A stretch of DNA of 64,000 bases. Source: an uncultured bacterium. Its GTDB lineage: Bacteria > Verrucomicrobiota > Verrucomicrobiia > Limisphaerales > UBA11358. The translations under genes were made by a program, and so were the position numbers. The stretch spans positions 449,820-513,819 of the forward strand of contig CAVPSH010000001.1 of the NCBI GenBank assembly GCA_963708305.1. Reading direction: 5' to 3'. Numbering within the stretch: position 1 is the stretch's first letter; every line of letters begins with the position of its first letter. The notes under the pieces were generated by a model that was given only the letters and a program-made list of their open reading frames with translations, ran no database searches and was not told where the DNA came from. Positions 1-64,000 of this stretch are shown piece after piece.

Positions 1-64
1 CCGGCGCTCCCACGGATTTGGATTCCGGCGGGACATTGAGCGGTGGCATGGCGGTTTCAGGCAT
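1..64 (-). CDS. probable 5' end of phosphate ABC transporter ATPase; runs off the window
   Basis: ATG at 64-62 lies about 15 nt downstream of the pstA stop and stays open to the window edge (MPETAMPPLNVPPESKSVGAP). Identity rests only on pstSCAB operon order. Confidence 0.3.
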   Translation of the reverse strand, partial: MPETAMPPLNVPPESKSVGAP

Positions 65-78
65 GGCGTTGCAAAATT

Positions 79-932
79 TCAGGCTTTGCGTTGGAACCGG
101 TCGCGGGTGAAAAAGCGCACGCCGACGTTGATGGCCAGCACCAGCAGGAGCAGAACGAAGGCGCCCGCCCAGGCCTGCCGATGCCAGTCGTCATAGGGCG
201 AGATGGCATAAACGTAAATCTGCAGGGGGATGGCCGCGATGGGTTCGGTCAGTTTGTGCGCCCAGCCGAGATTGCCGGTGGTGAACAGCAGCGGCGCCGT
301 TTCGCCGGCGACGCGCGCGAGGGCCAGCAACACGCCGGTGACAATGCCTTTGAGCGCGGTGCGGATGACGATTTGCACGATGGTCCGCCATTTGGCAATG
401 CCCAGCGCCAGCGCGGCTTCGCGGTAGCCGCCGGGCACCAGTTGCAGCACTTCTTCGGTCGTCCGCATCACGAGCGGAATCATCATCAGTCCCAGCACCA
501 CGCCGCCCGCCAGCGCGGACGCGCCGTGCATGGGCACGACCATCAGGGCATAGACCACCACGCCCCAGGTGATGGACGGCACGCCGTTGAGAATGTCGGC
601 GGCGAACCGGAATCCACCAGTTTAACCTGGTCCCGCCGTATTCGGAGAGGAACACGCCGCCGAGCACGCCGATCGGGACGCCGACGACCGCCGCCTGCCG
701 CGAGCAAAACAAATGTTCCGACGATGGCGTTGGCCATGCCGCCGCCTTTTTCGCCGAGGGGCTTGGGCAGTTGCGTGAAGAACGCCCAGATTGATCGAAC
801 TGAACCCTTCCTTTACGATGTGATAAAAAATCAGAACCAGCGGCGTGACCACCAGAATGGCGCAGGCGAACGTGATGCGCCTGCATCAGGATGTTCTTGA
901 ACTTGACGCCAGTTATGGTTCGGGGCGGTCAT
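79..932 (-). pseudogene. pstA: phosphate ABC transporter permease PstA, frameshifted as assembled (at least 4 shifts)
   Basis: PstA sequence is recovered only by joining 5 frame segments: KFKNILMQA / ITFACAILVVTPLVLIFYHIVKEGFSSINLG / FFTQLPKPLGEKGGGMANAIVGTFVLLAA / AAVVGVPIGVLGGVFLSEYGGTRLNWWI / PSITWGVVVYALMVVP...EAALALGIAKWRTI. Shifts lie near 870, 780, 690 and 615. Confidence 0.8.
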
Positions 933-933
933 T

Positions 934-1906
934 TCAGTGTTGCGGTTTTACGCCGGGTCCGGCGAAGGTTTTCAAAAGCAATTGCGCAAAAATGTTCACG
1001 AGCACGGTCACGCCGAGCAGGACCAGCCCGAGTTCAAACAGCGAGCTGTAAAACAAATCGCCGATGGCTTCGGTGAATTGATTGGCAATCCAACTGGCCA
1101 AGCGTGCTGCCAGGCGCAAAAAGCGATTTGACGAATTGCGGCGAATTGCCGATGACCATCGTCACGGCCATCGTTTCGCCCAGCGCGCGGCCCAGCCCCA
1201 GAATGACCGCGCCGAACAGGCCCTTTTTCGCGTAGCTCAGCACGGCGATGCGCGTGACTTCCCAGCGCGTCGCGCCGAGGGCATAGGCGGCTTCGCGCTG
1301 CAAACCGGGAACCGAGCGCAGGATTTCCCGCGAGACCGACGTGATGATGGGCACAACCATGATGGCGAGGATGATTCCGGCGGCCAGCATGCACGGGCCG
1401 TAATCCGGCCCTTGAAAGAATGGCAGAAAACCGAGCGTCGTCCGCAGCGCTGGATAAAGATGATCGTGCAGCCACGGAACCATGACAAACAATCCCCAGA
1501 AGCCCAGAATGACGCTGGGAATGGCGGCAAGCAATTCGATGAACATGATGAGCGGCTGGCGCATCCAGAGCGGCGCCAGTTCGGTGAGATAAACGGCGGT
1601 GGCGACGCTGATGGGCACGGCGATGATGAGCGCAATGAGCGATGAGACCAGCGTGCCGAAAATGAAGGGCAGCGCGCCATAAATGTCGTTGACCGGGTCC
1701 CAGTCGCTGCTGATGAGAAAGTGCCAGCCGAATTTGTGCAGCGCCGGCTGCGAACCGCGGGCCAGTTCGTAGCCGATGAGCGCGATGAGCACAAAAACGG
1801 ACAGCGCCATCAGCAGCGTCAGCCATTTGAAGGCGCGGTCGCCGAAGTGGGAGCCGCCGCGCATTCGCGCGGAGGCGGTGGCTGCCATGACCGAAGATTC
1901 ACTCAC
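934..1906 (-). pseudogene. pstC: phosphate ABC transporter permease PstC, one frameshift near 1097
   Basis: ORF 1034-1906 is a PstC-like permease (REAAYALGATRWEV, GETMAVTMVIGN). Its tail is out of frame, and the correct C-terminus LASWIANQFTEAIGDLFYSSLFELGLVLL continues in ORF 934-1119. Confidence 0.85.
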
Positions 1907-2041
1907 GGTTTCTTAAAATCCAACGGCGGGCGGAGTAATGATTGCACACTCCGGCACTCTCCGGTTCCCATGTTCTGTCCATTTGTTTCCATGCAAAACC
2001 AAAAGGACGAAGAGCGGGAGGAACAACGCTCTTCGTCCAGC

Positions 2042-3159
2042 TCACGCCCGCAAAAATACCGGGCGCCGGAGCGAAGTCAGTATTTTATTGTATCGAGCAA
2101 CTGTCAATTCACGCTGCTGGACGTTGTCCGGCAGCGGCGCATAATCCAGCGTGGACGAAATTTTCTGGCCCTCCGTGACCGCCCATTTCAAAAAGGCCAC
2201 GAGCTTTTTGCCATGGTCGGCGTTTTTCTGCTGCTGATAAACCAGCACCCAGCTCGCACCGGCGATGGGATAGGCCTGGTCGCCGGGCGGATTGACCATG
2301 GAGAAACGGAAGTCGTCCGGGATGTGCGCGGTGGCCAGCGCGGCGCTGACGGAAGCCGGCGCGGGCGAAATAAAATTGCCCGATGAATTTTTCATGTCGG
2401 CGTAGGGGATTTTGCTCTGGTCGGCATAGGCCAGTTCGCCGTAGCCAATGGCGCCGGAAATTTGTTTGACCTGGCCGGCCACGCCTTCGCTGCCTTTGGC
2501 GCCCAGGCCGATGCCGGCGGGCCATTTCACGGAAGTGCTTTTGCCCACCGTATCCGCCCAAACCGGATTCACGCGCTCAAGTAATCGGTGAAAATGAACG
2601 TGGTGCCGCTGCCTTCGGTGCGATGAACCGGAACAATCGCCAGGTCCGGCAAATCAACGCCCGGATTGAGCGCGGCAATTTTGGGATCATTCCATTTGTT
2701 GATGTTGCCGAGGTAAATGTTGGCCAGCGTATCGCCGTCCAGCTTCAGTTTGGGATTGCCGGGCAGGTTATACATGATGGCCACGCCGCCGGCCACGACC
2801 GGGAAATGCAGGATTTTGCCCGGCGCCTTGGCCATGGCGGCGTCGGTCATCGGCGCGTCGGAAGCGCCAAAGTCCACCGTTTGATTGAGCAATTGTTTCT
2901 GCCCGCCGCCGGAGCCGATGGATTGATAATTGAAGCGGACGTCAGGATGATCCTTGCCGTAGGCTTCAAACCATTTGGTGAAGGCCGGATAGTCGAAGGT
3001 CGAACCGGCGCCGTTGATGAGCGTTTGTGCCGGCACATTGGTGGCAACGAGTAAGGCCGCCGTGCCGACGACCGCCAGATGCCGCTTCGCGTTTAGAATG
3101 GCCACGGTCGCGGCGACCACGGCGCCAAGGCCGAGAATGGAGAGAATGATTTTTTTCAT
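2042..3159 (-). pseudogene. pstS: phosphate-binding protein PstS, one frameshift near 2572
   Basis: The N-terminal ORF 2569-3159 has a signal peptide and GAGSTFDYPAF...SIGSGGG...FGASDAPM, and stops at FTDYLSA*. The sequence continues in another frame as VNPVWADTVGKSTSVKWP...DYAPLP (ORF 2042-2572). Confidence 0.85.
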
Positions 3160-3192
3160 TTCAATTTGGGAGTGTAGTCGGTTTCTTATGGG

Positions 3193-3207
3193 TTGTTCAC
3201 GTTACAA
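3193..3207. promoter_or_regulatory. TGTTCAC-GTTACAA motif pair between porin stop and pstS start (possible Pho-box-like site)
   Basis: TTGTTCACGTTACAA resembles the TGTTACA repeats seen upstream of the porin gene. It lies 34-48 nt upstream of the pstS ATG. Confidence 0.25.
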
Positions 3208-3212
3208 TCAGG

Positions 3213-4589
3213 TTAAAATTTCCACATCAGGTCGGCCATGGCATGGATGGCCGATGAACCGGCACCGGCGGGATTCGTATTGCCAATCATGCTGTTGACG
3301 TAGCAGGTGAAGGAAAAAAACAAGGCGTCCGTCAACGCGTAGTCCGCCGTGAACAGGTGGCCTTTGACGTTGGTGCCGCCGGCGAAGCCCGCATTGTAGG
3401 TCAGGTTATCGTCGTTCACAATTTGGGCGAACCAGGCATTGGCGTCCAGCGATTCGTAACGATAGCCGACGTCCCAGGTGCCTTGCTTGCCCGCCTGACC
3501 GAAAATAATGCCGCCATAGAAACCTTCGTTCCCGCTGGGCGCGCCGCCTACGATGGCCCCGCCGGAACCGGGCGCGCCGGGATTGTTCAGGTATTCACCG
3601 ACGAGCTTGATGGGGAACGCACCCTTGTAAAGCGGGAAGCTGCCCAGCTTGTAAGTGACGCTGGCATCCACGACAATAGGGTTCAGGCTGTAAATGGGAT
3701 CGCCCGCGGCATTGACGGAGTTTCCCTTGTTGCCGTCGCCGGCGTTGGCCGTGGTAAGCTGGTCGCGATTGACAATGTCATAGGCCGCAACTCCTAGCGA
3801 ACTGGAAAGATGATCCGTCCAGTTGGCATTCCACGACGCCTGCGCACCGTAGAGAAACGACATGTTCTGGGCGGCTGAACCCGAATAGGCCAGGACAAAG
3901 CCCGCGCCGTTGACCGCCACGGAATTCCAGTCGTTGATTTTATAGGAAGCCTGCAGCGCGCCGCCTTCCGGCGTGTAATCCGGGTCGAACACCATCGGCG
4001 TTTCCTGAAATGGCTCGTCCATTTTTCCGATGGTTCCGGCCACCATCCAGGTGCCGTCGTTAATCGGCATCCATTTGCCATAGGCCGCATCCACATAAAT
4101 GAACTTCTTGGTGCCGTTGCCTTGCAGCGTGGTGTTGTTGGACACCGGGTTACCGCCCGCAGGACCGGCGGCGGTATTTGGGTCAGCGGAGCCCAACCGG
4201 AAGCCCACCTGCAAATCGTCTTTCATGTTGACCAGCAACCCCACGCGCAAGCGGTAGCGCAGGCGGATATTGTCTTCCTGGGCCGGGTTCGATGTCGTCC
4301 GTTCATCGAACCGTCCGCGGAAATCGCCGGACAATTTGTAACCGGTAATCCAGTCCGGCATCGGGAAGCGGGAATTCATCGCCTGGTTGAAATCAGCGAC
4401 GGAATTGGTCGTGTTCTCGGCCTTCAGTTCGTCCGCTTCATTCGGCGTAAGAATGCCTTTTTGTTCCAGTTTGTTGAGCAGGTTGTCCACGGACGATTGC
4501 GCGTGGCTGTTGGGAGTTAAAGCCATCAGTGCGGCAGCACCGGCAAAGATGGCAACCTTGGTGGTCTGGTGATTTTTGTTTTTTTTCAT
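3213..4589 (-). CDS. outer-membrane porin heading the pst cluster (phosphate-selective porin candidate)
   Basis: 458 aa with a signal peptide (ALMALTPNSHAQ), beta-barrel-like Gly/Asn/Tyr-rich composition and a C-terminal aromatic residue (DLMWKF). It sits directly upstream of pstS on the same strand. Confidence 0.6.
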   Translation of the reverse strand: MKKNKNHQTTKVAIFAGAAALMALTPNSHAQSSVDNLLNKLEQKGILTPNEADELKAENTTNSVADFNQAMNSRFPMPDWITGYKLSGDFRGRFDERTTSNPAQEDNIRLRYRLRVGLLVNMKDDLQVGFRLGSADPNTAAGPAGGNPVSNNTTLQGNGTKKFIYVDAAYGKWMPINDGTWMVAGTIGKMDEPFQETPMVFDPDYTPEGGALQASYKINDWNSVAVNGAGFVLAYSGSAAQNMSFLYGAQASWNANWTDHLSSSLGVAAYDIVNRDQLTTANAGDGNKGNSVNAAGDPIYSLNPIVVDASVTYKLGSFPLYKGAFPIKLVGEYLNNPGAPGSGGAIVGGAPSGNEGFYGGIIFGQAGKQGTWDVGYRYESLDANAWFAQIVNDDNLTYNAGFAGGTNVKGHLFTADYALTDALFFSFTCYVNSMIGNTNPAGAGSSAIHAMADLMWKF

Positions 4590-4622
4590 GGTTGTCGTTT
4601 GCTAAGCGAGGGCAGGCTGAAG

Positions 4623-4709
4623 CAACATTGTTACAAACAAACGGAGGCAATGTTACAATTGCGTGACAAGACAACATTGTCACGACTCCGTGTGGATAAT
4701 GTTACAACG
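4623..4709. promoter_or_regulatory. four direct repeats (A)ATTGTTACAA upstream of the porin gene; candidate PhoB-type operator
   Basis: TGTTACA at 4629, 4651 and 4700, plus TGTCACG at 4678 (spacings 22, 27 and 22 bp). These lie 40-117 nt upstream of the porin ATG at 4589. Confidence 0.4.
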
Positions 4710-4757
4710 CGATGGCGGGGTAAATGAGGCCCCGGCAAAACCCTTTGCGCGTGATGT

Positions 4758-4827
4758 GGAGCGCCGGTCTCCGACCCGGCGGTTTGGAAAATCAGCCCCT
4801 TCGAGCCGGGTCGGAGACCGGCGCCCC
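4758..4827. repeat. long hairpin repeat with GGAGCGC termini (family B); likely also a terminator for the 4837-5391 gene
   Basis: GGAGCGCCGGTCTCCGACCCGG, a 26-nt loop, then CCGGGTCGGAGACCGGCGCCCC: a 22-bp stem with one mismatch. Confidence 0.7.
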
Positions 4828-4836
4828 TGGCGGGCA

Positions 4837-5391
4837 TTACATCGCGCGGAACGCGGTCAGGCCCAGCAGCAAAATGAAAATCGCAAACGCCAGCCGGATG
4901 GTGCTGGTCACACGGATGCGCGCTTCGGTGGCCGTGGCCCAATTCACCAAATCACGCAGCTTCCACGGCCAGACCGTGAAACACATGCCCGCGACGACGA
5001 GCAGGTAGGCCCACGCTTGAATCACCCACACCCAATGGGTCTGGCCCAGATGCGGCCGGCCCGTGTCCACCATCAATTTCGCCAGTAGCAACGCGACGAC
5101 TGCCAGTCCGCGCACGGCCAGAAAGTCCTGGATAAAGATACAACTCAAAACGCCCACCGCCACGAAACCCATCATCATCGCCGGTTTGAAGGCCGCGAAA
5201 TCGGAGACCGACTCGTTGTGGACGTTCCAGACAAACCAGGCCGTGCCGAGCAACATGAGCGCGACGCCGAGCGGCAGGTTGCGCGGAAATTTGCGGGCCG
5301 CCGCCGCGAATTGCTGCGGCCGGGTGATGCCATAAACCTGCGGCACGGCCATGCCGAGTCCGAGCACAATGGACAGTAACGACAATTTCAT
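4837..5391 (-). CDS. polytopic membrane protein, unknown function
   Basis: 184-aa ORF with about 6 hydrophobic segments. It matches no motif I recognise. Confidence 0.5.
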   Translation of the reverse strand: MKLSLLSIVLGLGMAVPQVYGITRPQQFAAAARKFPRNLPLGVALMLLGTAWFVWNVHNESVSDFAAFKPAMMMGFVAVGVLSCIFIQDFLAVRGLAVVALLLAKLMVDTGRPHLGQTHWVWVIQAWAYLLVVAGMCFTVWPWKLRDLVNWATATEARIRVTSTIRLAFAIFILLLGLTAFRAM

Positions 5392-5497
5392 CGCGGGGAA
5401 TTAAACATGAACTCCGACAAATCGCGAGCAAATTGACACGGAAAAATTCAATCTGGACACTTCATGTTGCCAGACATAGGGTCGCCGCATAAGAACG

Positions 5498-5815
5498 ATG
5501 AACAAGAGCAAAGAGCAAATGTTGAAAGAGGTAAAGTCGCCCGAACACTTTGGATGGGTGAGGAAATGGAAGGACAAGGGCGAGATCCTAAAGTCACGAA
5601 TAAAGAAGAGAGTCGCAATTGCAGAGGAGGATTATCCTCAAATTAACACTGTTGATTTGATAGAGTTCGTGGAAGAGAAAAGGTGTGAGATCAGATTCGG
5701 GTATTACACAATAGACCGAAACGGAAAATGGTATTGGGGGCAATATTGTCCTTGTTATCCCAAAAGAAACCTCCGGCAACTTCTCAAAGAGGCAAAAAAG
5801 GCCAGAATACTTTGA
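5498..5815 (+). CDS. small Lys/Glu-rich hypothetical protein in a low-GC patch
   Basis: 105-aa ORF (MNKSKEQMLKEVKSPEHFGW...). The local sequence is visibly AT-richer than its flanks. Confidence 0.4.
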   Translation: MNKSKEQMLKEVKSPEHFGWVRKWKDKGEILKSRIKKRVAIAEEDYPQINTVDLIEFVEEKRCEIRFGYYTIDRNGKWYWGQYCPCYPKRNLRQLLKEAKKARIL

Positions 5816-5856
5816 CAGTCTCGCTATTCCACAATCGCCGGGTCGCCACAAAACTC

Positions 5857-5945
5857 GTAGCCGCCGACGTGCAGTCGGCGCCAACTTCTCGATTTAAAAC
5901 CCCCCGCCAAAAAAAATTTAGCGCGGACTATACGTCCACGGCTAC
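5857..5945. repeat. REPIN doublet (family A), left of RAYT
   Basis: GTAGCCGCCGACgtgcaGTCGGCGCC ... TAGCGCGGACtataCGTCCACGGCTAC: two inverted REP hairpins. About 85 percent identical to 6621-6709 in the same orientation. Confidence 0.8.
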
Positions 5946-5949
5946 GGCG

Positions 5950-6576
5950 TCATTCCATTTCGCGCGGCGGCAGAATGCGTTTCTCAATATCCGGCTTGCG
6001 CACAACAAAGTAATGTTCCCAAAACCACGGCCAGTAACCGGGTTCGAATGGATTCGCCCGCGGATAGCCAGGGATCACCGCGCCGAGAAACGGCCAGTTC
6101 TCCGGTGATTTGACCAAGCCACCTTTGAATGGATTGAGCATGACATAATCCGCGCACGCGACGCTGAATGCGTGTCGTTGCCGTTCTTCGGCGGTGAGCA
6201 CATGGTCATGCGCCTGATGTTGGAATTTCGCCGGCTTGAGAAACGAACCGATTTGAGCGCGAAGAAACTTGATACCGTTGCGCTGGTCGGTGTCGCGATG
6301 GAGCCCCATCCAAACCAGGTGAATGTGGTCGGGCATAAGGCAATAAGCCGGACAAAGCAATCCTTCACGTGCCGCGGTATGAAGCATGATTTCCCGAACA
6401 GTGGCGTGGAAACGATCGGTCAGCCGGCCTTGCTGACGATGGGAAACCGGCATGGTCCAGAACACAACAGCGTCGCCCTGGTAGAATTCGCGCTTCAGCC
6501 TCGGCAGGTAATGAGAAAAATCTGACCGCGGTTTTCGTTCGGAAACGATGGGAGCATCGAAGGGTTCAAGGCTCAC
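5950..6576 (-). CDS. REP-associated tyrosine transposase (RAYT, IS200-like Y1 transposase)
   Basis: 208 aa with a GTG start. It has the HUH motif in CLMPDHIHLVW and the catalytic Tyr region CADYVMLNPFKGGLV, and is flanked by REP hairpins. Confidence 0.8.
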   Translation of the reverse strand: MSLEPFDAPIVSERKPRSDFSHYLPRLKREFYQGDAVVFWTMPVSHRQQGRLTDRFHATVREIMLHTAAREGLLCPAYCLMPDHIHLVWMGLHRDTDQRNGIKFLRAQIGSFLKPAKFQHQAHDHVLTAEERQRHAFSVACADYVMLNPFKGGLVKSPENWPFLGAVIPGYPRANPFEPGYWPWFWEHYFVVRKPDIEKRILPPREME

Positions 6577-6588
6577 GACGGGATTTTG

Positions 6589-6613
6589 GCGCGAACTGAC
6601 GTTCGCGGCTACA
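6589..6613. repeat. single REP hairpin (family A)
   Basis: GCGCGAACTGACGTTCGCGGCTACA resembles the second half of the REPIN doublets. Confidence 0.6.
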
Positions 6614-6620
6614 CTTTTTT

Positions 6621-6709
6621 GTAGCCGCCGACGTTAGTCGGCGCTGACTTCCCGTTTTGAAAAATCCCCGCCCAAATGATTTTAGCGCGGACTGACGTCC
6701 ATGGCTACA
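6621..6709. repeat. REPIN doublet (family A), right of RAYT; supplies the miaB stop codon
   Basis: GTAGCCGCCGACgttaGTCGGCGCTGA ... TAGCGCGGACtgacGTCCATGGCTACA. The miaB TAG (6707-6705) lies inside the terminal GCTACA. Confidence 0.8.
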
Positions 6710-8162
6710 GGTTCACAATCGCCGGGTCGCCGTAAAGAGTGAAGGAGCCGGCGCGGATGATTTTTACGTCCATGAGCCGGCCGCGATGCCGTTCCGAGCC
6801 GTCAAATACCACAATCCGGTTACAACGCGTTCGACCGGTCATTCGCGCCGGGTTTTTCTTGCTCGGCCCTTCCACCAGAATCTGCATCCGCCGCCCGATC
6901 AATGCGCTGTACTTGCGTTTGGCGATTTCGTTGATGACTTCCAACAGGCGCTGGTTGCGTTCCTCGCGAATTTCTTGCGGTACCTGGTCCGGCATTCCGG
7001 CGGCGGGCGTATCGCGGCGCTGCGAGTATTTAAAAATGTACGCCTGGTCAAATTCCACCTCGCGCGCGAGCGACAACGTCTCCTCGAAATCCTTCCCGGT
7101 TTCGCCCGGAAAGCCGACGATGAAGTCGGTACTGACGCCGATTTGAGGTTTGGCAGCACGCAGTTTTTCGATGATGCCAAGGTAACGTTCGCGCGTGTAG
7201 CCGCGGTGCATCAGTTTCAGCACGCGATTGCTGCCGCTCTGGACAGGCAGATGCGCGCTCTCGACGAGTTTCGGCATCCGCGCGTAAGCTTCAATCAAGT
7301 CATCGCCGTAACCCTTTGGATGCGGCGAGGTGAACCGGATGCGTTCCAGTCCCTCGATTTCGTGAACGGCTTCAAGGAGCTGAACAAACGGAGATTTCCT
7401 GGTCGAGGGTCGAGGGTCGAGGGTCGAGGGTTGGAAATTGTTTGGCTCTCGACTCTCGACTCTCGACTCTCGACTGCTTTGGCTGTGTTTTCCGTAACTC
7501 GTCACAATCTGGCCGAGCAGGGTGATTTCCTTCACACCCTGCGCCACCAACTGTCGGCATTCGGCCACAATGTCGGAAATGCCGCGGCTGCGCTCCTCGC
7601 CGCGCGTATAAGGCACAATGCAAAACGTGCAGTATTGATTGCAGCCCTGCATGATGCTGACAAACGCAGTGACCGGTAGCGGCGGTCTATGACCGTCGCC
7701 ATTTCCACCGCCATTTTTCGCACCGTTTCCGTAAAGCAGATGCTCGCGAATGGTCGCTTCGCTCCCCTGCTCTTCCGCCACATCCACGATTTTTTCCGCC
7801 CTCCCGGCGATGATTTCGTCGAGACAATCCGCCGCGCGATGAAATTTCTGCGTGCCAAGAACCAAATCCACGTCTGGCAACAGGTCAATCAATTCCTGTC
7901 CCCGGCTTTGGGCCATGCACCCCATGAACCCGAGGACGACATGGGGACGGCTGCGGCGGATGTCCGCGGCGAGGTTTTCCATTTTCCGGAGCGCCTTTTG
8001 TTCCGCGAGATCGCGCACGCTGCACGTGTTGAGCAGGATCACATCCGCCGCGGTTTCAGACGGCGCGAGCGTGTAGCCCTTGGCCACGAGTTGTGCGGCG
8101 ACGGCTTCGCTGTCGCGCTCATTCATCTGGCAACCGTAGGTTTTGATATAGACGCTCGGCAT
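6705..8162 (-). CDS. miaB: tRNA-i6A37 methylthiotransferase MiaB
   Basis: MPSVYIKTYGCQMNERDSE, the radical-SAM motif CNQYCTFCIVPYTRG, then RIRFTSPHP and a TRAM-like C-terminus. The start is set at 8162 because the longer ORF extension runs through a REP hairpin. Confidence 0.9.
   Translation of the reverse strand: MPSVYIKTYGCQMNERDSEAVAAQLVAKGYTLAPSETAADVILLNTCSVRDLAEQKALRKMENLAADIRRSRPHVVLGFMGCMAQSRGQELIDLLPDVDLVLGTQKFHRAADCLDEIIAGRAEKIVDVAEEQGSEATIREHLLYGNGAKNGGGNGDGHRPPLPVTAFVSIMQGCNQYCTFCIVPYTRGEERSRGISDIVAECRQLVAQGVKEITLLGQIVTSYGKHSQSSRESRVESREPNNFQPSTLDPRPSTRKSPFVQLLEAVHEIEGLERIRFTSPHPKGYGDDLIEAYARMPKLVESAHLPVQSGSNRVLKLMHRGYTRERYLGIIEKLRAAKPQIGVSTDFIVGFPGETGKDFEETLSLAREVEFDQAYIFKYSQRRDTPAAGMPDQVPQEIREERNQRLLEVINEIAKRKYSALIGRRMQILVEGPSKKNPARMTGRTRCNRIVVFDGSERHRGRLMDVKIIRAGSFTLYGDPAIVNL
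7401..7475. repeat. 75-bp heptad-repeat palindrome inside the miaB coding sequence
   Basis: (GGTCGAG)x4, a 15-nt loop, then (CTCTCGA)x4. It translates in frame as SRESRVESREPNNFQPSTLDPRPST. Confidence 0.9.
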
Positions 8163-8230
8163 GGGATGAGAATAACGGCAATTTAGGTCATTCCGCCGGC
8201 CTTGAAAAGGCGGAAAGACGCGGGCATTCC

Positions 8231-8297
8231 GGGAGCGCCGGCATCTTGCCGGCGAGTTCCACTGTCTGAGACACACCGGCAAGATGTCGGCGCTCCC
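8231..8297. repeat. long hairpin repeat with GGAGCGC termini (family B)
   Basis: GGGAGCGCCGGCATCTTGCCGG, a loop, then CCGGCAAGATGTCGGCGCTCCC: a 22-bp stem with one mismatch. It lies upstream of miaB. Confidence 0.7.
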
Positions 8298-8487
8298 ATA
8301 AAGGGTTTTCCCCGTGCTTTAGCGGCAGCGGCCAATCCTCGCAAAATTTTTCCCAAAATATGATTGGCAAGTTTGGACAAGTTGGGCTTTATTATCAGCA
8401 GGTCATGGGAACCAACCGAGCAGTTCGACGACCCGCTTTCGCCGCAGTCCGGCGCAGCAATCCAAACCTTCAACCGGAGGACTTCCA

Positions 8488-8742
8488 ATGGACATACATC
8501 ATCCCTTCGTGACGGAATTCCCCGAACATCGCGAAACCATCCGTTCGCTCAAGCTGGCGAACACCCAGTTCCGCGCGATGTTCGAGGAATATCACAAACT
8601 CGACGACGAAATCTGCCGTATCGAGGAAGACATCGAGTACGCCACCGATCAGGAACTCGACGAACTCAAGTTCAAGCGCGCCAAATTGAAGGACGCGCTT
8701 TATTCCGCCGTGCGCAAGCACGAGACGGCGCTCGTGCACTGA
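8488..8742 (+). CDS. DUF465 (YdcH-like) small protein
   Basis: 84 aa. FRAMFEEYHKLDDEICRIEED...ELDELKFKRAKLKDAL is typical of the DUF465 family. Confidence 0.7.
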   Translation: MDIHHPFVTEFPEHRETIRSLKLANTQFRAMFEEYHKLDDEICRIEEDIEYATDQELDELKFKRAKLKDALYSAVRKHETALVH

Positions 8743-8830
8743 GCGCCGGACGATTTAATCTGGCGGCAACATTTCCGCCACGCTGATTTCGCCATCAAGG
8801 CTTGAAAGCGCTTGAGCTAATTTCAGTTTT

Positions 8831-10924
8831 CTAGTGCGTTTCCGCCGCGGCTTTCCGTTTTTTGGCTTCCTCAATCACTTTCTCCGTCGCCTCGCGCGGC
8901 ATTTCTTCGTAGTGGCTGAATTCCTCAGTGTGAACGCCGCGCCCGCCGGTCAGTGACCGCAGCGTGCTCGAATAATGGTAAAGCTCCTGGGTCGGCACGC
9001 TCGCCTTGATGAGCTGAAACGCGCCGTCGGTATCCATGCCGATGATTTTGCCGCGCCGCGATGACAGGTCGCCCATTACCTTGCCCATGCAATCCTCGGG
9101 GATGCGGATTTCGACGGTTTCAATCGGTTCCAGCAAAACCGGCCTGGCCACCATGAACGCCTCCTTGAAGGCAAAATAACCGGCGATTTGAAACGCGATG
9201 TCCTTCGAGTCCACCGGGTGCATCTTGCCGTCGTAAAAATCGATCTTCACGTCGGTCACGCGGTAGCCGGCGAGGATGCCTTCGGTGCAGGCCTGATGCA
9301 CGCCCTTCTCCACGGACGGCACGAATACGCGGTCCACGTTCTGGCCGACGAGCGATTGGGTGAACTCGACGCCGGTGTCGCGCGGCTTCGGTTCGATGCG
9401 CATCCAGACCTCGGCGAACTGGCCCGCGCCACCGGTCTGTTTCTTGTGCCGGTATTTGGAATCGCCCTTGCCCTTGATGGTTTCGCGGTATTTCACGCGC
9501 GGCTCGCCCAGTTCGACATGCACGTTGTGCCGGCGGCGCAAGCGGTCGGCGACCACTTCCAGATGCAATTCGCCCTGCGCGGAAATGATGGTCTGGTGCA
9601 ATTCCGAGTCCACGACATAAAGAAAGGTCGGGTCTTCATGGTGCAACGCCGCCAGTCCGGACGCGACTTTATCTTCCTCGCCCTTCACCTTGGTCACGAG
9701 CGCGGCGTGGATATTCGGCTTGGGATAAACCACCTTCGGCAGGGTCACCGGATGCTTGGCGTTGCAGAGCGTGTTGCCGGTGTGCGTGTCCTTGAGCTTC
9801 ACCACCGCGCCGATGTCGCCGGGGCCGAGCGTGGGAACGGCCTCGCGGGTCTGGCCGTTGAGCAGATAAATCTGCCCGATGCGTTCGCTGATCTTGCGGT
9901 CGCTGTTGAACAAATCCGTGCCGGTGGAAATCGAGCCGGAATAGACGCGGAAGAACGACAGTTCGCCAAAATGCGCCTCGGCCATCGTTTTGAAGATGTA
10001 AACCACCGGCTCGCCGCCTTCGAGCGCCACTTCGATGTCCTTGCCGTTGCCGTCCATGGCCTTGACCTTCTTGCGGTCCACCGGCGACGAACCGTATTTG
10101 GCGATGAAATCCATCAGCCGCGCCACGCCGATGTTGTTTTCCGCCGAGACGGCAGAACAGCGGGATGAACAATTCCTTCTGCACCGCCGCGTGGATGCCG
10201 GCGCGGAATTCCTCCTCGGAAAGACTGCCCTGCTCGAAAAACTTGTTCATCAGCTCGTCATCGGACTCGGCGATGTGTTCGATGAGCTGGCCGTGCAATT
10301 CCTTGACCTGGGCCTCCCATTCGCCGGTGGCCGGTTCTTCCGTGATATTTGCCGCAGCCGTCCGTCGCGTAGGTGACGATTTCATTGCGCAGCACGTCCA
10401 GCACCTTGTTGAAACCCGGGCCGGCGTTGATCGGCACCGCCAACGGAAACACGTGCCGGCCAAAATGCTCCTGCAATTGCCTCACCACGGCGTCAAAGTC
10501 CACGTTCTCCTTGTCCACGGCATTGACCACGATCATTTTCGGAATGCCGTAGCCGGTCGCGTAATTCCAGACGCGGTCCGTGCCGACGCCGAGGCCGTGA
10601 TGGGCGTGGACGACCACCAGCGCGAAATCGCCGACGCGCAACGCGCCCAGACCTTCGCTGATGAAATCGAGGTAGCCGGGCGTGTCGATGATGTTGAACT
10701 TCTTGCCCGGCCATTCCGTGTGCAACAGGGACGCCGAGACGGAAATCTGCCGGTTTTTTTCGCTGACGTGATAATCCGAGACGGTGGAGCCGTCGGCGAT
10801 GCGGCCCATGCGGTTGATGACGCCGCCGCACAGCGAGCATCGCCTCGCTGAGCATCGTCTTGCCCGACGAAGCGTGGCCGACGACGGCAAAGTTCCGGAT
10901 GTCTGCTGGTTGATAGGTTTTCAT
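8831..10924 (-). pseudogene. elongation factor G paralogue (EF-G-like GTPase), three frameshifts as assembled
   Basis: The N-terminus is MKTYQPADIRNFAVVGHASSGKTMLSEAMLA, followed by NIIDTPGYLDF and VNAVDKE. The C-terminal 431-aa ORF carries EF-G domains II-V. Frame changes lie near 10835, 10357 and 10150. Confidence 0.85.
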
Positions 10925-11170
10925 AAATCCAAATCACACATTGAGGTTTTGCCAGCCACTGCCGGCGAAAGCGGTCCGCGGGAGCGGAAACCCAAACCCT
11001 TTGAAGAAATTGGTCCCAGGAAGTTCAGGTCGCCGATTCATTGAATCTGATTCAACCAAAATTCCGACGCGTGCGCAACTCACTTGCGGTGGCGCGTTAA
11101 TTTCGTATGTTCATGGCCGGACGGGTCGAACGGAACCGGCCCGGGCACTTGGGCGGGCCCGGTTCACATT

Positions 11171-13178
11171 ATGGAATCTGAATTGTTGAAAGTATTGTTG
11201 ATTGCCGGCGACGGGCGTTTGGCGCAGGCCGTGGCCGAGAAGTTGCGCAAAGAAGGACAACCCGTTGAAATCGCCACGGCGCCGGCGCTGGATGCCGGCG
11301 TGGCCAGGCTGTCGGCCAGTTCATTTGATGTCGTTTTGTTCGAACTTCCCTCGGCCAATGCCGCCGGCCTCTTTCAAGTCACGTTTCTCGCCACCAAGGC
11401 GCCGGGCGTGCCGATGGTGGTGTTGGGTCCCAACCAGGATGAGGCGTTCGCCGTGGAAGTCATTCGCGCCGGCGCTCAGGAGTATTTCGCCCGGGCGGAA
11501 CTGGGGGAACGCGCGCTGGAACCGGTGATCCGCTGCGCGCTGGAGCGTCACCTGGAACAAGCCGCCCTGCTCCGGGAAAAGGAAAATTACTACGGCTTGT
11601 TTGATCACCTGGTGGAGGGTATTTTCCGCACCACGCCGGACGGGCATTACCAACTGGCGAACGTCGCGCTGGCGCGCATCTACGGCTACGACTCGCCTGT
11701 GGAATTGATGGCCAGCATCAAGGACATCGGACGCAGCCTGTATGTGGAGCCGGCCCGGCGCGAGGAGTTCATCCGGCTGATGCAAGCCAACGACACCATC
11801 ACCGACTTCGCCTCCCAGATTTATCGCAAGGACGGCACGGTCATTTGGATTTCAGAAAATTGCCGGGCCGTCCGCGACGCGCAGGGCAAACTGCTGTACT
11901 ACGAAGGCACGGTCCAGGACATCACCGAGCATCAGCAGACGGAGATGAGCCTGCGGAATTCGGAGTCCCTTTATCATTCGTTGGTCGAGACGATGCCCCA
12001 AAACGTATTTCGAAAGGATTTGCAGGGCCGGTTCACGTTTGCCAACCAGCAATACTGCAAACATTATAAATGCAAGCTGGAGGACATCCTCGGCAAAACG
12101 GATTTCGATTTTTTTCCGAAGGAACTGGCGGAAAAATACCAGAGAGACGACCAGCGCGTCATGGAAACCGGCCAGACCTACGAAATCATCGAGGAACATC
12201 ACCCGCTGGGCCAGGAGAAAACCATCGTTCAGGTCGTCAAAACCCCGCTTTACGGCGCGGACGGCAGCATCATCGGTACGCAGGGGATTTTCTGGGACAT
12301 CACAGCGCAGAAACTTGCGGAGGAACAAATCCGCCGGGCGAACGCCGAGCTGGCCCGCAGCCGCGAGGAGTTGCGGACCAAAAACCTGTTGATGGAGGAA
12401 AACCTCCACATGGCGCGGGAAATCCAGTTCGCCATGCTGCCCCAGCAGTATCCGGTCTTTCCCCGCACCGTTCCGGTGGAACAAAGCGCCTTCCAGTTCG
12501 TGCACCGCTACCAGCCGGCGGAAACGGTCAGCGGCGATTTCTTCAACGTTTCCGCGCTCTCGGAGGACGAAGCGGCCGTCTTCATTTGCGATGTGACCGG
12601 GCATGGCATGCGCGCGGCGCTGGTCACCGCCATGATTCGCGCGCTGGTGGAGGAGCTGAAACCCATTGCGCGCGATCCGGGAATGTTTATGCGCAAGGTC
12701 AACGCCGACCTGTTCACCATTCTTAAGACCACCGGCTCGCCGATGCTCACCACGGCGTTTTATCTCGTCGCCAACTGGCGCACCGGCATCATGCGCTTCG
12801 CCAACGCCGGCCATCCCAAACCCCTGCTCGTGCGCCGCTCCGCCGGCCGCATCGAACCGCTCGTCAACGCCTCCGGCAAAAGCCAGCCCGCCCTCGGCCT
12901 GTTCGAGGACCCACCGTATCAAACCACCGAAATCAACATCGTGCCCGGCGATCTCATGATGCTGTTCACCGACGGCCTCTACGAAGTGCAGGGACCGAAC
13001 GAGGAATTATATTCCCAGGAACGGCTGATCATGGACGTGAAAGACCGTCTGTCAAAAGCCCGCCGGCCAGTTGTTCGACGAGTTGCTGGCGGCCATCGGC
13101 AGTTTTTCCGTGGACCATGAATTTGCCGATGACGTCTGTCTGGTGGGAATGGAGTACAAGGCGAAATCAGCCCCATAG
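11171..13178 (+). pseudogene. atypical receiver + 2 PAS + PP2C/SpoIIE phosphatase, one frameshift near 13055
   Basis: A REC-like N-terminus is followed by two PAS domains (each ending with a motif such as GTVQDITE or GIFWDITAQK) and a SpoIIE region (VSGDFF...CDVTGHG...FTDGLYE). The true C-terminus KPAGQLFDELLAAIGSFSVDHEFADDVCLVGMEYK is in another frame. Confidence 0.8.
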
Positions 13179-13186
13179 GCAAGTAA

Positions 13187-15021
13187 CTACTCCGTCAGAA
13201 TTTTTATCACGCGCGATTTTTCGGCGCGTTTGCGCCGGGTTTCATCCAGGATTTTCTTGCGGAGCCGGAGATTCTTCGGCGTGGCTTCCACGTATTCGTC
13301 GGAACCGATGTATTCCAGCGCGCGTTCGAGCGAGAGCTTGAACGGCGGGCTGAGCTGGATGCCTTTGCCATCGCCTTGCGAACGCATGTTGGTCAGCCGC
13401 TTCGCCTTGCAGGGATTCACCGGGATGTCGTTTTCCCGCGCGTTTTCGCCCACAATCATGCCGGCGTAAATCGCGTCGCCCGGCTCCACCATCAGCCGGC
13501 CGCGTTCCTGGATCATGTTCAGCGCGTAGGCCATGGCCTCGCCGCTTTCCATGCTGACCAGCGAGCCGTTCTTGCGCGCGGCAATCTCGCCGCGGTCCGG
13601 GCCGTATTCGTGGAACAGATGGCTCATCACCCCAAGGCCGCGCGTCTGGTTGACGAGGTCGGTCTCAAATCCAATCAACCCGCGCATGGGAATCAGCGCC
13701 TCGATGGTCACCTGGTCGCCGTGATGGTTCATGTTGGTGATTTCGGCCTTGCGGCCGGAAAGATTTTCCATGATGGCGCCCATGAATTCCTGCGGGATTT
13801 CGAGGAACAACTTTTCAATCGGCTCCAGCATGTTGCCGTTGGCGTCCTTTTTGTAGAGGACTTCGGGACGCGACACCAGCACCTCGTGGCCCTCGCGCCG
13901 CATCTGTTCGACCAGGATGGCAATCTGCATTTCGCCGCGGCCCTCGACCTCGAAAATCTTCGGGTCGCTGGTCTGCTTGATGCGCAAGGCGACGTTGGTG
14001 CGGATTTCCTTTTGCAGCCGTTCCCAGATGTGCCGCGCGGTGACGAGCTTGCCATCCTGGCCGGCCAGCGGGCCGTCGTTGACGGCGAATTCCATCTGGA
14101 TCGTCGGCGGATCAATCGGGATGTACGGCAGCGCGCCGCGTTCCGGCTTGTCCGCGATGGTCTCACCGATGAACACCTCCTCGAACCCGGTGACGCCGAC
14201 GATGTCGCCCGCGTGCGCTTCCTGCACTTCGATGCGTTTCAAGCCTTCGAAATGGTAAATCATCGTGATTTTGCCCTGCGTGATTTTGCCGTGGCCGTGC
14301 AGGCAGCACGCGGCGTCGCCCACCTTCACCTTGCCCGCCATGATTTTGCCAAACGCGATACGGCCGAGGTAATCCGAGTAATCGAGGTTCGCCACCAGCA
14401 CCTGAAACCCGTCGCCGGCCTTGGCGCGCGGAGGCGGAATGTGTTTTACGATCGCATCGAACAACGGTTCCATCGTGCCGCTGACGTGACTCAAATCCAT
14501 CTTCGCGTAACCGGCCTTGGCCGAGCAATAGACGAATGGAAAATCGAGCTGCTCGTCCGTCGCGTTGAGCGAAATGAACAATTCGAAAACCTGGTCGAGC
14601 ACCTTCTTCGGGTTCGCGTTGTCGCGGTCAATCTTGTTGATGACCACAATCGGCTTGGCGCCGGCTTCCAGCGCCTTGCGCAGGACGAACCGGGTCTGCG
14701 CCTGCGGCCCTTCGGCGGCGTCCACGACCAGCAGCACGCCGTCAATCATGTTCATGATGCGCTCGACCTCGCCGCCGAAATCCGCGTGGCCGGGCGTGTC
14801 CACGATGTTGATGTGGTAATCCTTGTATTTGAACGCGGCGTTTTTGGCGCGGATGGTGATGCCCTTTTCCTTTTCCAGATCCATCGAATCCATCAGGCGC
14901 TCATCCTGGACTCGTGCTGGTTGGCGCGAAAGGTGCCGGACTGCTTGAGCAGGCAATCCACGAGCGTCGTCTTGCCGTGGTCCACGTGCGCGATGATGGC
15001 GATGTTTCGAATGTGCTGCAT
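13187..15021 (-). pseudogene. typA: translational GTPase TypA/BipA, one frameshift near 14905
   Basis: [38 protein letters not shown] is in one frame, and [17 protein letters not shown]...[14 protein letters not shown] plus the rest (628-aa ORF) is in another. Confidence 0.9.
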
Positions 15022-15032
15022 TTGCTTTAATT

Positions 15033-15112
15033 CTCAATTTTGAGTTTTTAGTTTTGAATTCAATTTGCCGCAACCCACAACTTAAAATTCAAAACTCAAC
15101 CCTCAAAACTCC
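15033..15112. repeat. heptad-type imperfect palindrome in the typA 5' leader
   Basis: TTTTGAGTTTTTAGTTTTGAATT pairs with AATTCAAAACTCAACCCTCAAAACTC. Both arms are built from 7-nt units (GAGTTTT-like). Confidence 0.6.
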
Positions 15113-15285
15113 AATGAACCAAGCCTGATAGAATGCCTTTTAAGCGGAAAAGGTCAAGTCCGCGAGCGCGCAAAAAAGATCGACGGATCCGTCTGCTCTG
15201 CTTATCATCAGGTATTCGAACTGACAGAGGGCCGTTCTTCGATCGCCCGATGCAGGCCTTGCGAAGCAACAACCCGGAGAGTTTT

Positions 15286-17391
15286 ATGAAACTCGTGAAA
15301 ATCCTGCTTGCGGTTGCGGCTATTAATGACCTTTTCCTTACGGCCATCCCCGGTTTGGCCCAACCATGGATGCCGGGGGTGTCGGCGGCCTCGCCTACGG
15401 AAAACTGGACTTCCGTCGCCTCGGCGGCGGATGGCAAGAAGCTGGTTGCGGCCGCTTCCGGCGCGATTTACGTGTCCACCAACTCGGGAGCCACTTGGAT
15501 GCAGACGACCGCGCCCACCCAAGGGTGGGCTTCAGTCGCTTCGTCAACGGACGGGGTCAAACTGGTGGCGGCGGTCTTGAATATTTATCCCACTCCTTTG
15601 CTTCCGGGGGTCCCCCGTCCCATGGATGGCGCGATTTATGTCTCGACCAACTCGGGGCTCACCTGGACGGCCACCAGTGCGCCAACCAACGGGTGGACAT
15701 CCATCGCTTGCTCCGCTGACGGAACCAGACTGGTGGCAGCGGCAACCGAACCCTATGCGCTCAGCGGCCCGATTTATACCTCGACCGATTCCGGAACCAC
15801 CTGGACTCAGACGAGCGGGCCGAGCAATTACTTGGCTGCCGTCGCCTCGTCGGCCAATGGCACCACATTCGTCGCCGCGACGTCCTACGGCCCGATCTGG
15901 GTTTCGCCAGACTCGGGGACCACCTGGACACAGACCAGCGCCCCCTTGAACTATTGGCACGCTGTCGCCACGTCCGCGGATGGTTCCACCTTCGTGGCCG
16001 CCGTTGGCTACTACAACTCTTCTGCCGGACCGGTTTACATCTCCACCAACTCGGGTGGCACGTGGCTGCAGACCAGTGCACCCTCGAACATGTGGTATTC
16101 CGTCTGCACTTCAGCCGACGGCACCAGGCTGACGGCCGCAAGCCTTGGTGCCATTTATACCTCGGCCAATTCCGGAACCACTTGGACTCAGACGGGCGCG
16201 CCCTATAACAATTGGACTGCGGTTGCCTGCTCCGCCGATGGCACCGGTCTGGTCGCCGCCCCCGAATGGGGACCGCTTTACACTTCGACGAATTCGGGAA
16301 CTTCCTGGTTACCGACCCTGCCCATCCTGTTCTGGCACTCCATCGCCTCCTCCGCCGACGGAAACAACCTCGTTGCCGTGGTGGAAATCGGCCCGATTTG
16401 GACTTCGACGAATGGGGGCGTGACGTGGACCGAAACCAGCGCCGCTCAAAATGTGTGGACGGCCGTCGCCTCCTCGGCGGATGGCACGAAACTGGTCGCC
16501 GTGGCTTTAAGCTCCCTCGGTTATGCCGGTGGGATCTGGACGTCGGATGATTCAGGGGCCACTTGGACGCAATCGGGAGCGCCGACCAAATACTGGTGGG
16601 GCGTTGCTTCGTCGGCAGATGGCGTCAAACTCGTCGCCGTGGTGCAAAACGGCCCGATCTATGTTTCGGCAGATTCGGGGACCACCTGGACATCAACCAG
16701 CGCACCCGGCCTGCAGTGGCGTGGCGTCGCCTCGTCAGCTGACGGAAGCAAGCTGGTGGCGGTCGCCAGTGGCGACCGGATTTACACTTCGACGGATGCC
16801 GGGACCACTTGGAACGCGACCAGCTCGCCGGTCAATAGTTGGAACTGTGTGGCTTCCTCAGCGGACGGTGCCAAACTGGTCGCGGGGGTGCAATATGGCC
16901 CGATTTACACCTCGACCAATTCGGGAGCAAGCTGGACGCTAACGAGCGCACCCGGCGGCGCAGATTGGGCTTCGGTCGCTTCATCGGCGGATGGAACCAA
17001 ATTGGCGGCGGTTGACACCGATAATACGATTTATGTCTCACCAGACTCGGGGGCCACTTGGACCAGCACGGGGGCGCCGAAGGAGAATTGGTATTGCGCC
17101 GCTTCGTCGGCAGATGGCGTCAAACTCGTCGCCGCGGCCATCCCAGGGCTGCTGTACACCCGGCAATCCGTTCCGGCCCCCTTGTTAAACTTGATGTCTT
17201 CCGATAACGGCCTTGTTCTTTCCTGGGTCGTGCCCTCCCTGAGCTTCCGGTTGCAGCAGAATTCCGATCTGACCACATCAAACTGGATCGACGTGACCGG
17301 CGCACCAACCCTCGACACGACTAACCTGCAATACCAGGTGATCATCCCCCAAAACAACGATCAGGGCTTCTATCGCCTCAAAAACCCGTAA
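15286..17391 (+). CDS. secreted BNR/Asp-box-like repeat beta-propeller protein with a conserved C-terminal module
   Basis: Signal peptide MKLVKILLAVAA, then about 13 repeats of W..VASSADG.KLVAA...GPIY.S..SG.TW..T.AP. The C-terminus is LVLSW...FRLQQNSDLTTSNW..V...GFYRLKNP. Confidence 0.7.
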   Translation: MKLVKILLAVAAINDLFLTAIPGLAQPWMPGVSAASPTENWTSVASAADGKKLVAAASGAIYVSTNSGATWMQTTAPTQGWASVASSTDGVKLVAAVLNIYPTPLLPGVPRPMDGAIYVSTNSGLTWTATSAPTNGWTSIACSADGTRLVAAATEPYALSGPIYTSTDSGTTWTQTSGPSNYLAAVASSANGTTFVAATSYGPIWVSPDSGTTWTQTSAPLNYWHAVATSADGSTFVAAVGYYNSSAGPVYISTNSGGTWLQTSAPSNMWYSVCTSADGTRLTAASLGAIYTSANSGTTWTQTGAPYNNWTAVACSADGTGLVAAPEWGPLYTSTNSGTSWLPTLPILFWHSIASSADGNNLVAVVEIGPIWTSTNGGVTWTETSAAQNVWTAVASSADGTKLVAVALSSLGYAGGIWTSDDSGATWTQSGAPTKYWWGVASSADGVKLVAVVQNGPIYVSADSGTTWTSTSAPGLQWRGVASSADGSKLVAVASGDRIYTSTDAGTTWNATSSPVNSWNCVASSADGAKLVAGVQYGPIYTSTNSGASWTLTSAPGGADWASVASSADGTKLAAVDTDNTIYVSPDSGATWTSTGAPKENWYCAASSADGVKLVAAAIPGLLYTRQSVPAPLLNLMSSDNGLVLSWVVPSLSFRLQQNSDLTTSNWIDVTGAPTLDTTNLQYQVIIPQNNDQGFYRLKNP

Positions 17392-17451
17392 ACCCGGGCA
17401 ATCATCGAAAGGGCAACAGTGGCCGTTCGCGGCGCGGAAAGGGTTTCAATT

Positions 17452-18585
17452 TCAAACCAGTTTTCTTAACCTCGCGTCCTCGCCAAGTTTCCGGACCAGT
17501 TCCTTCACCTTTTGGGCCTGGCTCTTGTGCGCCAGCAATACCGCGTCGTCGGTCTGCACCAGAATCGAATCGCGCAAGCCCACCACGGCAATCGGCGTTT
17601 TGTTTTTCGTCCGTGCGTCGTAGATGATGTTTCGCGCACCGTCCACGTGGATGAAATCCGCCACCACGCAATTGCCTTCCGGATCGGCCTTGAGATGCCG
17701 CCCCAGCGCCGTCCATGAACCGACGTCATCCCACTCGAACGCGCCATCAGCCACAATCACGTTCTGCGCCTTCTCCATCAGCGCATAATCAATCGAAACT
17801 TTTTTGATGTCGGGATATTCCTTCGCTAACACTTTCGCGAGCCTGGCCGGTTTGTTCGCCACTTTGAACCAACGCTGGCAGGCCGCGTACATTTCCGGCT
17901 GATGTTTCTGCAATCCTTCCGTGACGGTCACGAACGACCAGACAAACATGCCCGCGTTCCAGCGATACTGGCCGCTGTTGACATATTCCAGCGCACGGTG
18001 GAAATCGGGCTTTTCCACAAACCGCTCCGCCTTAAAAAAAGTCGTCTTCGTCTTCCTCGCGCCTTGCGCTGGCGGCAATTCCTGGCCGACCTGAATGTAA
18101 CCGTACCCCGTATCCGGCCCGGCCGGCTTGATACCGATGGTGATGACGGCCTGGCCGCGCGACGCGAGGTCAAAGGCATCGCTCAACACCTGCTGAAACT
18201 TCTTTTCTTCGGGAATGACGTGGTCGGCGGGCAACACCGCCATGACGCCGGTGGTCGAGCGCGCGCCCACCAATGCCGCGCCTAAAGTGACAGCAGCGGT
18301 GGTGTCACGGCCAATGGGTTCGGCAACAAGATTGGCTTTGGGAATTTTCGGGAGCTGCCGGCGGACTTCCGGCAATTGCACCTCGTTGGTGATGACGAAA
18401 ATATTTTTGACCGGCACCAACGGCAGGACACGGTCAACGGCCTGCTGGAGAAACGAGCGCTTGCCGAGCAGCGTGAGCAATTGCTTGGGTGTTTTGTCGC
18501 GGCTCACCGGCCAGAACCGTTCGCCGCGCCCGCCCGCCATGATGATGACGAACCGGTTTTTAGTATTATCCCTTTGCGATTTCAT
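17452..18585 (-). CDS. mannose-1-phosphate guanylyltransferase
   Basis: Nucleotidyltransferase motif FVIIMAGGRGERFWPVSR..PKQ. The start is set at MKSQRDN (18585), because the longer ORF extension has no support. Confidence 0.75.
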   Translation of the reverse strand: MKSQRDNTKNRFVIIMAGGRGERFWPVSRDKTPKQLLTLLGKRSFLQQAVDRVLPLVPVKNIFVITNEVQLPEVRRQLPKIPKANLVAEPIGRDTTAAVTLGAALVGARSTTGVMAVLPADHVIPEEKKFQQVLSDAFDLASRGQAVITIGIKPAGPDTGYGYIQVGQELPPAQGARKTKTTFFKAERFVEKPDFHRALEYVNSGQYRWNAGMFVWSFVTVTEGLQKHQPEMYAACQRWFKVANKPARLAKVLAKEYPDIKKVSIDYALMEKAQNVIVADGAFEWDDVGSWTALGRHLKADPEGNCVVADFIHVDGARNIIYDARTKNKTPIAVVGLRDSILVQTDDAVLLAHKSQAQKVKELVRKLGEDARLRKLV

Positions 18586-18843
18586 CGCGACCGATTGAAC
18601 ACGGAGAAGGGGACAATTGCAAAAGTTGTTTTTAGTTCCATTCCGGGCGCCACTTGAATCTGTTCTTGAAAAACAGGCGGCTGGAAGCCGCTTGAACACA
18701 CAACATTGCATCAGGCTGCGAATATCATGACGGGCTAAATCGGTGTTCCGCGCTGCGGATGGTCTCCTCGCAGGGATGTCGGGCCCGGTCAAGCCGGCGG
18801 CCATTTTTTTCATGGCTTCCGGCAGTAATGGCCTTTACGATTT

Positions 18844-20402
18844 ATGGGCATCATGACGTTGAAACGACCGTCGCTGGTTTCCCAAGGCTCCGTGTCCCGA
18901 ATGATTCAGACCGCGGATGAAGCCTGGAAACGGCGTGACTTCCAGCAATGCTTTGAGTGGCTGGAACGCGCCAGCCGTCTGGACCCGGCCAATCCCAGTG
19001 TCCCGTTCATCCTGGGTCAGCGTTACGGATTACGTTACGAATATGCCGCAGCCGAGCGCTGTTTTGACAAGGCCGTGCGCCTGGCGACAAAAAAATCCGA
19101 GGCATTAGCGACCGCGGGCCAATTATCCACCGATTTTGCCAGCCATCAATTGTCTGAACGTTATTTTCAGCAGTCCTTGGAACAAAAAGACGCGTCCCCG
19201 GAATCCTTCGCCCGATTGGCAGAACTCTACGAACGCCTGCACCGCCTGGAAGATGCCTCCAAACTGGTGGACCAGGCATTGCAATTGGACGCCAACTGCG
19301 TTTTGGCCCGCCTGACCCAAGCCAGGTTAAGCCGCCAGGCCGGACATTTGGAAGAAGCAGAAAAGATTCTCCTTCCGGTCCTGGGATCAGCTCAGAGTGA
19401 GATGCGGATACGCGGCCACTATGAACTGGGCGCTATTCTGGATCGGCAGGGGCGGTACGACGATGCCATGACGGCATTTCTGGAAGCCAAGGCGGCGTTG
19501 CGCGCGGAAACCCAACCGCTGCTGGCGCAGGCGAAAGCAAATCGCATTTCCAGAAAAAAGGTGCTGGCTGACTTTACGGCGGAAACCATGCACCGCTGGT
19601 TTGATTTCGGTTCCCAACTCCAGCCTCTCCGGCGCGTGGCGTTTCTGGGCGGCCATCCGCGTTCGGGGACAACCTTGCTGGAACAAGTCCTGGATTCGCA
19701 TCCGGATATCGTCTCGGCCGAGGAAACACAGGTTTTTGTGGACGACGCGCTCAACCCACTGAGAGCCAAACTGTCGGGAGGCTCGCCGCTAGCCATATCT
19801 GGAAGCAGCGCAGACCGATGCCTTGCAACAGTCCCGCGCAAGATATTTCCACGCCATGGAATTGTGCTTGAACAAACCGATCGGCGACCGGCTGCTGATT
19901 GACAAAAATCCTTCGGTAACCCTTTTCCTCGCGGCCTTTATCCGGATATTTCCTGAAATCAAAATTCTGATTGCATTGCGGGACCCGCGGGACGTGGTCC
20001 TGAGTTGTTTCATGCAATGTTATGTGCCGGTCACCCCTTCCAGCGTAACCTATCTGAGTCTGGAGGAGACAACTGAAGGCTACGCGCACACGGCGGAGGA
20101 GTGGAAGATTCTTTCGTCCGCGATAAAAAACCCGCGGCTGGAAGTACGTTACGAAGACGTCGTGGCCGATTTGGAATCAGTGTCCCGGCGCGTATTGGAT
20201 TTTCTGGGTGTGTCCTGGGATGCATCGGTGTTGCGCTTTGATGAACACGCGCGGAGCAAAAGAGTGCGCTCTCCCACTTATGCTGACGTAACACAACCCG
20301 TCTATAAACGTGCTCTCGGGCCGCTGGCGGAACTACCAGAAATATCTGGAGCCGTGTCTGCAGCGGCTGGAGCCGTTCGTCAAGGCCCTCGGATATGAGT
20401 AA
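18844..20402 (+). pseudogene. TPR-domain sulfotransferase, two frameshifts (near 19790 and 20320)
   Basis: TPR-like N-terminal half, then the PAPS-binding motif GGHPRSGTTLLEQVLDSHP. The sequence continues as PYLEAAQTDALQQSRARYF...DKNPS...RDPRDVVLS in a second frame, and the tail RWRNYQKYLEPCLQRLEPFVKALGYE is in a third. Confidence 0.75.
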
Positions 20403-20526
20403 CCGGATTGCTTGAGGGCTGAGAGTTCAGAGTTTAAGGATCGATGACAAGCGCGGTCGGTTCAAGTCCTCTCGCGCGCACCCATTTTCAAGTCCGGACA
20501 AGGCGCTGCGCCAAACACTCCAGCTC

Positions 20527-22674
20527 TCACTGGACAAGCCGCTCACGATAGGGCTGGTGGGCTTTGAAAAGTTGCAGCAACTCCTGGCTCTGGAGCGCCA
20601 GCGCTTGTTGTCCAAGCGCCAGCGCCAATTCGCGGGCTTTTCCCGATGCCGCCACCGCATCTTCAAATCGTCCCGCCTCAGCGTAAGCGGCGGCCAGGGT
20701 ACAAATCAATTGCGGATTCCCGTAATCGGTCAATTCACAAGCCCGTTCAGCCAATGGGACGGCCTGCTGGCCATTGCGAACATGCGGCTGGGGACACGTC
20801 GCCAAATGCCATGCCAGGTTGTTCAAAAAGGATGGATTGTTTGGTTCCAGCTTGATGGCGGCTTGATAGTGCGCGATGGCCTGTTCGAATTGTCCCCGGC
20901 GGAACAAGGCGTTGCCGAGGTTGTTGTAGAGGTTCGGGTTGTGGGGACTGATTTGCAGGGCCTTTTGGTACTGGGCAATCGCCTCGTCCACTTTGTCTTC
21001 CTGGAGCAGTACGTTGCCGAGGTTGCCGTGGGCCTCCACGGAGTCAGGATTGATTTGCAGAACTTTTTGGAATTGGGCCACCGCTTCGTCCACTTTGCCT
21101 TCCTGGAGCAGTGCGCTGCCGAGGTTGTTGCGGGCCTCCGCGTAGTCAGGATTGACTTGCAGCGCCTTTTGGAAATACGGAATCGCCTCACCCACCTTGC
21201 CCCAATGGAGCAGTACATTGCCGACGTTATTCCAGGTGGGCGGGTCTTTGGGATTGATTTGCAGGGCCTTTTGAAATTGGGCCATCGCGTCGTCCACTTT
21301 GCCTTTTTGGGTCAGTATAAAACCGAGGTTGTTGCAGGCCATCCAACAGTCCGGATTCCTGGCCAGGGTGGCGCGCCAGAGTGTTTCGCCGTCCGCATAC
21401 ATGCCACATTGATACCACGTCAATCCGCCCAGAATTAACAGCAGCATTTCGCAAAATACCAGCTCCCCGAGTCGCTCCTTGCTCCTCAAATGGCGGAATA
21501 ATTTGTCAATTCCTGCCACAGCCAACGTGAGCGGACCGATCATGGCCAGGTACTGAAAATGATCGGCCACGAACGAAAAGCGGAACGGATAGACATTGAA
21601 AAATCCGAGCGCCGGGAACAAGGTTCCAACGAAAAAAAGCCATGCTGCTAGCGGTCCGCGGTTCCGGCGCGATAGCAGCCACAACCCCAGCGTGACCAAC
21701 AGTGCCATCGCCGGGAAGAGATATTGCCACCCTATCACCTGGCTGACATGCCAGCGAGGGTACATAAAAATCAAGTCCACCGGCCAGATCAGTTTGCCCA
21801 GGTAGAACCAAATAACGCGTCCGGCAATGAGTGTCCGCTCGATGAAGGAAAAATTATATTCTGAACCGCTGGCGCCAACGAATGCCCACTCTATCCACGC
21901 GGTGCACAAGCCGGCACCCACCCCCGCCACAAAGAACGGAATCAAGGGCAACACATCCTGTTTCCAGGACAATCTTCCACGTTGCCACCAGAAAACCAAC
22001 AACAACGCCGCCGGCAAGGTCGCAATGACGGTCTTGGACAGTAATCCCAACAAGAACATCCCCAAAGCGAAGAAGTAAGGCCTCCAGTTTCTGTTCCGGT
22101 CGAATCTCAAGTAAAGCAATGCTGCGCTTAGATAAAACGCCCCGGACAAGACGTTCTTGATTTCCGAGACCCATGCCACCGACTCCACGCAGACGGGATA
22201 CAGGGCAAAAATGGCCGCCGCCAGCCAGGCACCTGGTACATCCAGCCGGCGCAGAATAGTCCATAGCAGAATGGCATTTAGCGCTTGCAGCAGGACGTTG
22301 GTTAAATGGTAGCCCAGCGGATTCAGTTGCCAAAGGTGATATTCCACCCAGAAACCGGTGAACGCCATCGGGTAGTATTGCGGGGTGGCGCCTGGCACAA
22401 ACCAGATTTGCCAAAGACCTTTCAGAGAGTGCAACGTCAGGTTGCCAGTCACGTAATGATCATCGTCCCAAATGAACCCCGCGTGCCAAATTGGCTGGTA
22501 AGCGAGAATTGTGGCAACTACCAGAAAGAGGCCAAACAGCCACCACCGGTGCGGCGAAGAAGTTAGAAAATCAACAACCTTGTCCGGTCCGTGGCCTCGT
22601 GGAGCGGCCACCTTGGCACCGGCCAGGGTCGAAACGCTTCGCTGGTTCGATTTGGAATCCGGCGCGAATTTCAT
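20527..22674 (-). CDS. polytopic membrane protein with C-terminal TPR repeats (TMTC/PMT-like glycosyltransferase candidate)
   Basis: About 10 TM segments are followed by 7-8 TPR units (AIAHYQAAIKLEPNN and similar). The start is set at MKFAPDSK. Confidence 0.6.
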   Translation of the reverse strand: MKFAPDSKSNQRSVSTLAGAKVAAPRGHGPDKVVDFLTSSPHRWWLFGLFLVVATILAYQPIWHAGFIWDDDHYVTGNLTLHSLKGLWQIWFVPGATPQYYPMAFTGFWVEYHLWQLNPLGYHLTNVLLQALNAILLWTILRRLDVPGAWLAAAIFALYPVCVESVAWVSEIKNVLSGAFYLSAALLYLRFDRNRNWRPYFFALGMFLLGLLSKTVIATLPAALLLVFWWQRGRLSWKQDVLPLIPFFVAGVGAGLCTAWIEWAFVGASGSEYNFSFIERTLIAGRVIWFYLGKLIWPVDLIFMYPRWHVSQVIGWQYLFPAMALLVTLGLWLLSRRNRGPLAAWLFFVGTLFPALGFFNVYPFRFSFVADHFQYLAMIGPLTLAVAGIDKLFRHLRSKERLGELVFCEMLLLILGGLTWYQCGMYADGETLWRATLARNPDCWMACNNLGFILTQKGKVDDAMAQFQKALQINPKDPPTWNNVGNVLLHWGKVGEAIPYFQKALQVNPDYAEARNNLGSALLQEGKVDEAVAQFQKVLQINPDSVEAHGNLGNVLLQEDKVDEAIAQYQKALQISPHNPNLYNNLGNALFRRGQFEQAIAHYQAAIKLEPNNPSFLNNLAWHLATCPQPHVRNGQQAVPLAERACELTDYGNPQLICTLAAAYAEAGRFEDAVAASGKARELALALGQQALALQSQELLQLFKAHQPYRERLVQ

Positions 22675-22876
22675 CCCGACCAGATTAAACAAACTCGGGA
22701 ATCGGCTCAAGCTGGCTTGCTGAGAAGATAGAGTCCAAGGACGCCCGGAACCATGCGCAGCGAAAGCCCGTCCGCTATGTCGCCTGCGCTCGGCGGAATG
22801 AAGTCGAAACGTGAAGACGCAAAAAAAGAACCCCGGCAAAAGCCGGGGTCCTTATGAGAATTAAAGGATTTTTCTG

Positions 22877-23575
22877 TTAGCTGTTACGCCGACGCAGCGC
22901 GAGCAAACCACCCAGCAAACCCATTCCACACAGGGCCAGCGAGGCCGGCTCGGGAACAACTTGAGTGATCGCGATATCGGTATAGTCCACGGTAACGCCT
23001 GTTCCATCCCCATTTAAAATGAATCCCAGTCGGGCATAAGTTTCTGGGCCATTCGGGTCGGTACCGTACGCAGTGAAGGGAACCGTCACGGAGCCAGAGA
23101 AGACACCACCGCTGGCCAACTGGGTGCCATTCAATTGGGGTTCGTAAGCGCTAGGAGTACCAGTCTGGCCGTAGAAGCCGCTGCCCGCGTTGGCATACGA
23201 GCCAAGCTGGAGGTAAGTACCGGCGCTAATAGGGGATGACGTATCAACGTACCAGTTATAAGTAAGTTCGTAGCCGGCCGGGTTCGCAAAGGCGGCAGCC
23301 ATCGCAGCGGTGAAGTTGGCGGCAGGGGCACCACTAACAGTGCTGGAATTAACACTTCCTGACTGGTAACCACCCTGCATAATAATGCTGACATAATTTT
23401 GGCCACCGATGGTAACCATGGAGGCGGCCGGGCTACCGCCGAATCCTGATTCCACCCAACCGTCAGGGGTGTTATCGGCGAAATCGAAAGTAACCGACTG
23501 GCCGAGCGCTTGAATTGTACCGAGAGTTACGGCAACTGCCGCTGTCCCCAAACCGATTAATATATTTTTTTTCAT
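22877..23575 (-). CDS. PEP-CTERM sorting-domain secreted protein
   Basis: It has a signal peptide, and the C-terminus VVPEPASLALCGMGLLGGLLALRRRNS fits the PEP motif + TM helix + Arg cluster pattern. Confidence 0.85.
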   Translation of the reverse strand: MKKNILIGLGTAAVAVTLGTIQALGQSVTFDFADNTPDGWVESGFGGSPAASMVTIGGQNYVSIIMQGGYQSGSVNSSTVSGAPAANFTAAMAAAFANPAGYELTYNWYVDTSSPISAGTYLQLGSYANAGSGFYGQTGTPSAYEPQLNGTQLASGGVFSGSVTVPFTAYGTDPNGPETYARLGFILNGDGTGVTVDYTDIAITQVVPEPASLALCGMGLLGGLLALRRRNS

Positions 23576-23880
23576 AAGACTATTGTTAGCGTTATTTCCG
23601 ATTTTGTTAGTGTAATCCGATTTGTCCTTAATATAACAGATTTTGCCCTCTTGTCATGTCCCCAAAGTTAGGGACAAATTGCTATAAAGAGAAATGAGTG
23701 CTTTTCTCATAAGGTCGTTTTACTTTCGCGTTTACGGATATATGTTAACACAATTTTGGCGTTTGGGAATGGACAAAATTACGATTCTTTGTATAAAAAA
23801 GCACATTGCCTTTAATCTGTATAATTTCCTGATTATGAGATTGTTTCGTTAATTATTAAAATATTCTTTCTTTTACGTGA

Positions 23881-24675
23881 CTAACGGTCTTCAGCACTTA
23901 GCGATCGAACGAACTGAGTGACCTGCAAAACAAGATCCAAGCACTTGCCGTGCCGTGAAATCTGGTTGACCACCGCGCTGCCAACGACAAAGGCATCTGC
24001 CACCGCCGCAACGGCTTTGGCCTGTTCCGGTGTCGAGATGCCAAACCCGACAGCGATGGGTAACTTTGTGTGCTTTCGGATCCTGGCAACTTGCTGTGCC
24101 AGATTGGACGCCACCTGCTTCTGCATCCCCGTAACACCTTCGCGTGAAACGTAATATATGAATCCACTGCCGCGTTTGACGATGAACTCCATCCGGTCCT
24201 CCGGCGTCGTCGGCGCCACCAGATAAATGTGGCAAAGGCCGTTCTTTCTCATCAGCGCCTCATAATTCTCCGATTCCTCGGGCGGCAAATCGAGCACCAG
24301 CAAACCGTCCACGCCTGCCTCGGCTGCGTCCTTGATAAACCGCTCCAAACCCACGCGGTGAATCAGGTTGAAGTAAATGTAAAGAATGATGGGAATTCCC
24401 GAGTGTTTGCGGATGGCGGCAACAGTGGCCAAAACCTTGGGCGGCGTGGTGCCGGATTCCAGGCCGCGTTGCGCCGCCAGTTGGTTTACCAATCCATCGG
24501 CCAGCGGGTCGCTGAACGGCACGCCCAGTTCCAGAATGTCCACACCCGCCTGGTCGAACGCCAATGCCAGCCCGCGCGTGGCCGCCAGATTAGGGTCGCC
24601 CGCCCCGATATAAACGATGAAACCCTTCCGGCCGGCGCGCTTGAGCCGCGCAAAGCATTCCTCAATGCGATTCAT
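23881..24675 (-). CDS. trpA: tryptophan synthase alpha chain
   Basis: 264 aa: MNRIEECF...ELGVPFSDPLADG...YFN...GVDGLLVLDLPPEE...YYVSREGVTG...GFGIS. Confidence 0.9.
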   Translation of the reverse strand: MNRIEECFARLKRAGRKGFIVYIGAGDPNLAATRGLALAFDQAGVDILELGVPFSDPLADGLVNQLAAQRGLESGTTPPKVLATVAAIRKHSGIPIILYIYFNLIHRVGLERFIKDAAEAGVDGLLVLDLPPEESENYEALMRKNGLCHIYLVAPTTPEDRMEFIVKRGSGFIYYVSREGVTGMQKQVASNLAQQVARIRKHTKLPIAVGFGISTPEQAKAVAAVADAFVVGSAVVNQISRHGKCLDLVLQVTQFVRSLSAEDR

Positions 24676-24691
24676 TCGCGCTATTCTATTC

Positions 24692-24796
24692 CGGAGGGAC
24701 AAGTTACACGAGTCCCAAACTACCAAAATTTCGGAGGGACGAGTTACACGAGTCCCTGACTTCAGGATTTTGGGACTCGCATAGCTCGTCCCTCCG
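24692..24796. repeat. three copies of a 25-nt repeat (two direct, one inverted) between trpA and aroC
   Basis: CGGAGGGACAAGTTACACGAGTCCC at 24692 and CGGAGGGACGAGTTACACGAGTCCC at 24732, with an inverted copy GGGACTCGCATAGCTCGTCCCTCCG at 24772. Confidence 0.8.
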
Positions 24797-24849
24797 ACTG
24801 TTCCTCCGATAGATTTGACCCCGCCGCCTTTTTTTTGCATCATTCCCAC

Positions 24850-25929
24850 ATGGCCAGCACGTTGGGGCAATTGTTCCGGATCACGACGTGGGGTGAATCC
24901 CACGGCGGCGGCGTGGGTGTGGTCGTGGACGGTTGTCCCCCGCGCCTCAAACTGACCGAGGCCGACATCCAGCCCGACCTGGACCGGCGGCGGCCCGGCC
25001 AGTCCAAAATCGTTTCGCCCCGCAAGGAATCCGACACGGTGCAAATCCTTTCCGGCACGTTCGAGGGCAGAACCCTGGGCACGCCGATTTGTCTGTGGGT
25101 GAAAAACACGGACGCGCGCCCCGAGGCCTACTCGGAAATGAAAACGAAATTCCGCCCGTCGCACGCGGACTTTACCTATTGGGTCAAGTACGGCATCCGC
25201 AACTGGCAGGGCGGCGGCCGGGCCAGCGCCCGCGAAACCGTCGGCCGCGTCGCCGCCGGCGCCATCGCCAAAAAAATCCTGCGCGAACGGTTCGGCGTCG
25301 AAACCCTGGCCTATGTCAAACAGGTCCGGAACATCATCGCCGACGTCAACCCGGACCGGGTGAAGTTCCAGGACGTCGAATCCAACATCGTCCGTTGCCC
25401 CGACCGGAAGACGGCGGAAAAAATGATCCGGCTGATTGAGAAAATGCGCCAAGCCGGCGACACCGTGGGCGGTGTGGTCGAAGGCATCGCGCGCGGCGTG
25501 CCCGCCGGCTGGGGCGAGCCGGTTTTTGATAAACTGGAAGCGGATTTGGCCAAGGCGATGCTGAGCTTGCCCGCCTCCAAGGCATTTGAAATCGGCTCCG
25601 GCTTTGGCGGCATTTTGTTGACCGGCCGGCAGCACAACGATCCCTTCCGCGCGAAACAGGGCAAGGTTTTTACCACCACCAACTTTTCCGGCGGCATTCA
25701 GGGCGGCATCTCAAACGGCCAGACGGTTTTTTTCCGCGTCGCCTTTAAACCGGTCGCCACCGTCATGCATCCGCAGGACACCGTGGACGTGCACTTTCAC
25801 AACACCACGCTCCAGGGCCGGGGCCGCCACGATCCCTGCGTGCTGCCGCGCGCCGTGCCGATGGTCGAGGCGATGACGGCGCTGGTGCTCGTGGACCACG
25901 CCCTGCGGCACCGGGCACAATGCGGTTGA
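24850..25929 (+). CDS. aroC: chorismate synthase
   Basis: [31 protein letters not shown]...RPGQS...[10 protein letters not shown]...GGISNGQ...GRHDPCV. Confidence 0.9.
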
Positions 25930-25997
25930 CCTGGAGCAGCCTTGGGGATTGATTTTTGGACCGGCAGAAGCAATCTTAATTCAACATCGCAAATAAC

Positions 25998-27395
25998 ATG
26001 GCAGAAAAAGAAATCAACGAAATTTCGCGCGACGCCCGGGTTTTGTTCAACAAGGCCAACGAAGCCGCCCAACGGGAGAACCTCGATTACGCCATCGCGC
26101 TTTACAATCAAGTGCTCGAAAAGGAGCCGGGGTTTTTTGAGGGCCGCAAGGCGCTGCGCGAATTGCAGCTCAAAAAAACCGGCGGCGGCGGCGGCTTTTT
26201 CAAGAAAATGCTCAGCGGCGCCAGTTCCTCGCCGCTCGTCGCCAAGGGGCAAATCGCGTTGCGCACCAATCCCGCCAGCGCCCTCGCCCTCGCCGAGCAG
26301 ATTCTGAACAGCGACCCGAACAGTTCTGCCGGACACCGCCTGGTCGTCCAGGCCGCGCAGTCGCTGGAATTGCCGCGCACCGGCACCATGTCCCTGGAAG
26401 TTCTGGTGAAGAATTCGCCCAAGGACAAAAGCCTGGCCATCGAATTCGCCGAGGCTCTTTCCGCCAGCGGCGGCGACACCCGGCAGGGCGAACGAATCCT
26501 CGCCGAACTCCTCCGCCATTCGCCCAATGACGGCGAGCTGAACCAGGCGCTGAAAAATCTCTCCGCGCGCCAGACGATGGACGAGGGCGGTTACGCCGCG
26601 CTGGAAGGCGGCAAAGGCTCCTATCGCGACATCCTGAAGGACAAAAAGGAGGCCGTCTCGCTCGAACAGGAAAAACGCGTCGTGAAGACCGAGGACACCA
26701 CCGAACGGCTCATCGGCGAATACGAAGCGCGCCTGGAGACCGAACCGAAAAACCTCAAGCTCATCCGTTCCCTCGCCGAGCTTTACACGCAAAAGAATCA
26801 ATTCGACCGCGCCCTGGAACTGTTCAACCGCGTCAAAAATTCCGACATGGGCGGCGACTCATCCCTCGAACGCGCGATGGCCAACACCGTCGTGCGGCAG
26901 TTCGACTTTCAATTGGAGAAACTCGATCCCGCCGCGCCCGATTTCGCCGAACAGTCGGCCAAAATCCAGGCTGAAAAATTAAATTATCAGGTCACCGAAT
27001 GCCAGCAACGCGCGGAAAAATATCCGACAGACCTGGTCATCCGGTTTGATTTGGGCCAGTTGTATTTTCAGGCGGGCAAAATCAACGAGGCAATTGCCGA
27101 ATTTCAAAAGGCACAGCAAAATCCGCACAAACGACTGGCCGCGATGAGTTATCTCGCGCAATGTTTTGCCAAGGGCAAGAAGTTCGACATGGCCGCGCGC
27201 AAGCTCCAGGACGCCATCAAGGAGAAACCCGTTTTTGACGACGAAAAGAAGGAACTGGTTTACAACCTCGGTTGCGTGCTCGAAAACATGGGCAAAAAGG
27301 AAGAAGCCATCGTGCAGTTCAAACTCATTTATGAAGTGGACGCGGGCTACAAGGACGTGGCCGCCAAGGTGGACGCCTCTTACGACGGCCAGTGA
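25998..27395 (+). CDS. TPR repeat protein
   Basis: 465-aa ORF with several TPR-like helical pairs (AIALYNQVLEKEPGF, AIAEFQKAQQNP, AIVQFKLIYEVDAGY). Confidence 0.65.
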   Translation: MAEKEINEISRDARVLFNKANEAAQRENLDYAIALYNQVLEKEPGFFEGRKALRELQLKKTGGGGGFFKKMLSGASSSPLVAKGQIALRTNPASALALAEQILNSDPNSSAGHRLVVQAAQSLELPRTGTMSLEVLVKNSPKDKSLAIEFAEALSASGGDTRQGERILAELLRHSPNDGELNQALKNLSARQTMDEGGYAALEGGKGSYRDILKDKKEAVSLEQEKRVVKTEDTTERLIGEYEARLETEPKNLKLIRSLAELYTQKNQFDRALELFNRVKNSDMGGDSSLERAMANTVVRQFDFQLEKLDPAAPDFAEQSAKIQAEKLNYQVTECQQRAEKYPTDLVIRFDLGQLYFQAGKINEAIAEFQKAQQNPHKRLAAMSYLAQCFAKGKKFDMAARKLQDAIKEKPVFDDEKKELVYNLGCVLENMGKKEEAIVQFKLIYEVDAGYKDVAAKVDASYDGQ

Positions 27396-27410
27396 AGTCC
27401 GGTGGAGCAC

Positions 27411-27548
27411 GTAGCCGCCAAAATCAGGTAGGGACATCGCGCTGCGATGTCCGCCGGTGGGGCGAGAGTCCTCAAGCCGCAATCAAACCCGTAGCCGCCG
27501 TGGTCAAACGGCGGACCCCGCTGTAGCGGCGCGTCTATGACCGCCGCC
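27411..27548. repeat. cluster of 4 REP-like hairpins (family A relatives)
   Basis: GTAGCCGCC at 27411, GGACATCGCgctGCGATGTCC at 27432-27452, GTAGCCGCCGtggtcaaaCGGCGGAC at 27491, and TGTAGCGGCGcgtctatgaCCGCCGCC at 27522-27548. Confidence 0.7.
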
Positions 27549-27591
27549 ATTCCCCGAAAAGTGGACATTGAAAATTCCGAACTCCCAACTC

Positions 27592-27849
27592 CTAAACCGC
27601 ATCCAGCGGACTGCGCACGCCCAAACCACCCTGGTTAAGAACGTGTGTATAGATCATTGTCGTGCTCAAATCGGCGTGGCCCGGCAACTCTGGTATCGTT
27701 CGAATATCCTGCCCGCGTTGCAAAAGATGCGTCGCAAAACTGTGGCGGAAGGCGGAGTAGTGTTTCACCCGCATCACTTCCCGCACTTGTTCCAACAACT
27801 TGAGTTTGGGATTGGGCAAACCAGTTCCGCCCCGCCCGAACCCTTCCAT
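27592..27849 (-). pseudogene. intI: integron integrase remnant with a large internal deletion
   Basis: Only 85 codons remain. The N-terminal [18 protein letters not shown] is joined directly to the C-terminal [50 protein letters not shown]. The central catalytic part, estimated at about 230 aa, is missing, with the junction near 27750. Confidence 0.8.
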
Positions 27850-27958
27850 GTGTCCCCAAGTCGTTTTTGCCGTTGACTTTCCTGAGAAAACTCCATAGTT
27901 TTATGAAGAATACTAATAAATGCAGGTATGAATTCCCGGTTTGTCACCTATTATCTGC

Positions 27959-27996
27959 TTAGTAGGAATTCTTTCCTACTAAACAATTAGTTAGGC
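27959..27996. other. attI-like region: perfect 10-bp-stem palindrome followed by a GTTAGGC core
   Basis: TTAGTAGGAAttctTTCCTACTAA occupies 27959-27982, and 7 nt later GTTAGGC occupies 27990-27996, 21 nt before the first cassette ATG. Confidence 0.6.
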
Positions 27997-28016
27997 ATCG
28001 TGAGAGCGTCAATCAT

Positions 28017-28268
28017 ATGAGATCACCATTCTCGCTGATTTTATTTGCTGCTATTATATTGTTGTCGCCCGGTTGTGTGATGACTCCAGCAGATACAGCA
28101 GTTAGGAGGCTCAACCACGATGCCGAGGCTTCTGGCAGCCCATATCGCTACCGTCTCACGAAAGATAGTGTGTTTGGTGGCAGCGTTGTTGAGAAGTATA
28201 GCATTGTTTCACCTGACGGCCAGCAGACAAACACTAGCCCAAGATTATCGCAGAGTCCCACGAAATGA
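28017..28268 (+). CDS. integron cassette 1 ORF, putative lipoprotein
   Basis: 83 aa with a lipobox (LLSPGC) after a hydrophobic N-terminus. It is followed by attC. Confidence 0.6.
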   Translation: MRSPFSLILFAAIILLSPGCVMTPADTAVRRLNHDAEASGSPYRYRLTKDSVFGGSVVEKYSIVSPDGQQTNTSPRLSQSPTK

Positions 28269-28275
28269 ATACGAT

Positions 28276-28374
28276 GCCTAACAAATCGCTGCAGGCAACG
28301 CGGGATGGCGGTTCCAGTTCCGCTTTGCGGTTCATGCGGGTTGGTCCCGCGTGCCTGAGCTCTGGACGTTAGGC
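28276..28374. repeat. attC site 1
   Basis: Begins GCCTAACAAATCGCTGCAGG, ends CCTGAGCTCTGGACGTTAGGC, and has paired inner arms ACGCGGGA/TCCCGCGT. Length 99 bp. Confidence 0.85.
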
Positions 28375-28387
28375 AGCATTACACTTT

Positions 28388-28627
28388 ATGAGACTATTAT
28401 CATTCATCGTTTGTTTGGCTGTCATTGGAATCATCGGCTGCAAAACGGAAGACTCCGCAATGAAGGCTTTACCCGGCCGGCGGATGGCAGAGATGGACGT
28501 TATATCATTGGCGGGGACTGCAATTCGACCAGCAAGTTGGATATTCATATCATACGAGTTTTACAAATGGTGTTTGGGAGGTTTCATGTATAGACAAACA
28601 AGACCGCAGAATGAATTGGCATGGTAA
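28388..28627 (+). CDS. integron cassette 2 ORF, putative lipoprotein
   Basis: 79 aa with a lipobox (VIGIIGC). It is followed by attC. Confidence 0.55.
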   Translation: MRLLSFIVCLAVIGIIGCKTEDSAMKALPGRRMAEMDVISLAGTAIRPASWIFISYEFYKWCLGGFMYRQTRPQNELAW

Positions 28628-28697
28628 TTGCGACAATCCAGGATGCTGACGGGAAGATCAAGCTGGTTAATCGGCCGTGAAATATGAACGATATGCT

Positions 28698-28830
28698 GCC
28701 TAACAAATTGCTGCAGGAAACAGCCGCTGCCCCTGCCAGTTGCGATTGATTTTATGAGTTTTGCTTGTCATCACTGCATTCAATCGCCGAAGTGAGGCGG
28801 GCGGCTGTGCCTGAGCTTTTGACGTTAGGC
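28698..28830. repeat. attC site 2
   Basis: Begins GCCTAACAAATTGCTGCAGG and ends CCTGAGCTTTTGACGTTAGGC. Length 133 bp. Confidence 0.85.
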
Positions 28831-28884
28831 GGCATGAGCGCACCACTAATTTAGTAAACCATACAAACAAAAAGGAGACATACC

Positions 28885-29139
28885 ATGAAGCAGACATTAC
28901 AGAAATTCGGACACTGGACGCCCGCGGCCTTCTGCGCGTTCATTTGCCTCAACGCCTTGTTTATTGCACCAACGAGCGGGAATGTCGAATGGTGGAAGCC
29001 AGTATTCTTTTCTTTCCTGCCGATGTGTTTCTTTTTTGTCGGTTCCGCCACATCGCAGATGCAGAAGGAGATTCAGGAGTTGCGGAAGCAGGTCGCGGAT
29101 TTGCAGAGCAAGCAAGTGAGTTCACATGATGCTGCCTAA
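28885..29139 (+). CDS. integron cassette 3 ORF, small membrane protein with a C-terminal coiled-coil
   Basis: 84 aa with two hydrophobic segments followed by QMQKEIQELRKQVADLQSKQ. The TAA stop lies inside the attC inverse core GCCTAAC. Confidence 0.55.
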   Translation: MKQTLQKFGHWTPAAFCAFICLNALFIAPTSGNVEWWKPVFFSFLPMCFFFVGSATSQMQKEIQELRKQVADLQSKQVSSHDAA

Positions 29140-29233
29140 CAAGTCGCCGGAGCCAACCGCCGTTGGCGCTGTGCAGTTCCGCTGTCGCGGTTCACGCCGC
29201 GAGTCGGCGGTGGCTCAGCTTTCTTCGTTAGCC
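29134..29233. repeat. attC site 3
   Basis: Begins GCCTAACAAGTCGCCGGAGCC and ends GGCTCAGCTTTCTTCGTTAGCC. Length 100 bp. Confidence 0.8.
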
Positions 29234-29246
29234 AACTTACCTCGCC

Positions 29247-29750
29247 ATGCGCACAAAAATAATCCTTATCGCACTGTGGTTCGGCTTTCGCAACGCAGGT
29301 CTGGCTCAGAACGACACTTTTGACACTTTTGATTGGCTGTGCCCGGTGAGCTTCACAGCTACTAATGCAGCACCTAATTACGTCAGTGCGCCCAAATCTG
29401 TGCCTGTTATCAGCATTCTTCCCGAGAACATTGTCGCAGACAGCGTTCAGTTGGTTCGATTTTCGACGAATACCTTCGCTGTCAAGTGGACCTATACTGA
29501 GGCAGGTGCAAGGAGGATGCTGACATTCTGGGAAGCGCATGTGGGCCAGACAGTTTGCACCGAGGTCGGAAGTTATAAATTTACTGGAGTAATCGCTCCT
29601 TGCTTCCGGCCTCAGTCTTTCCAGCCCATGCCAGGTTGTGCAACGTATTTCGAATGGCGAGAGGGTTGGCTCAAACATCGGACCGACAAGTTTTGTGGCG
29701 TGAGTAGGGACGACGCGAAAAGGATTATGGCGGGCTTGAAAAACGGGTGA
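29247..29750 (+). CDS. integron cassette 4 ORF, secreted protein of unknown function
   Basis: 167 aa with a signal peptide (MRTKIILIALWFGFRNAGLAQ) and several Cys residues. I recognise no motif. Confidence 0.55.
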   Translation: MRTKIILIALWFGFRNAGLAQNDTFDTFDWLCPVSFTATNAAPNYVSAPKSVPVISILPENIVADSVQLVRFSTNTFAVKWTYTEAGARRMLTFWEAHVGQTVCTEVGSYKFTGVIAPCFRPQSFQPMPGCATYFEWREGWLKHRTDKFCGVSRDDAKRIMAGLKNG

Positions 29751-29757
29751 CAAAGTT

Positions 29758-29885
29758 GGCGAACAACGCGCTTGAACCAACGGCCACTGCCCTATGAGAT
29801 TTGAACGAGAAATGAAATTCGATTATTGTCATAGCATTTGGAACCTGGCTGCCCGTGGCCGTGGTTCAGCTTTGGAACGTTAGGC
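29758..29885. repeat. attC site 4 (degenerate inverse core)
   Basis: Begins GGCGAACAACGCGCTTGAACCAACGGCCAC and ends GTGGCCGTGGTTCAGCTTTGGAACGTTAGGC. Length 128 bp. Confidence 0.7.
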
Positions 29886-29905
29886 GACACTAGATCATCA
29901 ACATT

Positions 29906-30352
29906 ATGAAACTCCCGATTCGTTGGATTCTGGTTTCGGTGGTGGCCTGTGCTATTGGTTCGCTCGCCACCTATCGAATCGTTTATCACCGCGGTTATGA
30001 GAGCGGTTACAGGAACGGTGTCGATACTGCTATTGGGGAAGGCTCTTTCGGCCGAAGCGCCGGCGCTCTCGGAGTGTTGCAGTCCCTTCGGGCTGGTAAT
30101 GTTCCGCTTGCCACTCGCGTTCTGGAGAGGATTTGCTTTGACGCGGCACACATATTTTATGAAAAGCCGGCTCCCACGGGAGAGGCCCGTCGATGGGTGA
30201 GCGCACAACGGTTGATGTGGTATCCCGGCCCCGCCGAGGCCAGGGTACTTGCGCAAGAGTTGTCGCAGTATCGTGCCACTTATCGAACCAATAGCGCAGA
30301 TTGGAGTGATATGGAGCGGAAGCTGGCAGCCGAGTTGGCGAAGATAAAATGA
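29906..30352 (+). CDS. integron cassette 5 ORF, N-terminally anchored protein of unknown function
   Basis: 148 aa with one N-terminal TM segment (WILVSVVACAIGSLATY). Only a half-attC-like sequence follows it (GCCGCCAGCCACCGCC). Confidence 0.5.
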   Translation: MKLPIRWILVSVVACAIGSLATYRIVYHRGYESGYRNGVDTAIGEGSFGRSAGALGVLQSLRAGNVPLATRVLERICFDAAHIFYEKPAPTGEARRWVSAQRLMWYPGPAEARVLAQELSQYRATYRTNSADWSDMERKLAAELAKIK

Positions 30353-30487
30353 CTTTGCCGCCAGCCACCGCCTTTCAGCCCTTGAGCGCATTTTCACGGT
30401 TGACATCTTCGGTCTCGCATGGCTCAGTGGCCGCCCGCGGCGCAGAGAGTGCCGCACGAATCGAACCTTGAACCCAGGAGACTAATC

Positions 30488-30847
30488 ATGAAAAAAGCGG
30501 AATTGAAAAACTTCGGAAAGCCAGACGAAGTCCGTCAGTTTCCCAACGGACAGGTAGATGTGGTCAAGATCGGTGGCGCGACCGTTGGGCGTGCCGTCCT
30601 CAAGCCGGGCTGGCGCTGGTCCACGTCCGTTCAGCCTATCGCCAAGACCAGGAGCTGCGAGGCGGCGCATTTTCAATATCACATTTCAGGTGTGCTGCGG
30701 ATCCGCATGGATGATGGGACGGAGCTTGATTGCAAGCCGGGCGACGTTTCCCTGTTGCCTCCGGGCCATGATGCATGGGTCGTTGGCAGCGAGCCCGTCG
30801 TTGTGGTTGATTTCCAGGGCATGGTGGATTACGCAAAGTCGCTGTAA
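30488..30847 (+). CDS. cupin-domain protein
   Basis: 119 aa. Its small beta-barrel-like sequence (HFQYHISGVLRIRMDDGTE...PGDVSLLPPGHDAWV) resembles the two cupin motifs. Confidence 0.6.
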   Translation: MKKAELKNFGKPDEVRQFPNGQVDVVKIGGATVGRAVLKPGWRWSTSVQPIAKTRSCEAAHFQYHISGVLRIRMDDGTELDCKPGDVSLLPPGHDAWVVGSEPVVVVDFQGMVDYAKSL

Positions 30848-30873
30848 TGCCGGGCACTGGTCGCCGTGCCAAT

Positions 30874-31086
30874 ATGAATGACTTGCCGCAAGACTTTGCT
30901 GGCGCGCTGAAGAACGCCGGTCTGGCGGCCTTCTTCGCCGATTGCACCAACGCGCATCGCGGCGAATATCTGAAATGGATTGCCGGGGCAAAACGGCCTG
31001 AGACAAGAAAGGCCCGAATCGGGAGAGCCATAATAATGCTCACGGAAAAGCGCGCCGAGGAAGCACGCACAAAGAAGCCCGGTTGA
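30874..31086 (+). CDS. YdeI/OmpD-associated family small protein
   Basis: HRGEYLKWIAGAKRPETRKARIGRAI is typical of the YdeI/OmdA family. Confidence 0.55.
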   Translation: MNDLPQDFAGALKNAGLAAFFADCTNAHRGEYLKWIAGAKRPETRKARIGRAIIMLTEKRAEEARTKKPG

Positions 31087-31142
31087 AATCAAAGGTTTCT
31101 CGTTCGAACAAATCCAGCGGAAACTGGCAATCGAATGAGCGG

Positions 31143-31568
31143 TTAAATCCGCTGCTCGTCCAGGTCAATCACATCCACGAACGTCTTGACGTCGTCACGG
31201 TGCAAGCCGTGGCATTGTTCCTTGCGCATTTTCAATCGCGCCAGGGCGGCTTCATCGCCCGGCAACGGCCGGCTGAGCATGTCCTTGGCGTAAGCCGCCT
31301 TATCGGCCGCGGATTTTTTCACGTTCTGTCGGACCCAGTCGCAGACCTGGCCGTCGGTGAGAGATTTTTTCACCACGTCCATCATCTGCTCGTGCGTGAC
31401 ACCGGCGTATTTGAGCCACATCGCGTCGAAACCCTTGCCAAGATTTTCCTGATAATCGGAGTGCAGTTGGCCCGCCAGGTGCAGGCGGATTTTGTCAACG
31501 TAACGCGGCAGATACATCCAGCCGTCCATTGTTTCGCGCGGGCTGCGCGGATAAATGATGTCGCTCAT
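31143..31568 (-). CDS. DUF5069-like protein
   Basis: MSDIIYPRSPRETMDGWMYLPRYVDKIRLHLAGQL..DY...LGKGFD. The start is set at 31568. Confidence 0.5.
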   Translation of the reverse strand: MSDIIYPRSPRETMDGWMYLPRYVDKIRLHLAGQLHSDYQENLGKGFDAMWLKYAGVTHEQMMDVVKKSLTDGQVCDWVRQNVKKSAADKAAYAKDMLSRPLPGDEAALARLKMRKEQCHGLHRDDVKTFVDVIDLDEQRI

Positions 31569-31698
31569 GCGCCCATCATTCCCATCCCGTCGCAAACTGT
31601 CAACTGCGCCGGAAAATAAAACAGGTCGCGCGCAGGCCGCGAAGCAAGCAAAGTCGAAATTCGGTTGAAAAAAATCCCCGCCCGGCCATCTTCCGTCC

Positions 31699-33153
31699 AT
31701 GCAACCATTCGATTATGACGTGGCGATTCTGGGCGGCGGCAGTGCCGGCTATGCGGCAGCCCGTACCGCGGCCAGCGCGGGTTTGAAAACCGTCGTCGTC
31801 GAGGGTGGCGAGAAGGTCGGCGGATTGTGCATCCTGCGCGGTTGCATGCCCACCAAGGCCTTGCTCTACGCCGCGGAAGTGATGCATCTGGCCAGCCACC
31901 CCGAACCGTGGGGCATTCGCGCCGGAAGGGTCGGCTTCGATCTCAAGAAGGTGATGGCGCAAAAAAACAGGCTGATCAAGGATTTTGCCGATCATCGCGT
32001 GAAGCAGCTCAATGCCGGAAAGTTCGAATTCATCCGGGCCAACGCGCGATTTGTGGATGCGCACACAGTGGAATTGAATTCTCTTTGTAGCAGCGGACGT
32101 AAGTCCGCTCATTCTTCAAAATTGGAAGTTGAACAGAGCCGACTGACGTCGGCTGCTACACTCCGATCAAAAAACTTCATCATCGCCACCGGTTCCACCA
32201 TTGCGCCGTCGCCGCTGCCGCAACTCAACGAAACAGGGTTCATCACCAGCGACGATGCGCTGGTGCTCAAGCGGCTGCCGAAGTCGCTGATTGTTCTCGG
32301 CGGCGGCGCGGTGGCGTGCGAGTTTGCCCAGTTTTTCGAGCGCTTCGGAGTCAAGGTCACGCTCATCCAGCGCAGTGAACATATTTTGAAGGAATTTGAT
32401 TCCGATGCGGCAGCGGAGATCGAAAAGGTCTTCCGGAGGGAAGGCATGAAAGTTTTTACCGGCACCAGGCTCGTGGATGCGAAGCGAAAGGGGACACTTA
32501 AGACTGTTGCGTTTGAACACGAAGGGAAAACGGTTGCTGTTTCCGCCGAGGAAATCTTGTTTGCACTCGGGCGCGTGCCCAATACGGCGTCGTTGGATCT
32601 CGAAAACGCCGGCGTGAAAACCGACAACGGGCGCATCATCACGAACGAGCTGATGCAAACCAGCGTGCCGCACATTTTCGCCGGAGGCGATTGCACCGGG
32701 CCGCATGAAATCGTTCACATTGCCGTCCAGCAGGGCGAAATTGCGGCGCACAACATCACCAATCCAAGCGCGCTGCGCCGGATGGATTATCGGTTGCTGA
32801 TTTCGGTTGTGTTCACCGAACCGCAGGTGGCCTTTGTGGGTTTGACGGAGAAGGAGGCAAAAGCGCGCGGTATTCCTTATCTGGCGGCGAGTTATCCGTT
32901 CAACGACCACGGCAAATCACTCATCATGGAGGCCAAGGACGGTTTCGTAAAATTGCTGGCGGATCCGAACTCCGGCGAAATCATCGGCGGCGCCTGTATC
33001 GGTCCGGTGGGCGGCGAACTCATTCACGAGATTGTCGCAGCGATGGCCAAACGCATGACCGTTCACGAACTGGCTGCAATGCCGCATTATCACCCGACGC
33101 TGGCGGAGATCTGGACCTATCCGGCGGAGGAACTGGCGGAGAAAGTCCTGTGA
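31699..33153 (+). CDS. class I pyridine nucleotide-disulfide oxidoreductase (Lpd/MerA-like flavoprotein) carrying a 25-aa REPIN-encoded insert
   Basis: It has the FAD motif DVAILGGGSAGYAAA, the redox disulfide GGLCILRGCMPTK, the NAD motif LIVLGGGAVACEFA, and a C-terminal HYHPTLAE. Confidence 0.85.
   Translation: MQPFDYDVAILGGGSAGYAAARTAASAGLKTVVVEGGEKVGGLCILRGCMPTKALLYAAEVMHLASHPEPWGIRAGRVGFDLKKVMAQKNRLIKDFADHRVKQLNAGKFEFIRANARFVDAHTVELNSLCSSGRKSAHSSKLEVEQSRLTSAATLRSKNFIIATGSTIAPSPLPQLNETGFITSDDALVLKRLPKSLIVLGGGAVACEFAQFFERFGVKVTLIQRSEHILKEFDSDAAAEIEKVFRREGMKVFTGTRLVDAKRKGTLKTVAFEHEGKTVAVSAEEILFALGRVPNTASLDLENAGVKTDNGRIITNELMQTSVPHIFAGGDCTGPHEIVHIAVQQGEIAAHNITNPSALRRMDYRLLISVVFTEPQVAFVGLTEKEAKARGIPYLAASYPFNDHGKSLIMEAKDGFVKLLADPNSGEIIGGACIGPVGGELIHEIVAAMAKRMTVHELAAMPHYHPTLAEIWTYPAEELAEKVL
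32086..32160. repeat. REPIN doublet (family A) inside a coding sequence, in frame
   Basis: TGTAGCAGCGGACgtaaGTCCGCTC ... CAGAGCCGACtgacGTCGGCTGCTACA. It is 75 bp, starts on a codon boundary and translates as CSSGRKSAHSSKLEVEQSRLTSAAT. Confidence 0.9.
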
Positions 33154-33154
33154 T

Positions 33155-34783
33155 TCAGTTTGGTTTTGCCGGTCTGGCGCGGCGCGAAACGAGCCATTGG
33201 ATTGAAAACGGAATCAGCCAGAACAGATTCAGCCAGAGCCAATGATTGTTTATGAACTCGGCCGAGCGGCGAAACAAATTAGGCATGAGAAATTGTCGGG
33301 CGATTTCGTTATTGGCCTGTGCGGCCCAGGCAAACTGGCCGAGGGCAAAATCGTGTGCCAGCGCGAACATTCCTGCCGCCGCGTTCCAGGCGACGGCAAA
33401 GCAACCCACGGCCTGCCAGCCAATCGTCAGCCCGCCAAAAAACGCCCAGACGCCCAAAGCGATACCGCCGAGGGCAAATATCCCCACGGACAGGCCGCCC
33501 AGTGACAGTATGCCGATGGACAAGCCGCCGAGGCTCAACGGCGCGATCGCCAATCCGCCACACGCAAACAATCCGCCGATCGCCGAGTGGCCCACGGCAA
33601 TCCACGCCTTCACCGGCTTTTTCAGGATCGCAAACCGGTCGCCGATGCGGATATGGATGAGTGGCAGGCCGAACAAGCTCAAATGGCTGCGATATTCCCA
33701 CGCCGGTTTGGGAAAGACGCCGGCGTATTCCTGCGCCAGAATTCGTGAGTAATATTGGCGACCCTTGCGTGATGAAGCGGCGCTAAGAATAACAATTGCG
33801 GGCAGGAAAATCAGGAGCAGACAGGTAGCGAAGAGGCCGGACAAATACGAACGGTCAGGCTGGTTCCGGGTCAACCACAAGACGATTGCCGCCAATGGGA
33901 TGAACAAGGCCAGGGTAATCGCGCCGACTTTTCCGAACAGGGATTTGACACCGGCGCGTTCCTCACCCGACTGCGCTCCGGCCAGCATGACACGGTAAGC
34001 GATGTAATTGGGCACAAAGAAAATTAACGGACCCAACCAGACACCGAACAAACCCATGACACCGGCGGTCTTCGCGGTCGCGCCTTTTGCCGCCACGCCA
34101 ACCACCGCCGCCTTGGCGGAAATCGTGAGTCCGGGCAGCGAAGCCAGGACGGCCAGGGTGAAGGCCTTGCCCGGATTTGTCCGTTCGAGCGCGCCTTCCA
34201 CAAACGCCAGCACCTGTTCCTGCAACAGTTTTCGTCCGCGTGACAGCCGTTGATGTACGGCGTCCTCGCTCAATTCCAACGCCTGCGCCACGCGCTCGAC
34301 GGACTGGTGTTCGCGGTAAAACAACACCATCGGTTCGCGGTAGGTTTCGGGAATGGTTTGCAGCGAACGCCAGAGAATGGCCTCCTCTTCCCGGCTCATG
34401 ACGTAATCGGGCGGCAACGGTTCCGGGGCGTGCGATTCGGAGAGATTTTCCAGCGGCTCGGCGTCCCGCACCGGCTCGCGGCCTTCCCGACGGAGAAAGC
34501 CGTTGATGCGGTTGCGCGCAATGCCGCAAAGCCAGGCGCGAAGCTTGTCGCGTTCACGCAGGTGGCTGAGGTGTTTCCACGCGGTGATGAAGGTTTCCTG
34601 CGCCAGATCCTCGCTCTGGCCGAGGCTGCCGGTGGCGCTGTAAGCCAGCGAACAAATGAGCGATTGATAGCGCGTAATAATCCGGCCAAAGGCGTCGCGG
34701 TCGCCGGACAGGGTTTCGCCCACCAGATCGGCATCGGTTGGAATCGCGAGGGACATGGCTTTTGTGGTCATCATACCACGCAT
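33155..34783 (-). CDS. ECF sigma-70 factor fused to a large polytopic membrane domain
   Basis: Region 2 (DLAQETFITAWKHL) and region 4 (SVERVAQALELSEDAVHQRLSRGRKLL) are followed by about 330 aa of TM helices that include GG(L/I)x(I/V)G glycine-zipper repeats. Confidence 0.75.
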   Translation of the reverse strand: MRGMMTTKAMSLAIPTDADLVGETLSGDRDAFGRIITRYQSLICSLAYSATGSLGQSEDLAQETFITAWKHLSHLRERDKLRAWLCGIARNRINGFLRREGREPVRDAEPLENLSESHAPEPLPPDYVMSREEEAILWRSLQTIPETYREPMVLFYREHQSVERVAQALELSEDAVHQRLSRGRKLLQEQVLAFVEGALERTNPGKAFTLAVLASLPGLTISAKAAVVGVAAKGATAKTAGVMGLFGVWLGPLIFFVPNYIAYRVMLAGAQSGEERAGVKSLFGKVGAITLALFIPLAAIVLWLTRNQPDRSYLSGLFATCLLLIFLPAIVILSAASSRKGRQYYSRILAQEYAGVFPKPAWEYRSHLSLFGLPLIHIRIGDRFAILKKPVKAWIAVGHSAIGGLFACGGLAIAPLSLGGLSIGILSLGGLSVGIFALGGIALGVWAFFGGLTIGWQAVGCFAVAWNAAAGMFALAHDFALGQFAWAAQANNEIARQFLMPNLFRRSAEFINNHWLWLNLFWLIPFSIQWLVSRRARPAKPN

Positions 34784-34885
34784 AAGTGGTCGATCAGCGG
34801 AATAACTGACAAACTATCTGGCAGTTTGATCCACGAACTTGTTACCGCACCGGCTGGTCATCCGGTCCCGGCCGAAAAAATCCAC

Positions 34886-35902
34886 TTACCGAGCTTTCGG
34901 TGCGAACATCTGCGCGGCCATTTTCATTCCGGCGATCTGCAGGTCGCGCTGTGCCTTTTGGAAACCCTGAAAAGCCGCGAGTTGTTCCGCAGTCAGAATC
35001 TGCTGCGCTTGCGTGAGGAATTGCTGGTCAAACCGCTCCTTGTCCTGTGCGAATCGGTTGATGTTATCCTCGTTGAACATTGAGGCGAAATCGCCATTGG
35101 CCATGCCGGGCTTGTTGTTCAAATCGGTCGTCCATTTGAAATTGCTGCGCGCGTCACCCATGGCCTGAATCAATTGGTCCTGCTGCCTGGCATTCAACGC
35201 CGTCGCCGTTCCGGCCAGTTGCTCGTTGAACTGGCTGACCGTCGTCCGGTCGGGAAGCGTTTTCTCATAAGTCTGGAACGTCTGATAGTTCGCATCACCC
35301 AGAAATTGTTTGATCTGGCTTTCGATATCGTCGGTCTGGCTCTTGACCTGTTTTGCCAGATCGGCGCGCTGTGCAGCGTCCAGGGTGTTATCCAGCATCG
35401 AGAAACCGGCATCTGTGCCGGCGAACGCTTTCTTTTCGAGCAAATCCTTCAGCGCAGCGGTTTGCTCCGGCGTCAGGTTCAGTTGTTGAAACAACGAGCC
35501 GTATTGCTTGTCCAGCATGGGTCCGATGACCGCTTTTTGCTGCGACTTGATCATCTCCCGCATCGTCGGGTTCTTGAAGATCGCGGCATAAGCTTGCATG
35601 GGGCTGTTGGTTTTCGCCACCGCCAGCGATTGTTCCAGGTGTTCGGCCTTTTTTGATTGTTCCGCTGCGCCGGCCTCGGTTTCGGCCAATATCTGCTGTA
35701 AAATTTTCTCATTCGCCGCGGCAAATTGGGCGTGCTCGATGGCCTCGCTTTGCGTCTGCAACTCCGCCTTTTCGGCGGCCAGTTGGGTTTCGGTTTGCGC
35801 GAGTTGAGCGGACTGGCTTTTGATTTGGTTTTGCTGATTCAGACACCACGCGCCGAGCGCAATCGTCGTGATGGCCAGAAGGGTGATGACAAGATTCTTC
35901 AT
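34886..35902 (-). CDS. periplasmic coiled-coil protein with LTXXQ motifs (Spy/CpxP-like)
   Basis: N-terminal anchor MKNLVITLLAITTIALGA, a Gln/Ala-rich coiled coil, and the motifs LTPEQTAALKDLL and LTAEQLAAFQGF. Confidence 0.55.
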   Translation of the reverse strand: MKNLVITLLAITTIALGAWCLNQQNQIKSQSAQLAQTETQLAAEKAELQTQSEAIEHAQFAAANEKILQQILAETEAGAAEQSKKAEHLEQSLAVAKTNSPMQAYAAIFKNPTMREMIKSQQKAVIGPMLDKQYGSLFQQLNLTPEQTAALKDLLEKKAFAGTDAGFSMLDNTLDAAQRADLAKQVKSQTDDIESQIKQFLGDANYQTFQTYEKTLPDRTTVSQFNEQLAGTATALNARQQDQLIQAMGDARSNFKWTTDLNNKPGMANGDFASMFNEDNINRFAQDKERFDQQFLTQAQQILTAEQLAAFQGFQKAQRDLQIAGMKMAAQMFAPKAR

Positions 35903-35976
35903 AGAAGGGCGCATTGGAATGCTACCACCGCACGAGCGGCCGGCCAGCACAAAAAGCGGTAGTGGTCCTGATTTAA

Positions 35977-36047
35977 GGAGCGCGGCTTTTATGCCGCTTC
36001 AGCGTCCATTGCATTGATGCGTTGAAGCGGGCTGAAGCCCGCGCTCC
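35977..36047. repeat. long imperfect hairpin with GGAGCGC termini (family B)
   Basis: GGAGCGCGGCTTTTATGCCGCTTCAGCG ... CGTTGAAGCGGGCTGAAGCCCGCGCTCC. Confidence 0.6.
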
Positions 36048-36173
36048 GGAGACAAATTTGGACACTTCCCAAAAAAGCAGCGGGCTTTTCACGGTTTTAC
36101 CCGCAAAATTGCGGAAAGGGCGGCGGGGATTTCCTGACGCAATGTCCGACCGGCAGTTGCGTTCTGATTTGCC

Positions 36174-38207
36174 TTACCCCGATTGTCCGGTCAAAGCGGG
36201 AACGGCATTGGGTTGAAGGTTGTCCGGCAGAGATGGGCCCCTGGACGGGGCATCCAGTGTTTCCCGAATCAACTGCGCCACCTGCAGTGGTTGATAAGGC
36301 TTGGCCAGAAAGGTGACGGCCTCGTGACCGAAGTCCCGGCCCACAAAGGCGGAAGTGTATCCGCTGGCATAGATCGTTTTCAAATCAGGCTTTCGGCGTT
36401 TCAATTCGACAGCCAGTTCATCGCCCGTCATACCGCCGGGCATAATCATGTCGGTGATAAGCAAATCAATCCGGCCGCTGTGCTCGTCCCAAACCAGCAA
36501 TGCTTCGGAACCGGAAGAAGCGGTCAAAACGCGATAGTGATATTGTTGGAGAACCTCCTGCATCAGATCCAACAGATCCTTTTCATCCTCAACCAGAAGA
36601 ATGGTTTCCCGGCCACCTTTAACCATCTCGGTTTCCGAAGGGGAACCGGTCGAAAGGTGGCTGGTTTCACCGGCGACCGGGAAAAACACTTTGAAAGTGG
36701 TCCCCAGGCCGACCTTGCTCTGGACTTCAATCCAGCCGTGATGTTGTTTGACAATGCCGTAAACGGTGGCCAGCCCCAGTCCCGTTCCCTTCCCCACCTC
36801 CTTGGTGGTAAAAAATGGTTCAAAAATCCGCTGCAACACGCTGCGCTCCATGCCGCACCCGGTGTCGGCAACGGATAAACAGATGAACCGGCCCGTATGA
36901 GCCTCGGGATGGAGTTTTACATAAGGGGAGTCGGTTTCAACGGCAGAAGTCTCGATGAGGAGTTTGCCGCCCTTGGGCATGGCATCCCGCGCATTGACCG
37001 CCAGATTCATTACAATCTGTTCGACCATGGCGATATCGGCGGCAATGCGCGGCAGGTCGGGGCCACAGCGGACTTCCAGGCCGATGTGCTCGCCGAGCAT
37101 TCGCGGCAGCATGTATTCCAAATTGTGCAGCACGTGGTTCAAATCCAGAATCTTGGTCCGATAGACCTGCTTGCGGCTGAACATGAGCAAATGCCGGATG
37201 AATCCAGCCGCGCGTTCCGAGGCGGCGGAAATCTGCTTCAGGGATTTTACCGAATCCGCGTCCAGCGACGCCGCGTTGAGCAGCAACCCGGCATGCCCCT
37301 GGATGATGGTCAAAATATTATTGATATCATGCGCCACACCGGCGGCCAACTGGCCGATGGATTCCATTTTCTGGGATTGCCGCAACTGCGCCTCCAGCGC
37401 CAGACGCGCGGTAATGTCCTCAACCGTCACCACCATGCCGTCAATCTTGCCGCCGGCGTCAAAAAGTGGCGCGGCATTCACGGAAAGCAGGGGGTGATCC
37501 CGACTGGTAACATCACCGTCAGTCCGCGCGCCAGCGTTAACGGCGTAACAGGCATCGTGGACCGGCTGTCCCGAATCGAGGATTTGTTTCAAAGTGGAGG
37601 CCGGTCCGGACAATGGATTGCCCTCCGAATCGGTCAGATGCCAGTCCAAAACACTGCATAAATTCCGGGTAATGGCGTCCTTGGTCAGGCCAAGAATCTT
37701 TTCCGCCTGCAGATTGGCAAAGGTGATTTTTCCCGATTGGTCGGCGACCACGATGCCCACGGGGCTGGTTTCCATGATGCGGCCGATAAGATCGCGCTCC
37801 CGGCGAAGGTGTTCCTTGGCGTACTGGCCCTGGATCGCATACCGGATGGCGCGGTCCAGTTTGTCGGCGTCAAGCTGGCCCTTGATCAGATAGTCGGCAG
37901 CCCCGGCCTTCATGGCTTCGATGTCAATTTCGTGATCACCCTGCCCGGTCAGCAAAATAATGGGCGACCGGTCATTGAGGGATTTGGATTCCCGCAACAA
38001 TTCGAGGCCCGTCCGGCCACCCAGACGATAGTCCAACAAACAGATGTCGTGTTCGTGACGATGCACGGCGGCCAGGGCGGCGTCATAATTATCCACCCAT
38101 TCGAGCTGATACCGGCGATCCCTGATTTCGGAAATCAGATTGCGAGTGATGACATAATCATCCTCATCGTCATCCACCAGCAGGACTCTGACGGGGGCAT
38201 CGGCCAT
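36174..38207 (-). CDS. hybrid histidine kinase (REC-PAS-HisKA-HATPase-REC)
   Basis: N-terminal REC (VLLVDDDEDD...LLDYRL), the H-box AAGVAHDINNILTIIQGH, the G-boxes DTGCGM and GTGLGL, and a C-terminal REC (ILLVEDE...LITDMIMPG). Confidence 0.85.
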   Translation of the reverse strand: MADAPVRVLLVDDDEDDYVITRNLISEIRDRRYQLEWVDNYDAALAAVHRHEHDICLLDYRLGGRTGLELLRESKSLNDRSPIILLTGQGDHEIDIEAMKAGAADYLIKGQLDADKLDRAIRYAIQGQYAKEHLRRERDLIGRIMETSPVGIVVADQSGKITFANLQAEKILGLTKDAITRNLCSVLDWHLTDSEGNPLSGPASTLKQILDSGQPVHDACYAVNAGARTDGDVTSRDHPLLSVNAAPLFDAGGKIDGMVVTVEDITARLALEAQLRQSQKMESIGQLAAGVAHDINNILTIIQGHAGLLLNAASLDADSVKSLKQISAASERAAGFIRHLLMFSRKQVYRTKILDLNHVLHNLEYMLPRMLGEHIGLEVRCGPDLPRIAADIAMVEQIVMNLAVNARDAMPKGGKLLIETSAVETDSPYVKLHPEAHTGRFICLSVADTGCGMERSVLQRIFEPFFTTKEVGKGTGLGLATVYGIVKQHHGWIEVQSKVGLGTTFKVFFPVAGETSHLSTGSPSETEMVKGGRETILLVEDEKDLLDLMQEVLQQYHYRVLTASSGSEALLVWDEHSGRIDLLITDMIMPGGMTGDELAVELKRRKPDLKTIYASGYTSAFVGRDFGHEAVTFLAKPYQPLQVAQLIRETLDAPSRGPSLPDNLQPNAVPALTGQSG

Positions 38208-38220
38208 ACGCGGGGTTATG

Positions 38221-38652
38221 TTAGTCGTTCGGCAGTTCGACGACTTCAAACCAGTATTGGCCGAGGACTTTGATCAACTCGACGAGCGATTTGAAGGTGA
38301 CGGGTTTGGTCACGTAGGAATTCACGCCCAGGTCGTAACTCCGCAGGATGTCCTCCTCCGCCTTGGAAGTGGTGAGAACGACGATGGGAATCCGGCGCAG
38401 AATGGGGTCCGCCTTCATTTCCTTGAGGGCCTCGCGCCCATCTTTGCGCGGCATGTTCAAGTCGAGCAGGATCAGGCCCGGCAATGGTTTGCCATTCAAA
38501 TTCTCGTAGCGACCCCGGCGGTGGAGGTAATCCAACAATTCCTCCCCGTCTTCGACGCAATGCAGTTCATTGGCCAGGCGGTTTTGCGCGAACGCGTCGC
38601 GCGTCAACTGGCGATCATCCGGGTCGTCGTCGGCCAATAGAATCGTAATCAT
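38221..38652 (-). CDS. single-domain response regulator (Rcp1-like)
   Basis: ILLADDDPDD...LILLDLNMPRKDG...VVLTTS...YVTKP. Confidence 0.85.
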   Translation of the reverse strand: MITILLADDDPDDRQLTRDAFAQNRLANELHCVEDGEELLDYLHRRGRYENLNGKPLPGLILLDLNMPRKDGREALKEMKADPILRRIPIVVLTTSKAEEDILRSYDLGVNSYVTKPVTFKSLVELIKVLGQYWFEVVELPND

Positions 38653-38662
38653 TTTCCCTTCC

Positions 38663-41353
38663 TTACTCATGGTTTTCTCCTGTGTTTGGTGGTTCCTTGG
38701 GATGGGTCACCGGCAACGTCACAATGAATGTGGTGCCCTCGCCGGGTTTGCTTTTGGCGGTGATTTCGCCGTGATGGAACAGCACAATTTTTCGTGCGAT
38801 GGCGAGTCCCATGCCCGTGCCTTCATACTCATTACGCGAGTGCAACCGTTGAAATACGTTAAAAATCCGGTCCAGGTATTTTTCGTCAAAGCCAATACCG
38901 TTGTCACTGACCGTCAAACGACAAAGCTTTTTCATAACCGCCGTGCCTCCGTCCGACGAAGGTCCGGTAATGATTTGCGCGGCGACTTTTACGACGGGCG
39001 GCAAGTCGGGACGGCGGAATTTGAGGGCATTGCCAATCAGATTTTGAAACAACTGGCGCATTTGAAGCGCTTCGGCATCAATCAGCGGAAGGGTCTCCAC
39101 TTCGACGCGGCCCTTGACCAGTTCAATCCGCCCTTCCAGATCATTGATGACTTCACGGGCAACCTCTGCCAGATCCACCTGGACGAACGGCCGGGCCTTG
39201 GTGGTGACACGCGAAAAAGTCAGCAAATCATTGATCAGCGTCTGCATGCGTGTGGCCGCCTTCTGCATCCGTTCCAAATAATCACCCGATTGCGCGTCCA
39301 GTTTCGCGCCCCCCTGATCCTTGAGCCGCTCGCCGAAAACCACGATTTTTCGCAACGGTTCCTGCAAATCGTGCGAGGCCACATAGGCAAAATCCTGCAG
39401 CTCGCGGTTGCTGCGCTCAAGCTGGGTCGTGAACTGGCGCAATTTTCCTTCGCTGACCCGCAAGGCGTTCTCGCTTTTTTTCAAATCGGTAATATCGGTG
39501 TTGATGCCGAAAACCTGCCAGCGGTTTTCTGTCAGCTTATGAATGGTTATGAATTCCTGCATCCAGTGCTCGATTCCATGCTTGTCAGTGCAACGAAATT
39601 CATTGCGATAAAACGGCGCGCTGTTGAGGAAGGCCTCCCGGGCAACCTGGTGCATCTGATTGAAATCATCCGGGTTACGGCTCTCACTCCAGACCTGCTG
39701 GTAAGTCTTGTCCGGTGGCACATTAAGCGGAAACACCTCCTGGGCCGCCTCTTCATTCAACACGGGGTAGTTCCAGCGGAAGATCGTCAGTTCTTCCCCG
39801 ACCCGTTCCCGCCATCCCGCGGGCGCCTCCACTTCTCCGCGATTCAGGATGCAACGCGTGCTCCGCATGACTTCACGCAGCCGCTCCTCACTCTCTTTCA
39901 GAGCCTCCGTGGCCTGTTTCTGTTCGGTGATGTCGCGGCCAATGCCCACCAGCCCGATAATCTCCTGGTTTTGATCGCGTAAGGGCAACTTGCTGGTCAA
40001 CAGCCACCGCTTCCCGCGCGAGTCGTCCAGGAAATACTCCTCCCGGTTGGTGACCGCCTGGCCTTGAATCACCTTCATGTCGTCGGCATAGAATTTTTCG
40101 GCAATTTCACGGGGAAAGAGGTCGAAATCGGTTTTGCCGATGGCCTCGGCCTCGGTCTGGCAGTGATAGTTTTTCAGGTCAGCCGGATTGGCCAGGATTT
40201 TCCGACCGGCGGTATCTTTGGCGTAGATGCAGTCCGGCAGATTGTTAACCAACGTTCGCAGCAAGGATCGTTCCTGCGCCAGCACCTCCTCCATCCGTTT
40301 GCGTTCGGTGATGTCCCGGCCGAGGCCGATGAATCCGATAACCTTGCCTTGCGTATCGCGCAAAATCACTTTGGTGGTTGCAACCCAGCGATTTTTCCCT
40401 TGCTTGCTTGCATCAACGGTAGGCCCTTCATGGTTGTGTAATCCTCTGCCCGAACGAACCATCTGTTCTTCTTCGGCACGGTATCGCGCTGCCAGTTCGG
40501 GCGGGAAGAGGTCGAAATCCGATTTTCCTATGATCTCATCGGGAGAGGAGAATCCCATCTGGCGCGCCACGGCCATGTTGGCCAGGATAAACCGGCCTTC
40601 GGCATCCTTGGTATAAACATAATCCGGCAGGTTGTCGATCAGGGTGCGCAACAGCAGACGTTCTTGTGAAATCTCGGCGGTACGCACGGCAACCCGTTTC
40701 TCCAGCTCGTCGTACGACTGGCGCAGCGCCTCTTCTGCCCGTTTCTGCTCCGTAATGTCCCGATTGAGGCCCACCAAACCTATGACCTTGCCCTCCTTGT
40801 CCCGCAGCGGCACCTTGGTGGTGGAAGTCCAGCCGATTTCGCCGTTGGGCAGGATCTGCTTCTCAGTCTTGTTGATCAAGGGCTGGCCGGTCTGCATGAC
40901 CCGTTGCTCATCTTGATAGAATTCCTCGGCTTTTTCCGAAATGTTAAAATCAGAGTCCGTTTTACCGATGGCCGAAGCCGGATTTTCCACACCCAGGCGG
41001 TGGGCGAGGGATTTGCTGAGTTTGATGAACCGGGATTGTGTGTCTTTGAAATAAATCCGGTCTGGAATATTCTCCAGAATGGCCTCCAGCAGCCGATGGG
41101 GGTCTGTCATCGTTCCCTCCTGACCTTTTCCCTCCGCGGCGGCATGACCGGGCAGATTGTCAACCGAGGCCCGGAGGGAATCCCGTTCGCGGATCAATTG
41201 CGCGTTTTCCTTCGCCAACCGCGCATTCTCGTCACGGAGATTCTTCTGCGGTGCGGCGGCCAATGACCGCTCCAGAACATCCGTGGCCAGTCCGTTATTC
41301 GAACCAAAAGCGCCGCCAGACAGTGACGTTTTTTTGCGTTGAAGCGGCTTCAT
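38663..41353 (-). CDS. cytoplasmic multi-PAS sensor histidine kinase
   Basis: Four or five PAS units (each ending with a motif such as GLNRDITEQK or GRDITERK), the H-box FAYVASHDLQEPLRKI, and the HATPase motifs DNGIGF and GTGMGLAI. Confidence 0.85.
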   Translation of the reverse strand: MKPLQRKKTSLSGGAFGSNNGLATDVLERSLAAAPQKNLRDENARLAKENAQLIRERDSLRASVDNLPGHAAAEGKGQEGTMTDPHRLLEAILENIPDRIYFKDTQSRFIKLSKSLAHRLGVENPASAIGKTDSDFNISEKAEEFYQDEQRVMQTGQPLINKTEKQILPNGEIGWTSTTKVPLRDKEGKVIGLVGLNRDITEQKRAEEALRQSYDELEKRVAVRTAEISQERLLLRTLIDNLPDYVYTKDAEGRFILANMAVARQMGFSSPDEIIGKSDFDLFPPELAARYRAEEEQMVRSGRGLHNHEGPTVDASKQGKNRWVATTKVILRDTQGKVIGFIGLGRDITERKRMEEVLAQERSLLRTLVNNLPDCIYAKDTAGRKILANPADLKNYHCQTEAEAIGKTDFDLFPREIAEKFYADDMKVIQGQAVTNREEYFLDDSRGKRWLLTSKLPLRDQNQEIIGLVGIGRDITEQKQATEALKESEERLREVMRSTRCILNRGEVEAPAGWRERVGEELTIFRWNYPVLNEEAAQEVFPLNVPPDKTYQQVWSESRNPDDFNQMHQVAREAFLNSAPFYRNEFRCTDKHGIEHWMQEFITIHKLTENRWQVFGINTDITDLKKSENALRVSEGKLRQFTTQLERSNRELQDFAYVASHDLQEPLRKIVVFGERLKDQGGAKLDAQSGDYLERMQKAATRMQTLINDLLTFSRVTTKARPFVQVDLAEVAREVINDLEGRIELVKGRVEVETLPLIDAEALQMRQLFQNLIGNALKFRRPDLPPVVKVAAQIITGPSSDGGTAVMKKLCRLTVSDNGIGFDEKYLDRIFNVFQRLHSRNEYEGTGMGLAIARKIVLFHHGEITAKSKPGEGTTFIVTLPVTHPKEPPNTGENHE

Positions 41354-41549
41354 GTTAATTCATTCAAATCCCGGTTCCGTTGAGGCCATTCGGGTTGGCT
41401 TAAACACTAGCAGTTTAAGTGCCTTTTCCGCGCAAATCCGTCAGCGTTATTCCCCTCTGCCGTCTCATGCAATTTTTGTCTCCAAATAGGACAAGGGGAA
41501 TCCCAGGCGAAGCTTCCCCTCCGCACCAAATCTTCAAATGGCACATGAA

Positions 41550-41870
41550 TCAAAACCGCTTTAACACCTCTTCCGGCGTAAAACCATGAAGTTTGACGAC
41601 CTTGTGCCGCGATTTGTGACCGCGCACCAATTCGATGGAACTGCGCGCGCAATCCAACCGTTCGGCCAGCAAACGGACCAGCGCTTCATTCGCGGCGGCA
41701 TCCACCGGCGGCGCGGTGACTCGGATTCGCAATTCGTCGCCGACCCCGCCGTGGGGAATGATTTCATTGGCGGACGCGCGCGGCTGGAGTTTCACGGAAA
41801 GCAGGACGCCGTCCGACTGCGCACGAAGAAAATTGGGGATAACCGTAGCCGCCATTTCAGGAGCGACCAA
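41550..41870 (-). CDS. DUF167 (YggU) family protein
   Basis: LSVKLQPRASANEI...LRIRVTAPPVDAAANEALVRLLA...GHKSRHKVVKL. Confidence 0.7.
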   Translation of the reverse strand: MVAPEMAATVIPNFLRAQSDGVLLSVKLQPRASANEIIPHGGVGDELRIRVTAPPVDAAANEALVRLLAERLDCARSSIELVRGHKSRHKVVKLHGFTPEEVLKRF

Positions 41871-43995
<2,125 letters not shown>

Positions 43996-44014
43996 AAACG
44001 ATAATTCCGGATTA

Positions 44015-44905
44015 TTACCACTTCACCGTTTTGAGATAGTGGATGCTTTGCGGAACCTGTTTTTCGGAGGACGGCGATTCGTCCTCGATGAAGTACCATT
44101 TTATGCCGATTTTTTTCGCCTCACGTAAAATCGGCGCGTAGTCAATTTTCCCCGTCCCCACCGCCACATCATTGGTCACGTCCGAATGGCCGGTGAGCAG
44201 ACCCGTAGGCGTGTTGTCGCGCATTCCCTTCATATGCATAAGCTGCCAGCGTTTGCCATACTTTTGCAGCAGTTTCACCGGGTCCTGGCCCGGATGCACA
44301 ATCCAAAACACGTCCATCTGAAAGTGCACATATTGGGGATTTGTCTCCTTCATCATCAGGTCCAGCAACGTGCCGTCCTGGTAAGGCTGAAATTCGTAAC
44401 CATGCACATGATAAAAGAACGTGAGGTGATGCCGGGCCAACACCTCACCGGCGTGGTTGAAAACAGCAACGGCTTCGCGGCAGGTTTGTTCGTCAAACGG
44501 TTTGTTGTCGTCGTGCGGAATCCACGCACAACCGACATATCCCAACCCCAAAACCTTCGCGTCACGGATGACGCCGTCGAGATTCGTGCGGTATTCGTCG
44601 TACGGAAAATGTCCGCTGACGGCGGTCAGGCCATGCAAATCCAGTTGGGCTTTGAACTGTTCGGGCGTGAGGTTGTAGGTGCCGGCCAGTTCGACGTTCT
44701 TGACGCCCCAGCTTTTTACCTCGTCCAACGTGCCCGGCACGTTGGTCGCCAGCTCGGTGCGCAGACTGTAAAGCTGAAGGCCCCATGGCCCTTTGAAAGT
44801 TCCATCGGCGCAGGTGGAAAAGGCCGCCAGTGACAAGATGATCGCCAAAAAAAGTAGTGTCGGTTTCACGAGTTTCATGGATCGGATCAAGGTGGTTTTC
44901 TCCAT
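44015..44905 (-). CDS. sugar phosphate isomerase/epimerase (xylose isomerase-like TIM barrel), secreted
   Basis: 296 aa with an N-terminal signal and the family-typical WGLQLYSLR...VELAG...HGYEF...FQMDVFW...IEDE. Confidence 0.7.
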   Translation of the reverse strand: MEKTTLIRSMKLVKPTLLFLAIILSLAAFSTCADGTFKGPWGLQLYSLRTELATNVPGTLDEVKSWGVKNVELAGTYNLTPEQFKAQLDLHGLTAVSGHFPYDEYRTNLDGVIRDAKVLGLGYVGCAWIPHDDNKPFDEQTCREAVAVFNHAGEVLARHHLTFFYHVHGYEFQPYQDGTLLDLMMKETNPQYVHFQMDVFWIVHPGQDPVKLLQKYGKRWQLMHMKGMRDNTPTGLLTGHSDVTNDVAVGTGKIDYAPILREAKKIGIKWYFIEDESPSSEKQVPQSIHYLKTVKW

Positions 44906-44955
44906 TCAATGCGGGCGGGCGGAATTTTGCAAAACAAAATTTTCCGCGTTCCCGG

Positions 44956-46803
44956 CTAACGGGACTGCAACCGTTTCAAAACCTCGATGCCGAAAAGGCC
45001 GTTCGCGAGCGGTTCGTGGCCGATCAAGTACACCGGCTGGTAATTTTCCCCAATCCATTGCATCAGTTCGACGCCGTAGCCCGGCGAACGGCCAAAATAT
45101 CCGATGCCAAACTCGGCGGTGTCCCGCTCCACGAGGAAAATGTAGTCGGGCGGGTTTTTCTCGAAGGCCGCCGTCATGCCGGCCTGGCCAAATGCGGTCA
45201 GGACCGTCGGCGTCCAATCCAGACAGGGCGTTGGATTCACCCGGCGGCTGAGGTAATTGATGGTGGTGCCCTCCGGCAATACCGCCAGCGTTCCGTCACG
45301 GGGCACGTTTTTTTCAATCCACTCCAGTGTCAGTCGCACTCCCGCGCCCGCCGGATTGAGGCGCGGGTCGAAGGCCAGGATTTGGTCGCCGCCTTTTCCC
45401 ACCGCCAGGTCTTTTGTGCTGTACCACGATTCCGAATCGCGGACCAGGACCCCAAATCCGATCATCAACGCCAACCAGACGGCGAGGCGAAACGGGCGCG
45501 GAGCCACATCGTATTTTTTTTCCAGCAAAACCGGCAGAAGCCAGAACAACAGGAACAGGGCCGTGATGGCCGCGGGCATGGCGAGGGCAAATCCGTAGTG
45601 CCAGACGCGGGAAAACAATCCGAGTTTCGCCAGTAATACCAGACCGAACACGCTCCACAACAGTGGGAACGCCATTTCCCGTTCGACGGACAGGTTCTGG
45701 TAATTTCTCCAAAGCAGGATGCAGGCAGCCAAACCCAGCAGCGGCAGCGACGCGCCGCTGTTGAGCCAGTTGAACCAGGCGGCGGCGGCCAGCAACGGAA
45801 TCAGCAGCACCAGTTGGGTGGTTCGTTCTGTACCGAAACGCGTCTCGCGCTGGAACAGTCTTGCGTACAACGCCACCAAAAGCGCGACGCAGAAAAAGTG
45901 GATGGCCATTTCGCGGAGATGAGCAACGGGCGTGTCGAGTCCGGTGCACCAGAGATAAAAATGATTTTGGGCAACCGGCGTCAGCCACAACGGCGCCCAG
46001 GCGAAGGCCGTGGCATACAAACTCGCGCGCCAATCTTCCACGCTCAGGAAATAGAGGAAAAATCCCAGCGCCGGGATCACGGCGGCCGCCAGAAACGCCG
46101 TAGCGGATTTGACCATGAAACCGCTCCGCCCGGCCTTCGCATAAAACAGAATGAAGGCGGTGACAACCCCGGCAGCCAGCGCCACGAAAATTTCCGGTTT
46201 GGTCAGAAACACGAGGCCGAAACAGAAACCGGCGGCGAAGGCATATCGGAGTTTTGGTTTGTTGATCCAATCGGACAGGAAGGCGACGGCCAGGATGGAA
46301 AGAACCAGACCGTGAAAAAGCTCATGGGAATAGGGCGCGATGTAATTGTAGTTGCCAACAACCTGGTATTCGTTGAAGGCGAACACCAACACGATACCCA
46401 GACAAATGGTCGTAGCCGTCCAGCGGTCGGCGGCCGCCAGAAACCGGCGGTAGATCAAAACCAGCAGCGTGGCGGTGATGGCAAGATTTGCAAAAATCAG
46501 CGTGCGGAACGAAACGCCGAAGATTTTGAACAGCAGCGCGTTGAAATACTGCGACAGCGGACCGCCCGCCAGATAATGCAAATCCCGGTATAGCACCTGC
46601 CCCTCGCAAATCCGCCACGGCAAGTAGAGTTGCAATCCGAAATCAACCAGCACGTCCGGCCATTTGCGCCAGGAAACCGCCGCCACGGCTACGAATGCCA
46701 CGGCTACGACCGCCAGCCCGGCCCATTTCGAGTCGAGCCACGTCAGACCACGTACCTTGCTGAATGTCTCCGTCCAACGCTTTTCTGAGGTGAAAGCGTC
46801 CAC
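44956..46803 (-). CDS. polytopic membrane protein, ArnT/PMT-like (GT39/GT83-type) glycosyltransferase candidate
   Basis: 615 aa with about 12 TM helices followed by a soluble C-terminal domain. The assignment rests on architecture only. Confidence 0.45.
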   Translation of the reverse strand: MDAFTSEKRWTETFSKVRGLTWLDSKWAGLAVVAVAFVAVAAVSWRKWPDVLVDFGLQLYLPWRICEGQVLYRDLHYLAGGPLSQYFNALLFKIFGVSFRTLIFANLAITATLLVLIYRRFLAAADRWTATTICLGIVLVFAFNEYQVVGNYNYIAPYSHELFHGLVLSILAVAFLSDWINKPKLRYAFAAGFCFGLVFLTKPEIFVALAAGVVTAFILFYAKAGRSGFMVKSATAFLAAAVIPALGFFLYFLSVEDWRASLYATAFAWAPLWLTPVAQNHFYLWCTGLDTPVAHLREMAIHFFCVALLVALYARLFQRETRFGTERTTQLVLLIPLLAAAAWFNWLNSGASLPLLGLAACILLWRNYQNLSVEREMAFPLLWSVFGLVLLAKLGLFSRVWHYGFALAMPAAITALFLLFWLLPVLLEKKYDVAPRPFRLAVWLALMIGFGVLVRDSESWYSTKDLAVGKGGDQILAFDPRLNPAGAGVRLTLEWIEKNVPRDGTLAVLPEGTTINYLSRRVNPTPCLDWTPTVLTAFGQAGMTAAFEKNPPDYIFLVERDTAEFGIGYFGRSPGYGVELMQWIGENYQPVYLIGHEPLANGLFGIEVLKRLQSR

Positions 46804-46812
46804 GGCGGATGC

Positions 46813-48282
46813 TCAGGCGTTGTAAGTGCTGGAAGCGGTGGTACCACCGCGGCCGGTCCAGTTGGTATGGAAAAACTCGCCGCGCGGCTTGTCCACGCGC
46901 TCGTAGGTATGCGCGCCGAAATAATCGCGTTGCGCCTGCAATAAATTGGCCGGCAACACGGCGTTGCGGTACTGGTCGTAAAATGCCAGCGCCGTGCCAA
47001 ACGCGGGCACCGGAATGCCCTTTTTGGCGGCCGCGGCCACGACATTGCGCCAGCTTTTCTGGCAACGCTTGATTTCGCCGCGGAAATAATTATCCAGCAG
47101 CAAATTCGTGAGCTTGGCGTTCGTGTCGAAGGCTTCCTTGATTTTGCCCAGGAAACGCGAGCGGATGATGCAACCACCGCGCCACATTAGCGCAATGCCG
47201 CCATAGTTGAGATTCCATTTATGCTCGGCGGCGGCGGCGCGCATGAGCATGTAACCCTGCGCGTAGCTGACGATTTTTGAGGCGTAAAGCGCGTCACGAA
47301 TTTCGGTGATGAACTCTTTTTTCTTCGCGTCTTTTTTGACGACGCTCATTAACGGTTTTGGCCCCTTTAACTTCTTCGCCGCCTTCACCCGGTCGTCCTT
47401 CAACGCAGAAACGCAGCGGGAATAAACCGCCTCGGCAATGAGGGTAATGGGAATGCCCAGGTCCGCGCTGCTCTGCACCGTCCATTTGCCGGTGCCCTTC
47501 TGGCCGGCGGTGTCGAGGATTTTATCCACCAGCGGTGTGCCGTCCGTGTCTTTGTAAGCCAGAATGTCGCGGGTGATTTCGATGAGGTAACTGTCCAGTT
47601 CGCCCGTGTTCCATTCCTTGAAAATCTCGTGCATTTCGGCGGCCGTCAGGCCGAGGCCGTTTTTCAGGATGTTGTAGGCCTCGCAAATCAACTGCATGTC
47701 GCCGTATTCGATGCCGTTATGAACCATCTTGACGTAATGGCCGGCGCCGCCCTCTCCCACCCAATCGCAGCACGGCGTGCCGTCGTCCACTTTCGCGGCG
47801 ATGCCCTGGAAAATATTTTTGACGTGCGGCCACGCGGCGGGCGAACCGCCGGGCATGATGCTCGGACCGTGCCGTGCGCCTTCCTCACCGCCGCTCACGC
47901 CGGTGCCGATGTACAGCAGCCCCTTGCTCTCGACATATTTCGCGCGGCGGTTGGTGTCTTCAAACAACGAATTGCCGCCGTCAATGATGATGTCGCCCGG
48001 TTCCAGCACCGGCAGCAAATGCTCGATGAATTCGTCCACCGCCTGGCCGGCCTTGACCATGAGCATCACCCGGCGCGGCTTTTTGAGCAGCGCGGCCATT
48101 TCCGGGAGCGAATGCGCGCCGATGACCCGGGTGCCTTTGGCAGCGTTGTTGAGGAAGTCGTCCACCTTGGCAACGGTGCGGTTGAAGGCCACCACGGTGA
48201 AGCCGTGGTCGTTCATGTTCAAAATGAGATTCTGGCCCATGACGGCCAGCCCAATCAGTGCAATGTCAGCTTGCGGTTCCAT
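46813..48282 (-). CDS. gnd: 6-phosphogluconate dehydrogenase, decarboxylating
   Basis: IGLAVMGQNLILNM...GTGVSGGEEGAR.GPSIMPGG...GAGHYVKMVHNGIEYGDMQ...GTGKW. Confidence 0.9.
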   Translation of the reverse strand: MEPQADIALIGLAVMGQNLILNMNDHGFTVVAFNRTVAKVDDFLNNAAKGTRVIGAHSLPEMAALLKKPRRVMLMVKAGQAVDEFIEHLLPVLEPGDIIIDGGNSLFEDTNRRAKYVESKGLLYIGTGVSGGEEGARHGPSIMPGGSPAAWPHVKNIFQGIAAKVDDGTPCCDWVGEGGAGHYVKMVHNGIEYGDMQLICEAYNILKNGLGLTAAEMHEIFKEWNTGELDSYLIEITRDILAYKDTDGTPLVDKILDTAGQKGTGKWTVQSSADLGIPITLIAEAVYSRCVSALKDDRVKAAKKLKGPKPLMSVVKKDAKKKEFITEIRDALYASKIVSYAQGYMLMRAAAAEHKWNLNYGGIALMWRGGCIIRSRFLGKIKEAFDTNAKLTNLLLDNYFRGEIKRCQKSWRNVVAAAAKKGIPVPAFGTALAFYDQYRNAVLPANLLQAQRDYFGAHTYERVDKPRGEFFHTNWTGRGGTTASSTYNA

Positions 48283-48301
48283 TTGTCGTATCAGTTAAAA
48301 T

Positions 48302-48476
48302 AGGGTCCCCTGCCGATTTTTTTGCAAACGCCTTGTTTTGCAAAAAAAACAGTGGCATGGGCGAACTGACGATACAACAGCCCGTCCGCCACGCCAGCAG
48401 TATTTTATGAAAAACAGGGTCCCATGCCGGTTTTTTTGCGAATGCCTTTTTTCGCAAAACAAGCCAGCGGCATGGG
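48302..48476. repeat. two copies of a 60-nt palindromic unit (family C), 114 bp apart
   Basis: AGGGTCCCCTGCCGATTTTTTTGCAAAcgccttgTTTTGCAAAAAAAACAGTGGCATGGG at 48302-48361, and the related AGGGTCCCATGCCGG...GCGGCATGGG at 48416-48476. Confidence 0.8.
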
Positions 48477-48564
48477 CTTCACCCAAAATTGTGTACTGAA
48501 ATTTCAGACCGCCAGCAACTCGCAGCCGTGGACGAAACGCGGGCGGATATTCCTTCCAGAGACC

Positions 48565-48635
48565 GTAGCAGCCGATGTGAATCGGCTCTGATTTCGCCGG
48601 TGGGAGTATGGAGCGGACTCACGTCCACTGCTACA
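48565..48635. repeat. REPIN doublet (family A)
   Basis: GTAGCAGCCGAtgtgaATCGGCTCTGA ... GAGCGGACtcacGTCCACTGCTACA. Confidence 0.8.
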
Positions 48636-48761
48636 AGGCTTCTCCGGCAAAGGATGGGCAACCTTGAAACTTTCCGGCAATTCACGGAACAGCGCGGGGT
48701 TTTCTCCGGCCAAAACACCGGCCAGCCAATGGCGCATAAACATCAAAATAAATTCACGCTT

Positions 48762-48788
48762 TGTAGCGGCGGTCTGTGACCGCCGGTA
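48762..48788. repeat. single REP hairpin (family A)
   Basis: TGTAGCGGCGGTctgtgACCGCCGGTA. Confidence 0.6.
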
Positions 48789-48856
48789 TCAGTGCCAATT
48801 GGTGAAATCCGTGTCCAGAAGCCACCTTACCTTTGTGTCTTCACTTGTTTTGCCAT

Positions 48857-49363
48857 TCAGGCGGGCGCGCCCAATTGCAGACGTTTGTCACTTTCCAGCA
48901 TCGTCTTTAGGTTCGCCCAGTTCGCCTCGTTCATGTCGTTGAACGCATTCAGATAAACGGCCACGGCTTCTCCGGGATATTTGGTCAGCAACGTGTCAAT
49001 GGCGGACTTCAATTTGGCGTCCTCCATGGTCGCGGGCAAATCGTCCACGACCCCTTCGTTGTTGGGCAAACCAAGGGCATTGAGAAAATCCACGAGCATC
49101 TGCCGCTGCTTTTTCACGAGCCACACGCGGATCAGCGTAGCGGCAGCGGCTTCGAGCGCCGGCTTGGACAGGGTGGAAATGATTGTCGCATGGCATTGGG
49201 CGCGCGGCTGGCGTTCGAGAAACACCGGGCGCACGTGGCGCGCCTGCGCCACCGCGCCGAGCGTGGCCTTGTAGGTCGGCTTGTCCGATTCATGGGTGAA
49301 ACCGAGGATTTCATTCGCCAGGTTGGGCGACATGAAGCCGAAGAGTTCATGAGAGGTCAGCAT
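48857..49363 (-). CDS. hypothetical protein
   Basis: 168-aa ORF with coding-like composition. I recognise no motif. Confidence 0.5.
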   Translation of the reverse strand: MLTSHELFGFMSPNLANEILGFTHESDKPTYKATLGAVAQARHVRPVFLERQPRAQCHATIISTLSKPALEAAAATLIRVWLVKKQRQMLVDFLNALGLPNNEGVVDDLPATMEDAKLKSAIDTLLTKYPGEAVAVYLNAFNDMNEANWANLKTMLESDKRLQLGAPA

Positions 49364-49394
49364 AGTTCAAAGTCCGGTGTCCACAGTCCAAAGT

Positions 49395-50213
49395 TCAAAC
49401 AGTTGTGACGGAAATCTTATTTTTTTTGGCCAGTTGTCCGCAAGTCTCCTGTTCCAGCAAGAGCGTCTTGCCGGCTTCCAGTGCGAGCACGGCCACGCCT
49501 GACGTGGCGCAGGTTTCCAGGGTTTGCGCGCCGATACAGGGGATGTCAAACCGCATGTCGTGATTGAGTTTGGCGACCTTGACGGCCACCGCGCCGCCGT
49601 CCTTGCCCGCCAGTTTGCCGCCCCGCGCGAGGCATTGGTCCGTGCCTTCAAAACCCTCGACGGCAAGCACCCCGCCGCTCTTGACCACCACCGTCTGGCC
49701 GATTTCGAGCCGCGACGTTTCCCTGGCGATGCGAAAACCAAAGTCCACGTCGGCTTTTTGTCCGGCGGAAAGCTTCGGGCCAAGTTGAAAACCGGCCTGC
49801 GGCATGAGCGGTTTGAGCCACGGCGTGGCTTCAATCAGTTCCACGCCGTCCTTCTTCAATTCATCCGCAATGGCGCCGAAAATCGTGTGTGCGTTCTTTT
49901 GCTTCAGACGCAACAACAGTCCCATCGCCCGCAAATCGGGCCGCACCTCATAAAGATTTTTTGGCGTAATCTGGCCGACCATGACGCATTGCTGGATGCC
50001 GCGGCCGGTGAAGGCGGCAATCATTTTGGAAAGCTGGCCAACTTTGAGCCAGACAACTTCGTCCACGAGTTGGGCAAGCGCCGTGTCCGTCTCATTTTCA
50101 AACGCAACGGCGACGAGGCGTTGGACGCCGGCGGCACGCGCCTGCCGGGCAAATTCCAGCGGCAACGAGCGATTGCCAGCAATCAAGCCGAGGGATGCGG
50201 GCGCGGCGTTCAT
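49395..50213 (-). CDS. lpxI: UDP-2,3-diacylglucosamine pyrophosphatase LpxI (DUF1009)
   Basis: LGLIAGNRSLPLEFARQAR...QITP...IGQTVVVKSGGVLAVEGFEGTD..L.RGG...GAVAVKVAKLNHDMRFDIPCIG. The start is set at MNAAPASLG. Confidence 0.75.
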   Translation of the reverse strand: MNAAPASLGLIAGNRSLPLEFARQARAAGVQRLVAVAFENETDTALAQLVDEVVWLKVGQLSKMIAAFTGRGIQQCVMVGQITPKNLYEVRPDLRAMGLLLRLKQKNAHTIFGAIADELKKDGVELIEATPWLKPLMPQAGFQLGPKLSAGQKADVDFGFRIARETSRLEIGQTVVVKSGGVLAVEGFEGTDQCLARGGKLAGKDGGAVAVKVAKLNHDMRFDIPCIGAQTLETCATSGVAVLALEAGKTLLLEQETCGQLAKKNKISVTTV

Positions 50214-50513
50214 GTGAACGCAGAATGAAGAAGGAAGCAGGAAGAAACAAGCAGGTTTCCTTTTTGCCCGGGAATGCGCTGTCTTTTTGCGCATTTGCCG
50301 GATGCAAAAAGGCTTGGAAGCGCGGTGGCGTCCTGTTGTGTAGGCGACGAGGTAACGAGTCGTTTGTGCGAGCACTCCTTGCGTCGTGCCCTGCAATTTT
50401 CATTCTTCCTTCTGCCTTCCGCATTTTCTGTGTCCCGTCCCGGCACAGTTTGTCTTTGAGAAATGGAAAAGGCGTTTGGAAAATGTGGCTCGCAAGGTGC
50501 TTAGCCAAACGCT

Positions 50514-50810
50514 ATGTCGTATCTCGAATCAACGGATGAAAAAACGGCTTCGCCGCTTCAACCAAACGGCGGGGAAAATCGCCAGGACAACCGCCGGGCC
50601 GATGCCGACCGGCACATCTCGCTCACCCTGGCGCACGAGTTGAACAATCTCCTCACCGTTGTCCAGGGCCACGCTGACCGCCTTTTCGTTAAACATCAGG
50701 AGGACGCCCTATTGGCGCCGGCTTTGAAGAAGATCTCGGAGGCGGCCCACCGCGCCGCCGAGCTGGTTCGCAACGCCCCCAAACTCGAGCTCGATCCGCC
50801 CGCGGCGTAG
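50514..50810 (+). CDS. stand-alone HisKA/DHp-like mini-protein (or a histidine-kinase remnant)
   Basis: 98 aa. It contains only an H-box-like helix (LTLAHELNNLLTVVQGHADRL) and a second helix, with no ATPase domain. Confidence 0.5.
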   Translation: MSYLESTDEKTASPLQPNGGENRQDNRRADADRHISLTLAHELNNLLTVVQGHADRLFVKHQEDALLAPALKKISEAAHRAAELVRNAPKLELDPPAA

Positions 50811-50890
50811 ATTTTCCTGTTCGAATTTATCCACCGGCTGGCTGGCTTTGATTGCGAAACCTTTTCGGTGAATCATTTTCCCTCCACTGT

Positions 50891-51815
50891 CTATTGGTGA
50901 GCTGTGCTTGCTGAAATCAACCACGGCAAATCCGGCGAGTTGGAATCAGCGGGTGTATTGTCCCCGTTTTGATTTGCGCCGATGCCGTAAATCATGTTGC
51001 TGTCCGTCCAGCGACGGGTATCCGCATGTCCATCGGCAAACGCCAGTACGCTGGCATTGCCGTGCAAAACCCCCGGTAAGTTATACCAAGTCGACGTTGA
51101 GCGTGGATCTATCGCAAAATAAGCATCGTCAATTCCAATCGAGCTTTCCTCCATAAAAACCCAGGTCTTGCCGGGGCCGGGACGCGTCATGTTTGACAGC
51201 TTCGTATACACAACGTAGCCGGTTATCCCATTCCACGCCGTCGTATGGTACCCGGCGCCGTCCATGGACTGTACCCAGGCATTCATCGAATACGTGCGCA
51301 ACGCGGGTTTTCGGAATGACGGAGCGACGTTGCGCGGAACAATGTTATGGTCGGCTGGGCAGTGGTAAGGGCTCAGACCATTGATATAGGGATAGAGCAA
51401 GCCGGCCTTTATCCACTGATCATAATATAGAGCGATTTGAATGGTCTGCATATTACCAGGGCACCAATTGGGCATACTGCCCTCCCGGTTGCAGATCGGG
51501 GTTGGTTCGAGGGTCCGTATAGGTAACTTGGGGAGGTTGTCCACCCAGACCCCGATTGGGCACCAGCACGTCATTATTGTCGCGGGCATACATCATCCAC
51601 GCAGCGGCCAATTGCCTCTGGTTGGCCAGGCACCCGATCACCTGCGAATTCTGCCGGGTCCCGGCAAACCCCGGCAGCAACGTGACCGCCAGAATGACAA
51701 GGCTGGCGATAACCACCAGCAATTCAATCAAGGTGAAGCCGGTTTCTGTCGCCTTCGTATCATCAACGGCCTTGACCCGACCGGGAAGGCCACGATGAAA
51801 TCTGTTTGCGTTCAT
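50891..51815 (-). pseudogene. prepilin-type N-terminal cleavage/methylation protein of the DUF1559 (H-X9-DG) family, one frameshift near 51472
   Basis: GFTLIELLVVIASLVILAVTLLP lies in ORF 51453-51893. The C-terminal part, with LAFADGHADTRRW, is in ORF 50891-51589. Confidence 0.8.
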
Positions 51816-51840
51816 GTGCCGCCTTTCTTTTTTAGTCCAC

Positions 51841-54800
51841 TCATTGCGCGACGACCCGATAGAATCGCTGGCTGGCAACCGGCATCGAGTCAATCAGCGA
51901 AGCCTGGTTCCCGTTGATGTTGATGGTGCCAGCGACCTGTTGCCAGACGCTGTCGGTCAGGTCGTTCTTGCATTCGACCTGATAAGTATGTCCGGAGACG
52001 TAAGGCCAGGTGATGACTGGTCCCTGGCCTGGAGCGCCCAAGGTGACGTTGACGTAAAGGAACGCAAAGGCAAATACGTCGCTGAAATGGTTGAAATCAT
52101 TGGTGGCCAGGTTGGAGGCCCAGCTTGTAAACACGAGCGTCCGGCCGTCGCCGCTAAATACCGGGGTCAGAGAACGATTGTCCCCGCTGGCAGTTCCGGT
52201 CGCGGCGGTGCTTAACAGTGTATTTGAGCCGAACAACCGATCATAGACAATCAACTGGGGAATGCCATTGGTGTTGCCGGCTACCAGGTCAATGGCCGTG
52301 GTGCGATAGGCAATAAACCGACCATCGGGACTGATATCCGGCGAGTCGGAACTTCCGTTGGCCGGTTGGAGTGTATTTGGATTTTCACTGATAAGCAGAT
52401 TGGTTCCCGTTTCAAAATCGTACAGGTAAACGTTGTTGGGAGGAAAAGAGTTGGTTGACATCGCGTACGTGAGGAACCGGCCATCGCCGCTGAATTGTAA
52501 TCCATCGAACGAAGCCTGGAACATTTTGTTCGACTGAATGATCCAGGTGGTATTGGAAGGGACATCCACGCCAAACAGCGTGCCGGATGTACTGGTGGTG
52601 CCTTGCAGACAGGCAAGCCGTTGGCCGTTGGCACTGATCGAGATGGCTGGAAACGCGCCCGGAGCCACCGGCAGACCGTTGGTATAGGTCAGCGTGGCCA
52701 ATGCGGTGCTCCAGATGTACACGTTGACCCCAAAACCTCCCGGAGCAATTCCCCAAAAGGCGACATAACTGCCGTCAGGAGTCATGGCAGCCGCATACAC
52801 GCCAGTTCCAGAACCACCCGACGTCAGCGCGCAGGTTGTTCCGGTTTGCAGGTCGCGCAGGAATAGATTTTCATTACCAGTACCGAAAGAACCCGAAGCG
52901 AGATTTGACGCCTTGCTGTGGAACAAAACATACCTTCCGTTCGCGCTGATCGCGGGTGAAAACGAATCGCCGTTGCCAGGATGAACACCATCGGTGCTGA
53001 CGCTCACCAGAGTTGTCGTTCCGGCCTGCAAATCGCGCACAAATACGTCTTGCGCGTTGTTCGTGCCGTTCGCCATCAGGTCGTCGGCGCTGCTGGTGAA
53101 CGCGACATAACGTCCGTTGCCACTGATGGCCGGGTCAGTGGAAATACTGTCTCCGACGACGCCATTTGTGTTCGCACTCACCAGAACATCCGTGCCGGTC
53201 ATCAAGTCGCGGACAAAAACGTCGCGATAACCGCTCGTATCATTGGGAATTACGTTCCCGGCGTCGCTGAAATACACGATGTAGCGGCCATTGGCACTGA
53301 GCGAATAAGGCGTCACACCGCTGATTCCGCCGCTCGGCGTCACCGAAGGCAGAGACGGATCGTGAACGGAAATCAATTCGGCAGTGCCGGCCGCCAGTTC
53401 GCGCACAAAAACATCACTGTCGGGATTGCCGTCATTCGGCACAATATTGTCATCGCCGCTCTCGAAGGCAATGACGCAGCCGTCGTCACTCAGGCTGGGA
53501 ACGGTGACGGAAATCACTCCGAAACCCGTGCCGTTTGTGTCCGCGTCCAGCAAAATCGTGGCGCCGGCCTGCACGTTTCTGAGATAAACATGGTACGGTC
53601 CATTCAACGGACCCGGAACCAGGCTGGTGCCGTCGCTGAGGAAGGCCACGTACTGCCCATTGGTGCTGACCACCGGCGAGTCGCAAACGCCGCTGGCAGG
53701 CCCGCCGGTGTTCTGGTCCGGGCTGACGAGCGTGTTGCTGCCAGTCTGCGCGTCCCAAAGGTAAACGGCCGTGTTGGTCAGCGAATTGTTTCCAACGGTG
53801 GCAACAAACGCAACGAACCGTCCGTCGGGCGTCATGTCCAGGTTGTGGATTTCCTCAAAGCTTTCGGCGGGCACCGGCGCATTCGAACAAATGACATCGG
53901 TGAAATTGCCCTGAACATGGTAACGGAGAATAATTCCGCGTGGAATGACACCCGCCGGCAGATTGGTGCAGGCTTCAAAGGCGACAAATTGTCCATTGGT
54001 GCTGATACTGAAATTGCAGGAAACCTCGTTGGTGCCGCCGGTCATGGATTGGAAGATGGAGCGGGCATTGGCGCTGGCCCAAATCGTGTTTCCGGCTGTC
54101 AGGTCGCGTATATAAACTTCGCCCGTCGTCGTGACGCCGGGAACCAGATTGGTGGCGGTACTGTAAAAGGCAACGTACCGGCCATCCGGCGTGATTTCCG
54201 GCGTCTCCGAACTACCGGTCGGAGAAATGCTGCTCGTTGAAGTTGCACCGACGCTGACGAGCATCGTCGTGTTCGACTGAAGGTCGCGGACAAAAATATC
54301 TGGAATGCCGTTCGCGTCCCCGGACACGAGGTCGTTGGCGGCGCTGACAAATGTCACATAACGCCCGTCCGGCGTCATGGCCGGATCGCGCGACCCGCCG
54401 CTGCCACTCCACCCGTTCGTGTTGACGCTGACGAGCGTCGTCGTGCCGTTGACCAGGTCGCGGACAAAGATGTCCCCGGCGTTGTTGGTATCGTTGGCGA
54501 GCAGATTGTCGGCGTCGCTCTCGAAAAGCACAAACCGACCGTTGGTGGAAATGCCAAGCGGAAAAGAATTTCCGTTGCCGCCGCCGGTTCCCGTGAGATT
54601 GACACTGATGAGCGTGGTGGTATTGCTGGCGCGATCGCGGAGAAATACGTTCAGATTCAGCAAGGTCGAAGCGGCCATCGGAGCGCCGTTGCTCATCAGC
54701 GCCAGATTGTTTGCCGTGCTGACAAAGAGCACATAACGCCCGTCCGCGCTGACCATCGGCATTTGAGAAGAACCGCCGCCGCCGGCAATGGGCGGCAGGG

Positions 54801-54912
54801 AACCATCGCGTTGGGAAATCAGTTGAATAAAAGAGGCCGACGCAGGAAAAGCGATCCAAGCGACGATCGCCATGACGGCCGGCCATTGCCATTTTTTCAA
54901 GAAGGTCATCAT
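51841..54912 (-). CDS. giant secreted protein with about 16 PD40/TolB-like repeats and a C-terminal FYRV module
   Basis: Signal peptide MMTFLKKWQWPAVMAIVAWIAFPASA, repeats of S.(D/N)GR(Y/F)V.F.S.A.NL...D.N...D(V/I)FVRDL..GTT.LVS, and a C-terminus of ITWP...YQVECKNDLTDSVWQQV...QRFYRVVAQ. Confidence 0.75.
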   Translation of the reverse strand: MMTFLKKWQWPAVMAIVAWIAFPASASFIQLISQRDGSLPPIAGGGGSSQMPMVSADGRYVLFVSTANNLALMSNGAPMAASTLLNLNVFLRDRASNTTTLISVNLTGTGGGNGNSFPLGISTNGRFVLFESDADNLLANDTNNAGDIFVRDLVNGTTTLVSVNTNGWSGSGGSRDPAMTPDGRYVTFVSAANDLVSGDANGIPDIFVRDLQSNTTMLVSVGATSTSSISPTGSSETPEITPDGRYVAFYSTATNLVPGVTTTGEVYIRDLTAGNTIWASANARSIFQSMTGGTNEVSCNFSISTNGQFVAFEACTNLPAGVIPRGIILRYHVQGNFTDVICSNAPVPAESFEEIHNLDMTPDGRFVAFVATVGNNSLTNTAVYLWDAQTGSNTLVSPDQNTGGPASGVCDSPVVSTNGQYVAFLSDGTSLVPGPLNGPYHVYLRNVQAGATILLDADTNGTGFGVISVTVPSLSDDGCVIAFESGDDNIVPNDGNPDSDVFVRELAAGTAELISVHDPSLPSVTPSGGISGVTPYSLSANGRYIVYFSDAGNVIPNDTSGYRDVFVRDLMTGTDVLVSANTNGVVGDSISTDPAISGNGRYVAFTSSADDLMANGTNNAQDVFVRDLQAGTTTLVSVSTDGVHPGNGDSFSPAISANGRYVLFHSKASNLASGSFGTGNENLFLRDLQTGTTCALTSGGSGTGVYAAAMTPDGSYVAFWGIAPGGFGVNVYIWSTALATLTYTNGLPVAPGAFPAISISANGQRLACLQGTTSTSGTLFGVDVPSNTTWIIQSNKMFQASFDGLQFSGDGRFLTYAMSTNSFPPNNVYLYDFETGTNLLISENPNTLQPANGSSDSPDISPDGRFIAYRTTAIDLVAGNTNGIPQLIVYDRLFGSNTLLSTAATGTASGDNRSLTPVFSGDGRTLVFTSWASNLATNDFNHFSDVFAFAFLYVNVTLGAPGQGPVITWPYVSGHTYQVECKNDLTDSVWQQVAGTININGNQASLIDSMPVASQRFYRVVAQ

Positions 54913-55179
54913 ATGTATTGTTCTTGTTTTGGCAGGTAATCTTATTATACCGTGCCAGCTCGCAGGCACCAAGACGATTCTTCAAGAAACTTTCCATGGG
55001 GCTGTGCTCCGCTCGCAATAGCTTGCCTGCATAAACGGGAAATCGGGGATGAGGATATTTCGACAGTCAGATCAGTCGCCAGAACAAGAGGACACGGACA
55101 AGAAAAATGATATACGGCACGGCAAGACTGAAGGCCCGACATGAGGCCATGGTCCCGGCAGACCCGGTGGGATGCGGGG

Positions 55180-56532
55180 TCAATTGCTATTTGCTTTCAA
55201 GCCTTCAACTTGCGCGTTCTCCAGAATGAACGGCGGGCCATGTTGATTGACAACGGTCACGTTCTTGAACCGGATGCCCCTGGCGTTCCTGATGGACAGG
55301 CCGGCGGTAACTGCCCGGATGCTGACATTTTCCAGAACGACATTTGCGATCGGACTTTCCGGCAGACCGATAATGACCCCGGCTGATTTTTGGCAGGTGG
55401 CGGTCAGATTGCTGACGCTGATATTGCGGAAAACTGGCGTGGTTTCGTTGACGGGTTGAGCCGGGTCATTTGGAGGAGCGAATCTCTGCACGGGGTCGCC
55501 AGCGGAGTTGGTCATATAGTAACAGGTAAACGTGATGGCCGGATTCACGTTTTTCATGGTGATGTCGCTGAAGCGGATGTTCTCCACCGTACCGCCCCGG
55601 CCGCGCAGCGATTTGATGCGGATTCCGTTCTCGGTGTCTGCAAATGTGCAATTCCGCACGGTCACGTTCCGCACGCCGCCGACGGTGGCGCCGCCGATGG
55701 ACATGCCGTGACCATGCAGAAAAATACAGTCGGTCACGGTGATGTCCTCGCTGGCAAACGGGCGCCCGGGCATCGCTCCCTCGGACTTGATGGAAATATT
55801 ATCGTCGCCGGCGTTTATGCGGCAACGGCTGATCAAAACATCTTTGCAGTTGATCGGATCAATGGCATCGGTATTGGCTGCTCCGGCCGGTGTCTGGACG
55901 GTAACGTTGCTGACCACGACCTGCTCGCAAGCCTTGAGGGCCAGATGGGTAAGCGGGGAGTTTTGCAGGGTCACATCCTGCACCCGCACGTTATTACAGT
56001 GGTCGAGCGCGATCATTATTGGCCGAGGCAACACGTAGCCTGGTGTCCGGCGGCGCGCCGCCTCGGCCGGTCCCCACCAGGGCTTGCCCGCGCCGTCAAT
56101 CACGCCCGGGCCGATGACAGCAAGGTTGTGAAGGTTCGTTCCATTCACGAACGCGATGAACGCATTGGTCTTTTTCGGGTTTACGAAATCAGCGCGTTCG
56201 TCCGTGGCCTGCAAGATGGCGCCCGCCTCGAGTTGAAGCGTCGTCCCGCTGTGCAGGAAGATGGGCTGGCTGAGATACGTACCCGCCGGGAACCGGACAG
56301 CGCCACCGCCGGCGGTTCCGCATTCGTCCAGCGCTTTCTGAATGGCTGAGGTATCCAAAGTCCGGCCATCGCCTTTCGCGCCGAACTGCCGGACATCAAA
56401 AACGCCGGCCGACGCGGGGGATTCCGCCGTCCATCCGCTGACCATGGTCAGGGACATAAATGACAGCGTCAAGGACAGCGAAATGATAAAGTCGCGCTTT
56501 CGCATTGCCGGCCGATTGCTTCTGGTTTTCAT
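55180..56532 (-). CDS. glycoside hydrolase family 28 (polygalacturonase-like), secreted
   Basis: FGAKGDGRTLDT..IQKA and the GH28 motifs NTDAIDP, GDDNISIKS, HGHGMSIGG and RIKS. Confidence 0.8.
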   Translation of the reverse strand: MKTRSNRPAMRKRDFIISLSLTLSFMSLTMVSGWTAESPASAGVFDVRQFGAKGDGRTLDTSAIQKALDECGTAGGGAVRFPAGTYLSQPIFLHSGTTLQLEAGAILQATDERADFVNPKKTNAFIAFVNGTNLHNLAVIGPGVIDGAGKPWWGPAEAARRRTPGYVLPRPIMIALDHCNNVRVQDVTLQNSPLTHLALKACEQVVVSNVTVQTPAGAANTDAIDPINCKDVLISRCRINAGDDNISIKSEGAMPGRPFASEDITVTDCIFLHGHGMSIGGATVGGVRNVTVRNCTFADTENGIRIKSLRGRGGTVENIRFSDITMKNVNPAITFTCYYMTNSAGDPVQRFAPPNDPAQPVNETTPVFRNISVSNLTATCQKSAGVIIGLPESPIANVVLENVSIRAVTAGLSIRNARGIRFKNVTVVNQHGPPFILENAQVEGLKANSN

Positions 56533-56685
56533 GATGGTGCACCGTTGAATCGGAACTTCCCGGATTGTGCGACCTGCTCCGACTCTTTTCAAGTGGCGGC
56601 AGCGGTATGGTTTGAACCCCACCCCATCGAAACCGCCCGCGACGCCTGATTGAGAAACCAGCCCAATTGCCATCGGTGTTGGTCG

Positions 56686-58261
56686 CTACTTCCAGTAACT
56701 CCAGTTCACTTCAGGAAAAAGATTGTCGCGAGACTCAACTTCGTGGAGCCACTTTTCGTCCACGGTCGTGTCGGTCAGTTGTTCGTGCAGGGCGATGAAA
56801 CGCAGCAGATGGTCCTTCACCCGGCGGCGGGCGTAGTCGGGACTGGTACCGGTGCGCAAAATGAACGGCCAGTCGCTGGCCTGCGCCAGCAGCAATTCGC
56901 GCGCGGCCTGCCGCAACGCCCGCGCCTTCAGGCCGGTCGCCGTGTGGAATTTTTTGGCCAGACCGGTCATGCGTTCCTGGGCGATTTGCAGGTGCGGATA
57001 AATCCATTCATTCGATTCGTTCAGCCACGCGCGCCAGTAACCTTCCTCGCCCCAGCTCGAGGCGCCGGGCGCGGCGATTTGATTGGTGGGATGGCGGTGC
57101 AGATATTCGCTCGGGGTAATGAGCGCAAGAATCTTCTGGTCATAAAAAAGTTTGCGCGCGAAATAATCCAAAAACTCCAGCCCTTCATACCACCAATGGC
57201 CGAATAATTCCGCGTCGTAGGGCGCGACGGCCAGCGGCGGGCGGTCCAGAAATCCGGCGACGCTCTGGGCCTGTTTGATGCGCTCATCGAGAAAATGCCC
57301 GGCGTGATCGCCCGCCGCCTGCAAGGCGAGGTCGCGCTGATAAATCTGCTTTTCCCCGGCCCCGCCGGTGATGCGATAATACTTGATGCCGGTGAAACCG
57401 CGGTTTTCCGGCGACGGCAGGTGCGGTTTCACGTAATCGAAATCGAGGTCGAAGCCGATGTCGCGGTAAAAATCACGGTAACGCGCGTCGCCGGGATAAC
57501 CTTCGTGCTGGCTCCAGACCTGTCGCGACGAATCAAAGTCCCGCCCGAAGGCGGCGATGCCGTTGGGCGTGTAAATCGGTGCGAACGTGCTGTAGCGCGG
57601 GCGGGGACGGGCGTGCAGCAGGCCATGCGTGTCGAGAATGAACCAGCGGATGTTGGCCTCCTGTAAAAATACTTCGACGCCTTCCACGTAGGCGCATTCC
57701 GGCAGCCAGATGCCCGAGCGGGTCGCGGCCAAAACAACTGCGGTAATGGTCGCGCGCCGTCAGAATTTGCGCGCGGAGCGACGGTGGATGGCCGGCCAGC
57801 AACGGCAAGAGCGCATGCGTGGCGGCGGTGGTGATGATTTCGAGGCGGCCCTCGTCTTGAAGTTTGCGGAAGGCATTGACGAGATTGCCGTCGCCCGCCC
57901 GCCAGGTGTCGCGAATCAAAGTGAACCGGTGGTGATACATCCACGCCAGTTCGCGGAAGGCGCGGTCCCAGTGAGTGCGGTGGATTTCCTTTTCCGCCAG
58001 TTCGATGAGGCTGTTCAAGTGCCGTTCATAACGCCCGCACAACAGCGGGTCGAGCAGCATCGCGCACAAGGTGGGCGAGAGCGAAAGTGTCAGAGGCGCG
58101 CTCATGCCGTCGCGGCGCCAGCCTTCGAGCGTTTGCAGCAACGGCAGGTAGGTTTCCGTGATGGCTTCAAACAGCCAGGATTCCTCCAGAAACTTTTCGT
58201 GCTCGGGATGCCGCACAAACGGCAGGTGCGCGTGCAACACCAGGGACAAATATCCTTGCAT
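56686..58261 (-). pseudogene. glycoside hydrolase family 57 (alpha-glucan branching enzyme type), one frameshift near 57715
   Basis: MQGYLSLVLHAHLPFVRHPE... (ORF 57533-58261) continues as GIWLPECAYV...APYDAELFGHWWYEG (ORF 56686-57732). Confidence 0.85.
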
Positions 58262-58281
58262 AGTCGGTCAGAACGTTGCCG

Positions 58282-58521
58282 TCACTCGTCCAGTTTGTTT
58301 GAAATCCATTCCGCCAGGGAATCGGCCTTGAACAAAGCCACAACCCCCGACACCACGAGAACAGCCGGAAACACAAAATCAAAAATTCGCATGGGCGTAT
58401 GGTGCGTGGAGCTTTGGAGCCAGGACAAACTCAGTTCAATCACGCCGAGGCCGATCAACGCGGCGGCGATAAAACGAACCAGCATCAAGGCTCCGCGATG
58501 GGGCGCGTCCATGAAGGTCAA
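58282..58521 (-). CDS. small membrane protein
   Basis: 79 aa with two hydrophobic helices, lying between the DUF4912 and GH57 genes. Confidence 0.45.
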   Translation of the reverse strand: MTFMDAPHRGALMLVRFIAAALIGLGVIELSLSWLQSSTHHTPMRIFDFVFPAVLVVSGVVALFKADSLAEWISNKLDE

Positions 58522-59885
58522 ACGTTTTCCGGCAACGGCGCTTTCAAGGACGGGTCCTGCGGGTGCGCGCCAACGTCGCCAAGATATTCCGTCGCGCGAC
58601 TGAACTTCAGATCCGCCGCCCGGGCCTCCGTGCCATCGGTCGAAACGGCAACAGCCGGCAAATCATATTTTCCGTCCGGCAACGCAAAGCGGTAACTGAA
58701 CGAACCGTCGGGGCGCAATTTGATTTCGTGACCGCCCAGGGTAACCCTGGCCGCCGGCTCGGTCGCGCCGTAAATGATCAACTCGGCATTGACGTTGAAC
58801 CAAAAACCCTTTGCCGGCCCGATGCCGCCGAACGGACTGGAAAGGCTGGAGATGCCGAACTGCGACGCGCCGAGCGAGGAAATTTCGTGGGCCAATCGGC
58901 GGCGGATGAGTTCCGTGATTTCGAGGGATCCCATCCACACCCGGCGGACGTCGTCAATATTGATGATTTTGGCCAGCGCCCGTTCCTGTTCCGGCGTCCA
59001 GGCCAGGGACGGATGCAAGGCCGCACGCGGCAGATCGCGATGGCCCTGCCGCCGGAGCTCTTCGAGCGCCTGGGCCAGCGGAAGATTTTCATGGACCGCC
59101 GCCTTGATGATTTCCATCAACTGGGCGAACGGAAATTCAAACGGAATCGTGGCAAAGTCAGCGCTGCCTTCCGGCGAAACCGCGTCCGGCGGCGTCACCG
59201 TGGCGGCTGAGGCGGCCACCCGCATCCATTTGCCGACCGGCGAGTAGTAGCCGAGTTCGGCGGCGTAGGCGTCTCCCGCGCGTTCAACGTGCGCAAACCA
59301 ATGGCGCGATTCAGGGTGGACGTGAATTTCGTTGATCGGATGGCCTTCAATTTTGTGCGCATAAACCCGCAGAACCAGATGGCCGTCGGCGGAACGGGTA
59401 TTGCAGCGCGTTTGCTGCTCGTGCGTCAAGTCCCAATGCGCGTAAAGCCAGTGGGGGTCGCGGGCGGTCAAAAACAACTGTCGCGTGCCGTAACCGTCGG
59501 GCAATTCGGCCTCGGTCGTTTCAAACTGTTGCGCCGGCGGCACAGGGCCGAGCGCGTATTTCTGGCCGGGACCACTGATGGGCGATGGCGAAGGCCGGTC
59601 GCCTTCCAGCAAAATGGCGGGAATTTGGATTTTTTTGCGCCGGGGAGCTCCGCCGATTTTGGGTTTGACGGCGCGTTTGGTTTTCACGGGAGCGGCAACG
59701 GTTTCAAACGCGGCAACGATGCGGCTTTTCAATTTTCCCACCGTCGAACGTCCGGCTTTTGCCGGCGTGGCCGGGTTGGCGCCGGCGGCGGTTTCTTCGG
59801 ACAAAGGTTCGGCAGCGCGAGGCGAAGATCCCGTTTGGGTGGTTGCCTTCTTCTTGATTGATGCGTTTGCCGTTTTTCTCTTCAT
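58518..59885 (-). CDS. DUF4912-like protein (GH57-associated)
   Basis: A basic, disordered N-terminus is followed by LFLTARDPHWLYAHWDL. It sits directly upstream of a GH57 gene, which is typical for DUF4912. Confidence 0.55.
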   Translation of the reverse strand: MKRKTANASIKKKATTQTGSSPRAAEPLSEETAAGANPATPAKAGRSTVGKLKSRIVAAFETVAAPVKTKRAVKPKIGGAPRRKKIQIPAILLEGDRPSPSPISGPGQKYALGPVPPAQQFETTEAELPDGYGTRQLFLTARDPHWLYAHWDLTHEQQTRCNTRSADGHLVLRVYAHKIEGHPINEIHVHPESRHWFAHVERAGDAYAAELGYYSPVGKWMRVAASAATVTPPDAVSPEGSADFATIPFEFPFAQLMEIIKAAVHENLPLAQALEELRRQGHRDLPRAALHPSLAWTPEQERALAKIINIDDVRRVWMGSLEITELIRRRLAHEISSLGASQFGISSLSSPFGGIGPAKGFWFNVNAELIIYGATEPAARVTLGGHEIKLRPDGSFSYRFALPDGKYDLPAVAVSTDGTEARAADLKFSRATEYLGDVGAHPQDPSLKAPLPENV

Positions 59886-60027
59886 GGCAGCAAATCCCTG
59901 TTTCGTGGCGATGTCCTCATGGCCATGGGGACTTTACGGCGGAAGCACGCGCAGCGCAACGGGAATTTCACCGGTCAAATGCGCTTGCGGTTGGGGACAA
60001 ATTATGCTTTCGTGGCTGCTGGCCTGC

Positions 60028-60426
60028 ATGAGTCCGTCTGAAAGTAACGGGGTTACCGGTTCGCCGCCCATAATCTATGTGGTGGACGATGAACAAGTAT
60101 TGCTGGATTTGGCTAAAATGATTTTGGAACCGGTGGGTTTTGCGGTTTGCCTGTTCCGTGATCCGCAAAAGGCGCTGGCGGAATACACTGCCTCCCCATC
60201 TCGCCCGGACGTGCTCGTCACCGATTACGCCATGGGACAGGTGAACGGCATGGATTTGATTCGTGAATGCAAACAGCTCAACCCGCAGCAAAAAACCATC
60301 CTGCTCAGCGGCACCGTGGATGAAAGCATTTACACCAATTCGCCGGTCAAACCGGACCATTTTCTGGCCAAGCCGTATCAAATCAACAAACTGGTGGAAG
60401 TGATTCGCTCGCTGCTCGCGCAGTGA
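60028..60426 (+). CDS. single-domain response regulator
   Basis: IIYVVDDEQ...VLVTDYAMGQVNG...ILLSG...FLAKPY. The choice of start codon is uncertain (60004 or 60028). Confidence 0.75.
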   Translation: MSPSESNGVTGSPPIIYVVDDEQVLLDLAKMILEPVGFAVCLFRDPQKALAEYTASPSRPDVLVTDYAMGQVNGMDLIRECKQLNPQQKTILLSGTVDESIYTNSPVKPDHFLAKPYQINKLVEVIRSLLAQ

Positions 60427-60479
60427 GCTAATTCGAGTTTGCCCGGCGAAGCCGGAAGCAGTATGGAATCCGTACGATT

Positions 60480-61265
60480 ATGAAAAAGCTCGAAAAAATA
60501 TTCTGGAGTGTGGTCCTTATCCTGGTTGTGCTGGCCATTATTGGCGCCATTGTCGCCAGCATTTTTCTCGGCGACCTGGTAAAGAAAGGCGTTGAAACGG
60601 TCGGCCCGCGGATCACCCAGGTATCGGTCAAAGTGGATGAAGTGCGCCTGACCTTGCTGACCGGATCGGCCAGCGTCAAGGGTTTGGTCGTCGGCAACCC
60701 TGAAGGTTATCAGGCCCCCCAAGCCATCAGCGCCGGAATGATCTCTGTGGGCGTGAATCCCCTGTCCGTGCTGTCCGACAAAATCGTCGTGCGCTCGCTG
60801 CACGTTGAATCGCCCGAAATCACTTTTGAAGGCGGCCTCAACGGCAATAATCTCAGCAAAATTTTGGACAATGTAAACGCTTCGGCCCACACCACCTCAG
60901 AACCCGGGGTGATTTCGACCAACGCACCCGCGCAAACCAAACCGTCCAAAAAAATTGAAGTCGACGATCTCCTGATCACCGGCGCCAAAGTGCATGTCAG
61001 CCTGACGGACCTGGGCGGAAAGGAAATGACGCTTCCGTTGCCACCGATTCACCTTGCCAATTTGGGCAAAAACCCGGATGGCATCACGGCGGCCGAATTG
61101 ACCCGAAGTGTGCTGGACGCGGTGGTGACCGCAACCCTGAAGGCCGTCAGCAAAGCCGGCGTCAGCAAGGGTGCCGAAAGCCTGATCAAAGACACCGGCA
61201 AAAACGCAGGAGCCGGAGTCAGCAATATTATCAACAAAGGGCTCGGCAACCTGTTGGGCAAATAG
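60480..61265 (+). CDS. N-terminally anchored envelope protein (AsmA/DUF748-like)
   Basis: One TM helix (IFWSVVLILVVLAIIGAIVASIF) is followed by a beta-rich region. The family assignment is tentative. Confidence 0.4.
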   Translation: MKKLEKIFWSVVLILVVLAIIGAIVASIFLGDLVKKGVETVGPRITQVSVKVDEVRLTLLTGSASVKGLVVGNPEGYQAPQAISAGMISVGVNPLSVLSDKIVVRSLHVESPEITFEGGLNGNNLSKILDNVNASAHTTSEPGVISTNAPAQTKPSKKIEVDDLLITGAKVHVSLTDLGGKEMTLPLPPIHLANLGKNPDGITAAELTRSVLDAVVTATLKAVSKAGVSKGAESLIKDTGKNAGAGVSNIINKGLGNLLGK

Positions 61266-61364
61266 GATCTGTCCGTCGTTTTATCCCGGGCGACGCCGGT
61301 GATTTTGAGATTGCCAGCGTGGCGAGTTGCTTTTAGTATCCTGCTGAAACCGCGAGGCGAGGTT

Positions 61365-63448
61365 ATGTTTTTTGGCGTTGACTATTATCCTGAGCAGTGG
61401 GTCTTCCCTTACAGCGGCACCGCTGACAAACCCGAGGGGGCTTGGGAACATGATGCCGAATTGATGGCCAAGGCCGGCATCAATGTTGTCCGCATCGGCG
61501 AATATTCCTGGGGCATCTGCGAATCCAAGGAGGGTAAATACGATTTTCAGTGGCTGCGCCGCGTCATGGACATCATGCAAAATCAAAACATCAAGGTTGT
61601 CCTGGGCACGCCCACCGCTGCTCCCCCCATCTGGCTGGCGAGAAAGTACCCCGGGATTTTGCCGCTCGACGAGCACGGTTTGGTCAAACACGAAGGCACG
61701 CGCCGGGCGGCCTGCTTCAACAATGATGCCTACTGGAACGCTTCCAAGCGGCTGGTCGAAAACATGGCCAGGGCGCTGGGAGACCATCCGCAATTGATTG
61801 CCTGGCAGATTGACAACGGCCTCGGCGGACATCAGACCGAATGGTCGTTCAATGAGGATTCGCGTTTGGAATGGCAAAACTGGCTGAAATTGAAGTACAA
61901 GACCGTTGAGCGCCTGAACGACCAGCTGGGGCTGCGTTATCTGGGTCAGATTGTCTCCTCCTTCGAGGACGTGCCCATGCCCATGTCCGCGCCCACGTCC
62001 CACAACGCGGCTTTGTTGCTGGACTGGCACCGGTTTTGCAGCGACGCCATCGTGGCTTTCGTTCGCATGCAGGCCGATGTGCTGCACGAGCTTTGCCCCG
62101 ACCATCCCGTCACCGTCAACCTGCGCGCGCTCCACCGGAAATTTGACCACTTCGACATGGCCGACGCCGTCGATTTCGTTTCCGTTGAAAGCAAGCCGGC
62201 CATCAAGACCAAATCCTCCGAACTGGCGTGCGACATTGACATACTCCGTTCGCTGAAAAAAACCGACATCAAAACGCCCGACGGCGACTGCGGTTTCTGG
62301 GTTATTGAACAAAAAGCCGGCCAGGTCAACTGGCAGGACGTCAATTCGCTGGTGCGACCCGGCATCATCCGGTTGTTCACGTATCAGCTCATTTCCCGCG
62401 GCGCCTGCGGCGTGCTTTATTATCACTGGCGCCAACCGCGCATCGGCAACGAAAAATTTTACGGCGCGGTCCTGCCGCACCACCTCGAAGGCAATACCCG
62501 CATCTACAAGGAAATCAGCCAGATCGGCGAGGAATTGAAGACTGCTTGCGCCCGCCCTCAAGGACACCAAAGTTGTGGCGCGAAGCCTGCATCCTTTACA
62601 CCCACGACAACGATTGGACGCTGCAACAGCCGATGCAGCCCAACAAATTTTTCAACCTGCGCGAACACATTCAACTCATCTACAACGCGCTCCATGACCG
62701 CAACATCCCCGTGGATTTTGCGCGTCCGACCGAAGACCTGTCATCGTACAAGATTGTTTTCGCGCCGTCGCTGCACCTGCTGGCCGCCGGCGAGGCCGAT
62801 CGCCTCAAACTCTACGTCCAGAACGGCGGCACGCTCGTCAGCACCTTCAACACCGGTCTCGTCAACGAACACAGCATCGCTCCCGACACGGGTTATCCGA
62901 ACGACCTGACCGATTTGTTCGGGCTGGAGGTTTTGGAATTCGATCCCATCCCGCCCGGCGAAGAAAATCACCTGACGTTCAAAGGCGCCTTTCCCACCAG
63001 CCATGTGCATCCCGCGCGGCTCTGGTGCGACATCATCGAGCCGAAGGGTTGCCAGATACTGGCAACGTACGCGAAGGATTTTTACGCCGGCCGGCCCGCC
63101 ATGACGATGAACACTTTTGGTCTCGGCCGGGCCGTTTACATCGGCACCATGAGCCATCAGCATTTTTATCATGACCTCGTCGTCTGGCTGCGCCAGATGT
63201 GCGGATTGCAACCGTTGCTCAAGGTTCCCGAAAACGTCGAAGTCAGCATGCGCGAAAAGGAAGGCATGCGCGTTTTCTTCCTGATCAACCACCAGAACTC
63301 GCCCGTCCGCATCCAATTCTACAAACCGATGCACGATTTCCTCACGGGCAATACGTTCTCCGGCAACTATGACATCCCGCCGCACGGCGTGCTGGTCCTT
63401 GACGAACGCATCGAAGCCAAACCAGTGGACACCCCGGCCACGGTTTGA
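61365..63448 (+). pseudogene. beta-galactosidase, glycoside hydrolase family 42, frame disrupted near 62537-62580
   Basis: MFFGVDYYPEQW...VVRIGEYSW...WQIDNG, followed by a GH42 trimerisation/C-terminal region in ORF 62546-63448. A short middle segment (LLAPALKDTKVVA) reads in the third frame. Confidence 0.85.
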
Positions 63449-63469
63449 GTCCGGTTGCCTGCTCCATTG

Positions 63470-64000
63470 GTGAATTCTCCCAACGCAATTTTTGCCGCGC
63501 TCGCCTTCTTGAGCCTGGCGCTCGTCCTCTGGCAATGGCTGGCCGCCCGGCGCTTTCCCCTCCACCGGCGCGTCGCCGACCCGTCTTTTGCGCCGGCCGT
63601 CACCCTGCTCAAACCCCTCAAAGGCTGCGACGAAACGACCGCCGCTTCACTGCAAAGCTGGTTCAATCAAAATTATGCCGGCCCGGTGCAAATCCTGATT
63701 GGCGTTGCCGATGCCAATGACCCGGTTTGTAAAATTGTTGGCGGGCTGATTGAAAAAAATCCGGGGCGTGACACACAACTCGTCATCTGCGGTGAATCAT
63801 TCGGAACGAACGGCAAAATTTCCACGCTCCTCCAGCTCGAACGCCCGGCAAAATACGAATTGATTCTCGTCAGTGATGCCGACGTACGCGTGCCGCCGGA
63901 TTTCCTCACCAATATGGTTGCGCTCTTGTGGGATGACAAAACTGCTCTCGTAAATTGTTTTTACCGGTTGGCGAACCCCGTCACCACGGCCATGCGTTGG
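63470..64000 (+). CDS. GT2/GT21-type glycosyltransferase (ceramide glucosyltransferase / HpnI-like), 3' end outside the window
   Basis: This frame stays open to the window end and is absent from the ORF track. It has an N-terminal TM helix, VTLLKPLKGCDE, and LILVSDADVRVPPDFL. The start is uncertain (63455, 63467 or 63470). Confidence 0.6.
   Translation, partial: MNSPNAIFAALAFLSLALVLWQWLAARRFPLHRRVADPSFAPAVTLLKPLKGCDETTAASLQSWFNQNYAGPVQILIGVADANDPVCKIVGGLIEKNPGRDTQLVICGESFGTNGKISTLLQLERPAKYELILVSDADVRVPPDFLTNMVALLWDDKTALVNCFYRLANPVTTAMRW

Follow-up and report, generated by a model that had tools for sequence, protein, structure and literature searches.

An ancient REP-bounded RAYT module, probably inserted at the miaB stop codon, is flanked by a duplicated miaB end in Verrucomicrobiota

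The window, by which we mean the whole 64-kb stretch of Verrucomicrobiota DNA that was analyzed, carries beside miaB an 866-bp block with a RAYT-like transposase gene and several REPs, and this block is bracketed by two copies of the miaB end. Comparison with related loci indicates that the block inserted at the miaB stop codon with an accompanying target duplication, and that this duplication is old, reflecting one shared ancient insertion and giving no evidence of recent jumping. With moderate confidence, we favor the view that a REP-bounded RAYT module inserted here a single time and that the duplication was generated by host recombination or repair, and not by a programmed staggered cut made by the transposase. 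The locus is composed of the following features:

4837..5391, - strand: conserved 184-aa gene that in all relatives closes the variable interval on the side away from miaB
5392..5829, + strand: low-GC spacer (GC 0.44 versus 0.57 for the window) that holds a 105-aa ORF at 5498-5815
5826..5853, - strand: distal, non-coding copy of the miaB terminus, a relic, with the exact 18-mer at 5830-5847
5857..5945, + strand: left REPIN, composed of REP1 (5857-5881, + strand) and REP2 (5921-5945, - strand)
5950..6576, - strand: intact RAYT-like gene for a 208-aa Y1 HUH transposase, present once in the window
6588..6612, - strand: lone REP3, whose head faces that of REP4 across 8 nt, absent from the initial annotation
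6621..6708, + strand: right REPIN, composed of REP4 (6621-6645, + strand) and REP5 (6684-6708, - strand)
6709..6737, - strand: proximal, working copy of the duplicated miaB terminus, encoding LYGDPAIVN(L), with the exact 18-mer at 6714-6731
6705..8162, - strand: miaB (tRNA methylthiotransferase), with Pfam UPF0004, Radical_SAM and TRAM domains

The 18-mer CACAATCGCCGGGTCGCC occurs exactly twice on the + strand of the whole 64-kb window, at 5830-5847 and 6714-6731, and no third match is present in the 64 kb when up to two mismatches are tolerated. The chance expectation for such matches in the window is 0.05 and two matches were obtained in 0 of 100 shuffles; the 18-bp direct repeat described in the initial annotation is exact and forms a unique pair. 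Weaker similarity extends beyond the 18-mer on both sides (5826-5853 versus 6709-6737, with TTT before the core and AA after it), which fits the ~30-nt repeat of relatives. The 866 bp that separate the copies (5848-6713) contain a REPIN, the RAYT-like gene as the sole ORF, the lone REP and the second REPIN, with the ends of the block located within 0 and 3 nt of REP termini. Specifically, the distal copy starts 3 nt past the REP1 tail GGCTAC when read on the miaB-sense strand, and at the other end the last miaB codons, AAC CTG TAG, overlap the head of REP5. This head, GTAGCC (6703-6708), supplies the last base (G) of the Leu codon and has the miaB TAG stop (6705-6707) inside it, which bears out the earlier proposal that the right copy is the working miaB terminus with a stop donated by the REPIN. 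The miaB gene itself is 77-91% identical to 120 homologs among the matches listed. The two REPINs have the same orientation and are ~83-87% identical, in line with the ~85% first estimated, and each folds into a long hairpin (z = -2.7 and -5.0).

As judged from sequence comparisons, the 208-aa protein is most probably a divergent RAYT relative from a Verrucomicrobiota clade. Its HUH motif (PDHIHLVW) and Tyr motif (ADYVMLNP), on which it had been called a Y1 transposase, line up with the catalytic motifs in TnpA-REP of E. coli (PDB 4ER8) and are invariant among 20 homologs. The family profile also matches the 4ER8 TnpA-REP protein (E = 6.5e-7, HUH and Tyr aligned), and the NCBIfam model REP_Tyr_transpos (NF047646) matches at E = 3e-15 over positions 3-145 of 146 with 56.3 bits, which is under the cut-off of 80. 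Pfam Y1_Tnp gives E = 0.015, below gathering. There are 945 homologs, some of which carry the JGI name RayT; no RAYT closer than 83% identity was found among 5.8 billion proteins and no second copy within the 64-kb window. The gene is flanked by five REPs, the two REPINs included, and likewise in relatives. REPs were defined as GTAGC plus a hairpin, which worked for the borders of REP clusters; a definition by inverted 10-mers was discarded as it overshot and lost even positive controls. No REP of this type (family A) is present elsewhere in the 64-kb window, where the other REPINs are two members of the related GTAGCAGC family.

This arrangement resembles known REPIN-RAYT systems of REP-associated tyrosine transposases (Nunvar 2010, PMC2817692; Bertels & Rainey 2011, PMC3116915; Bertels 2017, PMC5581495) in having a Y1 HUH protein with motifs that align to TnpA-REP, in having GTAG-headed hairpin REPs arranged as REPINs around a gene that is single copy in the window, and in occupying the same chromosomal position across species, indicative of vertical inheritance. 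It is unlike them in the scores of the protein (short of the NCBIfam cut-off, and without a Pfam match at gathering score), in the confinement of the RAYT-flanking REP type to this one locus of the window, and in the bracketing of the module by a long direct repeat derived from the end of the target gene, a feature that we did not find described for a RAYT module in the RAYT literature searched. With IS200/IS605 elements such as IS608 and ISDra2 the locus shares the transposase superfamily, subterminal hairpins and insertion beside a short specific sequence, which here is ...TGT(A/G)A and resembles the GTAG head. However, those elements are multicopy and make no target duplication, whereas here a 29-33-nt duplication surrounds a single resident copy, and the window RAYT does not appear to be an autonomous IS200/IS605 insertion sequence.

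RAYTs are regarded as domesticated, vertically inherited genes. The miaB-linked RAYTs are monophyletic, and in the window and in 11 other species the RAYT lies between miaB and the 184-aa gene, where it appears to have been vertically inherited at a conserved chromosomal position. Every locus with a RAYT at least ~77% identical to that of the window lies in this interval, and each time a distal miaB end is located 3 nt after the last GGCTAC (L136 is a further example of a distal copy beside a RAYT). The duplication is present in 11 of 11 further species with a miaB-linked RAYT, as a ~30-nt repeat with the consensus CTyTAC-GGCGACCCGGCsATTGTGAAyyT, and all 11 share the junction GGCTAC-RAA-yTTTry-GGCGACC; the same arrangement without a duplication, which the initial annotation had considered, was not encountered among them. 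An exact metagenome search gave no match to the distal junction of the window itself. Proximal-distal identity is 0.788 within a genome versus 0.786 between genomes (permutation p = 0.46), and concerted evolution or repeated re-insertion at miaB is rejected on this basis. A hint of concerted evolution at the BatA locus (L063, L064) weakened on adding L097-99. The shared junction, the single RAYT clade and the lack of co-evolution between copies indicate that the event is not recent and that it does not demonstrate a mobile RAYT.

Among the miaB-linked RAYT species, mean identity is 73% for the distal copies and 91% for the coding proximal copies, and the distal copies bear indels and truncations. 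The distal copy is thus a decaying relic. We consider it very improbable that this copy has instead been retained for a function of its own, such as a RAYT cleavage or guide site or an RNA element. Such a function would agree with its being recognizable in 12 of 12 miaB-linked RAYT species (window included), always 3 nt from the REP tail, but not with its poor conservation relative to the coding copies, its loss in several lineages, or its absence beside the same REP type elsewhere.

The initial annotation had proposed that related genomes be searched for an empty site, and single miaB ends are indeed present at L095, L092 and L150, indicating that the block is an insertion. The empty site of L095 ends with AAT TTG TGA and the distal relic of L013 ends with AAC CTC TGA; the insertion point is therefore placed after GTGAAyyT. 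The original duplication was ~29-33 nt, with the 18-mer being the portion that is still identical in the window. Thus, the proposal of a discrete insertion with a duplicated miaB end holds, but not the length of 18 bp, and the duplication need not be a product of the transposase. It also had been suggested that the left copy, reading GDPAIVE-stop, preserves the ancestral terminus. This is probably not the case, as the orthologous relics would encode VNL-stop or VNI-stop (GTGAACCTCTGA, GTGAATTTGTAA, GTGAATATTTAA). The GGAAT found in the window is also present in the relics of L091 and L094, and it adjoins the low-GC insert.

In the scenario that we favor, a REP-bounded RAYT module (REPs, RAYT, REPs) would have inserted once at the miaB stop, after ...GTGAAyyT, in the common ancestor of a Limisphaerales-like group of Verrucomicrobiota, with its arrival duplicating the final 29-33 nt of miaB. 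Coding selection would have continued to act on the copy joined to miaB, with GTAGCC completing the Leu codon and giving TAG, and the copy beyond the module would have lost its function and slowly decayed. The module would thereafter have been inherited in place as a resident, single-copy unit with an intact RAYT and REPINs, and would have been lost or replaced in most of the closest relatives of the window. The duplication may have come from integration of a fragment or circle carrying a miaB end, or from homology-facilitated illegitimate joining.

Host recombination or repair is favored as the route because miaB-end duplications also flank other cargo, including a toxin-antitoxin-like cassette and other REPIN families. 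These duplications around non-RAYT cargo are 24 to 85 nt in length and occur at the same locus. For example, in L090 a toxin-antitoxin-like insert with two ORFs lies between two miaB ends, with a duplicate of 69 nt at 91% identity that extends to ~85 nt. The first 36 nt of this duplicate are identical and are followed by six differences, all of them synonymous, a mosaic that points to allelic recombination. In L091 the cargo is another element, of the GTAGG type, with a significant relic after it (score 19, higher than all 1000 shuffles), and L094 and L149 have a family-C REPIN between miaB-end copies, with a relic family-A REP following the miaB-end relic in L149. Further support comes from the left boundaries of the duplications, which differ (0, -6, -18 and -60 nt relative to GGCGACC), from the L090 mosaic, from window REPINs that have no repeats, and from a breakpoint in L007, a short metagenome contig with a possibly chimeric assembly that equals L014 until ~125 nt before the miaB stop and equals L004 from ~68 nt before the stop onward. 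From these observations we infer that the miaB-to-184-aa-gene interval is an insertion hot spot. The low-GC spacer at 5392..5829, which adjoins the truncated end of the distal copy, is additional variable cargo of this hot spot.

In its classical description, homology-facilitated illegitimate recombination deletes recipient DNA and does not duplicate it. The locus resembles this process, and hot spots in general, in having a conserved miaB beside a variable interval with many alternative cargos, as well as in the L090 mosaic and the sharp identity breakpoint of L007 near the miaB end; it is unlike it in the REP-precise ends of the RAYT block, which are not predicted. Several observations count against the host recombination route. 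REP-to-REP precision, seen at miaB and also at L064, L063 and L097-99, is expected of RAYT mobilization and not of random fragment ends, and REP-type cargo is present in three of the four independent miaB-end duplications. Homologous exchange cannot account for how the module first reached miaB. Finally, L007 may be a chimera, and no recombination junction could be demonstrated in the miaB 3' end of the window once the terminal codons were removed.

We also looked beyond miaB. The 18-mer is absent outside of miaB loci in 727 kb of sequence examined, and the miaB-end core is absent at >60 other RAYT/REP loci with the same REP type. A dispersed-repeat origin of the 18-mer, which also had been raised at the outset, is rejected on these grounds, as is the idea that the miaB end belongs to a mobile REP element (an IS608-like left linker with TTTAC cleavage sites). 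A second, unrelated RAYT locus, DUF58/BatA, has a target repeat of 14-19 nt within 3-8 nt of REP termini (19/19 matches in L064, 17/19 in L063 and ~14/18 in L097-99). No clean non-REP flanking repeat was found at >100 other RAYT loci, with rejected candidates being the interior of a REPIN (L045), a chance match inside ptsI (L046), two paralogous small genes (L116), and REPIN or BIME linkers (L118, L123, L126 and others).

These searches bear on whether transposition of the whole REP-bounded module generated the repeat as a true target-site duplication, which we regard as possible but rather unlikely. In this route RAYT, alone or with replication or repair, would place single-stranded DNA running from REP to REP at a gap or flap, and the adjoining 19-33 nt would be copied on both sides, a mode of insertion that is not known among relatives of IS200/IS605. 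The miaB and DUF58/BatA loci are independent and have one geometry (copy, 0-8 nt, GTAGCC...GGCTAC, 3-6 nt, copy), the cargo between the miaB-end copies of L091, L094 and L149 is of the REPIN type, and RAYT orthologs ~76-83% identical reside at different loci, indicating that modules relocate. Old repeats also would be recognizable only where coding selection keeps one copy, as in both of these cases. However, the >100 other RAYT loci lack such a repeat, and the two other-family REPINs of the window have none either, even though one lies within a coding gene and a repeat there would persist. Furthermore, repeat length varies from 19 to ~33 nt, the non-REP cassette of L090 shows the same type of duplication, and the single-strand chemistry of IS200/IS605 yields no duplication (PMC2817692). 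We therefore offer only tentatively the broader idea that RAYT modules, and perhaps REPINs, integrate as units that copy 19-33 nt of target, a long and variable duplication for a Y1 HUH system, with miaB and DUF58/BatA as two fossil footprints of the way in which supposedly immobile RAYTs arrive at new sites in the chromosome.

L001 and L012 contain arrays of the form B-module-B-REPIN-B (B being the miaB end) that repeat an identical junction, and copying of the first junction explains these better than separate transpositions do. Such arrays are what is expected of unequal exchange plus internal REPIN-REPIN deletion, and they lend some credence to a tandem duplication followed by a deletion, which overall we judge to be quite unlikely. 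Here slipped or template-switched replication, at the point where the REP tail GGCTAC(G) shares microhomology with miaB CTCTAC(G), would have duplicated the miaB end together with the module, and REPIN-REPIN recombination or RAYT excision would have removed the second module and left the extra miaB end. The CTAC(G) microhomology at the junction and the direct orientation of the ~85% identical flanking REPINs are congruent with this route. Against it are the need for at least two rare steps, the 2-3 extra junction bases (RAA) beyond the microhomology, and the DUF58/BatA case and the L090 mosaic, neither of which it accounts for.

Returning to a single insertion with a duplication formed by host recombination or repair, the insert resembles integrative elements at gene 3' ends in that a direct repeat of the gene 3' end flanks it (as attL/attR do), and in that it partly supplies the working terminus and displaces the old one downstream. 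It is unlike these elements in having no integrase, a length of 866 bp and repeat boundaries that vary between events; with RAYT as its sole ORF, it is not an integrase-mediated island. Nor is it a DDE transposon with a programmed duplication of a fixed 2-14 bp, as there is no DDE gene and the repeats are 19 or ~30 nt (24-85 nt around other cargo). The miaB locus thus keeps a datable footprint of RAYT arrival, consisting of a REP-to-REP block, a ~30-nt target duplication and matching empty sites, and a separate locus offers a second independent example. A link between the duplication and RAYT chemistry would change the picture of how a Y1 HUH element inserts. If the duplication is instead a by-product of recombination, which we think likelier, then a hot spot beside a conserved gene builds nested relics of the gene end, and the locus is also an example of a REP head taking over a stop codon. 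Were the module to have circularized, its junction would read GGCTACGAG joined directly to TTTTGT...

The 18-mer CACAATCGCCGGGTCGCC occurs at 5830-5847 and again at 6714-6731, with 866 bp between the copies, and no third match is present in the 64 kb even when up to two mismatches are allowed (0.05 matches expected by chance). This agrees with the initial annotation, which described a direct repeat bracketing a RAYT (REP-associated tyrosine transposase) gene and its REPINs (inverted REP pairs). As it also stated, the two REPINs beside the RAYT share one orientation and about 85% identity; each folds as a long hairpin. Together these elements form a discrete REP-to-REP block at miaB; the block and its neighbors are arranged as follows:

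5392-5829, low-GC spacer (GC 0.44 versus 0.57 for the window) between the miaB-end relic and a 184-aa gene
5857-5881, plus strand, REP1
5921-5945, minus strand, REP2
5950-6576, minus strand, RAYT-like ORF of 208 aa
6588-6612, minus strand, lone REP3
6621-6645, plus strand, REP4
6684-6708, minus strand, REP5
6705-8162, minus strand, miaB with UPF0004, Radical_SAM and TRAM domains

The low-GC segment is probably a separate acquisition; a 105-aa ORF inside it (5498-5815) has no Pfam or PHROG match, and the conserved 184-aa gene and a porin gene lie past it on the side away from miaB.

The 208-aa ORF has no Pfam match reaching the gathering score, and it matches the NCBIfam model REP_Tyr_transpos end to end (E = 3e-15), but its score of 56 bits falls short of the cut-off (80). 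With a profile built from 20 homologs, E. coli TnpA-REP (4ER8) is hit at E = 6.5e-7, the HUH and Tyr motifs being aligned. Judged by these matches the ORF is a divergent RAYT, a new member of a known family. It has 945 homologs, nearly all from Verrucomicrobiota metagenomes, the nearest of which is just 83% identical. The window holds a single RAYT copy.

All RAYT orthologs of at least ~77% identity occupy the interval from miaB to the 184-aa gene (loci L001-L017 and L070 from 11 species, plus L136), and they form one clade that excludes RAYTs at other loci (L018, L019, L026). Every one of these miaB-linked loci has a second miaB-end copy past the REP cluster, which without exception begins 3 nt after the last GGCTAC, with the junction consensus GGCTAC-RAA-yTTTry-GGCGACCCGGCsATTGTGAAyyT. 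The consensus of the miaB end across relatives indicates a repeat of ~29-33 nt, of which the window 18-mer is the best-preserved core. The relic beside the conserved downstream motif GAGTTGGG reads GTG AAC CTC TGA in L013, L012 and L001, pointing to an original VNL-stop terminus with module entry after GTGAAyyT, rather than to the GDPAIVE-stop that had been proposed as ancestral. After insertion the REP head restored the miaB Leu and stop; in the window, miaB ends GGC GAC CCG GCG ATT GTG AAC CTG TAG, where the REP5 head GTAGCC contributes the TAG stop and the base before it, the G of CTG. Downstream of their RAYT modules, L001 (6843-6990) and L012 (4832-5095) also have miaB-end copy/REPIN/miaB-end copy arrays, which bring the gene-end copies to three per locus.

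The target duplication at miaB goes back to a single event and survives only as a relic. The relic variant TTTGTGGCGACC is common to the window and L015, indicating that the relics are orthologous. Identity between the proximal copy (the working miaB end) and the distal copy (the relic) is 0.788 within genomes and 0.786 between genomes (p = 0.46), with a mean of 0.91 among proximal and 0.73 among distal copies. These values fit a single old event after which one copy stayed under coding selection and the other decayed.

Among relatives, miaB homologs end in ...IVNL or ...I(L/V)(E/D), and single miaB ends, the empty sites that the initial annotation called for, occur in L095 (AAT TTG TGA, with a convergent hydrolase gene directly after), L092 (...DILD-stop) and L150 (...IVG-stop, then GTTGG). 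In the miaB clade of the window (L090, L091, L092, L094, L095 and L149), the window is the sole RAYT carrier. L149 retains a relic miaB end joined to a relic REP of family A, the type flanking the window RAYT (GCGATCCGGCGAAAGCGAACCTGT-GGCTGCGGACGTCAGTCCGTGCC), which suggests that the RAYT junction was once present in this clade and was lost later.

The miaB locus is a hot spot at which the gene end has been duplicated repeatedly, with left borders that vary among L090, L091, L094 and L149. In L090 two miaB ends flank a toxin-antitoxin-like two-ORF insert (4937-5560; a small antitoxin-like and a PemK/MazF-like ORF), in L091 another kind of palindromic element, of GTAGG type, precedes a significant relic that scores 19 and exceeds 1000/1000 shuffles, and L094 and L149 have a third-family REPIN between the copies. 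The L090 duplicate covers 69 nt at 91% identity and reaches ~85 nt; its 36 leading nt match exactly, and the six differences beyond them are synonymous without exception, with the frame intact, which means that the copies acquired their differences in separate lineages, each as a working gene. The distal pseudo-end there still encodes HRGQLMDVKITRAGSFTLYGDPAIENL-stop. L007 equals L014 across the miaB body and L004 from ~68 nt before the stop onward; around 3232-3290 identity is 100% to L014 on the upstream side and 100% to L004 on the downstream side, and 60 nt close to the 3' end of miaB match neither. This contig is a natural recombinant or else a chimeric assembly.

Duplication of the same gene end around unrelated cargo with varying borders, the clear allelic mosaic of L090, and REPIN insertions elsewhere without repeats together lead us to favor, by a modest degree, host recombination or repair as the source of the duplication. 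Less probable, at perhaps a one-in-four level of belief, is insertion of REP-bounded modules by a target-copying route, which the REP-precise ends seen at two independent loci and the REP-type cargo of most miaB events keep in play. Tandem duplication followed by deletion is improbable, and a functional relic still more so; both are less likely than either of these routes.

The second of these loci is a DUF58/BatA module independent of the miaB one (L064 3818-4678; L063 3789-4677; L098). In L064, a DUF58 gene and a BatA-like gene, whose stop and start would be expected to overlap (ATGA) without the insert, flank a RAYT only 55% identical to that of the window. A perfect 19-nt repeat, GTGGCGCGAGAAAGCTCAT, spanning this overlap and six leading BatA-like codons, stands on both sides of the REP-bounded module; orthologs keep 17/19 (L063) or ~14/18 (L097-99) positions. 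From the displaced BatA-like start codon, an ORF of 281 codons now runs antisense to the RAYT. No further clean case was found at >100 other RAYT loci, although a flanking repeat would remain recognizable over long times only if one of its copies is coding. The miaB-end repeat core is absent from >60 other RAYT loci with the same REP type.

The RAYT and REPIN papers searched describe vertically inherited, single-copy genes with REPs on their flanks and hold that IS200/IS605 relatives produce no larger target duplications; they make no mention of a target direct repeat around a RAYT. The bracketing duplication is an unusual and apparently undescribed feature. The initial reading of a discrete insertion with target duplication stands as to the REP-to-REP block and the duplication, but the latter is an old scar and most likely not a transposase product.

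By contrast, two window REPINs of another family, at 32087-32159 and 48565-48634, lack flanking repeats. The former (GTAGCAGCsGACGT...) lies in frame within a dihydrolipoyl-dehydrogenase-like ORF (31699-33153, plus strand) and adds ~24 residues (aa 127-150) versus 4 in 1EBD, the ORF remaining open with both Pfam domains intact. The latter, the second REPIN of the GTAGCAGC family, is intergenic; the RAYT of this family is not in the 64-kb window, and a 70%-identical paralog, P0059, is among the protein-search matches. An apparent flanking repeat in L116 (2182-2310 and 3607-3745) was rejected, as the RAYT module there lies between two paralogous small genes sharing ~130 nt. Finally, L028, L029 and L087 have very long tandem REPIN/BIME arrays on either side of their RAYT genes, with up to 16 REPs in units of 100-180 nt at >90% identity.

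Follow-up and report, generated by a model that had tools for sequence, protein, structure and literature searches.

A 75-nt tandem-heptad hairpin in a miaB gene from Limisphaerales, a probable passenger repeat in a loop where palindromic inserts turn over

How does a long DNA palindrome come to lie in frame inside a housekeeping gene, and is it of any use to the encoded protein? The question is raised by the miaB gene in a stretch of 64,000 nucleotides (hereafter the window) from an uncultured member of the Limisphaerales. On the plus strand, positions 7401-7428 are (GGTCGAG)x4 and positions 7446-7473 are (CTCTCGA)x4; TRF reports arrays of period 7 at 7401-7431 and 7446-7475, with 4.3-4.4 copies per array and 100% matches. 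The element reads AGCAGTCGAG...CTCGACCAGG and its 75 nt translate in the miaB frame as SRESRVESREPNNFQPSTLDPRPST. A sequence-only reading of this DNA had described the same arms, their in-frame location in miaB (ORF 6705-8162, minus strand) and the translation, and was correct in all of these; its loop of 15 nt, measured between perfect arrays, becomes a spacer of 17 nt (Table 1). Loops in other copies of the repeat class described below start with CCAGA or CCGGA and end with TCTGG or CTGG, and to judge by its letters the spacer here looks like a decayed form of the CCAGA...TCTGG inner stem of those copies.

A check of the element for transposon hallmarks turned up neither a target-site duplication nor an associated transposase, and the arms are its only terminal inverted repeats. 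They could be counted as the inverted repeats of a MITE, but no direct duplication lies beside the window copy or the listed copies of the class, there was no sign of a parent IS, and the flanks merely carry on the heptad phase (AG...CT). The 14-mer pattern gives 7 matches at no more than 2 mismatches where 0.47 are expected, and none of 100 shuffles reached 7. All six reading frames of the element are open, as they are in 3% of random 75-mers from the window. Six-frame openness was dropped as a special property because 61% of all heptads already give fully open arrays, so that only the loop is informative in this respect.

Table 1. Features of the miaB gene and of its heptad insert (window coordinates)
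Feature	Position	Strand	Remarks
miaB (tRNA i6A37 methylthiotransferase)	6705..8162	-	ORF intact, cluster cysteine motifs present
3' arm on miaB mRNA strand	7401..7428	-	(CTCGACC)x4, encoding STLDPRPST
Spacer/loop, 17 nt	7429..7445	-	Encodes part of EPNNFQP
5' arm on miaB mRNA strand	7446..7475	-	(TCGAGAG)x4, encoding SRESRVESRE
MiaB beta-strand-to-helix linker codons	7389..7493	-	GKHSQSS...TRKSP; 29-residue insert in place of ancestral DIPxRDG
Second in-frame repeat remnant in miaB	7676..7695		20-nt exact match to one GTAG-type REP arm (GTAGCGGCGGTCTATGACCG)

The host ORF matches Pfam models UPF0004, Radical_SAM and TRAM, and its match to the MiaB equivalog model TIGR01574 (E 4e-144) is divided in two at the insert. 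The protein is 77-91% identical to its orthologues. The linker that holds the insert has 50 residues here but 28 in approximately 65 of 80 more distant MiaB loci (52-76% identity), and alignment to orthologues confirms both the insert boundaries and the statement of the sequence-only reading that other MiaB proteins have a short linker. The ancestral 28-residue linker contains G-K/R-R-D/E-I-P-x-R-D-G-K-S, of which a 7-residue loop is replaced in the Limisphaerales relatives. The anatomy of the element and the ancestral state of the loop are both direct observations. In an alignment to the solved MiaB 7MJV, the insert falls between chain residues 221 and 225. When the MiaB of the window is aligned with 120 orthologues (121 sequences in all), only two internal indel regions appear. 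The remnant listed last in Table 1 matches an arm of the REPIN at locus L194 by blastn, and its translation, GDGHRPPLP, falls in the linker that joins the N-terminal and radical-SAM domains; its segment is missing in about 40% of orthologues, an indel polymorphism within the 121 sequences. A structure model had been proposed as a way to see whether the insert forms a surface loop. The AlphaFold2 model (43 close homologues) suggests that MiaB residues 217-254 are coil, with pLDDT below 50, but at a mean pLDDT of 55 it is too poor to place the insert or to show solvent exposure. The inserted peptide is hydrophilic and probably disordered.

Within the alignment, which represents a close clade, 118 of the 121 sequences have a hairpin of some kind at this loop, and 57 of the 121 carry the same insert type as the window. 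An assembly artefact, a concern of the sequence-only reading, is rejected because this insert type occurs in many independent JGI, ENA and NCBI assemblies. At least eight unrelated palindromic insert families are found at the one MiaB loop, and all those tested are strong hairpins. They include two 4+4 heptad hairpins, the second of which (T2) has the unit GTGACNC, and several GTAG-tagged REP doublets, such as T3 (GGTAGGG...CCCTACC). In a distant clade, loci L194 and L196 have GTAG REPs in the same miaB loop, independently. Proteins P0004, with the window's insert type, and P0041, with T3, show 99.3% identity outside the linker, and the corresponding contigs (L209 and L210) are approximately 98% identical over 2 kb, with the sole break exactly at the linker. 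Tandem double inserts occur in P0075, P0076, P0115, and P0116. Turnover at the loop is observed directly in these comparisons, and the loop looks like an insertion hotspot, with fast gain, stacking, and loss of unrelated palindromic families. At least eight independent arrivals in a target of about 20 nt are hard to explain by random insertion and selection alone, and so a targeting or exchange mechanism may exist, beyond what a passenger explanation offers.

The window's own insert type is vertically inherited, with dynamics in units of heptads, and this too is observed directly; the insert is old rather than the product of a recent hop. The insert boundaries agree in all carriers of the type, suggesting that it arrived once. 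At locus L201, exactly 21 nt (three heptads) of one arm are missing, and at L205 the right arm has been homogenized to three copies of CTCGCCC without a matching change in the left arm. Change of copy number in 7-nt steps between relatives, a mark of heptanucleotide repeats, is thus present in L201, and L205 adds an arm variant. Stems have decayed in L201, L202, L205 and L206, where the mRNA fold reaches -17 to -32 kcal/mol, versus -43 kcal/mol here. The closest orthologue (P0002, locus L200; 91% identical) has a 63-nt deletion of the hairpin that leaves AGTCGAGAG joined to ACCAGG, a deletion allele that is direct evidence, at the level of sequence, that the insert is dispensable. Nucleotide identity of the insert among orthologues is 0.82, compared with 0.83 for the gene average and 0.66 for third codon positions. 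Because this identity is well above that of third codon positions, the insert is not evolving neutrally and some force conserves it, whether selection, gene conversion, or concerted evolution.

The heptad hairpin belongs to a class that extends far beyond miaB. At least 119 loci with (TCGAGRG) arrays were found, in Verrucomicrobiota, Planctomycetota, Acidobacteriota, Gemmatimonadota, Myxococcota, and Proteobacteria, isolates included. The architecture is approximately four units of TCGAGRG, a loop, and approximately four units of CYCTCGA; the arms share one polarity in 41 of 44 pairs, and 33 of 41 hairpins have 4-5 units per arm. Ten of the 41 lie in frame inside Pfam-confirmed ORFs, the hosts being MutL, a histidine kinase, UvrA, two DUF1553/PSD1 proteins, QueG, CarB, a radical-SAM/AMMECR1/Memo fusion protein, and two homologous TPR-containing proteins that share an insertion site. 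Two more in-frame candidates, one a third DUF1553-like protein and the other GluQRS-like, are proposed from ORF context and a reading of the sequence alone. In-frame genic copies make up about a third of the classifiable copies, and it is a direct observation that the class occurs widely within genes. The peptides SRVESRE and STLDPRP recur in MutL, CarB, QueG, and others. A protein search with a synthetic heptad-encoded peptide, limited by low complexity and database size, passed only 7 short hypothetical proteins. Other genomes have several copies per MAG, on separate contigs. The sequence-only reading had suggested a search for sister palindromes; no further TCGAGRG array is present in the 64 kb of the window or across approximately 415 kb of orthologous miaB neighborhoods, and the source genome may therefore have few copies. 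The heptad repeat was found in 55 stretches of viral contigs, with no sign of enrichment. A literature search with the literal sequence returned no relevant paper containing the repeat, and keyword searches turned up no account of heptad hairpins in either Planctomycetes or Verrucomicrobia.

Both strands of the element fold strongly, with z-scores of -8.1 for the mRNA strand and -9.5 for the plus strand. Each heptad has a G.T pair on the plus strand and one A.C mismatch on the mRNA strand; the RNA fold energy is -61.9 kcal/mol for the plus strand versus -40.4 kcal/mol for the mRNA strand, and the DNA fold energy -28.1 versus -21.3. Of 9 orthologues, 7-8 keep this mismatch pattern. The asymmetry that the sequence-only reading had noticed, wobble on one strand and mismatch on the other with the stronger hairpin antisense to miaB, is thus real by fold energies and orthologues alike. 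In other genomes, the mRNA strand has the weaker hairpin in 9 of 13 scored gene-associated copies, with the reverse in 1 only. The step from this asymmetry to an element that acts in the form of single-stranded DNA, as had been proposed, is not supported: the asymmetry is explained at least as well by selection against extended perfect RNA duplexes within translated sequence, and at least as well, too, by a preference for the encoded residues, SRVESRE and PSTLDPR over SRVEGRG and LSTLDSR. GC skew over the 64 kb is too weak and inconsistent to assign a lagging-strand template. Among 9 orthologous inserts, 84.0% of cells are paired versus 84.2% in shuffles, so that covariation does not exceed the shuffled level, a result that speaks neither for nor against a structural role of the invariant pairs. 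Rfam returned nothing at gathering score and, below threshold, only generic long-hairpin microRNA models, so that neither a curated family nor covariation identifies the element as a structured cis-regulatory RNA.

We consider it probable that the element is a REP-like or RPE-like passenger hairpin, tolerated in a permissive loop, and no working part of MiaB. It is one copy of the dispersed heptad-hairpin class and would behave like in-frame RPEs or intragenic REPs. The insert occupies a loop of the radical-SAM domain that leads from a beta strand to the next helix, in place of the 7-residue ancestral loop and at one of only two places in MiaB that accept indels. Its arms are free of stop codons in all six frames and, because 7 and 3 share no factor, yield one 7-residue periodic peptide whichever frame or orientation is read; the hairpin may be tolerated for these two reasons and because the loop is permissive. 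Survivors would then be frame-preserving changes only, either the 21-nt loss of three heptads or a deletion that removes nearly all of the hairpin. Copying might be the work of a Y1/RAYT-like transposase or of replication template switching between hairpins, turnover might proceed by a new insertion beside an existing hairpin followed by loss of the older one, and the A.C mismatches of the mRNA strand may be kept because a long perfect RNA duplex in a coding region is costly.

A gene at 5950-6576, 0.8 kb from the element, encodes a RAYT-like tyrosine transposase and gives grounds for a different origin, the one toward which the sequence-only reading leaned: a single-stranded DNA element of REP/REPIN type, mobilized by this enzyme, with the G.T-tolerant strand as the active one. 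The gene matches NCBIfam NF047646 below threshold (E 3e-15, 56 bits, under the 80-bit cut-off) and has palindromes on its flanks; the plus-strand hairpin is the stronger one both as DNA and as RNA; and other miaB-loop inserts are GTAG-type REP doublets, a class associated with RAYTs (PMC3733652). Mobilization of this kind is nonetheless distinctly unlikely. The heptad element has neither a GTAG nor a CGTC tag, whereas the repeats flanking the RAYT-like gene, at 6573-6660, are not heptads but GTAG REPs (TGTAGCCGCCGACG...; TGTAGCCGCC...), which share the GTAG tag with insert T3. A tblastn search of 89 orthologous loci placed this RAYT-like gene downstream of miaB in just two of them, L123 and L205, and most insert-bearing loci lack it there, on which ground local hopping from this neighbor was also rejected as the cause of the hotspot. 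The insert is, besides, old and vertically inherited, its strand asymmetry has other explanations, and the GC skew of the window does not show a lagging-strand template. The in-frame GTAG-type REPIN at 32086-32160 does equal the element in its length of 75 nt, as had been pointed out, but we read the match as coincidence because orthologous inserts vary in length. The element might instead have arisen in place and never been mobile, through slippage that expanded a heptad and a fold-back or template switch that made the inverted arm, with arrays elsewhere arising independently. Among long simple repeats in bacteria, those with heptanucleotide units are over-represented the most, and slippage is a possible cause (Mrazek 2007, as cited in PMC4692102 and PMC4679880). 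The heptad-unit indels and the one homogenized arm agree with such an origin, as do the many distinct heptad units that make similar palindromes (at other loci and at 15038-15111 of the window) and the lack of both a transposase and a target duplication. It is made unlikely by the recurrence of unit, polarity, number of units per arm, and CCAGA...TCTGG inner stem across unrelated genes and phyla, by an ancestral loop sequence in which no heptad seed was seen, and by the boundaries shared among all carriers.

A hairpin of some kind in nearly every aligned sequence would also be expected of a functional cis element of miaB, either an mRNA structure that makes ribosomes pause between radical-SAM subdomains or governs mRNA stability, or an RNA from the antisense strand. 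Any strong hairpin would suffice for such a role, and different palindromes could therefore stand at the same place; conservation of the insert above the synonymous-site level and of the mismatch pattern is likewise in its favor. We judge it very unlikely, however: most MiaB genes have no insert, the hairpin is deleted in the closest orthologue and decayed in L201, L202, L205, and L206, the 9 orthologous inserts show no compensatory changes, the same repeats occur in many unrelated genes and intergenic regions, and no Rfam family matches. That the inserted peptide is itself an adaptive extension of MiaB, such as a new loop contacting tRNA or a partner, is hardly credible. The insert loop does follow the LLGQ-motif strand in the 7MJV alignment, the end of this strand being presumably near the active-site end of the barrel, and the peptide is kept across orthologues 79-91% identical. 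Against this, the DNA repeat dictates the peptide, which appears in unrelated proteins such as MutL, CarB, and QueG as well; proteins 99% identical have wholly unrelated peptides at the site; and a deletion allele exists.

A passenger hairpin tolerated in a permissive loop thus remains our preferred reading, and we add to it a joint proposal that is tentative and may well prove wrong. The 4+4 heptad hairpins would form a coding-neutral class across phyla, with varied 7-nt units and one architecture, colonizing protein loops as readily as intergenic DNA, and a hairpin-directed exchange process would swap palindromes at occupied loops. Heptad hairpins and GTAG REP doublets would then alternate at one miaB codon position, even in genes approximately 98% identical in DNA. 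If true, exchange would point to an undescribed mechanism, specific for site or structure, of insertion and replacement acting on intragenic hairpins.

In-frame selfish DNA, best known from Rickettsia, would prove to be common in free-living soil and peat bacteria, and heptanucleotide arrays would be a low-cost route by which repeats enter proteins. For annotation, the repeat-encoded loops that MiaB, MutL, UvrA, CarB, and others have in these phyla split profile matches and inflate apparent protein diversity. The miaB loop offers a natural experiment: besides its ancestral state it shows at least eight insert families, intermediates in tandem, an allele that has lost the hairpin, and differing alleles in an apparent single species, and it could reveal how hairpin repeats are gained and lost, a question general to REPs. 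The conserved A.C mismatches of the mRNA strand suggest that perfect RNA duplexes in coding regions have a measurable cost.

Several known repeat systems resemble the element in part. REPs wholly within ORFs, often those of DNA-repair genes such as uvrA, have been described, including in Opitutus terrae of the Verrucomicrobia (Di Nocera et al. 2013, PMC3733652). Other miaB-loop inserts (T3, L194) and the repeat at 32086-32160 are of the GTAG type and so resemble GTAG/CGTC REPs, whereas the heptad hairpin has 28-nt tandem-array arms in place of a 20-40-bp imperfect palindrome, has no such tag, and was not found to have a cognate RAYT flanked by the same repeat. REPINs (Bertels and Rainey 2011, PMC3116915) are similar in being short hairpin-forming doublets, long-lived and vertically inherited at their locus, and a RAYT-like gene does adjoin miaB in the window; REPINs, however, are nearly all extragenic and have one RAYT with the same REP in its flanks, whereas the heptad element lies in a gene, as do about a third of the classified hairpins, and the RAYT-like gene beside it is flanked by GTAG REPs.

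Heptanucleotide simple repeats are known as cyanobacterial STRR, as GGGAATC in Xanthomonas (PMC4692102), and as TAACTGA in Beggiatoaceae and cyanobacteria (PMC4679880). They have in common with the element, which TRF resolves into tandem direct repeats of a 7-nt unit, the length steps of 7 nt and the occasional inverted pairs (PMC4692102). They often abut start codons without a Shine-Dalgarno sequence (PMC4679880), as intergenic copies of the heptad hairpin often do. They are, however, described as intergenic direct arrays, whereas the heptad class has two arrays of fixed size (approximately 4 + 4) that form one hairpin, and many copies are translated, the miaB copy and at least ten others lying inside coding sequence. 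In Nostoc, Elhai and colleagues (Genome Research, 2008) reportedly described small dispersed repeats that lie within tandem heptameric repeats. Those repeats are reportedly very small and hairpin-associated, inserting into each other and into heptamer arrays and so giving turnover at fixed sites; they are cyanobacterial, of other sequences and not known to have been presented as in-frame protein inserts.

A parallel in behavior is offered by the Rickettsia palindromic elements, or RPEs (Ogata et al. 2000, 2002, as summarized in PMC10969869 and PMC3733652), which are elements of approximately 100-150 bp, in Rickettsia only and without tandem heptads. RPEs and the heptad class both place a sizeable share of their copies in genes. 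Both are in-frame palindromic repeats in unrelated housekeeping genes, translated into an extra peptide that is apparently compatible with function; for the heptad class, such insertions are found in miaB and ten other Pfam-supported ORFs. The heptad element differs in its 75 bp, in arms that are simple 7-nt arrays, and in a class spread over many phyla, and the miaB loop differs from RPE sites in its rapid turnover among unrelated families within one protein loop. We know of no report of such turnover for RPEs. Its host belongs to the Limisphaerales and its heptad-array build departs from what has been published on RPEs (PMC10969869), and the heptad hairpin would be related to them by functional analogy rather than by membership.

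The 75-bp heptad-repeat hairpin embedded in miaB is a real feature of the gene. Both of its arms are perfect arrays according to Tandem Repeats Finder, which agrees with the anatomy proposed by the sequence-only reading, except that the arms lie 17 nt apart and not the 15 nt given there for the loop. The heptad pattern is far above chance expectation, with seven matches at two or fewer mismatches against 0.47 expected and none of 100 shuffles reaching seven, and fold z-scores for the element range from -8 to -9.5. Read on the mRNA strand, the element consists of (TCGAGAG)4, CCAAACAATTTCCAA and (CCCTCGA)4, and it encodes the peptide SRESRVESREPNNFQPSTLDPRPST. The host reading frame contains UPF0004, Radical_SAM and TRAM domains and matches the MiaB equivalog model TIGR01574 (E 4e-144), a match that the insert breaks into two stretches. 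Neither a target duplication nor a parent IS nor a cognate transposase was found.

Coordinates of the miaB element, neighboring genes and other repeats in the window
Feature	Position	Strand	Description
Palindromic family, arms beginning GGAGCGCCGG / GGGAGCGCCGGC	4758-4827; 8231-8297; 35977-36047		23-28-nt arms, 79-96% complementary; one copy just upstream of the miaB start
RAYT-like tyrosine transposase gene	5950-6576	-	Directly downstream of miaB; NCBIfam NF047646, E 3e-15, below cut-off
GTAG-type palindromes	6573-6660; about 6680-6712		miaB-proximal side of the RAYT-like gene; not heptads
miaB	6705-8162	-	Host gene of the element
Heptad hairpin	7401-7475		(GGTCGAG)x4 at 7401-7428; (CTCTCGA)x4 at 7446-7473
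GTAG REP arm match	7676-7695		20-nt exact match (GTAGCGGCGGTCTATGACCG) in first inter-domain linker of miaB; encodes GDGHRPPLP
EF-G-like gene	8831-10924	-	Near miaB, beyond a small DUF465 gene; broken over at least 3 reading frames (for example, an extra C near 10150)
AT-rich heptad palindrome	15038-15111		(TTTTGAG-like)x3 ... (AACTCAA-like)x5; lies between the divergent typA/bipA-like and BNR/sortilin-like genes, filling the spacer
Tandem repeat	20912-21357		102-nt period, 4.4 copies, 69% matches; in minus-strand ORF 20527-22839; probably a repeat-protein coding array
REP doublet, GTAG type	32086-32160		75 nt, TGTAGCAGCGGACGTAAGTCCGCTC ... GAGCCGACTGACGTCGGCTGCTACA; in frame in Pyr_redox_2 / dihydrolipoamide-dehydrogenase-like gene 31699-33153; encodes CSSGRKSAHSSKLEVEQSRLTSAAT
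Degenerate (AGTCCAA)x5 array	49364-49399		Between the lpxI stop (49395) and the start (49363) of the minus-strand gene that follows; lacks an inverted partner

MiaB homologs were compared in two sets, the best 120 homologs (77-91% identical, named Limisphaerales or Verrucomicrobiota) and 80 more distant metagenome loci (52-87% identical). The segment from GQIV(T/N)xY to R(I/L)RFTSPHP is exactly 28 residues long in about 65 of the 80 distant loci, reading G-K/R-R-D/E-I-P-x-R-D-G-K-S-A/P-F-V-Q-L-L..., and this 28-residue linker is the ancestral state. In the window the linker has 50 residues, with 29 in place of the seven-residue loop DIPxRDG, which bears out the earlier reading that MiaB proteins elsewhere have only a short linker. 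In the solved structure from Bacteroides uniformis (7MJV), the insert position falls between chain residues 221 and 225, at a site joining strand LLGQNVNSY to helix FPMLLRTV. Internal indels occur at just two places in the 121-sequence alignment, one being the insert loop and the other a small site in the linker that connects the N-terminal and radical-SAM domains. An AlphaFold2 model made with 43 close homologs, showing the insert as low-confidence coil, has a mean pLDDT of 55 and is too poor to use.

Across the 121 aligned sequences (the window MiaB plus 120 close orthologs), this one loop holds at least eight unrelated insert types. T1, the type in the window, occurs in 57 sequences including the window (SSRE.KVE.RE...STLD.RPST; a 4+4 heptad hairpin with unit TCGAGRG), and T2, in 14 sequences, is likewise a 4+4 heptad hairpin (EKRDEWRVTRD...PVTRHPS; unit GTGACNC / GNGTCAC). 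T3 (12 sequences; GRAELPLGQDAQQRVPT) is a doublet of two GTAG-tagged REPs. T4 (13 sequences; GGASVPASRLVSSLAPP), T6 (four; SSFSL...LKRELQ) and T8 (three; DASS...) are strong hairpins, while T5 (seven; SLAPRLSGER...ALSSFGEERE) and T7 (two; ...APYQ) are known here from the peptide. Tandem T3 plus T4 inserts occur in four proteins. All inserts with DNA examined fold as strong hairpins, from -21 to -73 kcal/mol, and GTAG REPs occur independently in the same loop in a distant miaB clade about 53% identical (L194, L196).

On a neighbor-joining tree computed from MiaB sequence outside the insert loop, the insert types interleave. Compared without a tree, the orthologs P0004 (T1) and P0041 (T3) share 99.3% identity once the linker is set aside, identity is as high as 97.5% for T1/T2 and T2/T3 pairs, and a single insert type is found across proteins as low as 79% identical. 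The loci encoding P0004 and P0041 (L209 and L210) are about 98% identical in DNA over 2 kb, the sole break being the linker, where the palindromes differ. The 600 nt upstream of the linker are identical and the downstream half is about 2% different, an unevenness suggestive of homologous recombination whose breakpoint lies at the heterologous insert. Recombination or not, these are alternative palindromes at one miaB codon position within effectively one species.

In T1 DNA from ten orthologs, the heptad hairpin and its boundaries are shared, indicating a single old insertion. The insert acts as a simple-repeat array. Exactly 21 nt, or three heptads, are missing from one arm in L201; one arm is homogenized to CTCGCCC x3 in L205, with no compensating change in the other; and one arm has decayed in L202 and in L206. 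In the closest ortholog (P0002, locus L200, 91% identical), 63 nt have been lost, leaving AGTCGAGAG joined to ACCAGG, so nearly all of the hairpin is gone with the reading frame kept. Nucleotide identity of the insert among orthologs is 0.82, compared to a gene average of 0.83 and 0.66 at third codon positions; standing well above the latter, the insert is not drifting freely. No covariation was found among orthologous inserts (paired cells 84.0%, against 84.2% in shuffles), with just one pair changed on both sides and eight varying by breaking alone. What is conserved is the sequence, the TCGA core above all, rather than pairing upheld by compensating changes.

We interpret the element as a passenger, a hairpin repeat of REP/RPE-like type that a permissive loop tolerates. 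Turnover at the hotspot would begin with insertion of a new element beside the resident hairpin, after which the older hairpin would be lost through hairpin-stimulated deletion; we infer this order from the alleles that hold T3+T4 in tandem and from the deletion allele. At least eight arrivals in a target of roughly 20 nt seem too many for random insertion and selection alone, making some targeting of existing hairpins plausible, and such targeting is the most interesting point of the hotspot.

An unequal pairing of the arms on the two strands had been noted from sequence and read as a property of elements that act as single-stranded DNA. Fold energies confirm the asymmetry itself: the plus strand, antisense to miaB and with a G.T wobble per heptad, folds at -61.9 kcal/mol as RNA and -28.1 as DNA, against -40.4 and -21.3 for the mRNA (minus) strand, with an A.C mismatch per heptad. 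The antisense hairpin is more stable in the window and in nine of ten miaB orthologs, and also in nine of 13 gene-associated copies from other genomes (the mRNA-strand hairpin in one), a set that includes L117 561-629, taken in by locus, its own genic status not established. On the mRNA strand the 5' arm tends to have A and the 3' arm C, and the three A.C positions are unpaired there in seven or eight of nine orthologs. Cytosine deamination of the non-template strand would not be expected to give this pattern. Two selective explanations fit: long perfect RNA duplexes may be costly in translated mRNA, whether through unwinding by ribosomes or through RNase III, or an exposed loop may favor Glu, Ser and Pro at the expense of Gly and Leu. 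Neither calls for activity as single-stranded DNA, and that reading is left unsupported. GC skew over the 64 kb does not allow the replication strand to be called.

The heptad hairpin is one of a wider class. A search through a single genome of each species found at least 119 loci with TCGAGRGTCGAGRGTCGAG, in Verrucomicrobiota, Planctomycetota, Acidobacteriota, Gemmatimonadota, Myxococcota and Proteobacteria. The listed loci include isolates of Brevundimonas, Halomonas, Calidithermus, Photobacterium and Dactylosporangium, and several MAGs give more than one contig. Among the loci listed, 39 have a second arm in the opposite sense no more than 160 nt away, 41 of 44 arm pairs show the polarity (TCGAGRG)n ... 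(CYCTCGA)n, and 33 of 41 hairpins have four or five units per arm (mode 4+4, 18 cases). Loops often start CCAGA or CCGGA and finish TCTGG or CTGG. At L001-L119, 20 of 214 C-rich arms of TCGAGRG-type arrays (9.3%) have, within the next 12 nt, an ATG that opens an ORF of 100 codons or more, against 4.0% for random positions and 0.5% for the G-rich arm (p about 6e-4), mostly without a Shine-Dalgarno sequence.

Long ORFs span about 15 of the 41 listed hairpins. Ten are real genes by Pfam, with domains on both sides of or around the insert: in-frame copies in MutL (inter-domain linker), a histidine kinase (HATPase_c domain), UvrA, QueG and CarB, plus a radical-SAM/AMMECR1/Memo fusion protein (between the Radical_SAM and AMMECR1 matches), two planctomycete-type cytochrome proteins (PSD1/DUF1553 domain, same site in both) and two homologous TPR-containing proteins (same site in both). 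ORF context and sequence reading suggest two more, a third DUF1553-like protein with the same site (L116) and a GluQRS-like protein (L117). The site in the three DUF1553-type proteins (L097:373-3141 (-), L040, L116) follows ...TYRQ(Q/A)S, and in L097 the arms enclose a conserved coding segment, GSWSLKRLHRAILLSAVYQQAS, with no short loop. Hairpin loops at L118:2202-2378 (CarB) and L047:2236-2384 hold further heptad arrays (CGAACAT-like, GACCACG), repeats nested in repeats within coding sequence.

Peptides from genic copies always read SRVE(S/G)R(E/G) ... (P/L)STLD(P/S)R, because 7 and 3 have no common factor and every frame reads one 21-nt cycle; the palindrome ensures that the peptide is similar in kind whichever way the element lies. 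The 28 codons of both arrays and their complements include no stop, and six of six frames are open in the window element. Open frames permit in-frame survival but are not significant alone, as 61% of heptads give fully open arrays. Neither the rest of the window nor about 415 kb of orthologous neighborhoods holds another TCGAGRG array, so copy number in these genomes may be modest.

The RAYT-like gene is not constant beside miaB; of 89 orthologous loci, only L123 and L205 have same-place copies, 83-85% identical. The nine-residue segment encoded at the REP arm match in miaB (with four more residues in some sequences) is missing in about 40% of orthologs, so the gene holds a second in-frame repeat remnant. 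The ...SRLTSAAT peptide of the REP doublet is also found in a UvrA in L029. The AT-rich palindrome shares the architecture of the miaB element with a different unit. The EF-G-like gene is intact at orthologous loci as a single 696-residue frame, and its break here is either a pseudogene or assembly indel errors.

The literature searched contains no account of hairpins with heptad arrays of fixed size as arms or of such hairpins lying frequently in frame, nor of unrelated palindromes turning over at one protein loop. By analogy, the element appears to work like both REP/REPINs and RPEs. It has neither the tag nor the cognate RAYT that define the former, and it differs from the latter in host and build, so that the likeness to RPEs is one of analogy only. 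Rickettsia RPEs are established in-frame palindromic repeats according to PMC10969869, citing Ogata 2000 and 2002, and intragenic GTAG/CGTC REPs occur in several species, including the uvrA genes of the verrucomicrobium Opitutus terrae (PMC3733652). Among the long simple repeats of bacteria, heptanucleotide arrays are described as the most over-represented, varying in 7-nt steps, sometimes as inverted pairs, and often abutting start codons (PMC4692102, PMC4679880). The C-rich TCGAGRG arms close to start codons resemble the TAACTGA heptamers of PMC4679880.

Follow-up and report, generated by a model that had tools for sequence, protein, structure and literature searches.

An in-frame REPIN in a flavoprotein disulfide reductase gene of Verrucomicrobiota, at a hairpin turn that holds many families of palindromes

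A 64-kb stretch of DNA (the window) carries a REPIN in frame in the gene for a flavoprotein disulfide reductase; the element measures 75 bp and consists of two REP hairpins of the GTAG type in inverted orientation. In orthologues of this gene from Limisphaerales-like Verrucomicrobiota, the ancestral five-residue turn (SNGKK) at which the element sits is occupied by palindromes from eight or more families. The reading of these observations that we regard as probable is that the element is a selfish passenger in a tolerated disordered loop, carried on an allele imported by short recombination into a turn that acts as a landing pad for many families. The REPIN, which lies at the solvent-exposed tip of a β-hairpin in the FAD domain, would belong to a family served by a RAYT-like transposase encoded 26 kb upstream. 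Its 25 residues would form a disordered loop, tolerated by the enzyme, rather than a new functional module. Within the gene, only copies that leave the frame open would survive. An older allele bearing the element would have been pasted into this lineage through a homologous-recombination tract of ~140-160 bp, displacing an allele whose turn held another palindrome. The five-codon turn would be a permissive site across the clade, where palindromes of eight or more families have settled, with alleles shuffling between lineages and inserts eroding through internal in-frame deletions into short scars.

A REPIN of a family with several loci in the window, in a conserved coding sequence

The element has the sequence TGTAGCAGCGGACGTAAGTCCGCTC-(25 nt)-GAGCCGACTGACGTCGGCTGCTACA, in which two arms of 25 nt (32086-32110 and 32136-32160), 88% complementary to each other, are separated by a 25-nt spacer. 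Each arm contains a REP unit of ~22 nt with a small hairpin of its own, GGAC-GTAA-GTCC in the first and CGAC-TGAC-GTCG in the second (Table 1). Unit 2 differs from unit 1 by a G/C swap that is compensated inside the unit (pairs 10-46 and 21-35). Folded as single-stranded DNA, the element reaches -22.3 kcal/mol (z = -7.15), a value equalled by none of 200 shuffles; as RNA it reaches -37.5 kcal/mol (z = -6.6).

We searched the 64-kb window with the REP unit pattern GTAGCNGCSGACNNNNGTCSGC, allowing up to two mismatches, and found seven units where 0.11 would be expected by chance. The units start at 6591, 6621, 6687, 32087, 32138, 48565 and 48613, all begin with GTAGC, and give the family four loci in the window. 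REPs also flank a RAYT-like gene (REP-associated tyrosine transposase), whose product matches NCBIfam NF047646 with E = 3e-15 and 56 bits, under the cut-off of 80. In the PDB it is closest to E. coli TnpA-REP (4er8, E = 2e-6), in an alignment that covers its HxH (pdHiHlvw) and Tyr (aDYvmlNP) motifs. The proposal, made from the sequence alone, that the element is a REPIN doublet is borne out, and its family is dispersed over the window and associated with a RAYT. With family REPs on both of its flanks, the gene appears to be the cognate RAYT, although the flanking REPs (GTAGCCGCCGAC...) differ from the genic copy (GTAGCAGCGGAC...) at several positions, and its product probably mobilises the family.

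None of the four copies of family A in the window has a target-site duplication, a flanking direct repeat or a target motif shared with the others, and an assignment of the element as a MITE (an IS-derived element with TIR and TSD) was rejected on the missing flanking direct repeats. An intein, an intron and a native variable loop were also ruled out, because the DNA belongs to a dispersed palindrome family and has neither splicing motifs nor a conserved peptide.

Table 1. Coordinates of the features discussed in the text (positions in the 64-kb window)
Feature	Coordinates	Strand	Details
REP doublet, same super-family, 3' side of RAYT gene	5856..5946		GTAGCCGCCGAC...GTCCACGGCTAC
RAYT-like gene, presumed mobilising enzyme	5950..6576	-	NCBIfam NF047646 and 4er8 matches
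Three-unit REP cluster, 5' side of RAYT gene	6586..6710		6591-6612 (-), 6621-6642 (+), 6687-6708 (-)
Host gene, class-I pyridine nucleotide-disulfide oxidoreductase, Lpd/MerA-like flavoprotein disulfide reductase	31699..33153	+	484 aa; Pfam and AF2
Putative recombinant patch, element plus flanks	32027..32187		gene positions 329-489; 98.8% identical to distant relative L086
REPIN doublet, two inverted GTAG-type REP hairpins	32086..32160	+	75 bp, translated as residues 130-154
REP unit 1	32087..32108	+	GTAGCAGCGGACGTAAGTCCGC; 5' GTAG tag; local hairpin GGAC/GTCC; 0 mismatches to family pattern
REP unit 2, inverted	32138..32159	-	GTAGCAGCCGACGTCAGTCGGC; local hairpin CGAC/GTCG; 0 mismatches to family pattern
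Intergenic REPIN copy, same family	48565..48635		71 nt; between gnd-like ORF 46813-48282 and ORF 48857-49363

The host protein contains the Pyr_redox_2 (E = 2e-62) and Pyr_redox_dim (E = 8e-31) domains and, with both domains, a CxxxxC motif and a C-terminal HxxxxE, qualifies as a class-I pyridine nucleotide-disulfide oxidoreductase. Its score against the dihydrolipoyl dehydrogenase equivalog TIGR01350 is 400.1 bits, or 404.8 bits with the insert removed, both just under the cut-off of 408.8; the protein thus falls short of an assignment as dihydrolipoyl dehydrogenase, and the substrate is uncertain. The redox cysteines (C44/C49), both dinucleotide motifs (GGGSAG, residues 12-17; GGGAVA, 201-206) and the interface motif HYHPT...E (463-470) are intact, as had been noted from the sequence. 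These motifs are invariant or nearly so in alignments, with C44, C49, H465 and E470 invariant in 150 sequences.

The element begins 387 nt (3 x 129) after the ORF start, that is, with codon 130; its translation, CSSGRKSAHSSKLEVEQSRLTSAAT, follows ...HTVELNSL and precedes LRSKNFIIATGS. The sequence-only reading was correct that it starts on a codon boundary and supplies 25 codons, but its addition of 25 residues needs adjustment. The corresponding hairpin of orthologues has 11 residues, VEL-SNGKK-LTA, against VEL-NSL-[25 aa]-LRS in the window gene, so the net gain is 23 residues and the original turn residues are lost.

An AF2 model built on a 150-sequence alignment that includes insert-free orthologues has a mean pLDDT of 87.7 and a pTM of 0.85, and matches the Lpd structures 6uzi and 1ebd with TM 0.87-0.93; the fold also matches MerA. 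The pLDDT falls under 50 in a single segment, residues 130-151, which separates strand 123-128 from strand 153-162. This segment is predicted to be disordered and solvent-exposed at the tip of a β-hairpin of the FAD domain, in agreement with the surface hairpin that had been expected just before the IIATGS strand. The insert is presumably translated rather than removed, and the 25-residue loop that it encodes is probably neutral for function.

Many palindrome families at one hairpin turn

We defined and aligned orthologous loci by tblastn plus MAFFT. Among 393 distinct orthologues, 216 have an insert at the hairpin turn, of type A in 66, B in 42, D in 40, C in 19, E, F and H in 9 each and G in 4, with 18 unclassified. 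These occupants are unrelated in sequence, peptide and length (15 to ~150 nt), and every insert read at the DNA level has a strong hairpin fold. Relatives of families A-H are present in other loci outside the host gene. When each insert was searched by blastn-short against its own locus (E <= 1e-3), almost no further copies came up, at a threshold that is too strict for arms of 20-25 nt and that missed known copies in the window. Many orthologues have no insert at all or scars alone, for example GGGAGCGCCGGCGCTCCC in L113, which is what remains of a type C element after deletion of its centre. Some inserts are nested, as in P0049 and in L121, where 9 nt are inserted within the left arm. Another gene in the window, miaB, is a candidate for a second site of this kind.

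The concentration of families at this turn could reflect targeting at the DNA level, in which palindromes home to the site or to resident palindromes, one replacing the next, instead of tolerance by the protein there alone. Other insert sites in the protein (residues ~260, 275, 354 and 425) hold one or two families each, against at least eight in this one five-codon turn. The nested inserts also fit such targeting, as does an intergenic site that is occupied by different elements in the window (24690-24800) and in the related locus L085 (3730-3870), and the ancestral turn AGC AAC/AGC GGC AAA resembles the AGC AGC GGA C of the element. However, the junctions within the turn vary by family, lying after VEL, after VEL and one codon, or after VEL and three codons; the four family-A copies in the window have no target sequence in common; and the sole replacement that can be reconstructed points to homologous recombination rather than transposition. 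Targeting of this kind is a minority possibility that we nevertheless take seriously. The junction itself is not informed by comparison of filled with empty alleles (L040/L042/L033), which at ~85% nucleotide identity are too divergent.

The reading frame is open throughout the clade, with no frameshift or stop in any of 168 tblastn-defined orthologous loci, all of which are in one frame. The suggestion that genic insertions are selected for multiples of three holds in this respect, but as survivorship alone. A length of 3n is not intrinsic to the family: from GTAGC to GCTAC the intergenic copy measures 71 nt and the genic copy 73 nt.

The palindrome has been kept along with the frame. The sequence-only reading would have been refuted by orthologues with the same peptide but without the nucleotide palindrome; all 16 peptide-bearing orthologues that are readable at the DNA level retain it, so this test does not refute that reading. 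Double changes occur in 5 of the 25 arm pairs, and the covariation score of 0.114 compares with 0.053 in shuffles, none of 500 of which reach 0.114. In some orthologous alleles, for example, GTAG has become GTGG and the other arm compensates with CCAC for CTAC (pair 4-52). On these comparisons, the palindrome is maintained in a coding context.

Maintenance might also be the work of host selection, if the hairpin (in DNA or mRNA) or the loop had been domesticated for a host function, for example to stabilise the mRNA or pause translation, to form a protein-protein contact, or to act as a signal for recombination or topology. Conservation is higher in the arms than in the gene around them, the arms carry compensatory changes, the RNA hairpin is very stable at the energy given above, and in most of the clade the turn has retained a palindrome of some kind. 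However, a host function sits poorly with occupants that share neither sequence, length nor peptide, with the many orthologues that are empty or have scars only, and with the predicted disorder of the loop. Any REPIN that is still recognised by its RAYT, or whose arms are homogenised, is moreover expected to have conserved and covarying arms. Domestication is consequently very unlikely in our estimation.

Allele sharing and a recombination mosaic

We compared the window allele (WIN) with related loci (L-numbers), all from metagenome assemblies. The relatives place the window in the Verrucomicrobiota (Limisphaerales / subdivision 3-like). The same allele is found in four independent assemblies (L003, L004, L086 and L087), and the sources are independent (NCBI, Logan and two JGI samples). 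The allele and its junctions (NSL...LRS) recur in lineages in which the gene is merely 71-92% identical at the nucleotide level. The nearest relative, by contrast, with ~98% nucleotide identity over the rest of the gene, has an unrelated palindrome at the same turn.

WIN and L085, otherwise nearly identical, diverge strongly in a short patch. The two are 98.5% identical at gene positions 1-330 and 97.9% identical at 491-1017, whereas between positions 347 and 483 (window 32045-32181) they are unrelated or divergent, with identities of 75% (57 nt) and 61% (28 nt) in the flanks of the element. Over positions 329-489, WIN instead shows two differences in 161 nt from L086, to which it is 84-89% identical elsewhere. 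Informative sites group WIN with L086 rather than otherwise by 71:0 in the patch and 23:164 outside it (Fisher p = 1e-43), and when the flanks alone are counted the patch still gives 24:0 (Fisher p = 6e-19). A second, independent mosaic pair is formed by L086 (type A) and L093 (type B), which are ~98% identical outside positions 380-491. Because a patch of ~140-160 bp matches a distant lineage, the allele, together with ~40 nt of left and ~20 nt of right flank, appears to have been swapped in by homologous recombination. The sequence comparisons thus argue against a simple insertion into the gene of this genome, which the sequence-only reading had assumed, and the window copy seems to be neither private nor recent. 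Many independent insertions were likewise dropped as the main cause of the interleaving of insert types in an NJ tree, because recombination mosaics are seen.

Fresh transposition in situ would hold that the local RAYT recently put the REPIN into this gene and that the frame is a lucky survivor. A RAYT-like gene and other copies of the family lie in the same window, and palindromic elements at other sites are present or absent between WIN and L085, which points to ongoing turnover. Yet the identical allele and junctions are found across divergent lineages, the flanks, which transposition does not carry, co-vary with the element in grouping WIN with L086, and all 66 type-A alleles have one reading frame and one right junction, as fits a single old insertion. 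A recent local insertion is on these grounds highly improbable.

The ~150-bp mosaic could in principle stem from strain mixing in assembly or polishing, which would make the insert or the mosaic an artefact; every sequence compared is derived from metagenomes, and the patch is close to the length of a short read. However, independent assemblies contain the identical allele, there are two independent mosaic pairs, and even a chimera would presuppose closely related genomes with one allele and the other. The sharing between assemblies argues against an assembly artefact, and we find a chimera scarcely credible.

An extension of the recombination reading is a population-level cassette site, at which many palindrome families compete for one permissive turn in an essential-type enzyme and alleles spread by gene-conversion tracts of ~110-160 bp that co-convert the flanks. 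The type-A allele in two type-B backgrounds (WIN and L086) is what biased spread of such cassettes would produce. We consider this extension unlikely; if true, it would amount to a homing-like horizontal route for REPINs that does without transposition.

Relation to known palindromes in genes

REPs inside genes have been described before. Intragenic GTAG REPs were catalogued in 2013, mostly as dimers encoding 20-30 amino acids, and Opitutus terrae, itself a verrucomicrobium, had more of them than any other genome (Di Nocera et al. 2013, BMC Genomics 14:522, PMC3733652). Thus, the element is genic and preserves the frame, as had been stated from its sequence, but to judge from that catalogue such a copy is less unusual than was thought. 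Like the catalogued elements, it is a GTAG-headed hairpin of a kind that often forms inverted dimers in frame in conserved genes, adding 20-30 residues, and it shares with them a RAYT gene flanked by REPs (a 'REPtron') and the phylum. It differs in family sequence and in its host, Limisphaerales-like here and Opitutales there. The catalogue is organised by genome and, in the parts on which we draw, describes no multi-family site, no exchange of alleles by recombination and no covariation of arms in a coding context (PMC3733652).

As in the REPIN-RAYT systems of Pseudomonas and E. coli, the element is an inverted-REP doublet, of ~70-110 bp in those systems, alongside a single-copy HUH/Y1 RAYT flanked by REPs (Bertels & Rainey 2011, PMC3116915; 4er8), and positions are long-lived and vertically inherited (PMC3116915). 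The window RAYT is only distantly similar to E. coli TnpA-REP, as its E value to 4er8 and its score under the NCBIfam cut-off indicate. Unlike classical REPINs, which are described as extragenic (PMC3116915), the window copy fills codons 130-154 of an intact conserved ORF and is presumably translated. Because intragenic GTAG REPs are documented in the 2013 catalogue (PMC3733652), an extragenic location would be a descriptive rather than an exclusive trait of REPs.

Palindromic elements of Rickettsia (RPEs) are reported in frame in a wide range of unrelated housekeeping genes, at places where the protein fold can accommodate them (Ogata et al. 2000/2002, as cited in PMC10969869 and PMC3733652), and the same accounts regard them as selfish DNA able to add peptide segments. 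The window element resembles them in lying in frame in a conserved gene at a fold-compatible surface position. However, RPE-1 is given as ~100-150 bp, with a conserved peptide and no associated RAYT, and the RPE hosts have reduced, obligate intracellular genomes in another phylum. With its 75 bp and different host phylum, the window element is best seen as an analogue of RPEs rather than a member. The coding palindromes of Nematomorpha mitochondria are similarly reported as inverted repeats in frame in conserved genes, with both arms translated (PMC6649704); these lie in eukaryotic organelles, reach 284 bp and, on that account, have no transposase, and we draw on them only as an analogy.

This kind of insertion is therefore already known, and what sets the present case apart is an unusually rich hot spot, with versions swapped by recombination at the same hairpin tip. 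It offers a clean example of a REPIN that has persisted in a coding context over long evolutionary time with its DNA palindrome kept through compensatory arm changes. A practical consequence is that such inserts depress profile scores and inflate the apparent diversity of proteins in metagenome-assembled genomes of Verrucomicrobiota. A single β-turn thus presents an allelic series of empty sites, scars, nested forms and at least eight families. This series can serve as a natural experiment on how protein structure filters selfish palindromes, on whether REPINs move by recombination or transposition, and on the lengthening of loops, which bears on the idea of Claverie and Ogata that proteins innovate through the insertion of palindromes.

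An in-frame REPIN in a flavoprotein reductase

The 75-bp element at 32086-32160 (TGTAGCAGCGGACGTAAGTCCGCTC ATTCTTCAAAATTGGAAGTTGAACA GAGCCGACTGACGTCGGCTGCTACA) is a REPIN, a doublet of inverted GTAG-type REP palindromes, whose two 25-nt arms are 88% complementary. Each arm has a small hairpin of its own (left GGAC-GTAA-GTCC, right CGAC-TGAC-GTCG), and the 75 nt fold at -22.3 kcal/mol as DNA (z = -7.15; equalled by 0 of 200 shuffles) and at -37.5 kcal/mol as RNA (z = -6.6). The start codon of the host ORF, which encodes 484 aa, lies 387 nt or 129 codons upstream, and the element therefore forms codons 130-154 exactly, encoding CSSGRKSAHSSKLEVEQSRLTSAAT; that it starts on a codon boundary within the ORF, as the sequence-only reading had it, is confirmed.

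The host protein contains Pyr_redox_2 and Pyr_redox_dim domains and resembles dihydrolipoyl dehydrogenases (Lpd) and MerA. Its Lpd equivalog score is 400.1 bits with the insert and 404.8 without it, both just below the cut-off of 408.8, and we therefore name it an Lpd/MerA-like flavoprotein disulfide reductase. An AlphaFold model built on 150 orthologues (pLDDT 87.7, pTM 0.85) fits Lpd structures closely (TM 0.87-0.93); a shallow alignment had yielded no usable model. The only segment of the model with pLDDT below 50, residues 130-151, is the insert, which is placed between strands 123-128 and 153-162, directly before the IIATGS strand, and so bears out, at the level of a model, the surface hairpin that had been predicted. 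In the alignment there is little or no variation in the redox cysteines, the two dinucleotide-binding motifs or HYHPT...E, which had been described earlier as intact.

Seven REP units (degenerate pattern GTAGCNGCSGACNNNNGTCSGC, at most 2 mismatches) occur in the window, against 0.11 expected. An ORF bracketed by the group of three units and a further REP doublet matches the NCBIfam 'REP-associated tyrosine transposase' (RAYT) family with E = 3e-15 and 56 bits, below the curated cut-off of 80, and among solved structures it is closest to E. coli TnpA-REP (4er8, E = 2e-6), to which it aligns at the HxH and Tyr-x-x-x-NP motifs. This RAYT-like ORF and its flanking REPs have the 'REPtron' layout known for GTAG REPs (PMC3733652). 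An 18-bp direct repeat, CACAATCGCCGGGTCGCC, brackets the gene with its REPs (~5848-6713), the 3' end of miaB forming the right copy. The entire REPtron appears to sit within a target duplication, something not expected of a Y1 transposase.

Features of the window and inserts in reductase orthologues
Feature	Position	Sequence or description	Number or loci
Reductase ORF	31699-33153 (+)
REP units of the reductase gene	within 32086-32160	pattern GTAGCNGCSGACNNNNGTCSGC	two
Intergenic REP doublet	48565-48635	pattern GTAGCNGCSGACNNNNGTCSGC
Three REP units	6591-6708	pattern GTAGCNGCSGACNNNNGTCSGC
Further REP doublet	5856-5946
RAYT-like ORF	5950-6576 (-)
18-bp direct repeat	5830-5847 and 6714-6731
miaB ORF	6705-8282
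Palindrome in miaB	~7403-7473 (-)
Palindromic repeat families, apparently intergenic	4758-4827, 8231-8297, 15038-15108, 24692-24797, 35977-36047		at least five
Type A (window's type)	reductase turn	CSSGR...SRLTSAAT	66
Type B	reductase turn	SPLPASGHPLPA.RGEGRGEG	42
Type D	reductase turn	GRADLPVGQDARQRVP	40
Type C	reductase turn	WERRLPAG...PAGSRRS	19
Type E	reductase turn	RARHSVRAA...GAQRTDAPY	9
Type F	reductase turn	CSVRPVAEPDRAAGSTLQ	9
Type H	reductase turn	RLGLRQSSAA...APEGWRTPKPGG	9
Type G	reductase turn	VWSSGFSRPEPPEGGTP	4
Unclassified inserts	reductase turn		18
Other-loop insert	residue ~260		L005/P0019/P0037/P0047 (after residue ~260); L007/P0117
Other-loop insert	residue ~275		L048
Other-loop insert	residue ~354		L010 and P0011/P0028/P0105
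Other-loop insert	residue ~425		L055

Inserts at the hairpin turn of orthologues

The comparison covered 120 close homologues from a first protein search and about 110 from a profile search, and orthologous loci from species-representative genomes (80) and metagenomes (80). In distant orthologues, and in many close ones, the hairpin is 11 residues long, VEL-SNGKK-LTA; the window reads VEL-NSL-[25 aa]-LRS there. The 25-aa insertion anticipated on alignment is present, but it has replaced the original turn, so that the hairpin has grown by 23 residues overall.

Some insert stands at this turn in more than half of 393 distinct sequences, and the kinds are unrelated (types A-H in the table). All those readable at the DNA level are strong palindromes, and each family has relatives in other loci, outside the reductase gene. 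Decayed scars are also found, such as 'SWERRRSQK' in locus L113, from GGGAGCGCCGGCGCTCCC, a type C element that has lost its centre and kept its outer arms. In L001, L019, L120, L128 and L153 the turn holds, in place of a palindrome, ~4 copies of a heptanucleotide tandem repeat, (CCGGCAA)n or (TCGGCAA)n, giving PATGNRQPA or SAIGNRQSA. Other surface loops of the reductase carry in-frame palindromic inserts more rarely and in other lineages; these are 18-44 aa long and encode REP-like peptides, for example GTSRCDVPARKAGG...AQRAVPT and GRSGSPLPADGAHGVTRPT. Across 168 loci, delimited by tblastn rather than by gene calling, the reductase was nowhere frameshifted or interrupted. Of the proposed selection for multiples of three among genic insertions, the keeping of frame stands, but it reflects survivorship only.

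The hot spot may result from a selective filter: where palindromic elements saturate the genome, the hairpin tip may be the part of the protein that best tolerates them. Within the window, palindromes of at least five other families occur, and miaB contains a second insert that is genic and in frame. Alternatively, elements may prefer the site, or palindromes already resident there, at the DNA level, which would fit the nested inserts and the presence of unlike elements at one intergenic site in the window and its closest relative, L085. However, junctions within the turn vary by family, and neither a target motif nor a target duplication can be seen. We prefer the selective filter as the probable cause.

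The miaB palindrome is of a different family, with heptamer tandem repeats as arms, (TCGAGAG)4 ... (CCCTCGA)4; it encodes roughly SRESRVESREPNNFQPSTLDPRPSTR in the radical-SAM part of MiaB (Pfam match). Among the apparently intergenic palindromes, that at 8231-8297 (GGGAGCGCCGGC...) matches type C, which is in frame in reductase orthologues, and the one at 35977-36047 is similar to type G. Within genes, long direct repeats, tandem or dispersed, lie at 15400-17140, 20900-21330 and 52750-54750 (periods about 123, 102 and about 180 nt) and probably encode repeat-domain proteins (beta-propeller- or TPR-like) unrelated to the REPIN.

Origin of the window allele

L085 (protein P0002, JGI metagenome) is syntenic with the window over 21 kb at 93-99% identity. 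Outside a patch around the element, informative sites group the window with L085 by 164:23; inside it they group the window with L086 by 71:0 (flanks alone 24:0; Fisher p = 1e-43 for patch versus outside, 6e-19 for flanks alone). The window and L086 differ at 2 of 161 positions over gene positions 329-489; elsewhere in the gene their identity lies between 71% and 97% (90-nt windows).

Nucleotide identity to the window along the reductase gene
Gene positions	L085 (type B)	L086 (P0011, type A)
1-330	325/330 (98.5%)	219/246 (89%)
331-387 (left flank)	43/57 (75%)	56/57
388-462 (element)	unrelated type-B palindrome	74/75
463-490 (right flank)	17/28 (61%)	27/28
491-1017	516/527 (97.9%)	441/527 (84%)

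A similar mosaic is seen in a second pair, L086 of type A and L093 of type B, which are about 98% identical except at gene positions 380-491. L093 also has the left-flank sequence imported by the window, which suggests a lineage like L086 and L093 as the donor and the window as the recipient. Because transposition would leave the flanks behind, and here they go with the element, short-tract homologous recombination that swapped one cassette allele for another is the simplest reading of the sequences. All compared sequences being metagenome assemblies, a strain-mixing artefact is a conceivable though improbable source of the mosaic; the window allele recurs in four independent assemblies. This recurrence, and flanks that recombined with the element, also run counter to an insertion private or recent to this genome.

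Besides this putative cassette swap, the window and L085 are 81-92% identical at gene positions 988-1188 and 1279-1452 (window ~32686-32886 and ~32977-33150) and 98-100% elsewhere in the gene, which suggests further recombination tracts without any palindrome. Palindromic elements differ between the two although the genomes are so similar: one is present only in the window (35957-36072 versus L085:14251-14257), another only in L085 (L085:20993-21091 versus window 42813-42814), and unrelated elements share one intergenic site (window 24675-24832 versus L085:3684-3913, a GTAGGAGACGAC-type doublet in L085). These differences suggest rapid turnover.

Maintenance of the palindrome and its significance

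Orthologues with the same peptide but lacking the palindrome did not emerge: both arms are retained in all 16 distinct type-A alleles read at the DNA level. In the gap-free arm alignment of 15 of them (L121, with an insertion in the left arm, was omitted), 86.7% of cells pair. Two-sided changes affect 5 of 25 arm pairs, for example GTAG/CTAC to GTGG/CCAC, and include loop-proximal A-T, G-C and C-G combinations. Arm covariation scores 0.114; shuffles score 0.053, with none of 500 as high as the observed value, and slid registers give at most 0.044. Judged from these alleles, the palindrome is maintained while presumably being translated. Pairs 10-46 and 21-35 of the long hairpin are mismatched in 13 of the 15, but these positions pair within each REP unit (G...C in one arm, C...G in the other), which points to the individual REP hairpins as the conserved unit.

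Classic coding palindromes are the Rickettsia RPEs. The catalogue of Di Nocera et al. (2013) (PMC3733652) contains GTAG REPs that lie in frame, mostly as dimers encoding 20-30 aa, with the highest number in Opitutus terrae, a verrucomicrobium, and with 2-oxoacid dehydrogenase E2 subunits among the genes listed. The window copy is therefore no exception to a rule that REPs are extragenic, and a genic REP is less unusual than had been claimed. A limited literature search returned no account of one codon-scale site held by many families, of direct evidence for exchange of an element-bearing allele by recombination or of arm covariation in a translated copy, which is no proof of novelty. The main points are the multi-family hot spot and the recombination mosaic. 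The enzyme most probably tolerates the element as a selfish passenger, which is passed on by inheritance and by exchange of alleles.
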